From Bugula neritina (lineage: Eukaryota > Animalia > Bryozoa), in NCBI GenBank assembly GCA_964035545.1, contig OZ037768.1, forward strand, positions 16,909,875 through 16,973,874: a DNA stretch of 64,000 nucleotides, in the 5' to 3' direction. Within the stretch, counting starts at the first letter, position 1. Each line of letters begins with the position of its first letter. Below are positions 1-64,000 of this stretch, in pieces. Under the pieces are notes generated by a model. That model saw only the letters and a program-made list of their open reading frames with translations. It was not told where the DNA came from and did not search any database. Made by a program: the position numbers and the translations under genes.

Positions 1-178
1 TTGACTTGGGTATGTTATATACTATCTATACAATATGTAAGATAATATACAATTCAGTGTGGAACAGAACATTTTTCATTATATTTTAAACTTTCACCGC
101 AACTGAATTTCCAACTAGAGGCTCTAGTAAATACCAATATTTATGTTTGTAATAAAATAATTAAAAACCAGTACTCAC

Positions 179-1351
179 TGTTTTATGTTCGAAGCCAATC
201 ACTTTGCCATGAATATATGTAATACCGAGATATTTATTCTTTCCTTTTAATCCAGAGAGCAGAGCAGCAGGATCAAACCAGCCTTCCCCCTGCATGCCAA
301 CACTGGCCACTTCAATACCATCAACGTTCATCCACCGGTACCTTTTCTTCAACATTTCTTGAGTAAGCAGCATGTTGACTGCACCACACTCCATTTGTAA
401 CTGATGAGACTTGAGCATATCATCCGCCCCTTCCTTATCAGCCAGGATGAGATAACCTCCGTGATTGAACTGCACGTCTGGGGGAGGCTCCCCCTTCACC
501 GCCAGCAAATCATTTGCACGTCTCAAAAATTCAAAGCCGAACTGCGACATCTCAATGTTTTCTCTACATGAAAATTGCTGCCTCATACCTATAAAACATG
601 GCTAGTCTATTAGAATCCACCAAATTTATATAGTAACTACTTGGGATTGAAAAATGCCTGTTCAATAGCACTAGCCCACTTGTGTTTGTTTATTCAGCGT
701 AATTATTGAACTATGCATGGAAGAAGAACTAAACTAACTTGAAAACTATCAAAAATAACATTTGGTAGGGGGAACAGTAATTTAAATATTACAAAAGCAA
801 AATTTAAGAAAATATGACACATCTCTGAAGAATTGATTTGTTAAAGTCAGAAATATGCGGCAACTTCTTATAACACTGCCACAAAAACATTGACTACAAT
901 ATTCTCTGTACCAACCTCCAGCCGACAAGAGCGCTGAGGCTTGACAGTAGGCAGTATCTTGTTCTACTACCATCACATTAAGTTTGTTTTGACTTTCTTT
1001 GAGGAAATAAGCAATGCTAGACCCAACGACACTGCCTATAATACAAGAAAAACATTTCAAAGCTGTACCATAAATATGGACTATACTCTGATATTTATCG
1101 TCATCACTATATTACATAAAAATAATGCTAGGAAAAATTTGTCAATTTTTGTTATAAAACTGACCACCAATTATGAGCACATCACATTCTCTTGGACAGG
1201 GCAATATGTTGTCCATACGTCCATCCAGAATACCATGTTTTAGCACTTTGATAGGATCTTTCAAGTCAGACACTGAAGGCAATCTTGCATAAAACCGTTC
1301 GTTGCGATAGAAATGAGTGTTCACACCCAAAAACCGTCTCAATAGTTTCAT
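179..1351 (-). CDS. FOXRED1: FAD-dependent oxidoreductase domain-containing protein 1, first three coding exons (1351-1165, 1035-916, 588-179); gene continues beyond the left edge
   Basis: The spliced product reads ...CDVLIIGGSVVGSSIAYFLK...VVEQDTAYCQASALLSAGGMRQQFSCRENIEMSQFGFEFLR...GYLILA...EGWFDP, which are FOXRED1 family motifs. Introns are GT-AG with consistent phases, and the basic N-terminus resembles a mitochondrial transit peptide. Confidence 0.92.
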
Positions 1352-2113
1352 GTTGATAGATCTAAAAGAAAACTAAACGGCGCCAATTAAAAGTATTCCC
1401 TAAATACATATTTAAGACTTGAGGTTATTGGAGATTTGAATAAAATTCTTAGACCTCTTCTAATGCAGATTGCAAAAGACTAAAATCTACAATGTTGATG
1501 AGTTGTGCTGAAAGTGAATATAATGCTGCTTTAGTTTTATTATTTAACATTGATTAGTAATAGTAATACTAATCACTCCTTTTACTAACACTAACAGTAT
1601 ATCAAAATGTAACACTAATAGTAATACCAATACTAATAATAATAGTAATACTAGTTATACTACTACTAATAGTAATACTAATAGCTACAAAAACGTTATT
1701 TCAAAATAAATATTTCACATTAAATCATTTGTTTTTAATCTAAATGTCATAATTACAAGGCTCTAGTAAAATAATAACAACATTGAATTTTAATCTGATG
1801 GCGACGGCATGAAGTTACTTGAATACTATCAATATGAATATCATCATGATCAGGGCTACAAGTTTGCAAGTGATTTATAATGCAGTTCAGAAAATGAAAT
1901 GGTTTGGTAAGCAGCGCCGAATTAGGGGTGACTGAGTGAGTGAGTCAGAGATGATTGAATAAATCACACTGGACCGAGTGCAGTAATTTACAGCTCTTAA
2001 GCTTAGTGTCGAAGGTTTTCAATAAACCTCAATTTTAAATTTGAGAACACTGAACTGCTGCACTGAATCTTAGTTACTTTCAACTCCAGGCTGTTAGTAG
2101 AATTATATTAGCA

Positions 2114-2168
2114 GTTCTGACCAATGAACTCAATAATTATTCCACTATTCCAGCTCAGTGGTTCTGAC
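2114..2168. mobile_element. 39-bp P-element remnant (both termini only) flanked by the 8-bp TSD GTTCTGAC; probable excision footprint
   Basis: GTTCTGAC lies at 2114-2121 and 2161-2168. 2122-2141 is the exact reverse complement of 21084-21103, and 2145-2160 is the exact reverse complement of 17474-17489. These are the two ends of the P element in this window; 3 nt of filler (CCA) lie between them. Confidence 0.88.
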
Positions 2169-2953
2169 TATCGAAATGACATGTGTAATAATTATTTCGG
2201 TGGCGAATAACGTTTACCTCAGACTATAGAGTTGTTCTATCAAACCGGGTAAGATAACTCTCCGATGTAATCTGACGTAATTACCAGGTGTAACATATTA
2301 TTGTGTGGTTGAACTACATAGCCACAGGTAAATCATAAAAAGCCTATATCATATTTACATAAAAGTAGATACCGGAGAAAATACAGTAAACTTCACGAAT
2401 ATTGAGACTGATGTGAACACAGTACGAGGGCAAAATAGGACTAGAAATGAAGAATGATTAGACTCTAGCTACTATTATAATGTTTTTGATTCACCAGACC
2501 ATGAGCCCCAATTTGTATTGCTGTTTGCTTTTGACACCTATAAGATCATTTTAATAATATTATCTTGCTAGGTTATGACTTAATAACTGTTACGTAATTA
2601 TTGCATACATTTACAACAACGAACATTAGTGCATTCTAATATCCCTTTTTTTATATTTCATTTTTGGACCGACTTTAATTAGTAGAGTTGTCTTTTCGAA
2701 ACATAACATAATGTTTTCTGTAATATTTTAACGAAATAATTTGTAACTATGATAAAAGCGCCTGCGCGATTTATAATACACAAATGAGCATTTCCTACCA
2801 ATGCTCCAAAATGAATTATCATAATCATGTTAGTAGTGGTAACTGTAATGAGTAATGTATTGCAAATGAATGATGACTTTTCACCGTTCCATGAACAAGA
2901 AATCAGAAAACTAATTTTAAGTCATACGTAATGTAAAATTTGAAAACAATTAA

Positions 2954-5900
2954 ATGGCGTCTGTGTATCCAATTCATAGAGGAGTTGTGCCCATATCTCA
3001 CACTTGGAATGAAGCTAAGAGTCAGACTGAATCTTTACCATTGGCGTTGCCAATACAGACATCTGAGCCTGAAGCAAATGACAAGATAAAAAGTGAGAAT
3101 ATCTCTTTTAAGTATCTTGAATGTTTTGTTCAAATTAATTTTTCACTCGCCGAAGCTTATTGATAGCTATTTACATAAAAACATAGATTTAGTATTGGAG
3201 CATCAGTATGCATATCATTAAGATTGTAGCTTTGTAAATCTAAAAGTCTTTTTATATGCGCTTTTATGTTTATGACAATAGAACTCACAATTAACTATGC
3301 GCATATCAAATTGTAAAAACATTTCACAACATGATCACTGTAATCTAAACATACTCATACTGCATTACTTATTATCTTTGATTTTATTTGCAGTGTTACC
3401 TGTTGCTGAGAAGAAACCTAGTTGCATTCTTACTAATGTTGTTTCAACTTGTGTAAATAAAGCATCCGCTCATCTAGAACTTTTACAGACTCTCATTGAG
3501 GAATGGTTTGCACAGCTGCCAAAAGCAGGATGTGAAGAACATAGCTATAATGTTGCTAAAGGTATTTTTGTATTGATCAAAATTTAGCATTAGTGTATAC
3601 TTTCTCAGCTATTAAAATAAAGTGAACTAATTATTCAAATGTTTGGAGTGTAGTATGCTTATCAAACTATTACCTAATTTTTATTAAATTCACAACAAAC
3701 TAAAGAGTCTACAAGTTTATGACTTCTCAATGCTGCTTTATTCTTGACAATACATGACATCAAGTTGCAAATGTAAGCTGATTCGTACATTAAAGAAAGT
3801 AATACATACTTTTAAGTAGTATGTTATACATACAATTAACTTTAAGATTTGAAGGGCATACTGAGCTGTGGCATAGCTGCACTCACTATTTATTAGCAAA
3901 GCGGATTCTAGATGCTGTTATGAAAATATTAGGCATCCCACTGAGTAAAGATTAAGGCAGCTATGAAGCAAAATAGTCAAGGAACTTTTATCAGCTTAAC
4001 ATATTTTTATTTATTTTTGTCATTTGCTCTTTTACAGGGTATTCTGAAAATTTAGTTATATTTATGAAAGTATTATATTTTGAAGAGAGTACTAAAAGAA
4101 ATAATTTAAATATATTATATATTCAGTAATAATTTATAACAGTTCCCGATCTGATACATCCTTCAATTTCTATGAAATTTTGCCTTATGTGTGAATCAAT
4201 GTTGCATTTTTAAAGGTATGTCTCAAAATTTGTTAGCTAAAAAGTATCTCAATTTTTTGAAGTTGATGAATTTTGTGCACAGTTACATATAATTTCAGTT
4301 TTTGTTAGTAGACTATTGATTTATAAGTAAAAAGTGCACCTTTCAATATGTTTTATATTCTATTAGAGTAGAACAATGTCTCAAGAGCCTAAAAAAGCGT
4401 ATTTTGTATTTTAGAAAGTTCTGTCAGAACTTCAGCAGTATTCAAGAGTAAAGAAAACACTGCCAGTCGTTTATCTGTCACTGGATTAGGCGTTAAGTCA
4501 TCAAAAAGTGGTAATCTTAATATATGAACACTATACTTTTTACCATTTTTCTTTTGAAATCATATATTGTTTTTCTTGGCCTCTACTATTTGATAGACTA
4601 GTAATATTAGATTTTTTATTCATTACATCTTGCTATTTAAATTTTTGAAAGTGTTTCAAAGTACTTATAGAATTATCAGCATGTCCTTTCTACTTTCAAC
4701 AGAGTTATTTTCACAGTGAAAATGAGAAACTTCTAGACGGCATTTTTAAAAATATATTCAATATCCAAAATAATACACAAAATCAAGATTGCTGTGTATT
4801 ATTTTAGATATTGAATATACTTTTAAAAATGCCGTCTACAAGTTTCTCATTTTCACTGCGTGTATCTTCATCAAAATTTGAAACTGAAAACCTTTTTTCA
4901 ATTGTCATAGCTCTTGAGTTTATATGAGGGACATAAGGAACAAAAATCATAACTTCTGTTGAAGCAAGTAAAGCTGTTTGTTTAGGCTAACAAGTTTATA
5001 GTATAGAACGAATAAGTAGAATTGAACAATTATGCTTCTATTTCAACTTTTTGTTATGCTATTAAATTTGTAATTTTGCTGTAGTTTCTCATAATTACTG
5101 CTCATCATTGCATTATATGTTTTTCTCTGATGATTTTTATAAGGTTGTACTCAAGAAATGTATGACTGTGTGCAAAATGAGTCTATATTTTAAATAAGGG
5201 TCAGCTATAGCGGATGAGTTGCCATATCTGGGAGGTATGGAGGTTATTGAGGAGGTTTTTGCTCTGATATCGCGTCTTGAATCTGATCGGCAGCAAGCTG
5301 AACGAGATCTCCTCCAGGAAAAGCAGAGAGCTCGATTTCTACAAAGGAAGACGGATGAGTTGGTGAGGAAAAGAGCACGAGAATTTCCTTCAGCCGTACA
5401 AGCAGGTAACTCTACATTTGGAGTACAAGACGGAGTCATAATGATATTTTGCCTCATAATTGAAAACATCCTAGGGAATTGAATTTCACATATCAAATAT
5501 AATTTTATCAAAGTTATCAAATTGTTTATTTATATTGTTTAATTTATATTTGTGTATATTGTACTGCATCTTTTTCAACACAAATCTACTGTAATACTAC
5601 AAACATATTTGCAAAAGTGCAACATACTTTATTGAAAAAATTAAATTTAACTTCGGAATTTCATTCATTTTATTCATCAATAATTCAGATGTAGCATAAA
5701 ACATATATGTTGTGGTATGCCAACAGTGTGTTTCCTTAGCTCAGTTATATACAGGCTGTATTAAGGAACTGACTGGTGAAGCAAAAGGCCTTCCTAGTTT
5801 TCTGATTTTGCTAATTTCTATTTTTAGAACACAATGCAGCTGTAGAGGATCTGAGTGAGCTTCATTGGCATGTGACGTATAAGAAGAGAGCCGAGGAGAA

Positions 5901-8900
5901 GTTGAAGGACAGAGTTGACCATGCGAATGCATTCAACGTCAGACTTCTTGATGACATTGCGTTTGTTCAAAAGCACTGGTGAGTCATAGTGTAGATGTTG
6001 GTATGTTGAAGTACTACCTGGTAAATCTTTTGCTAATTGAAAAAAAATGTTTGCATTTTTAAAATAGCTCGCAATTACAGTATCTTAATTTAACTAATGC
6101 AATTATTATCACCATTACCTATAAAGATAATTTTTTGAGTTTTGTAAGTTTTATAAATATCATAAAAAGCCATATAGGGTGTTACTTTAACATTAATGAT
6201 TTTGTAAAAAAGTTGAAGCAATAGTTGGTGTTGATAAAACTTTGGTAATTAATGTTTTATTATCTTGTTTTCTATCCTTTATCGCAATAACGTTTAACGA
6301 CAAACGTTAATATTGCAATGATACACAGCAATGCATGCTATGCTTAGGTACACACTTAGCAAATAATCATAAACAATAAATGTTGGATTAAAAGTAAATG
6401 TTGGATTAAAGGTAAATGTTAGATAGTCATTAAAAATAACTGTTAGATATATAAGACAGATATATATTAATATGCCAATCATTTGTGTTAGTCCATTGGT
6501 GGAAGAGAAGTTAGCTTTAGAAGTGAATGCCATGGAAAGAATTGAAGCTGCGCAGATAGAGACAAGCGCCGAGTTGGAGGCTGCACAGAACCGACTGGCA
6601 AAGACTAAAGTGAGAAACGAGGAGGCTCACGTGAGAGCAGCCAATGAAAGAGTGGCTATGGTGAAAGAGATAGAAGATGTCAAGGAAGAGCTTCAGAACA
6701 CAGTGTTGGTTTAAATATGATGAATAAAATAAAATTACACATGTTTAAATCTAATTATGAATAGGTACACGAAAAACATTTTGTTTTTATTACTTTATTA
6801 AACAGGGTAAACTGATACTTTGGGCACCACTGTGCCCATCTTCAGAGTAAAAATTCATTGCTACTCTGAAGATGGGCACAGTGGTGCCCGAAATATCAGT
6901 TTACATTGTTTAATAAAGTAATAAAAAAACAAAATGTTTTTTATATACCTATTCATAATTAAATTGCTAGCTCGTAAAGATGTATGTTTAAATTTATTCA
7001 ACACTTTGTAGTTGAAATGAGAAGCTTGTCATTGATTGTATACTTTGTAGCACTGAGCTGGCAGATGCGAGAATGTTAAGTAACACGTATACACATCAGA
7101 CTAGTGATACCCGTCTCCAGATAGCTGAGAATGTAGAGGAGAAGAAGGTGCTTTTGGTGAAAGTTGATAATGCTAAGGTATTGCTGTCTGTCATAATGCA
7201 CAGTTTATGTATAACAAACTTGCCGTCCTTTGAACGAAGCTGATGGATTTAATCCCTAATTACAAATTTATATTAGTGTATAGTAGACTTGACAATTAAC
7301 TAAGGTAAAGTAGTATTTGTGTGGAGAGGGGGTACTTTACCTGCAGATATATGTCACAGTAATTAGTATGTTTAAAGTTCTATTTCAGCAATATGAAATA
7401 ACCATGAAACTCGGTAGTTATTTGCTCATTTTTGTTTTACATATCTGAGTATCATATTTCAGATGACAGAGCAAATGCAGGTCAGGAAAGTAGAGGAATT
7501 GACCAATAAAATCAGAATGATAGAATCGGAGCTACACAGACTGGAAGAAGATGCTTTCAAGAAACAAGAAGAACTGACTGTTACAGTAAGTTGCTGTAGT
7601 TACAATAATGTTCCTCTGTTATTACTTTGAGCACAATATGCTACAATTATACACCACAATATATTACTATTGTACATTACTCTATACTACAATTTTATAC
7701 TACAATATACTGAACTTAAGCATTTTAATACACTATCATTATATACTACCTGTTATATGCTGCATTATACGAGTACTACAATTAGCTGCACTACACAGTA
7801 CACACTCCAGTTCACACTGCATACTACAGAACTTATTACACTATATTTTGTACACTACAAACTACACAACATACTACGCTACATTTTGTACTACATACCA
7901 CACAACATACTACACTCCAAAACCTCCTCTAAACTACATACTGCACACTACACTATATCATACTGTGCACTACACTGTACTATGTTATATACTACATTGT
8001 ATTACTCTTCACTAAGTGCTAGCGATGTATTGAATAAAGTTGCCATTATGTTTCTTTAAGACCAATACTATGGAATCACAATACTCCGAGCTTCAAAGAG
8101 CCTGTGAACACGAGCAGTCACTGCTCAAGAAGATCACTCAGCAAGTTGATGACATTCTTATCGAAATTGATAATCTCACTAGGAAAATTGCCAAGTGGTG
8201 AGCTTTCAATTTCCATTGCAATTGCTATCCATCAATTTTTTTAAAACTCCATAATTCAGTAAGAATTTCTGCAGTTGTTTGTAAATTAATGCTGTGAAGA
8301 CGCTAGAAGTACGAGGGCAGAAGGCCTAACCATTTTTTATTGTGCAATCTTTCACTTGACCTTTCAAAACTGAGACTAATAACACTAGTTTCAAGCTTAA
8401 AGATTGAATAAAATATTTTAAAGATTTTTGCCACCTTCTTTCATTCTTGAAAGTCTTAAATTTCACTAATGTTTACAACATAGCGCTTTTTACAATGTAA
8501 TAACATTATTTTGCTAAGTAGAGGACAAAAATCCTCAAATTAGGTATTGTATTATCCAACTTGGCATAACACATTTATAACGCACATTCGCCATGCTATA
8601 CCGTGAAATTTGCTTTTTTCTAATGCACATAATATCCTTATGATTGATAGACACTGAAGCTCTCAAATGATGTTCAAAAGTGATAGGCGGTAAAAGAATT
8701 TTAATCAAATCAGATATAGAGCAAATAGGAGGATGTTTTATTTTGTAATTCGTTTTCAATTATTGTTCTTTAGAGCAGCCAATTCTTAAATTTTTGATAC
8801 ACAGTTTGATTGATATATATATCATTTTAGAAGTTAAGGGATCCTTGGCATTTGACGTTTTAAAGAAAAACTTGTTTTTTTACCAAGTTTGTCAATAAGT

Positions 8901-11900
8901 GGATGTTTTTTTTCAAATTTATAAGCTGTGCTACAATTCATCTGGTCTGTTTGTAATTTTGTAAATATGTAATTTCTTTCTTTAATTTTATATATTTTGT
9001 TTTGAATAGTGAGGCTGGAATTACAGAAGATGAAAAATCACTGAGAAGAATGACAACACAAATAAACAACACAGAGATGATGATGAACCAGGTTTTGGAA
9101 GAGTTCAACAAAGTTCAAGTTATCAACTCAGCTATACGAGAGAAGTTACAGGAAGAGAAGGAAAGAATAGCTCAAATAGAAGAAGCACTGAGGGTAAATA
9201 TAATTGTTTTTTTTTCAATGACAGCAAACATTTTGGAAACACTGAAGTGTTTTATTGTGCTCATTTACTAGTCTCTCATGTTTAATTGTGGCAAGTTGTT
9301 GTTTGTTTTACAACAATGTTATTTTTATATATTGTATATTGATCAGTGTGATAGGTGAATATTGGTAAATTACTGCTTCAAACTTTACTCAATATTGACT
9401 CTTGCTTATTCTACTACCCTTTAGCAGAAATATTTAATAGTATTTGTGTGTCCATGAATTTAGTCTTTAACTACTTAATATTTTGAAAATACTTAGCTGT
9501 GGCTGTGTATATTTGATATTTAAATTAATATTTAAATTTGATTTAATATATATTCTAATATATACTATTATTCAATTTTAATTTAAATATTCAATTTAAT
9601 AATAATATTTAATCACCAGCTAACTTTGGAGACCTTAAAAAAACAATGTAAAGATGAAATTCATACGAGGAGTGTATTGCATACTCGGATTGATTCTGAT
9701 GGCACAGAACTTGTGAAATCTCAAGTTGAAGCCAAACAGAAAAAAGAAAAGCTTGCGAAAACTGTGGTTGAAATTGAGCAGCAACTGCAAGTTGTTGTTG
9801 AAAAAGTTGACAAGCTGAGAGATGTTTACAATTCCAAAAAGGAGGTAAGCTGGTTAATTAGAGGTTGATATAAATGTCTATCTTTATGTAGCTATGTTTA
9901 ATGATTGGGGTGAGGGAATATGTGAGCGTGCACCGTAATTCCCTGAAAATTATTTATAAAAAGTATGTGAAACTGTATTATCCCTTACATAAAAACCAAT
10001 AAGATCATCTTCTTCTTTATGACATGATGTTTTGCTGTTATGAATGCTCAATGACATTTAGCCTTTACAAAAACAGTTCAGTAATTTCTCAGCACTTGTG
10101 TAAGCCACCCTGAAGTTTCGATATTTATATGACGCAGCTTTACTTATGTTTAAAAAAAATCTCATGCAAGTTTATAGTCACCATCCCTGTGAGAAAACCC
10201 CTGATGAAAGGGGTTTTTGTTAAATCGGGCTGAGGACTTATTGACATGGGACACAGGAGCAGTTATGACTGGCTGCTGTTCCTAACATCACCAATGGCCT
10301 TTACTGGGGCTCGAACCCATGACTTTGTGCTTAATAGGCAAATGCTCTAACTCTTAGACCACGATCTAACCCCTAGACCACGATCTAACCCCTAGACCAC
10401 GATCTAACTCTTAGACCACGATCTAACCCCTCGACCACGGCTGCCCCTAGCTTTACTCATGTTGAGATTTGTTCAATTAGCACTTTTTTGAAGTTTTTTA
10501 AAGTATGAATTATGCAACTTACATCAATCTGTAAACCTATAAGGCTTCACATGTATACTCTGATGATGACTATATTGATAGGGTATCTGCAACCTAAGTA
10601 AAATAATTTATCTAATAAATGGTTTTATATATATGAGTTATCCATTTGCTTGAAGTTTAATTTCACTGCTTTTAAAGCAGCCATAATGACCATGGTAATA
10701 GTTATATACTTTTAATTACATCATTACTGGATACTAATTGCTAATGATTTGAGACTAAGCATCTCCTGCGTACGTCCCTCTTTTTTACACCTTGCTCTAA
10801 CTGTTCCCATTCATTTTGTTTTACCAAACATTTGAGTATTTGAGTCTATCATTGCTCAGGGTCAAGAGAATATGATGTCAGTTAGATTGCTCTTTGGCTA
10901 ATTGTCCTCTCCCCATTGCCTCAAAGTGCTCATTTCACCCCATTCTTTCACTTGCATGCTGGTGTTTCATTACTAGTCTAGCTTAACTGTGAAAACCTTA
11001 CTTTAACATACAGTGTTCATGCTTTAGAAGAATCAACAGTAGTTTTCGTCATTTAAATAATTGTACTGTTTTTTTAGAAATATGAAGAATTAATTAGCAT
11101 TCCAAAGCATTTTAAAAGGGTAATGTGTTAATTTGGAAAGCAGTGGCCCCGTAAATCTTTCAATAGTATTTTGTTACTTGACTTTATTTTACCTTTCTCT
11201 GTTTACATTACGAATCTTCAGTTCTTGATTCTATTTTTTCCTGTTACTGTTTTTTTTCTAAATTGCATCTTCTCATGTTAGTATTATGCATATTGTTATG
11301 TACTATTTGTGTTGATACAAGCAGTTTAGTTAGTGGTTAGAGGGTTGTGTTATCTTTCAGATATTAGAAGCATTGGAGTTGGAAATAGAAGAAACCAAAG
11401 CTGCAAAGGAAAAAGTTGTCAATGAGTTTGTTGTAACAAAGGAGGAATTAAACCCTTATTTGGAAGAACTAAAGGTTGCGTATTTAAATCACATTGTGAT
11501 GATTTACGTAGCATAAGTTACTTGCGCAATAGGTTTAGCAATCATGACAGTTTCAATATAATTCTTTGTTTTTCTTGTAAAAATTAAAGGAAACACATCT
11601 GTATGCTTCCATTTTATTTACACGAGAAATCTAGTTAGAATAAATTGTTACTCACTAGCTAAATGGTACAGACAAAACAGTTTCTTCTCCACTAAGATGA
11701 CGGATATAAACATACTGCATTTTATTCTGAAAGCTCGAACTGGAGTAATTAAAACAACTGTGTTGTGAATTTGAGAAACTAGAAATTTTTTCAAATTGAA
11801 ATGATAGTTCAAGACATTTCATAATATTCCTAAGATATATAGTATATACTAATGCAACGACAGAATACAGAAATACCAAACTTATTGTAGACTGAGAACA

Positions 11901-13799
11901 TGGACCTAAAGGGCCAACTTCAACAATTGGACAATAAAATAGAGTTGATGTCGAGGAAGAAAGATGAAATGGACCACACTGCTAAAGTACTTAGCAAGAG
12001 CATCAAACAGAATGAAGTGGCTGTAGATAAACTAAGGTATTGATAAATACATATTTTATTATTGCTGTAGGTTGACTTAGTGAGTTGCAAGTACGATATA
12101 TTTCTCATAAATTATTAAAATATGTGGTGATCATTCTTATAAATGTCATCGGAGCTGTGCAATTTCAGAAAAGAGCTCGATGAAGCAAATATTCAACTAG
12201 AAGCACAAACTAATCTTGGAAACAGTTTGCTGAGCTCGAGAGATGATGTGCTGAGAAGAATGGAGCAGAGGTCTAAGGAACACAGCCAACTGATGGCTGA
12301 AAGATCTATTACTATCACAAAACACACAGTGAGATGATTTGTTATACTGTTTGCTGTTGGTGTCATACTCTTTTTTGCTTAAAGCGTTTGGCCAGCTTTA
12401 TTATTTCTATCCACATTTTAGGCATTCACAATCAATTTATTTGTTCACTGAGGTATGCCTAGGTAAAAAGCTTTCACAAGGGAAATTTTTGCTAATTATT
12501 GAAAGTTGTCTTCTATTTTTAAGGGCATAAAAGTGTATGCAACTATAGCAAAATTAGGTTTCTTGACAATTATTTCATATATAGCTAACTATGATGAGAA
12601 GTTAACAAAAATTATTACATGAAATTCGACAAGGCAAATTTTGAGCAATAGTATGGATATACTGATGAAGTTTCTTGGATCAAGCATTTATGATTGGTTA
12701 TTTACCATAATTGCAAATAAGACACTATCCAATCTTGTTAACCATGTATTGCACTATGCTGAAACTATATTAACAGTATTACACCTTTGAAAATAAAGAC
12801 AACTTTTAGCAAGTATCCATGAATACAACGTAGCAACACATTTCTATGTTGTTAGTTTTTTTATCTCGCTTATATTTTTAATGGGTTGAAGTTGCTGATA
12901 ACTGATAAAATATGTTATTATAAATATGTAACATTTTAGAAATTAATTCAATATATGTTGTGCATGCGAAATTTAGAATGCCTTTATAATATGGCTATAA
13001 GTAACATTAAACCATAAAATGAAATTTTTATTTAGGAAACCTTGCAAAAAGAGTTGGGTATGAACCAAGGACTGGCAATGAAATATAGATTGCTGCAAGG
13101 ACAGTATGTTGACATGAAGAGTCAAGTCATGGATATGTTTGATGAGAGAAATAGACTTGAAGCTGGAATCAAAGATTTGAAACAACTCAAAGGTACTTGA
13201 GCTTCATATGTTAATTACATTAAATTAATTGTGCTGCAACCTTATAAACACTAGGGAGGATTACATTGATTGTAGATTGTAGATCTGTGCTTCTATATTG
13301 ATTACAGGTCTTCAGAGTCGAATGACAAGAGCACTGGAAACTTATTACAAGTTCCGTGGCATGTTCAACTCTGGTGAATTAGACAGGGTGCAAGCTGAAA
13401 ACCGAATAAGTGGTAGAAAACTAGCCTTGTTGCAGGATAACTTTACTGGCGCAGTGGAGGGAATTACAAGTAAGCCTTATTTATTTCATTTAATGAGATA
13501 TTTTGAATAATAATTTTACATGATTTGACATCTACAAAGCTATATTTTAAATCTTGGAAAATAAAACTGGCCATAATTTGATATACAAGACCCCTCCCTG
13601 CCCTTTGAAAAACTTTTGTTCTAGATTAATTGAATTGTAATAATAACTGAAAATAAATTACTGTTATATATATATATACTTCTTTTTAGAATTTTTGAAA
13701 GTTCAGATGAGTGTGTTGGACAAAAGAGAAGTAGTGAAAGAACACCAGTTGACCACAAAAGTTCAGGCAACTTCAAGTACAAATGTTGCAGTGCATTAG
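2954..13799 (+). CDS. CCDC178: Coiled-coil domain-containing protein 178-like, 17 exons (2954-3092, 3394-3561, 4415-4510, 5199-5405, 5828-5978, 6492-6704, 7051-7177, 7463-7585, 8061-8197, 9010-9193, 9620-9844, 11361-11474, 11891-12036, 12169-12328, 13036-13192, 13308-13469, 13690-13799)
   Basis: All exons join in frame through GT-AG introns to a TAG at 13797-13799. The protein has long heptad coiled coils. The segment FPSAVQAEHNAAVEDLSELHWH...DDIAFVQKHCPLVEEK resembles the CCDC178 'P.AVQ.EH......I.ELQWH...DI.Y...H.PL' region. Confidence 0.8.
4712..4860. repeat. Near-perfect ~150-bp palindrome (foldback) in a CCDC178 intron
   Basis: CACAGTGAAAATGAGAAACTTCTAGACGGCATTTTTAAAA... pairs with ...TTTTAAAAATGCCGTCTACAAGTTTCTCATTTTCACTGCG. 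Arms are about 68 bp with a short loop. Confidence 0.9.
6752..6961. repeat. ~210-bp palindrome in a CCDC178 intron containing a hammerhead-ribozyme motif; probably derived from a Penelope-like element
   Basis: Arms of about 97 bp are reverse complements of each other around a loop at ~6849-6861. Confidence 0.88.
6863..6900 (+). ncRNA. Minimal type I hammerhead ribozyme motif
   Basis: ACT-CTGAAGA-T-GGGCAC(AGTG)GTGCCC-GAAA-TATC-AGT: both conserved core boxes, a 6-bp stem II, an ATC cleavage triplet and a short stem I (ACT/AGT). Stem III has no loop, as in minimal metazoan hammerheads. Confidence 0.62.
7650..8005. repeat. Degenerate (TACAC/TATAC)n simple repeat in a CCDC178 intron
   Basis: Recurring pentamers; explains the spurious Y/T/H-rich ORFs at 7608-8059. 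Confidence 0.8.
10181..10447 (-). mobile_element. tRNA-derived SINE with a five-fold tandem amplification of its A-box region
   Basis: The minus strand starts GGGGCAGCCGTGGTCGAGGGGTTAGA, has five 19-bp units (10346-10440), then a B box GGTTCGAGCCC and a non-tRNA body. The tail boundary is approximate. Confidence 0.72.
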
Positions 13800-14135
13800 G
13801 CCGTTGCCAATCACTATAGGCTGATGCTTTTTATGGGCAGTGAAAAGTATATAAACAATTTTTCAGTTATTGATTCAATTTTTAATACATTTATTCTGAG
13901 AAATTATTTTAATTAGTTATAAATTTACACATGCTATAAAATATTTTTAGATTAGCAAATTTATTTTTGAATGCTCTCCGTCCAATTTACTGAAATTTAA
14001 CTTGAACTTTGTTAAAATAAACTACAATATACAAATTTTTCCATTTCTAGTTTCAAGTTGACATAGTAGTTGCGACAACTGCTCTCATCTGCAATAACAG
14101 AATAAACTGTATCAGCCACACATAAATACATTGAT

Positions 14136-14680
14136 TCAGCCTCTTTTCATTGCACGCTTTCCTTCACCCTTCTTGGGCTTCACTTTTCCTCTCAATGCTC
14201 TTTGTCTTTTCATTTCATCTTTAAAATCGGCATGCTCATCTCTAGAATAACGGATTATAGTATATTCAGAGAGTACGATATGCACACAAAAAGTACATTT
14301 TCAGTTAACCTATAGAGTCTCACCTGAACAGACCAACTTTCCTAAGTTTCCCAAGTAGGGTTGTCAACTCAATGTGTCTAGGGTAGTATTCTACTATTTC
14401 TGGACGTTTATCTAATGGTTTCTCTTTGAATATTCGTACTACCTACAGGTAAAAATACATACAACCGATATTTGATTATTCATTGGCAGAAGCTTGTACA
14501 TGTTAGCATAGGATTCAGTATGATGTATTAAAACTGGCACAGGAACTGTAATAACTAAGAACGGTTATATGATCATCAGACCTTTGGATCTAGACCACTA
14601 GATGGCATCATGTGAGGTGGAACTTCACCAAATATTCTTGCAGAGAGTCTGGCCATACGTTGAGCATATGGTGAAAGCAT
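14136..14680 (-). CDS. MRPS33: Mitochondrial small ribosomal subunit protein mS33; exons 14680-14582, 14442-14324, 14241-14136 (not in the ORF track)
   Basis: Spliced translation: [22 protein letters not shown]...[23 protein letters not shown]...[38 protein letters not shown]. It contains the MRPS33 hallmarks RMxRLSARxFGE, RDEHxDF and [10 protein letters not shown]. Confidence 0.95.
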
Positions 14681-16226
14681 CTTTAGAGTGCACAATTACT
14701 ATATTATTTTGACCAAACTCCTAAAAATAAAATATGTAAATGTTTGTAACTTAAGGCATGACAATAGTTTGTAGCATTTTAAATTGAACCAATCCTATAG
14801 TTCATTAGCTAGTTTTTATAGACCATCATGGCTTTTAGGAGTTATCTTCTATTTTCAAAGAAGGCTACAGCAAAAAAGATGCCAAACAAATAAGTTGCTA
14901 TATTTAAATTCAAAAACTTGCTTTAGGTAAACAAGTAACAAAATATGGCTATATGGAGGTTCAGAACTCAGTCTTGCACACTAAACAGCATGAAGTTTTT
15001 TAATAAAGCTTTTCTCATCACTAATTTATGATTACTAGTGATGGAAGAGTGAAAATTTCCAGTTTTAATAATGTTGAAAATAATTTTGATTTATAAAATC
15101 ATATGTAATTGAAGACAAATCTAATCAAAGGCAATAAAAGTGATTCATTGATGAACAAATGACCCCATCATGAAGCTAAAATAATCACATCAAAAACTTG
15201 AACCATTTCTTTAAAGCTGAGACCAACACAAAATTATAAAGCGACAAAATGACTATGTACAAATCTTACATCTAGAAATAGAACACAGTCAAGATTACTG
15301 CATACACTAAATACACAACATAAATTCTCGAAAAGTGATGTATTTTATCTCTCAATTGCTAAAAGTTAATTCTTCAGCATCTTATGTTTTACCAATATAA
15401 CAAGACCACAGACTCACACCAAGTTCTGGAAGAAGTCCACTTATTATTGATAGGATTTTTAGCTTAGGCTTTATGCTTGAAAAACTTTGTTGGGTAAATA
15501 ACAATTTAAATACAGGCAATGTAAGAAATATGTTACTTAATGCCAAAAAAACTATAGATATGGCCGAAATAGAGTATAGATTTGAGAATAATAAACTTGG
15601 CAACACTGGTTAGACAGGTATATTTAGAAAGACAATCTCTGTCTTATAAAACATAAATTAGAGTAGGTGAGTGCAAATTAAATTACACATGTTATAAATG
15701 TGCCAACTGAGAAGTATCAACTAAAACCAAAACACCCCAGACCCTAAATGAAATTTAAACACAAAAATTAAATTAATTTTCAATTACTATAACTATGAAT
15801 ATCAGGTCTTCAAATATTATTATGAAAAGCTGCAATAGGTATTCATAAGCTCGTCCTACTCAATTTAACATATATACAATGACAGCTTAATAAATGTAAC
15901 TAATATATGACACACTGTTTGCATGAAGTGAATTTTTGAAAGCTTGAAGAATTTGTCTTTAAAATGCAAATTCTTTATTTTTAAATAAGATTAGCAATCT
16001 AACTTTGTTGCAAACCTATGTGACATTCACACAATTGGAAAGAATGCCATTTTACGGATTTGTGATGTTATCTACATCAAATATTATAATTGAAACATAT
16101 TTTTCATCTAAGGAAAAGCTTAAGGATACCACAAAAAATACAAATAAGATTACTGATATTCTTAATTTTAATTTTTGATAGTAACACCAACACAAGAATA
16201 ATACGATAATGATTATTATATCATAG

Positions 16227-16657
16227 TGTAGTAGTTTTGTGGGTTATAGAATGAAATCAGGCAGAGAACATAACTCCTTGTTATAGAAGAGACAAGAGAG
16301 AGAGGTTGCCGTGTAGTAGAGAGAAGTATCCAGTGTGAGCTCCAGTCCGCAAGTGACTGAAGCTCTAAAATGCGTATCCTTTTATACCAGTGGAACAAAG
16401 GACTTCTAGAACCTTCTACCGACAGCGGGCCGATGTTCGGCAGGGAATGGCGACATTCGTCATGTCGGTAACCGACACTGGAAATATCGGTAATGCCGAA
16501 ATCGGTCCAACTGTCGGTTTACACGAATAAGCAAAAATGAACCCAACCAGGTGTATGCGTATTGTAACTTATAATTGGGGAAAGGGGATTAACTGTTTAC
16601 TATGCTAAAGGCTTAATGATAGCCATAGTATTTAAGGTATTAGAAAGTTACGCCACA
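16227..16657 (-). mobile_element. Solo-LTR-like segment
   Basis: A GC-richer island. On the minus strand it begins TGTGGCG, has a TATAAAA box (~16380-16386) followed by a CT-rich R/U5-like stretch, and ends ACTACA. No matching TSD was found, so the boundaries are uncertain. Confidence 0.42.
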
Positions 16658-17934
16658 GACTTAGCTATAACTACAGTATTTAGAAAAATAGCCATAAGTA
16701 ATGTGTCAAGGGGGATAATTCTTAATATTTTTCACAATAGACATGTATTGATAAATTATCATAATCATACTCCTAGTCATAGTGATTACGATATTCATAA
16801 CAATTATTTTAGTAATGGCTTATGGCTTTATTATTTATAACATTAACAGCATGAGCATTAGTATGAGTATCACTATCAGTATAACTATAAGCACAAGTAT
16901 TGATATCTTTAAACTACTAAAAGTAAATATAACACTAACATAACCAACAGGCATAGGCAATAGCAACGACATTTACTTTTAGTTGATCATTTACTATATA
17001 GTATATATCAATTTAATAAGTATAATAATAATAACCTCTTTGCCCCTTGGCTTAGCCTTATCATTATGAATATGAGTTCGTCATAATCATTTCAAGCTTA
17101 GCATTATGATTATGATTATCATCATGTCTTAAAGCTTAAGCGGTACTAGCACTACTAGTAGACGTAGTAGTACAGGTTGAGGTACTAGTAGACGTAGTAG
17201 TACTAGTACTACCACAACTACTAACCCTTCACCTTGGGCTTGCCAGTTCTCATTCTGAGTTCAGTTTGAGTTGTCACTACGAGTACGTCTACTGACAGTG
17301 ACTACTCACTACTGACTACACTTGTCAAATCGGCACGTTTAAGATTCATTTGGATTTGTCAATATCAAATATCAATTATGATTCTCAAAACATTAGATAA
17401 CTTCATTATAACTATTATCTTTTAGCTTAGACATACGACTACGTACTCGTAGTCACAAGGCAAGAGGCTGAACCACTGAGCTGGAATAGACCTGGAGAGG
17501 CCAAGGACGTTTTAGCGTGGCCAAATAGTTTAGCTCCGCCTTAACATGGAAAACTTAACCACGCCTACTTGTTTTGCACGCAGTAGTAGTAAAATCCATT
17601 ATAAATGCAAGCTATTAGAGCTTATAAATTGAGGTAAACACTAAAAATTAATGAAAATTCAGCAATGTGAAGCAGGAACTAATTATTTTGTTTATTTTAC
17701 TTTTGATATTTGTAATTTCATGACTAATTATCATTTTATGAAGCATGTACCTCAAGTATATATGATAATAACTTTAATAACCTAACAAATGCATTACATA
17801 TTTATTGATTAGATCAACACATTAGTCAAAATTAAATGAAAAGCAACAGCAAAGCAAATTTCAGCCTTAGTACATGAACACTGGCAGTAAGGATAACAAG
17901 TATAAAAGTTTATAAATAATATAAAAAAACCGGT

Positions 17935-19848
17935 GGTAAGACACAGCTTTACAACACAGGCAAGTAACAGATTTCCTTAAACCTTTCAAAGTTTTAAATT
18001 CTGTTTTCAAGTGCTAATCTGAAAGCAATAAGTGATTAAAATAGAATTACAGAATAAACAAAAAATAATATTATATTGCAATAACAATATTTGTTATCAT
18101 CTAATGTTATAATATAAATACTGTTGTAATAACTTCTAAACGATTAATTACCCACATCCTTATTACTGGCCTCTAAACAGTACACTTTTGTTGCTACATT
18201 GCCTGAAATTTAGTTTGTGCATAGCAATATTTGTTAGTTTAGCAATGTGGTGCTGAAATAAGTCATAATATACTTCAATGAGTAAATTTAAAAGGGAGAA
18301 ATGATGATTTTCGATGCCTAATGATGTCTCCATGAATAGCAGTTGTGCTATCTAATGGCTTAGAATTTCCTGAGTTGCCTGGATGTACACCACATCGGGT
18401 CACCAATTTTCTAAAGATAGACTGAAAGCCAGTTACAGATGCGTTATTATTCCATCCACCTAGAACAGATATTAAAAAAATGCTTGGACATCAATTGCCT
18501 GTTCACAATTAATGATTGGATTATGTTTACCCAGAAAAAATGATGTTTTTTAGAACACAAGCAAAACCTTGCATGCAATTAAGCCAAAAAAGTCATTTAA
18601 TTAAAAAATGCACAATTGCTTTGACACCACAGCTTTGGAAATTTTTGAAAATTCATTATCTTTGTCTCTTGGTATTCAAAAGTTAATAAAATTTACTTCA
18701 TATTGCATGCATTTTAACTGCTAAGCTCATGCAAAAAAATTCACTTTTCAACACAGTTGGTCCAACCGACCATCTTAGTTGCCCCTATCAAAGCAAAGTG
18801 AAAAACCGAACACCTGAAGGAAAGAGATAAGAGAGTAAGAGAACAAATGAACATGTTAACATAAGTGGATGCAGACTGGGCTTCATGCATAGCTGTATAT
18901 CGAACCATCAAATATAGAGGGGCATGGGGCAGAGATAGCTTCTTGCGACATCTTGTAAATACTTTAAATGAGCTTCTATTTTAAATAATCCAACAGAGTT
19001 TTGATTTTTTTTCTCTTATTTTTGTTCATTCCTACTTATTATAGCCAGTATTTACACTGAATTTTGCAACGTGTTGTCATGTTTGTGATATGTAATAAAT
19101 CAATCAATCAATCAATCAATAGCATACCACAGCTCTAAATGGTCTTGCGAAAATTTATACATTAGCAGATAGTCGAGCGTTTTAGGCACCAACAGTTTCT
19201 CCACCAACCCAAATACTGTGTCAATGGCACATACAAGTCCAGTAATACAAACATGTCTGCAAATAACACAAATAGGGACAGGCACATATTAGATCTGAAA
19301 TATAAGCAAGTAACACTTTCTATGGTAATAGGAAATTTACCTTTTGGTCTTGTACAGAGGTATCCCTTCATTATTCTTTAGGCCTAGCAAATATTGCCGT
19401 GTATCTTTCAGAAAAGGAGTGATGACACTGATACCATTTAGATGTAAAGGCTGCTTGTAGCCTTTAGCTATTGCTGATCGACTATTCAGGATGTCAAACA
19501 ACCGATCAACTTGCTACAGAAAAAGTAACATCAGCAGAACATGGGACGATTGCAGTTACAGTATTTTAAAGAAATAAAACCAAAAGCTGTAACAAACCCT
19601 AATGAAGTTGATGGTAGCATCACACTGCTGGAATTTAGAGAGCCCCAACTGTTTCAGCGTATCTAGTGAGTCAGCCACTGAAGCTGACAGCAACTGGGTA
19701 GCAAGAGACACCTGAGTAGATGACACAATAAAGATATTAGTTCAACACTCAATTATAACTGCATTGCCAAAGTAGCGCTCTACTAGTAGTAGTAGTAGCA
19801 GTAGGCTAGTAGTAGTAGTAGCAGTAGGTTAGTAGTAGAAGTAGCAGC

Positions 19849-19880
<32 letters not shown>

Positions 19881-19952
19881 AAGTAGCAGTAGGCTAGTAG
19901 TAGTAGTAGCAGTAGGCTAGTAGTAGTAGTAGTAGTAGTAGCAGTAGTAGGC

Positions 19953-19985
<33 letters not shown>

Positions 19986-20142
19986 CAGTAGGCTAGTAGT
20001 GGTAGTAGCAGTAGGCTAGTAGTAGTAGTAGCAGTAGGCTAGTAGTAGCAGTAGGCTAGTAGTAGTAGTAGCAGTAGGCTAGTAGTAGCAGTAGGCTAGT
20101 AGTAGTAGTAGGCTAGTAGTAGTAGCAGTAGTAGTAGTAGGC

Positions 20143-20181
<39 letters not shown>

Positions 20182-20862
20182 CAGTAGGCTAGTAGTGGTA
20201 GTAGCAGTAGGCTAATAGTAGTAGTAGCAGTAGGCTAGTAGTAGTAGTAGTAGCAGTAGGCTAGTAGTAGTAGTAGGCTAGTAGTAGTAGTAACAGTAGG
20301 CTAGTAGTAGTAGTACTAGTAGTAGCAGTAGGCTAGTAGTAGTAGTAGCAGTAGGCTAGTAGTAGTAGTAGCAGTAGGCTAGTAGTAGCAGTAGGCTAGT
20401 AGTAGTAGTAGCAGTAGGCTAGTAGTAGTAGTACTAGTAGTAGCAGTAGGCTAGTAGTAGTAGTAGTAGCAGTAGGCTAGTAGTAGTAGTAGCAGTAGTA
20501 GTAGTTGTTGTACTATCATACTGATACTGTAAGTATAACATTAGCCATTAGCCTTAGCTATTAGTATTAGTATTACTACTACTAGTAGTAGTAGTACTAG
20601 TAGTAGAGTACTACTAGTACTAGTACTACTAGTAGGCAGCAGCACCGCTACCACAACTATTAAGCCTACTGTTACGCTAGTTCATGTATTACTTTCACTG
20701 ATTGTTGTAACTAAAGCCATATACTTACTTGTGAAAAGAGATTTTTTTTGTCTTTATGTAACTGCTGTACTGGTAGTTGCGGCAATTGTATGCATAACAC
20801 TGAGACTCAGTGGTCTTGCTTCTTTGACCCTTAGTTTGCTTAGGATACGGAGAATTCGACAT
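17935..20862 (-). pseudogene. P-element (THAP9-like) transposase remnant; exons 20862-20729, 19711-19598, 19513-19341, 19256-19128, 18459-~18280 and a fragment near 17990-17935
   Basis: Exon translations: MSN...QCYAYNCRN...KISFH (THAP N-terminus); VSLATQLLSASVADSL...ATINFIR; QVDRLFDILNSRS...GYKQPL; ...YLLMYKFSQDHLELW (catalytic Glu motif); GGWNNNASVTGFQSIFRKL; LRKSVTCLCCKA. The rest of THAP, the coiled coil and the first two catalytic Asp are absent. Confidence 0.88.
19783..20505. repeat. ~720-bp (AGT)n microsatellite with an interspersed AGCAGTAGGCT higher-order unit, inside the P element
   Basis: Directly visible tandem repeat. Confidence 0.95.
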
Positions 20863-21414
20863 GTTTAACGAAGTAAAGGTGATAGAAAACACAATTAAAT
20901 AAAAATATAGTCGCTTCAGATATAAAGCAGGACAAAAAACAAAGTTTAAAAGTGAGATTCACTCAATCGAAATGATGGACGACCGGCTCTATTTTCTCCC
21001 GCTAGAAAAAGAGCATGCTCGGGCTCACAAAGCCAATCGGCAACGAGGTTACATTACAAAGTACAATCGTACCCATTCCAGTTAATAATTATTGAGTTCA
21101 TTGGGCTGAACCACCAAAATCTAGCATTTTTTTATAAAATGACTGAGTTTGAATCGTAGAAATGGTCTTATTTATTGAACTATTCCATTGGTCGTATCAA
21201 GATCTAGACCACTGTATGTCAACTTTCAACTAATAAAATGTAAGGAAGATAACTCTGTAAGTAGACATAATGAAGTGACAGTTACATTGACTTATAGTCG
21301 ATGTTATAACAAATACTATTGGTTAAAATTTTGTAAGGACCTAGTGGGTGCCTCTAACTATTGGTCATCTGCGTTTGGTGATTGATCATGTTTATGGTGA
21401 CCGTGATCAGTGAT

Positions 21415-21461
21415 CCTTTGCCTTTTGGTTACATTATGATAGTGTAACCAAAAGGCAAAGG
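21415..21461. repeat. Perfect 19-bp-arm hairpin
   Basis: CCTTTGCCTTTTGGTTACA, a 9-nt loop, then TGTAACCAAAAGGCAAAGG. Confidence 0.85.
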
Positions 21462-22190
21462 GCTTAGTTTAAGGCTAATGTTTAAGTTAGTAAATATAAT
21501 AAATTGAGTAAAGTTAGCTACTAAATTTGTTGATCTGCTTGAACGTAATACTTGATTAGTGATTAGTATTAGCAATAGCTAACTCTAAGTCTAATAAAAT
21601 AGCATAAGTTATTAACTTTAAGTATTAATCATTTAATGATTAAATTAATGATTATAATAAAGTATTACTATTAGTATTAGTATTACTAATACTATTAGTA
21701 TTAGTATTACATTAGCCATTACTATAACTATAAGTATAAGTATAGGTTAATTTATAAGTAATACTAATAGTTATACTTATAGTAATAGTATAACTAATAC
21801 TAATACTAATAGTAATAGTAATAGTAATACTGTAACTATAAGTTATTTAATAAATATTACTAATTATAATACTATAAGTATAAGTATAAACTATAGTAAA
21901 ACTAAATGTAATACTAATACTAATAGTGATACTTATACTTATAGTTATAGTTATACTAATAATTAATAGTATTAGTATAACTATAACTATAAGTATTACA
22001 TTTGTAGTTCACTATTACTATTAGTATTAGTATTACTATTACTATTAGTATTAGTATTGATATTGGTATTACTAATATTAATTCGCATCTGTTAAACTAA
22101 AAGTAAAACATAATGATAATCATGATCCATAGACATAATGATAATGATGAACATGATGATGGTAATACTATTCATAATCATAATGCCAAT

Positions 22191-24311
22191 TGTCACGGCC
22201 AGCATGGCCCTTTTGTAACTCATCCTGTTAGTACAAATAAATCAAACCCAAGTATTGAAAATGCATTCATAAATTAGTTTAGCACTAATAGTAGTTATAC
22301 TTAACTTATCAACCCTATTCATTGTCATTAACCTTAAGCAATATTTGTTTTTCATAGAATTAACACCGTTCTGAACTGTTATGTTAGCCTGTACATCTTG
22401 TAATCTAATAGTAATTAGTTTAGCTAGCTGTATAAGGCTTTGTAAGCTGCACATGTGACATGGGTGACTAGTCAATATTCCGAAAGCCCATTGCTGATTG
22501 AAAGCCCATTGCTGATTGAAAGCCCATTGCTGATTGCTCCGTAGGTCCATTGTTCCGAAGGTCCATTAGTCCGAAAATTAGTACACACAGGCATCCCCAC
22601 TGAGAATATAGTAAATTTCACTCACAATTTAGTTTAAGTTCTTGCTATATTATTGTTCTGTGAGTGGCATGGGTGTTGCCTACTTGTGATTGTTTAGCCT
22701 GATATTACACTATGATGCCTCAAGTATGGCTGCTCCATAAGCAGAGTATACACCAAACTATTCACTATGCTGTCAGCTAGCAAGCCTGTAATTAATAATG
22801 TACGCATAATTATGTTGATAGATGATGTAGCTGCTTATTGATCATAGTGTAATCTCAGGCTATATTGCTCCGTCCTCCTGCACATGTGCTTGTTCTACGC
22901 TTGACCTAGCCATGGTAGGTCAAATGCTAGAGCCATAACTAGTGCAGCCAATTTATAGAACTAGTAGAGTCAATCTGTTTTCACTTTGCCATTTATGGCA
23001 TCAGTTGAAACTTTCGGCTCCAATAAATACCATCAACACCACGAACACACAAACGGCTGCTACAGCGAAAACTTTTTTTACACCTCAGTGAAAACTGAAT
23101 CTACCCCTTAATCAACGCTTCAACAGAAACTGAAGTCTCGAGTCGAAATGGATAGAGTGTCACGCCTATAGGGTGATGGTGAAAGCTTGGTGCGGGTGTG
23201 CGATAGAGGAAGTCACAGCAATTCTGGAGTTAGCTAGCCAAGAGGGTTCAGTGAGAGGTCTGTCAACACTGGAGCAGGTGGTAAGACAGAATAAAAGAGA
23301 TTCAGCTACTAGATCAGTCAGCTAATAGATCCAGCAGGCGACAGGTGCTGGGAGGATCCTGATACAAAAGAATTCAGCCAAAACTTCAGTAAGTTTACAG
23401 ATGCTCGTTCTTGTGGAATTTCAGTGCTTGTGCCTTTTCCTCTTATCAAAGTTGACATTAATTCCAGCATCAATTTAACAAGGCAAGGACTCTCTTGATG
23501 CCAGCTTACCTTTCGCTTCTTACCTGTTCAAGTTAAAGTACAGTAATAAGTAACAGTAAAATGACAACAGCTCAAATAAGTGATGTGACACAGAAGATGT
23601 AATGTTCATGTTGTACGCACCGAGATAGAAATCTTGTTAAGTTTCTCACGAAAGTCTCGTAAAGTTATTCATAGGGTCCAAATGGGAGCTAACCGTATAA
23701 ATTAAATACAGATGTTACTGCAGTCAAGTATGCCGCATCAACTACACCTATGGGCTAAGGATGTCCAATCTTAATGGAACAGGTACTGACTTGCACCAAG
23801 CCATTTTCACACGTCAGCATTGCTACACTAACTTCAACCAACAATAAACATCATACATGGCTGGCCTTAGAGTTGAAAAAACCAGAGGTTTTTGGTGGGA
23901 GTGTAATGACCAGCATGGCCCTTTTGTAACTTATCCTGTTATTACAAATAAATAGAAACCCAAGTATTGAAAATGCATTCATAAACTAGTTATGGTTAAC
24001 TTGTCAACCCTATTGTCATTAACCTTAAGCCATACTTGTTTTCCATATAATTAGCACCTGTTTTGAACTGTTATGTTAGCCTACACATCTTGTAAACTAA
24101 CTAGTTTAGCTAGCTATATAAGGCTTTGTAAGCTAAACATGTGCTTGTTCTAGACTTGGCCTAGTCATGGTAGGTCAAGTGCTAGAGCAATGACCAGTGC
24201 AGCTGTTTTATAGAACTAGTAGAGCCAGTCAGTTTTCTCGTTATCATTTATGGCACCAGTTTAGACTTACGGCTCCAATAAAGTACCACCAACACACAAA
24301 CAGCTGCTACA
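22191..24311 (+). mobile_element. Old, internally deleted LTR element (5' LTR 22191-23064, interrupted by an insertion; 3' LTR 23902-24311)
   Basis: Two diverged direct repeats of about 410-440 bp with TGT...ACA ends and AATAAA near their 3' ends. A purine tract GGTGGGAG precedes the 3' LTR. The internal region is only ~840 bp with no long ORF, and the TSD is degenerate (CCAAT/ATAAT). Confidence 0.8.
22458..22877. mobile_element. 420-bp insertion in the 5' LTR, with an 11-bp flanking duplication and short tandem repeats near one end
   Basis: Absent from the 3' LTR. CTGCACATGTG lies at 22447-22457 and 22878-22888. It carries (AAAGCCCATTGCTGATTG)x3 at 22483-22536 and GGTCCATTNNTCCGAA x2. Confidence 0.7.
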
Positions 24312-24859
24312 ATAATAATAGACACAATAACAATCACAATGTGCCAGGGTGATGATATTGATAATGGTAATTATATTTGTAATAATAATGATAATCAAAC
24401 GTTAAAGTGAGGTAACAGCAATGATCATATTTTACTTAAAATATAATTATGATTACTAGTTATCCATCATTCATCAATATGAATGTCATTGTCATGATCA
24501 CTTGGAGTTATGACAATGGTTATGAATATGATACTATTGCATGGCAGAGCTGAGAGCTCTAATTTTTATTATAGTAGATTTCAAACTGTACCAGTATCAT
24601 AATCATCATGATAATGAATGTGATCATGTTCATATGGTAATTGTTTGTTGATAGTCATAATGGTTAATTGTTGTTAATAAATTGTTTAAACGCTTACTAT
24701 AAATTATAGCTATTGTTATAAGCATAAGTTGAAATAAATTTATAAAAATTGTAATTTTGATTTTGAGGTAATTGCTATGTTTCGCTTTAGTGTCAAGAGA
24801 CAGAAAATTTACTGTTGACCTTCTCATTATGTCAATATGAATAAGTTACGGTTTAGGTG

Positions 24860-25028
24860 AGGAGCTGGGAGTTTGGATTGGGAAGTTTATGTTTAAGAAT
24901 GGGAGTCTAGGGTTAGGTTTTAAGGGTTGGAGGTTTGGGTTTCGAGTTGGGGGTTTGGGAAAATTTAACTTCAGTGTGCCATTTTATTTACTTTACCATT
25001 TGGGCTACTTTTACCTAAAGTCGCCCAC
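24860..25028. mobile_element. Partial MITE-like repeat, same family as 59070-59328
   Basis: GGGTT-like repeats followed by AAAATTTAACTTCAGTGTGCCATTTT...TACTTT, matching the reverse complement of 59130-59200. Confidence 0.6.
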
Positions 25029-25413
25029 CTGCTGCAGCAGGTGAAATATGGAAACTTTAACTTTTGAACCAACTTAATTATCCTTCTGATTTTTGTTTAC
25101 TTTGAAAGCTATAAATTATGGTTTTTCACAGACAGAAGCTGGCTTATCACTTCTGTATTTCTATAAGAAATTTCTTAGGAAAGGCAGTTACCAATTGATC
25201 ACCAAGTGGTAGATATGTTGATCAAATACTGCTCTATATGCCTAGTTGCAAATTACTCAATTTTTTGGTATTAAAAAGATGTTTGAAAGCTCTGTTTACA
25301 CTCTTGAATTTATCTTAACAATCCTAAACTAAGCAGCATAGATAGTTCAAATTTACAAATTGTAATTTATATATTTGCATATTTAGCAGTCAAAATAGTT
25401 GCCAGTTGGGAAA

Positions 25414-28323
<2,910 letters not shown>

Positions 28324-29118
28324 TAGTGAATAGCTGGCACAGGAAATTCAATAAAACTCATTTTGCCTTTGGTGTGCATAGCCATTATTTATTGAAAATG
28401 TGTAAGCTTATATAATTTATGGTCCAAATTTAAATTTGTGCATGTTTTTTACCTCCCGTAACATTATCAGCATTGCAGTTACTTTTTCATCTAGTTTAAG
28501 TTTACATGCATGTTTCAGAAACTTCTTGTTTGGATTTTTTAAAAATGGGAGTAAATATTTTCAAAAAATTTGGCACTAAATTAAATATTTCTACTTTTAT
28601 TCTTTTCTTCTGGAACAAACTGGCATATATTTATGATTTTTTCTTTCTCAACAACCCTGACTATCTCTGAAGTTACTCAATACATGAGTTAATGTTCCAG
28701 TATTATGCTTCACATTAAGCTTACCTTTAAACATAAGTTAGCTTATTATGCTGGTTGTCATTGCACACTCTCCTATTTTAGGTCATTTCACCTACACAGT
28801 AATCTAACACACCATGTAATAAAATTGCGCATTAGCTATGATCAAAAATTTTCAAGTTGGGCATCTCTTTCAACATCTTAACACAACACTGTAAGTTTTC
28901 AACCCACTAGAAAGTATAAATGGAAATTCTGTAAACATGGTAAAAGTAATGTTTAACAATTGCCAACAAATAGCTTGGTCGTAATATGTACAGATTTTAT
29001 TACGAACAGTAGAGTAGAGTTTAAGAAACCAGTATATTAGATTTATGGTTTGAATATAGACAAAATTTCTTTAAAAAAATAATATCCAAGCAACAACAAA
29101 AGATTATCGATTGCACTT

Positions 29119-32100
29119 CTATGGTCGATTAAATTGTTCATTAGCAGTCTGTGCAGCCATAGACGAGACAACTCCTAAGCCCATGCCTCTATGAGTGTGA
29201 GTGGTTATTCTAGCAAATGCATATTCCTGATCTAATTTATTGAAAAGTTCATTTTGTTTTTGCTTCTGTTCTTCTGACATATCTGTAATTTTCACTTCAC
29301 CCTTGATTCCCATTAGTTTACGATATTTCTCATCAGCAACAACTTCTGTCCCCTACAGTAAGTAGCACAGAAATACATTGTAATGCAAGCCTTATACAGT
29401 AAATATTAAACACAATCTAAAACGTGTGGCAGGTCATGAGACGAGGACATAACCCCTTTGTCTATTTCATTTGCAGGGACCATAAACATTTTTCAAGTTC
29501 AACACCTCCACAAAATCAACCAACATTAGCTTATTGCAGCGATGAGACTTCGAAATCTTGTTGAATATATTACAAAATACCACCTTAGTCCCCCCCCACT
29601 TAGCCTATCCTGTATTGCTCAGTTGCAAACACTACCAAATGATGTTCATGAGCTCTGCTCTATTTCCACTTACACAAGTTGTAATCTATGCTTAAAAGAA
29701 TGAATCATGACATGTTGAAACAAATGAATAAATATATCTTCACAAGTTCCTAATACTAAAGTAAACTAATCACAAACCTAGCTAGTGTCACATTGTATAA
29801 CATACTACATATATTGGTGCTAACCTGAAACTTCTGTAAGCTCTGCTCTGTGTTTTGTGACGCTTTGCTCCACAATAGTTTCCTCTTCTGTTGCTGCTCG
29901 GCAAACTTCAATGGATTTATTGCTGCCTGGTTATAGAATTTAGGAACTTCAACACCGGTAAGTTCTTGAGCTTTTGCGTGCATTGCTGCCATTGTCTGCA
30001 ACAAGGCTTGCTGTGGAGTGGCTGAAACACAAATATACACATATTTCAATAACGAACTTCTACTGCACACATGTAATATATACATATATTGACATGACAT
30101 TGGTTGGGGGGTCTCGGCGTTGAGATGATATTTATACAAGTTCTGTACTCAGTCACCCCAACTCTGTGCTGCTGCTAGCAATATTTTAAGACTGAACCAA
30201 CTGCATTGAAGGCTGAATACGAAGTGTGTGAGCTACTTAGTCACCTTGACCTTTCCCAGCCATGGCATCTTTAGCAGCTTGCTGTAATTCTCGTTTCATG
30301 CGAGTCTTGAAGTCTTCTGTTTTAGGTGCGGTGGAGCCTTTAGTGGGCACAACAGTGTACTGATTTTTCTTATAGAATCTCCGCCTTTCCCTGCTGCTGG
30401 ATCGTCTGCGTGATCGCCTGTGTCTGCCGTCTAGATAAATAACAATACAGTCATATCAGGTACAGACTATTGCCGATGTGTGGCTCTGCGATAAGAAGAC
30501 AATTTGTTGAGCAGAGTTGTCCCATGCAAGTGTAATGACTTACGGCGGTCACTGCTTCTTCTGTGCCGGGGTGACCTTGACCTGTGACTGGATCTTCTGT
30601 GTCGTGAACCTGAAAAATAATTCCTCTTTTACTCTTTTACATAACAGGCTAGGAATTACTCTATTATGTATTTATGTACGAAGTTCTTACTTAAATAAAA
30701 ACCGCAGCATAGCTAAGTGCCTTCAGAACACAAATGATATATTAATGGCACTACACAAAACACCGTGGCACTACTCGTACCTGATCGTCTGTGTCGGCGA
30801 CTACCGTGACGAGATCTTGAACTCGGTCTCTTCCTTCTATGGCGACGACTACGCGACCTTGATCTAGATCGGCGTGACCTTGAACGAGATCTATGTGACC
30901 TTGAGTGTCTAGATCGAGAGGCCGAGCCAGATCTTCTACGTGAAGGAGAAGCTGATTTCTCGTCATGCTGCTCTTCCTCTATTTTGTCTTCACTCGGAGA
31001 TATTTGATCTACAGACATCAAAGGCACTGATAAGTGACATTCGAATTCATCTTCAACAACAAACCAACCTTCAAAACTCGGACTTATAGTTTTTGTAACT
31101 CATACAGACCTGTTTTGTTATTAGTGCCCGAGGGACTGGAGTCCTTCTCTATACCAACACTATTAGGACGAGACCCAGTGGAATGATCAGTTTCACTGCC
31201 AGATTCAGATGCACTGTGCTCAGAGTCTGAATGAGACTCGTCCTTGTTTTGATCAGAATGTTCTGATACTTCACCAGCTTCTTCATAAGCTGCTTGGGCC
31301 GTTTTCTCTAAAAATTCTTCCAGATGTTTTTCCATATCTTGAGATGATGCTGCAGTTGCTACAAATAATATGTATATAATAAAACCAGTTAATAAAATAT
31401 AGACAACGTAAATAAAAACAGAACATTTTTGTCTATAGCTGCGATTAGTTAGATTTCGGGTACTGCGGCTAATAAATATATGTAAAAAATATATCTTATA
31501 TCAGATACAACATGAGTTGAAATTTATAAGTAAAGCTAGAATTCTCCAAATTTAAAAATCCTACACACAATAAAAAAGAATGAACAGCTAGTAAATCAAG
31601 TACCGTCTGATTGGTTAGCAGAGAGATAGGAAAGATATGCATAAGGATTGTAAACTGTTGAAGAACTGTTTGGAACGGAGGTGCTAGCGGAAGTTTCCAG
31701 ATTTGGTGCAGCTGATGATTCTGTGGTAACGACAACATCCTCATTGATCTTGTCATCTGTATCATTCTTCCCAGCCAACATTTTCTCAAAGTTTGCCCAC
31801 TCTGACTCTAGATTCTCCATCGTGCTTGCAGCTGCATCAGATGTCTACAGAATACAAAATAAATCCACTTTGTTAGGAGGTTTTCAACCATCACCATTAG
31901 AAAATAAGCATATTGGGACATCAAGTAATTAATACATAAAAATGTATTTTCACTGACTACCAACTGATCAATGATTAGATAGAGTATTATAATAAGCATT
32001 CACCCTGCAACCTTAACCAGGACATGCAGCTGGAAATTTGTAAATGCTTTGATACTGACATAATAGTAAGTAGACTGCTAGCAAATACTCTTTGAAACTA

Positions 32101-34245
32101 AATACAGAGTACAACCACAGCTAATTAACATTTTCTAAATCTTATCTACGAAATTCCCATCTTCTGAGACTTCTTGCCTACTGTTTTTCCATTCTTGTAG
32201 AAAGCTTCTGTCATACTTACGACTGCCCAATATCTCTTGAATTGCATGTGATGCCACAGGAAATGCCCAAGTCGTCGTAGTCATAATAGGACACTTTATA
32301 ATTTAAAGTAAAAAACATGCTATATTATTTTGTATAAGTGGTGTCAAATCAAGAAATTGGGTATAGAATATCTGATAATTGCTCATTTACCAACTAATAT
32401 TTTAGGTAACAAATAATTTGCTTTGCACTTTACTAGTGGAGTAACTGAGTCAAACACTGAACACAGTAAAGATACAAAGAACCACATCAGCCTGACAGTG
32501 AAAGAGAAATTTCTATGATGGCAATGCCCAAGCCTTAACTGTAGAGCTCAAAAACCAGCAGTGGTTGACTTCAAAATGAGTCAGACATCGGCAAACTTTG
32601 AACAAAAGTGTTTCATCAATTTACCCTCCTTAAAATCCTAGATACTCACTCCGTATCCAAACGGCTTTTGTTGGGGATGCTCCTCCCACATTTCTTTCAC
32701 CACTGAGTCAACTCTTTTTGCATTTTTTATCAAATAAAGTTAAAAGTAAATGTTAATAATTATATGTATAATATCACACAATGGAAGTCAAGATGTTATA
32801 AGCAACTCCCATAAGACTAGTTTTGGCAGCAATTATCAGTGACTTTTTGGGGACGATTGTATGAAGTGAAAAACAAAAAACAAACTATGCTACAAGAATA
32901 ACCAACGCCTAAATTTTTAGGCAATAATATAACTGAAAATAACATATTTATACATATTTTTCAATTAAAGTTTGATATTTATGTTTAAAATTATGTTGCA
33001 CATTAAAAATCAAATAAGGATAGAATAGGCTAACAATATAGTCACTTGGTTTCTAATTTTAAAGGCTATATAACTATCTATTTCACTAGAAAATTATTTA
33101 GAGCTTAAGGTAAACTTAAAATGTTTCTGGGTTGCTAGAAGTAAAACTATTAAATCCAAACCAATATTAGCAAACACCATAATTGCTAATAGTAATAGCA
33201 TTACTTACAACAAAACAGGACTATAGCCCTTTAAGTAATAGGGAAGGTGTAACTCATACTCACAAAGCAACTATTCTTTACTGATTTAGAATATAACAAT
33301 ATGAGTGATAATCATGACCTCTAGTTTTAGCAGATTCCACAGTTATCAACATGAGCTTCTTTAATTTAAAATGTAAAATAAAAAATTAAACTTAAATACC
33401 AAATTCTTTCTGTAATGTTAAATAACACTTAAAATTAAAGTTAATTGCTATACTAATAGTAACAGTAATTGAGTAATACTTAGAGTTGGAGTCAGTCTTA
33501 TAGTTGATCGAATACATGTAATTACAGTTACAGCCATACCAACACTAACAGTAGCTCCAACTGTGCAGTATAACTACAACTATAACTATAGGTATAAGTG
33601 TAACTTCACTGTAACTATTAGTATTAGTATTACTATTACACTTACAGTATTAGATCTAGTATCAAAGATAAATTTAAATTACGTCAATTTTAAAATAATT
33701 AAACTTGAACAACTAGGATGAAAGTTTATCAATTATCAATATCTGATAAGTATGACTGTAACAATCAATAAAAATTAAATTATATTTATTATTAAACTTG
33801 ATAATTATAAATCGTTATTGTTAATATACTTATAATATAATATTAATGATAACATTTAATTTCATTTTCACAATTTAAATTTTATAAATTAGAATAAAAA
33901 TTCAAGATGAAAACCAAGTGCAGTATGAATATCAATATGAACATCATCAATTAAATAATAATTATAATAATCAATATCATAACCATAATCATAATGATAA
34001 TGCCTAATTCAGTAATGAGTAATTGTAAATAAACTTGAAAATAAAAGCCAATTCACCTTTGGTTGACTTTGAGACTCAGTCATGGCGTTAGAAAGCGAAG
34101 CGTTACTGTTGTCATGATCATCAGCATCATCACCATGATTTTTAGTTGTACTGTCAGTGCCTTCGGCTTCAAAACCGATTTTAATTTTATCGTCACCTTT
34201 CTCCTCATCCTCATATTCACTGTCATACTTGACGAGTTTCTCCAT
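29119..34245 (-). CDS. RSRC2: Arginine/serine-rich coiled-coil protein 2 with an acidic N-terminal region (multi-exon; first coding exon 34245-34057)
   Basis: RS repeats (30779-31008); ELTGVEVPKFYNQAAINPLKFAEQQQKRKLLWSK; C-terminal LMGIKG...LFNKLDQEYAFARITTHTHRGMGLG (RSRC2/SMAP motif). The upstream acidic exons (34245-34057, 31845-31602, ~31358-31110) join by GT-AG introns. Confidence 0.88.
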
Positions 34246-34521
34246 TTCAATTTGACGATAACACGTGGCAGTAAAGTTTTCAAAAGTGAAGAGCTTCGAA
34301 TCTGAACCTATTAACAAAACAGTGATCTTGGTAATATTATTTATGATGATTTTAAAAACGTATTGTAGCTGCAAGGGTAGCGTAGCAAATATGGCGACGA
34401 ACGATTTGTGCTGTTGACCAATACGCAGTTTGCAGTATTGTTTACGTATACCAACGAAGGTTGGTTTTTATTAAAATGCTACATTGGCGCAACCTAGTAA
34501 TTCGCCGTGTTCCTGTTAAAG
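34246..34521. promoter_or_regulatory. Putative bidirectional promoter for RSRC2 and TSEN54
   Basis: The two start codons are only 276 bp apart, head to head. The interval is CpG-richer than its flanks and contains ATGGCG (YY1-like) motifs and a CCAAT. Confidence 0.6.
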
Positions 34522-37500
34522 ATGGCGTCTCCCGTACACAGTCGCTCTCACTCTGACTCTGCCTTATCCAGGTAATTAAGAATTTAATAGATATAAGATT
34601 TTATTTTGTTTCGTTGAAATTTAATACAGCAAAGTTACCCGTTGCATGATTTATAACAGATGTAAGATAAAATTGAAATAGTTGGTAGAAAAGTTTAAAT
34701 TAACATAATATTAAGATTTACTAAAAGTAAAACTAAAAGTAAATTTGCATAATCATGATGATTACGATAATTCATAATTGTAATAAATTTAAAATTGAAT
34801 TTAATACTAATTAAAATTTAATTTAATCATTAAATTAATCAATATCATAATGATTAATAATCACTAAAAAGCATGATACTGTTATGTTTTCCAGATTTAG
34901 GGTTGATGTGCTATCCAGAGAGTCTATTTATTTACTATAGAACTGCACCAGGATAAGTCGAGTGAACGAGTATATTTTACACACAATTATACATTACAAA
35001 AACGATACATTATTTCCAAACAAGGTACACATCTAATCTATTTCACACTCTAGCTTCGACTGAGTTAGCAGCGGGAAACTACAATTGCTGCTAACTATCA
35101 ACTACGCTAATTGGCTATCCATTGTTCCGGGTCAATCGCGCGACCCCACATGTTGTGCTGCTGGTAGTTCCACGAACCACCACACCGCCCCCACCAGCAG
35201 AAAGCCATCTTTCTGATATATATAAAAAAAACATTCAATAGTAATTGCATACATCAGTGGACAAAAATGATACATAATATACAGGAAGAGACATAATAAT
35301 AGACAGAGTCATTATAACGATCCGTTGCATACAAATGGCCAGCTGTAGATAGACGAGGAATACTAGCTAGCTGTGGTATTAGACAAGGAATAACCTGTCT
35401 AGCAGTTAAGCATTTGCACGATCTTGGTTCCTCACAAGATGTGAAGTTGCGGAGTATTCTGGGTAGCCTAACTAGAGTCCTTGTTGGGCACGCCTGTGCT
35501 TGGCTTGGCATGTACGCAGTTTCCGTTTCATACGGCATACGGATCCCTTTAGCTGGAAGAGTCCTGTTGTAGTGTTAAGTAGATCTGGTGCCAGCTGGGT
35601 GAACTCTTCTTGTAATCGTAGGAGGCGTTCTTCTACTGTAGCCAGGCGTACTGGGTCTGGGGACGGTGTCCGTCTGCGGCGCAAGGGTGGACTGGGGGAC
35701 CTGGTTCGTCTCTTCGCTGGGGTAGGGGAGATCTCTCCTTCTTCTGGATATGTAGTTTCCTCGGGGGTGTATGTAATTTGAGGGCGGTCAGACACCAACG
35801 GGGATTGTTGGCGGGCGTTGTCTAACACACGTTGGAACCCCGAGGACAGAACGGCTAATAGCATGGCCTTCTTCACCAGAGGTCGTATAAGTGTGAGGAA
35901 CTCCGGGTACAGCTTAGCGTCGACCACATAGTTTTCTCCAGGGAAACAGCCCGCCGCTCTGTGTCTGGTGACGGGGTAGGGATACACATCATTATACCCG
36001 CAGGGGCAGAATGTTAGTAGGAGATGAGCATTGACGTGTAGTTTAAGGGAACGGTGAGAGGCGCAATCTTCACCACAGATCTGGCATCTCGTCCGTCCTC
36101 TGGACCCCCAGGCTGTTTCTATTTCTTCTTCTGTTTGTGGAGACACCCACCGCCAGCGGCGGCGTAGTGGCTCAGGCCTGTCACCACTAGCATACTCCTC
36201 CGGATACGGAGCGGGAAGTGTTCTATCCCGTACCCTGGTTGTAGCGGGTCGAGTGTAATCTGAAAAAGTTTCAACAGTGTTAATACAGTACACTGCAGTG
36301 TCGTCAGCTTGAGCAGCTTGGCAACTCCTAATTCAGTTACCTCGTAGAGATTAATGGTAGTGAATAGTCAGATAGAACACGTATTGCAATGAGATTATAA
36401 AAATCTCTAAGTCAAACTGAGTTCTTACTACGGTATTTCACTAACCTATCTCCAGCTCGATTGACTCAGTGGGTCAGAGCTGAGCGATGCAATCTAGTTT
36501 CGTATTAAGATATAGTTAACTCACCCCACGATCTGTTGTCGTAAGACATACTGAATGTGTGAAATGGTTTGAACTACTGCTTAGAAACACGTCTACTCCT
36601 GACTGCATCAGCGTATGAAAAGATCGAGCAACGTGGTTGGGGTGCGTGATTAAGACTTTGTGCACCCGGCGGATGAATTTTGTTTCTATTTCCGCCGATA
36701 CAAAAGTTGATATTTCCGTGGTGTTGACAACTCCCACATTTGCTCGATTCTTTTCTCGTACGGTTTTCCCCTAGACTTTCATGTGTGCCGCTTTTAACGC
36801 AGTCACATACGAAGTCCTTCAAGTATGCGGGGGGTTGCCTCGTACGCTGTCCCCTTTCTAGGGGGGGTGACACGCTTGCCGGTTCGTTAGTAGGGGCCTC
36901 TAATGGCGTCTCTACTTCACCGTTAGTGGTCACCTCTTCTTGTTCTCCGGATGGAGCCCCTCCCTCCGTGGGGGTTTGCACTTCCGGAACCGGCTCGGTT
37001 TCTGGAAGTGATGGAATTAGACTTGGCGGTGGCGGACACGCTTCTGTTGACAAAAGCTGCCGCTCCTCCCTCACCAAGTTTTCTTCCCGCGGTATGACCA
37101 CTTCGTATTCAGGTCCATGCCGCCGTCGCCCGCGCGTTGTTGTTTGCCTCCTGGGCTCTAACAACGGGGGGGGGCTTCTCCCACTCCGCCGGGGCTAGCC
37201 CAATACGGTTTCAAGCGAGACTCATTCTGGATAGACACCTGTCCTGAGCGCTCAATCTTGTACGTATGATTATGCATAGCCTCGACGACCACGTAGGGGC
37301 CTACGAACTTAGGCTTCAGCTTATCAGCCTGTCCGCGGCGCCTACGGTAATTGACCATCCACACCTTATCTCCCCTTTGATAGAGAGGTGGTTCATCGGA
37401 ATCTTCGTGCCGCACCTTCCACTGCTGTTGGCGCAGTATATCGTGTGCGGCCTTCATCCGTTCCACTAGTTCACTGGCATACTCGTGTACTGAGTTATCT

Positions 37501-40500
37501 TGCTCTGGAACGTGATAGGTGAGATGGTCAGGGACACGAGTCTCTCTCCCGAGCATCAAGAGGTTTGGGGTCTCACCAGTACTGGTGTGTGGGGTGCTAC
37601 GGTATGCACGCATGACTTGCGGCAACACCGTATCCCATTCCTCTTGACCTCGTCCAAGGAGGAGACTCCGGAGTGCATTACCTAGCATCCGGTTGTTGCG
37701 TTCCACCACCCCGTTACCTTGAGGGTGGTAGGGGGTGGTCCTGCTCTGATTTACTCCCCAGAGGCGGCAAAGGTCGCTCATCAGTTGAGACTGGAATTGA
37801 GCGCCTTGATCAGAGTGTATCTGTTCGGGAAGCCCAAAATAACAGAATACATGTTGGTCTAGCGCCCTGGCCACTGTTGGGGCTGATGCATCTGGAATAG
37901 CCAGAGCATCCGCCCACCTAGTAAAGTGGTCGGTTAGTACTAGGATCCAATTATTTTCTCTGGGGGTCAGGGGCATGGGTCCGACCAGGTCTACAGCGAC
38001 TACTTGCCAGGGCCTACCAGCATATAGCCTCCGCCGTCCTGCTTCACCAGGGGGGCGGCTATGCTTACTGGCCTGGCAGATCTCACACTGTTTGACTCTG
38101 AGCCGGACGTCACGCTCCATCTGCGGCCAATACCACCGGAGTCGTAATTTGGATATCACTCGCTTGACCCCTGCGTGGGCCTGCTTGTGTGTATCCCAAA
38201 TCAACTCACGGCGGATGGCTGTGGGACAGACTACCCTCTTCCTTTCCGGGTGTCTGCCGCTGGCAGCTAGAGAGATGGTTAGCAACCCATCCTGCCCGAT
38301 CCGCAGCGAGTCCCAACGCTGACAGTATAGCCGGAACTCGGCGCATCCCTGTCGTATGCGTTCCTCGCTGGGTCGTCGCCCTTCCCTTTTGGCCCGGTAT
38401 ATGTCTGCCACGACTCCAGGCAGCTCTTCTTGGAGCTTCTTCAGCTCTCGAACATTACCGGCCAGTACAGGGTTGGCGCGGAGGTTTTGTACATCCTCCG
38501 GGGACTCATCAACTCTTTGCCTGAGTTGACCTTGATCCCAGTCAAACGGTGCTCCGTGATGAGCCAGCGTCTCCAACTCGCATCGTGGGGGACCTCCATC
38601 CCTCCTCTCGATGTTGAGACACTGTTTGCAACCTCCGTCAGGTCGGCGACTCAACCCATCCGCATTGCTGTGTCTCTTGCCCGGTCGATGTTCGATCCGG
38701 TATGAGAATTCAGCTAGGATTTCGAGCCACCGGGCGACCTGACTAGAGGGCTCTGCTCTCCTGCACAACCAGATCAGCGAGGCATGATCCGTACGCAGCC
38801 GGAACTTCCTGCCATATAGGTATGGTCTGAAGTGCTTCACTGACTTGATTACTGCCAGCAGCTCCTTGCGGGTAGTGCAGTAATTTCGTTCAGCGGGAGA
38901 GAGAGACTTGCTGTAGTAGGCTACTACTATCTCTCTGCCTTCCTGCACTTGTGACAGCACAGCGCCAACATTCTGGTCACTGGCGTCCGTGTCTAGGATG
39001 TACTCCAGAGTGGGGTCTGGGTAGGCCAAGATGGGCGCCGTTAGGAGGCAGCCCTTGAGGCGGTCGAACGCTTCTTGTTCGACTGGAGTCCACTGCCACG
39101 TCACTCCCTTTGCGGTGAGCCGGTTTAACGGCTGGGCTATGCCCGCAAAGTCTGGTATGTATTGCCTGTAATACCCTACCAGCCCCAAGAAAGCCCGGAG
39201 TCCGGTCAAGTCTTGGGGGGTGACCCAGTCTTCTACTGCCCGTACCTTTTCGGGATCCGTTGCCACGCCGTTTCGACCGACAACGTGCCCCAGGTACTTG
39301 ACCTCCGGCTGCAACAGAGCGCACTTGGAAGGTTTGAGCTTAAGACCGGCACCTCGGAGTCTCTCGAAAAAACCTCCTGCAGACGACTGACATGTGTCTC
39401 GAAGTCTGGAGAGATTACGATGACATCATCGAGGTAGACCAGCAGTGTCTTCCAATGGAGTCCGCTAAGGACTTGTTCCATCAGCCTCTGGAAGGTGGCT
39501 GGGGCGGAGGTTAACCCGAAGGGCAGCACCTTCCACTTCCACAAACCGTCCCGTGTGATAAACGCCGCTTTCTCTTGGGCGTCGGGACTCAGAGGAACCT
39601 GCCAATAGCCGCTTAGCAAGTCTAACGTACTGAAGTACTTGCTGCCGGCTAGGGCGTCCAATGACTCGTCAATACGAGGTAGAGGGTAGGCGTCCTGTAT
39701 GGTTACGCTATTGAGTTTGCGGTAGTCCACACAGAACCGCCAACTGCCGTCTTTCTTCCGGACCAGTACGACTGGCGAGCTCCACGCACTATGGGCGGGC
39801 TCTATCAGTCCCCGGTCCAGAAGATCCCGTACTTGTCGGCTAACCTCCTTCTCTTTCTCCGGCCCCAGCCTGCGTGTGGGCTGCCGGACAGGGACTGTCC
39901 CTGCAGTCAGCGGTATTTCGTGTCTGACAATTCCAGTCAGTCCCACGTCATGCTCTCCGCTGCTGAACACATCACCGTAGTCGCGTAGTAACTTAGCCAT
40001 AGCTTGGCGTTCTTTGTTACTCGCGCAGCCGCCACTGGCTGTTTTGTATAACTCCCGGAGATGTGTTGGGACGGCCCCCCGTCCCTGAATAGGGCACTGA
40101 GGGGGTGCCTCCGTCGCATCACCCAGCGACGGGCCTACGTCTCCCTCCTGAACAGAGTGAAAACGGCCCAGCATCGACCCAGCCGGGAGCTTGATAGGCT
40201 CGGTAAAGGGGTTGACACACTGCACTAAGATCTCCCCTTGCTCAGTCAGCTGATTCAGACTGCTGGCAAGTTGGATCTTTTCGTGCGCGCCTTCAACCAC
40301 CCCGGGTCCAGAGATCCGGCTACTATTCACCCTGCAGTGAATGGTAGCCCGGGAGCGGCCTGGTATGATACGGTTGCGTACCACTTGCACACCTCCCACT
40401 AAAGGGCGACCGAACTTGTCGACGCAGGCGAGTTCCCGCCCGGACATCATCATTGCAGATCTGCTAAAATCTATGTGACATCCGTGCCGTTTAAGGAACG

Positions 40501-43500
40501 GCATCCCGAGGATAGCATCCTCCTTGAGCTGACTGACGATGAACGTCTCTCGGATCGTTTGATCACGGACTCGCCCGTCAGCTCAATTATACCATAGAAG
40601 GGAAGGCACGACCCGTCAGCGAGGGTGCCGTATTCCCCTTCGTATGCTTCCATCTCGCCCCTGACCCTAGTACTGAGGGTGTCGAAGAGTTGGCGGCTTA
40701 AGAGGTTTTTGGTACAGCCCGAATCAATGAGGAAAGTAACAGCTTTGCCTTCCAGTTTACCGGGCAAGAAATAGCTGTTCCCATGGGGCTGCACCTGAAC
40801 TCTCCCTTCAGGCCTTACTCTCGCAGGGAGTACCTCCCTCGCTTTGGGTCGCGAAGGAGGTCTCTTAGGGCGGTGGTAGGTAGGCCTCGGGGGTGCCGAG
40901 GCTAGATTCTCAGCTACCTTTGTGGGCTCCCATCCAGATTCTTGGACTTGTAGCCCTGTGAATCTGTTGTGAAGGGGCATAGAAAAAGCAGCCGCGGGGC
41001 GAAGCCCCTTGCTGGTCCGTCGTGGCTGTTGCCACTGTTGGTTGCCAGTACGCGGTACCCGTCTGGGTGACCTGCGTTTCTTCTTCCCTGGAGGTTTCAT
41101 CGTCGGCCCGCGGAAGGTGGGAACATCTGCGGGCCGCGGTAGTTTAACCCCTGATTTAGGAAGGGACAATATCGGCGGAAATGTCCTTGATTTCCGCACT
41201 CCCAGCAAAAACTGACTGTTTCTCCCTGTGGCGGCGCCGATGGCCGCATGGGCTCAGGGGCGGTACTCACTGGGTTTTGTGGTGTCAGTGTTGCTATCAG
41301 CTTGGCTAGCATGTCCGTCAGTTGAGTGACTTTTGATGCCGTCGCCAACTGGGACACGGCAGCCGCGGCGGGGGTTTCCTCCCCTTGTCCCGCGGCCGTG
41401 TCTGCGCGGTCTATCTCCACTTGGCGGGAGCTTCCGCGACTTTTATGCATTTGATTAGCTAGGAGGTAAGCTTCCCCCTCAGTCAGAGCATCTTCAACGG
41501 TGGTGACTCCCCTAGCTAGAAACTGGTGGTGGAGACCCAGATCGTCGACAGATGCTATGAAAGCGTCGAGGGTGTACCTCTCGCGGTTGACTGGGGGCAA
41601 GTCGCTGTACGCGATCTGTGCCAGCTTCATGACCGCGGCGGCATGCTCCCGCAGCGGGGTGCGGGGATCACGCCGCAACCTCTGCAATCGGGCCCTGGCA
41701 TCTGTAGCAGAGAGGCCAAAGCGGGCCCGCAGAGAAGCAAAGATATTATCAATGTCTACACCCAGCCCGTAGGGCTTGGCTTTGTCCATCAATGCCATTC
41801 TAAGCTTCAGCAAGGCCACCCTAGGGGGCCACTGAGCGACGTCCATTACGTCGCTAAACTCTTGGATAAATTGTTCCACCTCCTCTTCACCCGTGAAGGT
41901 GGGCGCCTTTAACCTGTAGCGGTCTTCAGCTAGTTCTCGCGGAACCCTTCGCTCTTCTACTACATGGTTAACAGGCATTGTCTCTACAGCATTGTCTCTA
42001 CGCTCACCTTCGATTGCCGGTGGTTGAGTTCCAGCATTTTCAGTCTCCATCTTGGATGCACTATCCCACTGCTGCCACCACTGTTATGTTTTCCAGATTT
42101 AGGGTTGATGTGCTATCCAGAGAGTCTATTTATTTACTATAGAACTGCACCAGGATAAGTCGAGTGAACGAGTATATTTTACACACAATTATACATTACA
42201 AAAACGATACATTATTTCCAAACAAGTTACACATCTAATCTATTTCACACTCTAGCTTCGACTGAGTTAGCAGCGGGAAACTACAATTGCTGCTAACTAT
42301 CAACTACGCTAATTGGCTATCCATTGTTCCGGGTCAATCGCGCGACCCCACATGTTGTGCTGCTGGTAGTTCCACGAACCACCACAATACAATGTTTCCA
42401 CAATCACAATGACAATGACATGATGATGATGATGATGAAGGGGACAGAACAAATTGACAGCAACCTCTCGAAACCATTTGACAAACGAAGTGGCGTCAAA
42501 CAAGGCTGCGTCCTGGCACCAACACTCTTTCGTATCTTCTTTGCCATGCTCTCAAAGCACGCTTTCGGTACTTCACCAGAAAGGGTCTACCTACTAACAA
42601 GATCTGACGGTAAACTCTTTAACCTGGACTGACTTAGCCCAAACAAAAGTACGTCAAGTTGTCATCAGAGACATGCTGTTTGCTGATGATGCTGCTGTCG
42701 TATCTCATGCAACAAGAACTGCAGACGCTCATTAATACATTTTCCCACGCTTGCTAAGTCTTTGGGTTGCCCATCAGCTTGAAAAAACCAATGGTGTAGG
42801 ACAAGACACATTGGCACCACCTGCCATTGCATTAGGCAACCTCGAGCTAGATGTCATCAAGGAGTTTACTTACCTCAGCTCCATTATCGCCGGAAACTTC
42901 TTCATTGACAGTGAGATCAGCAAAAGGATTGGAAAAGCAGCAACAACCATGGCCCATTTTGCAAAATGCTTCTGGAAAAACACCAAGCTGACTGTGTCCA
43001 CAAAGATGACAGTTTGTGATGCCTGTGTTGTCAGCACCTTGTTTTATGGCAGTGAAACTTGGACCACATATGCCAGTCAAGAGAAGAAGCTTAACACTTT
43101 CCACATCCGTAGCATTTGTCACATCCTGGAAATCACATGGCATGACTGAGTGATCAATGCAGAAGTTCTTTTGCAAGGTAGTCTTTCTAGCGTGTTTGCC
43201 CTGCTCATGCAACGCAGACTGCGCTGGTTTGATCATGTGCGATGCATGGACGAAGGGCGCATTCCCAAAGACATTCTTTATAGCGAACTAACCAGCGGTA
43301 GCCAGAGTCGGTAGCGACCTTGGCTGCACTACAAAAATGTCTGCAAGAGGAATATGACAGCTATCGGCATAGAGACAGCTTCCTGTGAGAATGTCGCATT
43401 CGATTGCACGAGTTGAAGGAGCAAACTAAAATACCATCTCACAGCGGGGGAAAAAACTTCTCAGTGCAGCTATTGAAAAGACGGCACACAGGAGGGCTTA

Positions 43501-46500
43501 GGCCACCACCGACAGACCGGAGTCCACTTACAAGTGTGACCTTATAAATATAAAATAATGTAAAAATTAAATATATTTATTTTATAATAAAATTAGATGC
43601 AATTTTAATTTTATCAATCAAAGTAATTGACAACTCTAAATAATGCTAATAGTTATACTTATGGTAATACTAGTAGTAATAATAGTAACTGTAATACTAA
43701 TAGTAATACTAATTAATACTAACAGTTTAAGCTTAACCTTTAGTTTGATGCTAATAGTAATAGTAATACTCATAGTAATACTAATACTAATAGACACAGT
43801 AGTAGCAATAGCCCATAATAAATCTAATAATGTTGCTATTAGTATCAGCATTACTATTTATTTGGCTACTATTACTATTAGTACTACTATTGTTAATACT
43901 ATTAGCATTACTGTTGCTATTACTATTGTTATTACTATTACTTTTAGTAGTACTAGTAGTGTATTTAAATGAAGTGATAATTGTGGTCATACTGCACAGG
44001 TACCCCTTCCCTAGAGAGACAAACTTAAAAGCTGTGCCTTATATCCGTAATATGTTGGACAGTCATTGGGCGATTGTTATGTGGTTAGTGCTAGTTGAGC
44101 AGTGTCAACCCTACAGGAGCTTTAATGCTGTTTATAGAGATTATGGTCCTGGACCATTGGTTTGCTCCTGGTTGTGTTTAATTTTTTGGTATCTGATAGT
44201 CTTTGGGAGAAAGCTGTTCAGCCTCAAGCACTGAGTATCATTAGCCCCCGCTGGTTAGAGCTGTTCTATGCTTGGAAGCAAGTCTGCACATTACTCGCAG
44301 TTTGTTTGTTTAGCATATAACATGGCCTCATACGTAGAGCCGAGAGCCAGATGTTGCTTTTTACCAAAATGTTCAAAATGATACTAATGCGTCTATCTTT
44401 CTTCTCTGTTAAAAGGGCTGTAGGCAGAGTTTCTTCATGGCGCTTGTGTTATCTTCATGACCTTTGATATTGGTTATGAAGCACACAGCATCTACTTTCA
44501 TCTTCACCATGTTAGAAATATCCTTCTTGCAGGGTGTCATTCCAGATAGACGATCCCAGATAGACGATCCCAGTTAGACGGCCAACTTTCAGTTAGACGG
44601 CCAACTGCCAGTTAGACGAACTCCAGTTCGATGGCCCCAAATGTTTCTATCAAATATATGTGCAGATGGTATTTAAATATAGTGGACTACTTTGAAATTG
44701 AATGATAGTAATGCAGAAGAATAATCTAAAACAATTATATTATGTTAAGATATTATTTAAAAAAATTAGGCATCTTATAGATATGGCTTCAGTCGTATTA
44801 TGCATATGGCTTCAGTTAGACACCTGTGCACATGGATTCACATGAAATCAAAATAAATGCAACTTAATAACAAATATTATTGATTTCTTTTAATTTTTAA
44901 TGTTTTTTAAATAAACTTAAAAGTCGTCTAAATGAAAATCGTCCAGTTGGGGGGTCATCTATGTGGAATATATTAATAGTCATCTATCGGGCTCGTCTAT
45001 CTGGACTGAAACCCTTGCAGTTGGGTTCCAAGCTACACTGGCATACTAAAGATGTGGTAGACACATTTATATCTTGCATATTTGCTTGGATTTGTGTCTC
45101 ACAAGAGAGGCCTTTTCTAAATATATGTTGCTTAAGATGTAATAGTGTGATAGTGTAATACTTGAATTTAATACTATTAGTAATAATAATAGTAATATTA
45201 ATAGTGAATAAGTAATACTAATAGTAAATAAGTAATAGTAATTCCAATAGGATTACATTTGCTGTATTAATAATAATAAACTTATACTTTTATTGGCAGT
45301 AGTAATAGTAAAACCCTAACATAAACTTTAACTTATAGTTAGATTACAATTAATTTTATTATCTATTAATCTTTAATTTTCAAGTTTTAGATATTATAAT
45401 AATAATTACTAAACTATTGCTATAGCTATAAGTCTTAAATTAAGAGGTAAGAGCTAGAGGTGGGTCAGGTTTAAGGCTATAAATTTACCTTTTGTGATAT
45501 ATTGCCAATGTTGATATAATCAAATTAAATATTGACATGATTATAACATTTGTTTATTAATGTTGCAGTATTACATTATATCAACATGAATGGTAATAAT
45601 ATGCTTATGATGGAATATCATTATTGATGTTAATAAATAATTATATAATAATATCAACAGGAATGTGATATAAATGTGTGTTCTACTAATTAATAATTAT
45701 AATACGCCTTTATCCTGCTTCGATATTTTGTTATAATTATAGTTGAATGCCTTGATGGTTTCTTGTACTGTTGGAGCATGCACACTTTAAAAACCACTAC
45801 TTAGTACACATTATTTTTAAAATAATGTTTCAACTGGGATATGTCATTAACTTTTTAAATCGAAGTTTTAGCTATCACACTATATATCTGGCGTTCCCTG
45901 ATTTGGAATTGAATTTTTTGGCTAAATTTAGCATCTAGGATCAGTAGTGGAGAAAATGAGATAGCCTAAACTCTTTAAAATTTTATCATTAAATTTTGGT
46001 TTGGGCCTTGGGTTGAAATTCTCCGAGAAGATAACTTCTTTTGCTACATTTATAATCTAGAACACAGGCTTTTCTCAATGTCTCCAATACTGCACCTACC
46101 TCTATTTTAGTTTCAATCACTGTGATGTTGCAGCACTACTGACTTGTGGAGTCAACATAAGCAATCAGCTGACTTAAGTTCCGCACTAGGAATGAAGCAT
46201 GGTGTTTCAGATGGCTCATTCCTCCAAGCTAAGCAGCTAGAATTTCTTCAGAAGCAGATGGTTCAACAAATTTCTGGTTTAAAAGTAGACAAGTTGTGAG
46301 ATTTCATTTTGTCATTTATATTGAAAAACTGCCTTCTTGTCCATTTAGATTTTAAACATGTATATTTGAAGTTCACTGGTACAGTGGTACTGATTGTCAA
46401 GTTCATGTCACTGACTATATTCCATATTGGCAACAAAAATTGCAATTGCTGTAATATTTTTAGCCAAGCGGTGTTTTTCAAAGTAATATGAGATCAAATC

Positions 46501-49336
46501 TTGGCCTAGGTCTCACTGGCATGGATGTTGCAGTGTTTGTTTAATGTTGAGATGAATTTATTTTGTAGAGGTTCATTGTCTATTGGCGATTATGACGTTT
46601 CACAAAATGTAGTTGTGCTCCGCCAGTTAAAAGTAAGCCAATATGCTATGTCATTGTTGTTTCTTCGTAGTATACTTGTTGAAACATTGAAATATGTGTA
46701 TCAATGTAGTTGGATGTACATATACGAGTATTAGATTAACATAGTTGTGCATGCAGTCAAGTTTATGGTCTGTATGGAGTGGAAAAATTCAACAAATATT
46801 TTAAGTTTTCTTAGATAAGATAACAGTTGAATAAAATATTTCAACTTGCCTAAGAGTCCAGCATAATACTGTTTCAGTTTTATTTTACTGTCTAACTAAA
46901 CCCAACTTGAAGTTTTGGTTGTTTAATGCTTTCGTAGTCGTCTTTTGTCAAATTATGGTCTTTTTTGGAACGAAATTTTACTGCCATCAAACTTTTTATT
47001 CTTGGGTTTATGATTGATTTTTTAAAATTCAAGAAAAAAAGTTAATTTTTTTTAATTTTTATTTTAGAAAATGTAATCATTACAAAAATACTTTTGACTC
47101 TGTGATAGTTGGGAGATAAAAGTCAATTAAAGCGGTTCCATCATCAAACTTCAATTTTATCTTTTGGTTTGAATTTGGAAGTCAATTTATTTCTAGAATA
47201 GGTTTCAACTGGAGGTAACTGTAGTAATGGAGAAATTACAAAAAGCCTGTGTTCTAGATTAGAAATGTAGCAAAAGAAGTTATGTTCCTGCAATAATTTC
47301 AACCTGCCCCACAAACCAAAATTTAATGAAAAAATTAAACAACTTGGGTTGTTTCAATTTCTCCCCTAATGCTCCTAAATGGTCAACTGCCTAGCTCACA
47401 AACTCTCTTAGATTAGTTCCTATCACTATATTTTTTGCATAAGATGAGTTCAATCAACAAACACCATCCGGATTTTTTAGTGGATCAATATACATGTACA
47501 GTCTGTTGTGTAAAGCTGCTCTGCTCAATTCTACATGTTTGTATATTTGAAGTATAAAAATATAAATATATGTCGTGTTGGTTACAGAACTTACTTTATT
47601 ATTGTGATCATGCAGTGCTTAAAACCGAGACTAAACTAAAAATATTTCATTAGAGAAAAATTACAATTTGTGAGTAACACTCCATTTGTTTTCTATCAAT
47701 TTATTTGTATGTCTTAATTTAAACATTTGCTGTGATTTTTCATCTTTTAAATGTGTTTTAGGGAAAAATTTGGTCGCACTGTGGAAACACAATTAACAAT
47801 AAAATGCTTTTATATCCAGAGGAGGCATATTTTCTCATGGATATGTCCGTACTTCGTGTGTACCTGGCTGGGTGCCCACTAAGTCTACAAGAAGCATCGC
47901 AGTACTTTTTTCAAAATGCTTGGTGCACATTAAACCACTGTCTGGTTTACAGTTACCTTAGCCGACTCGGTTACATCATCCGCAGGTTAGTTCTATACTT
48001 GTGTTGTAGCAAGTAGCTATATTGTGTTAAATAGTTGGTTGCAGAAGAAAAATTTAAGCATTATTTTATTACACTTCCTTTTCCATTTAACTCAAATCTG
48101 TAGATCTTTATGGTTTTCCACTTTTTAGAATGCCACAGACCAATCACAGCGCATCAAAAGAGGAATACCTAACATTACCTGCGCACAAGCGTAAGCAGAG
48201 TTTTGAATTAAATGAACCAAAACCAAAATCTGTTAGGTCAGCAGAAGAGCCAGACAATGAATTAGAGAGCAGCATGTTAGACAGGGTGTCTGGTGATACT
48301 CAAGTATTGAGCGAGAATAGTGGGATGAATGAGGCATTTCCATGTCCGGCTGTTCCAAAGGATTGTCAACTTTCTCCGTCAAAAGACTTTGACTATAGCA
48401 ACATAGAATTTCCAGCTTCTGGTGGAATGAGAGTCAAGTCCAACGAATATACTTGTAGTGATGACTTTCTTCCCGACACTGAAAGCTCAACAACTAGCAA
48501 TCTTGAGCACCATTTTGATTATTTTTCTTTATTGGACTTTCGAGAGACAAAGCGTGTTTCAAGGACCACCTCGTGGCCAGATTTTAAACTTGCACATAAA
48601 ACACGACTTGAGGAGTTGCATGGCCCACACTCAAACGACCGGCCCTTGGTAACCTCCAATGTTCATTCTTTGGATAGTGTTGCGAATGTGTTGGACTGCC
48701 TGCGACTAAGCTGTACTGAAACGATGAAGTCTTTAGCTAAAACTGTGTGAGTTTCTGTAGAATGCATTCTTGTCTGAGACACACTCGGCTAACTAGTTTG
48801 TACTACTTGCAGTAACTTGAGATTATCATTACTGAAAATTGTTATTTTATACTTGTTGTTCTGTGTATCTTGATGTGATGTTTTAGAAACAATGAGAACA
48901 ACCAACTTGTATTTGATGTCTACCAACCCACCCCAAACTTTCGTAAATCTGATCCTGGAAAACCACTTTTCCGAGCTTTAGTTATCGAGTAAGTACTTTG
49001 TAGGTTATAAATATTGATCTTTTATTGCAACACACCCTAAGGTGTTAACAGGCTTATTGAGGATAGTAAATGCTGCTACTAAAAGTTATTTTCCGATAGA
49101 CAAATTTTGATGGCTAATATCTAAAGTGTATAAATAGTATGTCATGTGTGTTTAGGGCAGATGATGAATTTCCAAGTTTAGCTAGCCTGTGCTCCCTTAC
49201 ATCAACAGAAGACGATGTACCTTTTTATTATGCTATATGTGACTGTGGAGACATCACTTTCTTCTCTCACACGCAGGAGAACATTAAACCAGATTTATAC
49301 GATGCTTGTAAAAGGAATAAAAAAAAAGTTACCTAG
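34522..49336 (+). CDS. TSEN54: tRNA-splicing endonuclease subunit Sen54; exons 34522-34571, 46134-46295, 46569-46632, 47762-47985, 48129-48746, 48887-48988, 49156-49336
   Basis: GKIWSHCG...LLYPEEAYFLMD...PLSLQEA...VYSYLSRLGYIIRR and C-terminal FDVYQP...FRKSDPGKP...GDITFFS are Sen54 motifs. Exon 1 (phase 2) joins exon 2 in frame across an 11.6-kb TE-filled intron; the exon 1 assignment is inferred. Confidence 0.88.
34880..35184 (-). repeat. 3' LTR (polypurine tract GGTGGGGGCGG at 35185-35195)
   Basis: Direct repeat of 42082-42386; AATAAA on the minus strand near 34930. Confidence 0.96.
35472..36259 (-). CDS. Retrotransposon ORF3 main exon: C2H2 zinc finger, second Cys/His cluster, Arg/Ser/Pro-rich tract and coiled coil; probably expressed by splicing
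   Basis: 788-nt open frame between pol and the PPT, preceded by the acceptor ACTTTTTCAG. Motifs are CQICGEDCASHRSLKLHVNAH, CPCG...H...C, KRRTRSPSPPLRRRRTPSP and C-terminal heptads. The frame has no early ATG of its own. Confidence 0.72.
36574..41142 (-). pseudogene. pol: Gypsy pol (protease, RT, RNase H, integrase), broken by three frameshifts at ~40572, ~39370 and ~37190
   Basis: FLIDSGC (protease); YLDD (RT); ILDTDAS...RKELLAV (RNase H); HKQAH...CEIC zinc finger, VAVDLVGP/HSDQG/VERNNR (D,D,E) and GPY module (integrase). The domains are spread over four ORFs in the track. Confidence 0.95.
41097..42050 (-). CDS. gag: Gypsy gag, 317 aa
   Basis: Intact ORF starting just after the PBS, with a capsid-like LKAPTFTG...FIQEF region and the zinc knuckle CWECGNQGHFRRYC. 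Confidence 0.93.
   Translation of the reverse strand: METENAGTQPPAIEGERRDNAVETMPVNHVVEERRVPRELAEDRYRLKAPTFTGEEEVEQFIQEFSDVMDVAQWPPRVALLKLRMALMDKAKPYGLGVDIDNIFASLRARFGLSATDARARLQRLRRDPRTPLREHAAAVMKLAQIAYSDLPPVNRERYTLDAFIASVDDLGLHHQFLARGVTTVEDALTEGEAYLLANQMHKSRGSSRQVEIDRADTAAGQGEETPAAAAVSQLATASKVTQLTDMLAKLIATLTPQNPVSTAPEPMRPSAPPQGETVSFCWECGNQGHFRRYCPFLNQGLNYRGPQMFPPSAGRR
41104..41148 (-). promoter_or_regulatory. Putative -1 ribosomal frameshift signal between gag and pol
   Basis: G TTA AAC heptamer (41148-41142), a 5-nt spacer, then the 8-bp stem CGGCCCGC/GCGGGCCG. pol is in the -1 frame here. Confidence 0.7.
42063..42080 (-). promoter_or_regulatory. Primer-binding site complementary to the 3' end of tRNA-Leu
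   Basis: TGGTGGCAGCAGTGGGAT lies 1 nt inside the 5' LTR and is complementary to the metazoan tRNA-Leu(AAG/TAG) end ATCCCACYGCTGCCACCA. Confidence 0.8.
42082..42386 (-). repeat. 5' LTR
   Basis: Direct repeat of 34880-35184. Confidence 0.96.
42436..43542 (+). mobile_element. 5'-truncated, degenerate RTE-clade LINE (RT C-terminal part)
   Basis: SGVKQGCVLAPTLF, TRSDGKLFNL, MLFADDAA, RIGKAATT, YGSETWT and LRWFDHV motifs, with stops and frameshifts. Confidence 0.9.
44533..45013. mobile_element. 481-bp MITE with subterminal tandem repeats and a 7-bp flanking duplication
   Basis: Ends GGTGTCATTCCAGATAGACG / CGTCTATCTGGACTGAAACC; CTTGCAG at 44526-44532 and 45014-45020; repeated CAGWTAGACG units. 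Confidence 0.8.
45933..46101 (+). mobile_element. ~165-bp MITE, copy 2 of 3, ending ~30 bp before TSEN54 exon 2
   Basis: Homologous to 27179-27347. Confidence 0.75.
47213..47381 (-). mobile_element. ~165-bp MITE, copy 3 of 3
   Basis: Reverse-complement homology (AAAGCCTGTGTTCTAGAT..GAAATGTAGCAAAAGAAGTTATGTTC) to 27179-27347. Confidence 0.72.
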
Positions 49337-49552
49337 AACTGTCGTTTCAAAATAATAAATTTGGGAATTTTCACTATCACAGAAATAGACTGTTGCTTTG
49401 CTTTATAATTCACATAATTTATTGCAAACCTAATCAGTAAAAATATTAGCCTAAATTCCATCATTATACATCACGGCCAACACAATTACAGCCTCATTGT
49501 ATTACATGTCAATTCATTGTACAGCTTCATTTCCTAGTATTGCAGTTTAAGA

Positions 49553-52500
49553 TCAGTTGTCTATTGAGCCTTTCAGATGCCATACACCTGCTCGAAATAC
49601 ACAGTAGCCCTGAAAAGAAATATTAAGACTTTTTACACAAATATTGAATATTGAGTGATAAATTTGCTCTATGAAATCATAAACAAAAAATACAAGATAT
49701 TCTGTCAATTGGATAAAAAGTAAATATCCTTAATTACTTTAGAGTACATTTAATTGTATATATTATAACCTTATTGTCTCTTATCACTGCTGCAGGTTTG
49801 CCTGCACAGTAAATCAAAGTTCTAAAAGAAACTAAATATCACCAGTAGTAAATTAAGATATGCAGGCAGTCACAAGATGACAGGGAAGCTTAAGTCGACC
49901 ATGTTGCACAAATTGACGAAATATTTGCTAATGGAATATTTCACTAACCTTCAGGATATGTTTGACAGTCTCCTCGGCTATGGCTATATTATGGCGTTCT
50001 AGTTCTTGCTTCAACACGTTGCTTCGTAGTCTACTACTTTGCTGCATTAATGATATAAATATTTTTCTGACTGGTGCTAACCCGTCATCAGTGTCTGCCA
50101 GTAAGTAGAATGTACTAGTACTGCCAGGAGGCTTCTACAAAACAGTCAACTTTAAACACCATCAGTGATACTGCAAAATATTTTTTCTGAAATGAAAATC
50201 ATTATGATTATAAAATAGTAAGTGTACAGAAACAATATTATATTACATTATTCTTCATAGGTCTTGAAATACCCTGGTTATAAATTTCTTATAAAAATTT
50301 GTTGATATAAAGTTTCTTTTGCACAGGGAAGTATATAAAAACTCATGAAAGAAGCAACTAGCATAGGATAAAGATGAACTTTGGCTCAGAGTAGACAATT
50401 TCTATCAAATCCAGTTTCTGAGTGCTGCAAGTTGTTTTCTTAATTTTGATACAATACAATCATACACAAATAAAACGAATTCAACTTGATACCATAATTA
50501 TTAAAACAAAGATATGCATAATAGAATTTTGTTGATTTTGTTGCATCTTCAATTTTTTGAACTGAACCTTCATGAGTGACGATTGAGATTTTGTAAATCT
50601 GGTGGTTTATTGCCACCTAGAACACTTTTATATCATTAGGAAGCTTGGAAACATTTATGATTTAAGCAAACATATTTTGTAAGCTCTAGAAATAACACAT
50701 TACAAAATATAAATGTCCAAAATAGGTATCCATTCGGTTTAATAATGTATTCAAATGATGCTCTTTTCAGCCAAAGCATGAAATGTATTGGTCTAATTTA
50801 CATGGCAGGTGTGCAAACTAGTTTTGAGAAGTCTTGAACTTTCTAATGCCACGAAAAAGGCCATTTGCCAATAATTTTGAAGAAAATCAGTTTCAATAGT
50901 CCAAGTTCTTTTAGAATTCAAGTATATATGTTTGCCTCCGTATACGTATAATGGAATATCCCTCACCATGTAGTGCACTTTGACAGCTCCACATGTGAGG
51001 ATGGCTTTTTCTAGTACGGTATCAGATACTCCAGTAGCAAGAACGTGTCCAGGTGGGCATTGAGCTAGTTTTGTCTGATACATATGCCTCATATCACTCA
51101 TGTTCAAAACAGAGTTCACAAGCAGCTTGTCTCTTAGGAGAGCGGATAACTCTTGAACAAGAGTATCAGTATCAGCACTTTCATTCCTTTGACAAATAGA
51201 AATTTAATATTTACATCACCAAAGTGACTAAATAGTAGACTGTTCGACATTTACAGTTAATCTCCGATTTATTTATACACGTATTGCTGACTCACTTAAT
51301 TATAGATTCAGTTGAACTGCTTTTGATGTGCACATCGTTTGGGAATGCAAAGGCTGGTTTTGTTTGTTCAAGAGTTGGTGTCTTTTCACCGTCCGTGTCA
51401 CTCATATCAGAACGAGATTTCGACTTTGAGGAATTGCGCCTCCGTCTTGATTTGCTCATTTCTTTAAAGTTACAAAACCAAGCATGAAGTTGGATTTTTC
51501 AATGTTGAAAAGCACAGATTTAACAATACAATGATCAAATTTTCTCAGTGAATCAAACAGGCTAAGTGTAGGCTTAAATCCTCCAATTGCAAAACACTAA
51601 GATTTTAGCAAGAAAGAAATGATTACCTATTGGCTTCCCATCTCTAGTTAATTTGAAGTGCTTACAAAGCTGTTGGTATTTAGCATCCCACATCATTTGC
51701 TGTCTCTGCACTACATCTTTGTTCCTGTAAAGCATACTCAACATTTTACTTGACGGCTAAACCCACACTAAACTAAGTAGATACCCAACAAATCAGGCAG
51801 ACAGTACAGACTGGGTGACCCAAAAGTATTTATGCTCACCTGTTCACAAAATCAAAGTCATATTCTAAGTTAAACACCCATCCTTGCTTGACTCTGGGTC
51901 TGGCTATATGTGAGAGCATTTCTTTAAGTTCATCAGCCGGTATTTTTACTACACTAGATACTTCTTTTCTGATAAGTGACCGGGTTTGGGTGAATTTCCA
52001 CAGCTGTAACATGTATAACTTACAGGGCTAGAAATAACAAAACCATCAAGAAGACAGCAGTAGCCATAGAATGTAGCAAATTTCAAGCAATATAATATAA
52101 AGACGTTACCAAAGGCTTCAGCACTCTTCACTTGTGATCAGCATTGAATAAAGCAATAATCAAGTTGGCTGGTGTGATTCAAAACATATTATCAATTTGC
52201 ATTCATAAGTCTGTTTTTTATTCATATATTGTGCTACTTCTACTACTTCTATACAGAAATGTACAGCTATTTCTCAAATGAAAGAGGCAACTGATTTACA
52301 TTAGTATACACCTGTATCAATTTTTCTATATGAAGTTTTGTTAATGACAACGTCAGAACACTACAACGGCTACTACAAAATGTTACATCTGTGCATATAA
52401 AGATAATTGAGTGGCAAAATAACGTGGAAAATCTAAATCATATAGACAAATGAGACTCGCCAAGTATTGAGAGTATTTAGTTTCTACTCAATGAATGGTG

Positions 52501-55500
52501 GAAGAAAAGCTGAATACTAAAATACTCTTAAAAATCCAACCCAAAGGTGCGTTTAACTTATTTAGGAACACGCAATATTGAAATAGAGTTATCATACCAT
52601 GTAATCTCTGGCCCGACTGATCACGTCTGCTGGACTAGCACTGTGAGCACTGAAAGAGTCCTTGGGGTACAATATGTCACTCTTTACCACCCAGCAGCCC
52701 TGCACCAAGACAGCCACTTGTTGCAGGGCCTTTATCACTAGACTGTGGTCCACTTCATCCTCCAGCAGATCAATTAGCTGAGCCCACTTTATCACTTTTG
52801 CTGTATGATACATGGAAATTATTGTTAAACACTTTATATTGATGAATATGTGAAAACAACTCCAACAACTATAATATTTAGTATTATTAGTATAATATGT
52901 AAAATCGTGTTGTTTAGCTCTATAATCCCTGTAATAGTGACTGCAATACCACCTTAAGATATCTGGTAAATATGCAGGCTAACTTGGCAGTCACATGTTA
53001 TAAATTACGACAGCATGTAAAAATACACTCTATGGTCTGCCAAGTAAAGCTATTAAATGGTAGAGTGAGAAAAAAGTCAGGAGTTCAAACATTTCGCTAG
53101 TCAAATTTACACAAAAAGGTAACAGTACAAAATGTATGGAGCAAAGACCTTACCATTGGTGACTATGGTCTTCACCTGGTCATTCAATGACATGGTCTTG
53201 AGTTGAGCAAACGAGAGTGTGTTAGAGGGCCTGTCAGGTTCATCTCTGCAAGTGAAATATTTAAGATGAGTAGAGAGGCGTACTTAGTAGAGCAAAGATT
53301 CAACATGAACTTAATACCAGGCAATAAATACAAACGTTTTCTGTCTTCTGCACTGAGTTGAGGTAAAGAAAATTCTCGGAACAACATGAATGCCTGGAAA
53401 TGAACTGGAGAAAGTGAGAATCGACATTTTGAATTTAAAAAAACAGCAGAAGTACCTGTTTGGAATGATTTACATTCAATAACTTTAAATAGAAAATTTG
53501 TAAAGTTCTTAGAGAGAAATGAAGACCTAGCATAGCACTTAGCCAAATGAAAACAGTAACCTGGTCACTAGGGTAGCAACAATAAGATAGTTCTCCTAAT
53601 TTCTCTATAATATATTTACATTCGGCAGTTTTCTCAAATAAAAATCTACTGAACAGTTTGTAATGTTTGAGATTTATAAAAATTGGTTCTAATGAAACGT
53701 ATTCTAACATTGGTACTTTCTGATCAATTGTTTCACCATAAAAAGTTAATTCAAATACAAGAACACCCAATCATCAATCCTAATGAATTTGAATGCATAA
53801 CAATTATAATATTTATAAATATATTTAAATATTTAAAATCAAATAAAGACGGAAACACCCAACTGACACTTACCCTACATCAGCAGTAGATTTAGGTATG
53901 AGTAAATCAAGGTAGTCAGTTGGAGTGCAATAACTATCCACTGACTCATTGCTATCAGCAAGCAGACGGCGCCTAAGTCGGGCAGACAACTCTTCCTATA
54001 CAAACAATAAATCTTATTCTTACTGATAGACCAATAGGTTACAGCAAAACAATCTTTAACGAATGTAAAGTTAATTACCTAAAGGTGTATCTCCTGAACA
54101 AATACTAAAATAGCATTCAGACACATACGAGATAGTCACACAATGGAAAAACACAGGTGATGTTCAATCTTGACAGAATATATTCAGCATAATATGTTTC
54201 AGCATAATACAAAGTTAACTACATAAAAATCTATCTCTTGAAAAAATATTAAAATAGGATTCAGACACATAAAAGATAGTCTCAGAATGGAACAACAGAA
54301 AAGTAATATTTAGTCCTAACAGAACACCTTCCGTAATGCTCTAGCATAAAACAAACAGAACAAAACTTACTCTTGTTTTATGGTATGTGCACTTGCGCCA
54401 GTCCTCTTTGTCCAGCTCCAATCTCATGTAACCATACGACTGCATCCTACGAGATTTCTGCTCGGCAGTCTCTTGCTTTTCATACTTCTTAGTAATGGGT
54501 TCCAGCTTTTTCTCTTCTTCATCTTGCGAAGACTCTGTAAATGACAGTTTAACCACGAGAATGAAGTTTACATGATGTATTCGTATAAATGATACACTGC
54601 ATAAACAATAATATTTAAAATTGCCATGTTTTTAAGAAATAATAAACAAAAGTTGCCATTAAATACTTAATAAAATAATATTTTACAGTGCAAACTTTTA
54701 ATTTTTCAAGTCCCCAGAGTTCATCGGCTGAAAATAACTCTTACCATAACATAAATACCAGTTCCAAGATATTTCAGAGCAAAATACATTGAACAAATCT
54801 TTTGTAATGTCAATAATAATAAAATACAAGCAATAATGCAGGTAAATAATGCTAACAAAATATATTTCTGGAAATTAAGCTAGAAAAATTTTACATAACA
54901 CATCTATAGCAAATTGACTCTTCCGCACTTGCACATGATTGGGCGCTTGTAAAATTAGACATTTGACCTCTAAAAGTGATCAGAGCAATACTCAGAGCTG
55001 TGCTAATTAAGAGATCCTTGCAATGAATTAAAAGATTATTCAGAATTTTCTACACTGCAGTGATGGCAGACAACTCCGTGATGCAAACGCAGCTCACCTT
55101 CATCCAGCTCCAACAATTGAGCTCTCAACTTGGACGATTCCTCCGCCTTATCCAGGAAGCCCAGGTCAGGCCTCATCTGTACTATTGCTGACAGAGGTGT
55201 GAGATGCAGCTGGCCGTTAGCAACAGAAGCTATAGCATATCTGTCACACTTGGGCATCCCTTCTAAAGAGGTAAGTTCTATTCTATCCAGCTTTCCACTG
55301 CTCAGAAAATACACTCGCATGTTTGAGACATGCTAAAAAGCTCGAAATAACACTACTCTATGTTAGAAAATATCGAGTACATAATACAGTATATGCTGTA
55401 AAACATTCGAAATTTTTAATACTAGTTGTAAGCAATTTACAGAAACATACGGAATATTCTCTAAGCAGTCATAAAATTATAAATTAAATCAAATGATAGC

Positions 55501-57683
55501 ATCATTATCACATTTACCAAGTATAGGAAAATATTAAACCTGTGTTAACATCCACTACAGTAAGCAGACATGTAAAAAAACAACACAGGAAGTTCAACAG
55601 TAAAAAAATGAGTGGTGACATACCTAGCATAAGTCGGCGGGCCTTTGGGAACTGGGCCATCTACACTCATTGCTAGATGCTCCCCTTTACTTGAGAGATA
55701 TGACTTGGAGGTGGTGTCTAAAGCAACTTCTATGGATACCTTTAACAAACCGAGACTTGGCTTATGTTACATACTTCATGTATTAAAACAAACTCTACAG
55801 AAAGGACACATGTTACAGTTTCATCAATTATTCTTACAATATCAGGGAAAACTGAGTCACAGCCTAACCACTTTTACTACATAGTCTAGTAGCAAGTAAA
55901 TTTAACTGCAGTAATGACACAGGACTGTCTACGTAAAAAAATGTTTCACATATTTAAATAATTTCCATTGTAATAAATATAAATTATTACATTTAATAAC
56001 AATAATCAAAAATTGATGAGCATAACCATGTAATAAGTTAGAATTCTTAAAAAGAATAGAATCGTGTAACAATGACTATTATCAGAATTTAGAGTGAACC
56101 CTCACTATCACAATGCTTCAACAACACTCTCTTGACTCAACTATTGACACAATTTTACTTTAAAGTTATTGAAATTAAAACCTTTTTCTGTTGTGGTTTA
56201 ACTTTGGTGGTTATAAACTGTTCCTCTTCATAGCTGCATTCCACAGGTCTGACAGGGTACTACAAAATATATCCAACAGCTTAGTACTATGCCTGTTTCT
56301 CAAACAGATAACAGACTGAGAAATATGAATGTGTAGTCAGAAAGCAGAAAAGCTATAACTTGGTATGGACAAATATGCATCAACACACTTTCAAATTGGA
56401 AGGTAAGTTGGTTTCTAACTCTAACCAACTCTACACTGCTTAACCCTTATTTCAGTCTATAAGACACATCTACGACGTTTTTTGAAGTAGTGACAGGGTA
56501 TGACTGAGCTGTAGATATAAAGTGACATTCTAGCCAAAAACTGACCTATAAAACTATACTGCGCACCTGCAGTGAAACATACTGCTTTTTACACAACCAC
56601 AAAATTCATAACAAAACTTAGCGCAAGAATAAAGTAACAGGAAATTAGATTGTTGAAGTATAGCCTATACTTATGGTATGTGAAAAATAATCAGGTTTTT
56701 ATTAAAAAAAGCTATTCATTGCTTTGAGCGTAGAGACCAATGATAATCATTTAGCAACTGATAGCATTAGCAAAGTGAATTCAAAATACAATGCAACTAA
56801 CTGTACTCAGGGCACAAGCAGGCCACCCTAAAAGAATATATATATTTCTACTCGGTGTAGAAATAAATAACTTCCATTAAATTCTATTCCCGAATTTGTA
56901 CAAGAAATGCTTTGTCACCAACCACTTATGTATATAAGCATGATCTGGAGTGAATACTACAGGTGGGTTAAAGTGTAAAAAATATTCTACCTTGTGTGAC
57001 TTGCCAGAACATATAGCTAAGTTTCAGGGTAATTGTCTAAAGTTTTTCAAGACGCAAAGTCACATAAAATAAGCTATTTTCTGCCAAAGTTATTCCATTT
57101 TGAACACTTTCACTTTAGCCATATCAGCATGTTCCTTGGAACAATTGGATTGCCAGTAAGCTTCAAGAAACAAGAGTATAATGGGAAAATGGTGCATTGC
57201 TACAAACCTGCATTAACCAGAGCTTCTCCTGCAGACTTTTGGTTAAAAATACGTCTATCTAGAAAAAAAGATAGAGCCATCAGCAAAAGATACAAAAGCA
57301 AAAGCAAACCAGCTTTGGCGCTCATAACATCTATAACTATGGCTTGATAAAGACAATGTGTATTGGAATCAGAATGCATTAACGGAAATCTTAATTGACT
57401 AAATTAACTCAATACCTCAAATGGACTAAAAAAACAAAGTTTTTGCACATTATTCTATCACTGGTATTTGGTGTGTTATTGAGCATAAGCCCACAGCAAG
57501 CTGAATCTTCATTTCACACTGTTAGGCAAGTGATGTTGACGCTGTAGGGTTCAAATACCATAGAAGGTAGTTATTTTCTATTGCAAATGTTTGCTCTACT
57601 CCCATTCTATGATCCAAAGGGCTAGGCTAGTAAAGTCTACACATTTGTTAACATACCTCCTTCACTACTTCATCTCTGTCCAT
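49553..57683 (-). CDS. POLR3E: DNA-directed RNA polymerase III subunit RPC5 (Sin-like), about 16 exons
   Basis: Exons read MDRDEVVKE / IDVFLTKSLQEKLWLMQ / YPVRP...KVKPQQKK / VSIEVALDTTSKSY...KGEHLA / LHLTPLSAIVQMRP / RRMQSY / LQQVAVLVQGCWVVKSDILYP / GYCVFRAGVWHLKG..*, matching POLR3E motifs in order. Confidence 0.93.
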
Positions 57684-59069
57684 CGCAAATAATTGCTAAA
57701 AATGAAAAGAGGGCAATAATTTTATATTATATGCATAACAAACACTAGTTTAAGCCAACAACTTCAAATTTTATATTTGTAAGGTGCATTTTTACGTGTA
57801 AATGTAGTGAGCAGTATATCCATAGTAATAGCATACTATCAACATATCAGTATTACTGTAATGATGTCAAATATCACCTGTATTTGAGCTACACTAAGCA
57901 AAAGGAGTCTAAGTGAAAAATAATTATACATTTCCATACAAAACAGCATTACACCTAGTAACTTATAGTTCCTAAACTATCGCATTGAATAAAAACTGAA
58001 CACTTTTAATAAAGCATTTGTTCTTGCAAGTTTGTAATATCAAAGCACATAACTTATTTAAAAAATGCTATGGGGTTCAGAACAGGTAAAAAACTCTTTA
58101 CAATTATTAAAATTATCCTTCTTCATCTCAACAAGCTCATAATATTTATATTATGCAGATTAAAGTGACACTAATATTCTGTAACTGGCATATTCTTTAT
58201 CTGCTTATGCATAGCTTTCAGGACTTTCAAAGAGATGATATGCAGCCTGATAAAAACTTCCTAGTCGAATTTTTTTTGCTGTTTTTCTCATATAATTATT
58301 CTAGAAAATGTTCTGGTTCAGCCCATATTTTATTTGAAAGCAACTTTTATCAAATTAAGTGAGCCAAATGTATTATCCTTCTACGAAACAAATTAATCTA
58401 TTCGTTGTTGATTACATAAAATGAAAAATCATTTTTTATACTAATAAGGTCAATTTTCCTTAGAAATGTAATCAAATCTAACTTTTTGTAATAAAAACTG
58501 GTCTGGAATTCTCTTAATAAGATCATTAAAATCATTACATGGCATAACCTTTTTAGAATTAAAAGTCTTATGTCATCGCTAAATCCTTGGCAGCTTTTGA
58601 AGCATAAGCCATCACTCCACAAAAAGATAGATTTTTCTTTTCTATGTTTAGCCATTTGAATAAACCACTTGACTAGCTATATATTGTTGAAATAGAGGAC
58701 ACATTTGAAATGGGGAATAAAGTTGAACTAAAGCTTACAGCGTTTACCTTTTATTAGATTGAGATTGGCAAAACTCTGCAACACGCATGCTTGAAGTCGT
58801 TTCAAATTAGTTTTTTACATGTAGCTGAGATATTTTTTTCTCAAATCCAAGAAATTGACAAATTTTTCCCATATGCTGTGAATAAACTGTTGTATCACTA
58901 CTAAAACAGCGATGAATGTAACTTATCACTGCTTAAAACGGAGTTGAACTGCGATGAACTATAGCACTGTTAATGGTAACTATACAAGCTTTTAGATATG
59001 AAGCTAAGAAACATTTTTAGTTAAATAGCTAAGGATTTTGTAAACTAAAACATACTCATTCTGAGGTTA

Positions 59070-59328
59070 GGTAAAACTGTCACGGTAAAAATGGCACAGG
59101 TAATAATGGCACCGGTAATAAGGGCACAAATGGAAAAGTAGGAAAAAATGACACACTGATGTTAAACTTTCCAAAACCCTTAACTCAGACTCTCAACCTT
59201 GAAACCCCAACCTCAAACTCAAACTCCGATTCCCAAGCTCAAACCTCCATCCCAACCACCCAACCCCAACATTGAAAATGTGCCATTTTTACTTACTTTG
59301 CCACTTGTGCCATTTTTACCAGACACCA
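59070..59328. mobile_element. MITE-like element with inverted GGTAAAAATGGCACA subterminal repeats and an AACCC-rich core
   Basis: GGTAAWAATGGCAC occurs 3-4 times at the left and GTGCCATTTTTAC twice at the right; exact termini are uncertain. Confidence 0.68.
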
Positions 59329-59859
59329 TTCCCTCTACTACTTAATAAGTCTTGTACTCAGTAAACATGTTTGTAACATAATCCTATAGTCTGTTTGACT
59401 GGGCAGCTGCCAGAAATAGAACAATACCAGTTAATTTTCCATGTCCATGTAAATCATCATTATGCAATGGCTAGTAACTATTACTTATGCTAGCACTGTA
59501 GCTTAGCCAAAATATTATTAATAATAGCCAAGACCCAATAACCATAGGCAAAGTCATAGTGATACTGATAGTCATGGTCACAATGATAAGAGTAGCCCTA
59601 AGGGCTAAGAGCAGATGTAGAGATAACCATGACATATTACTGCTACTATTAGTACTAGTTTTACTTATAATTTTACATTGAAAGACTACGGTGAAATATA
59701 ACCGTATACTAAATTCACTATTTTATAAAATAATTATAACTTTATTACTATACTCTATAGGCAGGTAGCCTATAAATGTATTTTTCATATAGAACTGAAT
59801 ATCAAAATTAAAAAGTAAAATAATTATAAGTATAGTTAAAATTTAAATTTGTTCAACAG

Positions 59860-60830
59860 CCACACTGAATCAGCGTCATGGTGACAGTGACTCAAGTCTA
59901 AAAGTGAATGACTATCATCGTCAGTGATACTCATAGTCATAGGGAAATCTGTCACATCAGCCTCAGATCAGTGACTATGACTATGAGTATCATTATTTAT
60001 TGTCATAATGATAATCATTATCTTAATCATAATGATAATAATGTATTGATTATCATTATGATTCTCACTACCACTATCACTATGTCACAATAAGTATGAC
60101 TATGAGTAAGGCTTTATGGGTATCAGCAAGTAAGTATGACTATGACCATCACTGATCACTATCAGTAGGTACCATACTGATAGTTATACGGGTATGCGAT
60201 TGTCATTAAGTTTAACTTTTACTTTAACTTTAAGTATAAGACTAAGTAGGCTAAGACTATCACTATCACTATGATGTTCACTAAGAATATGGCCATGGCT
60301 TATAGGCACGGCATTGACTATCACTATTCTTATGATTATCACTATGAGTATGAGTATCAAATTTAATACCATTCGCTTATCAATATGAGTATCACTGTCA
60401 GTGTCACTATGACTATGACTATGAGTATCAGTATCAGACTCAGTATGGTTATCCCGATCCGTATCAGTGACTGTGCTAGCCCACCTAGCTATAGGCGAGC
60501 TAGGCCTGTTGGTTATCAGTATCACTGAGTATCACTATGACTGCCACTAGTATCCGTATGGCTATGATATTGATAATATTAATCATAATGATAGCTATAG
60601 TAATAGTGTCTAGTGATTTTCATATTGATACTCGCTATGGGCTACCGCTATATTAATGTAATTGTATCAGTATCACTATCATACTGATACTCTATCAGTA
60701 TGCCTGTAACCGTAAAACGTAAGTGTAATGTGTACAGCGTATTAGTATCACTATTAATATTACTATTAGTATTAGACAGAATTATTAGTATCAGTATCAC
60801 TAATGACTAGCAAGTTGAACTTGAAGTAGC
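59860..60830. repeat. Degenerate ACT/AGT/ATC triplet low-complexity tract
   Basis: Mosaic of AGTATC/ACTATG/ACTATC hexamers; the same class of tract occurs elsewhere in the window. Confidence 0.75.
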
Positions 60831-61292
60831 ACCAGCAGTAGCCCGATTCTATGCCTAGCCATACCGATGGCGATACGTTTAACTTTATAAATATATACTT
60901 ATAGCTATTAAATAAAATAAGATTAAATTAAATTAAATTAAATTAAATATTTACTGCAATCTTATTTTTGCAGATGACATTATCATTATGATTATAATGA
61001 GCATAAACAATGCTGGCTGCGAACACTTGTACTCTAGCACTCACACTGGATTTGATGTGCCATGCGAGTCCTAAGTTGAAGGGCGCAGGTGATACTTAGT
61101 GAATGAAATTCTGGCAAGGCGTCATTCCGTACCCACCCGTCAATACTATGGTTACTATAGCATAGTAGTAGCGAATCAACGAAACAAATTACCATAATAT
61201 TATTATTCGCATTGAATTGTTCTATATGATTATAATGTATGTATGCTTTGTTTGAGTGCAAAATGATTGGCTCGATCTATATGGTTATGTGA

Positions 61293-61440
61293 TATATACA
61301 TTATATACATTATATACATTATACACAATATATACATTATATACATTATACACAATATATACATTATATACATTATATACATTTTATACATTATATACAC
61401 CATATGCATTATACACATTATATGCATCATATACATTATA
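61293..61440. repeat. 9-bp tandem repeat (TATACATTA)n
   Basis: Directly visible. Confidence 0.9.
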
Positions 61441-61453
61441 CGCATCACGTTCG

Positions 61454-61726
<273 letters not shown>

Positions 61727-64000
61727 AGTCATGACATATGTTAATTCCTTCGCAGCCTTTCAAAGTTGGTAACTAAAGTTTCTTCCATATCGATAATGAT
61801 CATGTATTGTAAAAGAGTCACGTACTAGCCATCAAATAATTATTAAGACTAAGCAAAGAACCATTATAACTGCAATTATCTGGCTAGGCATGAACCACTG
61901 TAATGAAAAAGTCAGCCAGGGTGTTATCTATGAAACCCAAGACAATACACTGGCCCACTGCTTTCTCTTTCTTTGCAAATTACCTTAGTTTTCCTGACAA
62001 GCAGCAGGTAATAATCAGTTTTTAATTTGATGATAGGCACTATATATTAAATGTGGATCACCTTTTTATAAGATTTTCGTTGTAACTGAACTTATATAAT
62101 TATCAGGTCATGCTGTAAATAGTGGAAGAGTTCAAAATTTAGGCCATAGTCTATAAGGAAACACATGAATATTGAAAGTATGTAACCTAGATAAAAATAC
62201 CAGGTTGCCAGGTTGCCAGAACTGTAAATATGAAATTAGTGAGTATAATGAGCAATCAATCCCATGTTTACCTCTGGCATTGTTATAATGAGGCTTTATA
62301 ATAACATTTACAAATATGAAAGGTTTACCAGCACAGTATTTTTAGTATATTTCACAATACATGCATTTCCACATAATAAAATACAGTACAATAAAATCAC
62401 ACCAAAGTTCTTTTTCATTACATTCCCATCAGTTGCGATGACTTTACTATAATGTGATGTTGAAATGCTTTCAAATTGTCAAATTTATTTTTTAAAATCA
62501 AGTATATATTGCTAACCTCATTAGGGTGTAATTATAGTTTATATCTACAGACTATTCATGACAACTTTTTGACCAAAATGAGAATATATTTCAAGCTATT
62601 CAAAATTGCTCACTGACATCATAAGCAGGTATTTAAAAGATTTCTTTTGCTAAAGCATCTAGCTTTAAATAAAGCATGTTACCTTCTTCATGACATTTGT
62701 GTTTCTGGCAAAGGGTTTTCTTTTTGTCAGGAGCACAGACACTCATATGCTGCAGTGCTTCAGCTATATAATATCTGCTTCCTTGAAAATTTCTGTTTGA
62801 TTTCTTGATACGATTTCTTTCAATAACAGAATGCTGTCAAATAATATACTTGAAGTGTTTTTATTTATTTTCAGAATACTTCATATTTAAAAAGTTTTTT
62901 CTAGGCCCTTTTCTAGAAATTGACAAATGCTAACAGAATTAAATTACATGGTGATCTATGTCTAGATTAGAGAGCATTTCCTTTGGTTTATTATTTGTAT
63001 AAGTTAGAATTTTCGAACTAATTAATTTGTGGTGAATAAAGATCATCTAGCGTAACTCAGAGTAGGTAAGTAAAAAAAATTAATCAAAGGAGAGCTCTAC
63101 AGTAGGTTTCACCATTTATTTATGTCCCTAGTTGCATGAACTGTTACAGTGGCTAATGCATTATGGTTTTTTTTATTCTTCAGCTGCTCTAAATAGAAAA
63201 GGGTTCTTTTTGAACTCAAAGAAACCAAAGTGAAAACTTGAAAGTTTCTGTTCAAAGTATTTACAACTTTTATAAGCAAATTGGTATAGTTATTCGATTG
63301 TCTTGAAAAAACTAAGCAATATATTGTTAATAGCATAACCGACCTTATTCTACCTCATTGTAAATGAATATAATATCATCATCTTTGGCATTAGCCTACC
63401 GGTTTTTAACCAATCAGCTTAAAGCCAAAAAATACTGCCAGTTTGCAGAGTGGAGTTGAAAACAGTATATAAGAGCGACAACATGCATTTTTATTTCAAT
63501 CCTCTGCACATTTCACACTCATTCTATACAAGTGATTCAGGTATGTTGTCTTATTAAAGCATCATGAACATTCAACTTATACTATTATTATAATACATAT
63601 AAGATTTTATATATTTCATGATAGGCATACTTTAGCAAATTTGACGCAGTTCATTGGTAAGATCTTGTTTACAAACTAGTTCTTTGGCAGCAGTCAAAAG
63701 TATCTAACACTATGATTGTACATGTATTAATGTTGAAAAGTCATTACATTGCTAATTTTTAACAAAATTTAGTTGTAAGCATATTTTATTTAATTTTTAT
63801 AAAATATGTTATTGTTTATAGAAAGCAACTTTACCATGAAGATTTTTGGTCTAATTTTGATTGCCATGTTTTTCGTCAGTGTATCAGGTTAGTTTGAAAT
63901 TATTCAATATTATATAATGATTTATGTAAGAGATATTAATATTTATTAAGTTTCACTTCCTATGTGCAGTCATTGCAGTCCATATAAATTTAATCAATTC

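Follow-up and report, generated by a model that had tools for sequence, protein, structure and literature searches.

A conserved zinc-finger gene behind pol in a bryozoan Ty3/Gypsy element: a likely spliced accessory gene and candidate regulator of the element

Results

The window, by which we mean the whole 64,000-nucleotide stretch of Bugula neritina DNA that was analysed, carries on its minus strand a retrotransposon with the following parts:

42386-34880, minus strand: complete Ty3/Gypsy element, with LTRs, primer binding site (PBS), polypurine tract (PPT) and target-site duplication all present
42387-42390 (beside the 5' LTR) and 34876-34879 (beside the 3' LTR): target-site duplication GTAT, 4 bp
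42082..42386, minus strand: 5' LTR, 305 bp, TG...CA
42063..42080, minus strand: PBS
41097..42050, minus strand: gag, 317 aa, one CCHC knuckle; ATG at 42050
36574..41253, minus strand: pol (protease, RT, RNase H, integrase), in four reading-frame pieces in the present copy
35185..35195, minus strand: PPT
34880..35184, minus strand: 3' LTR, 305 bp

This is a Ty3/Gypsy (Metaviridae) LTR retrotransposon with the pol order protease-RT-RNase H-integrase, and among solved structures its RT is nearest that of Ty3 (E 3e-39 to 5e-40), with retroviral RTs scoring far lower. The LTR pair shows 1 mismatch in 300 compared bases, in keeping with the description of the element as young in an earlier note on this DNA, and the PBS is of what we take to be the tRNA-Leu type. 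In the present copy pol changes frame near 40580, 39370 and 37165, which may reflect mutation or assembly error; the stop of the pol tail ends at 36574. AATAAA is absent between the LTRs, the element's only copies sitting inside them, so that an mRNA for the gene described below would end in the 3' LTR. In a DNA-like sequencing run (X2), 6119 contigs align to the element at a likeness of at least 85%, and many related copies must therefore be present there.

About 640 bp downstream of the end of the 3' LTR, and in the same orientation, lies what is likely the first coding exon (ATG near 34244) of a host gene. The exons (29756-34467, minus strand) resemble those of an Arg/Ser-rich coiled-coil gene, presumably RSRC2-like, and have no Pfam match. 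A truncated LINE-like RT fragment (42440-43500, plus strand; RVT_1 E 0.002), presumably of the RTE type, adjoins the 5' LTR beside a 3-base repeat. Host exons for an FAD-dependent oxidoreductase (PF01266) and for the RNA polymerase III subunit RPC5 (PF19725) lie at 164-601 and 50796-51203.

Downstream of pol is an open frame, ORF3, which the earlier note had described as a non-env accessory gene of a Gypsy element, reached by splicing from one of two phase-1 donors: (a) that of a micro-exon with its own start codon or (b) one lying 43 nt into gag. The 788-nt frame, its acceptor (ACTTTTTCAG/AT, the slash marking the splice point; first exon base 36259, phase 1) and both donors were reproduced in every coordinate and phase. 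The length of the frame exceeds chance, as none of 2000 base shuffles of the exon yielded 260 open codons. The features of the gene and its presumptive transcript are:

42008..42050, minus strand: start of the gag coding sequence (43 nt), which likely serves the ORF3 mRNA as its first coding exon
36590..36800, minus strand: candidate response element, a long predicted stem and multibranch loop at the end of pol, within the predicted intron
36525..36550, minus strand: micro-exon candidate; ATG at 36549, donor GGG/GTGAGT after 25 nt (36525, phase 1)
36260..36274, minus strand: splice acceptor tract, ending TTTTTCAG; relatives' read-through residues are FS/LS/LL, then D/G
35472..36259, minus strand: ORF3 exon, 788 nt including the stop, 261 codons; stop at 35474-35472
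35784..36188, minus strand: double zinc-finger domain, residues 24-158 (Trp helix, two fingers, VD strand, helices)
36024-36086, minus strand: C2H2 finger (finger 1)
35946-36008, minus strand: CxC-H-C finger (finger 2), C-x-C-x12-H-x4-C
35664..35714, minus strand: basic Ser-Pro-rich NLS-like stretch, subfamily-specific
35487..35648, minus strand: C-terminal coiled-coil helix with a basic end; 75%, the top conservation among close relatives

An env gene of the errantivirus type was considered and rejected. A Pfam search of ORF3 found no env family, and the most hydrophobic 19-mer (Kyte-Doolittle 1.51) sits inside the folded domain, which agrees with the earlier statement that no transmembrane segment is obvious.

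The likely route to ORF3 expression is a splice that uses the gag donor (b), GAAG/GTGAGC (last exon base 42008, phase 1). This is the best of four donor-like sites in the element, the micro-exon donor being another of the four, and its use would give a product of 276 aa, compared with 270 aa from the micro-exon start (a). The gag donor is supported by a single database protein, P0024, among 181 ORF3-family proteins checked. It starts MAEEGTELPIPRNE, identical at 13 of 14 residues to the Gag start of P0086, and then runs on as DHTRL, the ORF3 start, exactly at the predicted junction; both of its break points are codons predicted beforehand from the window sequence. Its source contig, at 5320 nt, exceeds the length expected of a spliced copy running from LTR to LTR (roughly 1.8 kb), so that P0024 may represent a retrotransposed spliced copy in genomic DNA. 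A chance deletion at the shared AG letters could also have produced it, provided that both sites were struck.

The relatives point to the same two sites. Gly/Ser-Glu stands at the donor position in 23 of the 24 Gag N-termini, short-leader subfamily included, while the rest of the leader varies; these 24 are the sequences that reach the N-terminus among 120 listed relatives, and they were read at the protein level with a loose pattern. Gene callers have read through the acceptor in 22 of 85 close ORF3 proteins, leaving FS, LS or LL before D/G, which fits a T-rich AG acceptor since such a translation is expected from read-through. It is from these relatives that the acceptor draws its support; by pyrimidine count (21 candidates listed) it is unremarkable. 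The exact P0024 junction and the Gag N-termini support the gag donor. The micro-exon start fared worse: its peptide occurs in none of the fetched proteins, and the sole hint for it is that P0026 begins Val-Ser about where the micro-exon donor lies. Inserted after the gag donor, the 26-nt micro-exon would shift the ORF3 frame and bring a stop after 46 codons; possibly, it is a poison exon. In an RNA run (X1), which holds 0.20 of the words and may have DNA in it, 21 contigs lie on the element and none crosses 36259. Among 50 contigs of X2 there is no loose end at 36259, and 15 of the 54 joints include no 42008/36259 junction.

A protein search gave 72 ORF3 relatives among 1452 candidates (44-99% identical), and 105 representatives passed E <= 0.001 in a full HMMER scan. 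Averaged over 31 close relatives (33 less the two nearest), identity to the window ORF3 reaches 0.75 for the coiled coil and 0.57 for the finger domain, as against 0.26 for the linker and 0.21 for the N-terminus, which 19 of the 31 rows cover. Of 66 aligned members, 63-66 retain each of the residues C58, C61, H74, H78, C84, C86 and H99; the last zinc ligand, C104, is present in 44 of 62 rows and W37 in 60 of 64. Because the ligands are kept across the 66 members, ORF3 has two zinc fingers rather than, as first described, a finger and a CPC..H..C cluster; the cluster is present, and is in fact the second finger (C84-x-C86-x12-H99-x4-C104). Two other motifs in that description hold in part. The R-rich SP repeats occur in the present copy and are subfamily-specific, since the RR..SP pattern matches just 5 of 33 close relatives, and the second Trp of RRRWRW is conserved (60 of 64 rows) while the remainder of the motif is not. 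In the region of the C-terminal leucine heptad, one long helix is predicted over residues 208-260.

A basic triple run follows the domain in 21 of 24 distant members chosen by eye, most of which have a heptad-like C-terminal stretch, and the domain architecture persists at about 30% identity. At the DNA level the sign of selection is weak: six of the 11 variants listed are synonymous, where 30% would be expected (P = 0.08, from few DNA rows). P0047 and the more distant P0214 fuse pol-tail sequence to ORF3 and therefore belong to elements. Many database copies of ORF3 are truncated or frameshifted. Judged from these alignments, the ORF3 gene is under protein-level constraint and is located in elements, and we consider it very probable that this is a working accessory gene, likely expressed by splicing. 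ORF3-encoding loci were confirmed in neither the viral contigs (8 pattern matches) nor the metagenome contigs (180) searched; the integrase and RT scans of viral contigs found no ORF3-bearing element, phages gave no ORF3-relative locus, and a weak search of proteins of 971-2770 aa found no fused form.

Residues 24-158 are modelled as one compact domain (pLDDT 94.6, pTM 0.87; 96-row alignment). The full-length model is poor (pLDDT 53), and the prediction of a two-copy ORF3 complex scored 0.06 (mark, 0.32). Foldseek returned no match for the domain in PDB or BFVD at E 0.001 (TM <= 0.33), and the best Z in a wide structure search of 48,161 chains was 3.6, the finger pair alone being matched to DNA-binding pairs; such lack of a clear fold match is not proof of a new fold. 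The pair (about residues 25-85) overlays those of Kaiso, SALL4, ZBTB38, CTCF and REF6 at an rmsd of 2.6-3.1 A over 50-57 residues (Z 2.7-3.6). The Pfam zf-C2H2 score (13.1 bits against a cut-off of 25.2), the linker of five hydrophobic residues and the C-x-C second finger speak against a classical C2H2 array; zf-C2H2_4 is touched at E <= 0.1 by 24 of 66 members. The fingers are wrapped in helices. At helix position 6, finger 1 mostly has a hydrophobic residue, while window-type finger 2 reads Y-P-Y-P, and by the helix numbering rule for DNA-reading fingers these residues are unlike those of the usual DNA readers. In distant members finger 2 reads Q-R-D-Y-V-L-R-H, with Asp and Arg at the usual DNA-contact places. 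The domain profile's best PDB sequence matches are C2H2 transcription factors (finger 1 only), and ESM Atlas gave only generic C2H2 or unnamed clusters. Two NES-like patterns both fall within the folded domain, and no exposed export signal is evident. The ORF3 family was not found in Pfam (at cut-off), PDB or the open literature searched (main texts); in PMC8556966 the words "zinc" and "ORF" do not occur.

The RNA of 36590-36800 has a predicted fold with z -4.09 (0 of 200 shuffles), the second best among 99 windows, with no match in Rfam. The fold is not unique in its stability, as a pol-internal window scores z -4.55. Strongly folding windows (z -4.55; -5.5 in the scan) lie within pol at 40200-40370 and at 40812-40961, the latter shortly downstream of the gag/pol overlap.

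The 117 loci found by RT scans share no more than 62% identity with the element's RT. The ORF3 profile found the domain in none of these 117, of which just 32 reach 1.5 kb past the integrase; the nearest RT locus (L009) is a decayed fragment. The element's primer-site type is shared with L002, L003 and L010, the last of which ends at pol. L002 and L003, whose RTs are 60-61% identical to the element's, carry a different post-pol ORF (L002:5912-6793 and L003:3419-4258), with C2HC and C2H2 fingers, an acidic linker and a conserved GVQTEP tail; the two are 31% identical to each other and each lies directly behind a TACTTTCAG acceptor. On the evidence of its sequence, this ORF is a second, unnamed accessory family. 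Homology of the window ORF3 to the L003 ORF beyond generic fingers was rejected (probability 0.9%). When 41 of these loci, all unnamed, were placed in a quick RT tree, the window element, L002 and L003 came together in a 12-row group with a support of 88, which is not strong. The accessory gene is patchy among relatives, since L081, L082 and L083 are complete related elements in which the LTR directly follows pol with no ORF between; the contigs of these three are filed as bacterial genomes and are likely host contamination. Long low-complexity post-pol ORFs were seen at L025:6136-7170, L045:7672-10710, L085:6894-10067, L007:5609-6193 and L023:4541-5269, all of them without the finger pattern searched for.

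Those ORF3 relatives that bear an organism name (30 proteins looked up) form three bryozoan clusters, each with a position of its own in a quick domain tree (48 rows). P0211, P0258, P0302 and P0303 are gene models of Watersipora subatra or Bugula neritina in which the domain occurs once or twice, and two bryozoan gene models share an extra N-terminal segment (E 2e-8). Such models are possibly domesticated or donor genes.

Discussion

The reading that we favor, while rating it somewhat short of an even chance, is that the spliced ORF3 product is a nuclear switch for the RNA of the element itself, after the manner of CERV (the regulator of the Caenorhabditis elegans element Cer1) or Rev. There is a strong indication that the LTR transcript would lose a 5.7-kb intron (42007-36260), joining 14 Gag residues to the ORF3 exon. 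The protein is predicted to combine a compact domain of two fingers with a basic, NLS-like stretch and with a coiled coil. As the earliest product, translated from the mRNA that is spliced by default, it might bind unspliced genomic RNA, with 36590-36800 as the candidate site, and oligomerise. Genomic RNA bound in this way could escape splicing or leave the nucleus, and Gag and Pol would then be made only when the state of the host cell permits. The packed fingers, the odd recognition helices and the stable intron fold lean toward an RNA role. The DNA-reader-like finger pair, the DNA-type finger 2 of distant members and the lack of an evident export signal count against it. Moreover, the intron alone needs no export factor, because errantiviruses splice env without, to our knowledge, any Rev.

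Alternatively, the product of the same splice could be a dimer that binds DNA and regulates the LTR of the element, as either a transactivator or an anti-silencing protein. This would account for the overlay of the fingers on the Kaiso, SALL4, ZBTB38, CTCF and REF6 pairs (2.6-3.1 A), the C2H2 transcription factors among the best PDB sequence matches (finger 1 only) and the Q-R-D-Y-V-L-R-H of the distant finger 2; in the unrelated ORF3 of L002 and L003 the tandem fingers are more canonical and the linker is acidic, and a boost to transcription would be a plainer benefit than export. However, the Z scores are low and Foldseek TM does not exceed 0.33, the Asp/Arg pattern is lost in window-type finger 2, and the window protein is without a clear acidic activation region. 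We rate such regulation at the DNA level only slightly below the RNA switch. It is unlikely, in our estimation, that ORF3 is instead a protein scaffold that uses its zinc domain to block piRNA or chromatin silencing or to tether the integration complex. The domain is indeed a compact globule and not beads on a string, its most conserved nonligand residues (W37, V112 and D113) are structural, and those distant members that have names are gene models from bryozoans, some of them carrying it twice; nevertheless, none of the analyses suggests a partner, and the basic surfaces and finger geometry suit nucleic-acid binding. That ORF3 is a mere passenger, a captured host exon in neutral drift with chance splice-like sites, is very improbable: the domain does occur in annotated W. 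subatra and B. neritina genes, many database copies are damaged, and X1 and X2 yield no junction reads (X1 contigs do not cross 36259), but conservation of the domain and coil far exceeds that of the linker among relatives only about 50% identical, the architecture is maintained at about 30% identity, P0024 has the predicted junction, and the bryozoan genes, at 30-36% identity, branch from the family tree in three separate places.

Whether ORF3 controls RNA in the way that a CERV/Rev-like switch would is directly testable, because the family is large, the domain model is confident, the junction is defined and there is a candidate RNA site. Few LTR retrotransposons have a known route by which unspliced RNA gets past nuclear retention and host silencing. 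In a wider sense, we would put at close to even the prospect that a broad invertebrate Gypsy group is "complex", having repeatedly gained spliced zinc-finger regulators behind pol that control its own RNA or LTR, with the domain also entering bryozoan host genes. ORF3 defines a zinc-finger domain that is missing from Pfam and present in bryozoan gene models.

In complex retroviruses (HIV Rev/Tat, HTLV Rex/Tax and foamy Tas), a spliced gene 3' of pol encodes a small basic nuclear regulator. The searches gave no sequence or fold match of ORF3 to these proteins, and its host element, in contrast to such viruses, has no env. Like the tandem C2H2 factors (Kaiso, SALL4, ZBTB38, CTCF and REF6), ORF3 has a C2H2 finger 1 and a finger pair that overlays theirs at about 3 A; unlike them, it lacks a TGEKP-type linker, and the pair is embedded in an unmatched domain of 125 residues. 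The third ORFs of bdelloid elements and errantiviruses, according to the available text of PMC5408684 and PMC13524379, also sit after pol, typically on a spliced message, and encode fusion glycoproteins or transmembrane, coiled-coil, GDSL esterase or DEDDy exonuclease proteins. The word "zinc" is absent from PMC5408684, as are "zinc finger" and "C2H2" from PMC13524379, and the window ORF3 differs from errantivirus env and the bdelloid ORF3s in having no transmembrane segment. The Drosophila MDG1 group has accessory non-env genes as well (sORF1 and sORF2, with a helix-turn-helix predicted for sORF1); unlike ORF3, these are short, upstream of gag and unspliced, and no zinc finger is reported for them in the text of PMC11952523 available to us.

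The earlier note had suggested that this may be a "complex" invertebrate Gypsy lineage. That idea was anticipated by Cer1 CERV of C. elegans, the one worked-out animal Gypsy case that we found. As far as the available text of PMC10309623 goes, CERV is spliced, shares its N-terminus with Gag, is required for the export of unspliced RNA, has a leucine zipper, a candidate NLS and a zinc-binding Cys finger/loop, and has no homologues outside nematodes. Non-env third ORFs (PMC5408684) and a spliced regulator in an invertebrate Gypsy element (PMC10309623) are known; what appears to be new, in that it was not found in Pfam, PDB or the open literature, is the present protein family, none of whose named members comes from a nematode. 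By the same partial account of CERV, the two proteins differ in build: CERV has 517 aa, five exons, a predicted C4 finger and a G-protein-like domain, whereas ORF3 has about 276 aa, two coding exons and C2H2 plus C2HC fingers. The export function of CERV has been demonstrated (PMC10309623), while the role that we propose for ORF3 is by analogy. Like CERV in that account, ORF3 is likely spliced and would then share its start with Gag; with its NLS-like stretch, predicted coiled coil and predicted zinc binding, it is a second, unrelated candidate for a spliced regulator in an animal Gypsy element.
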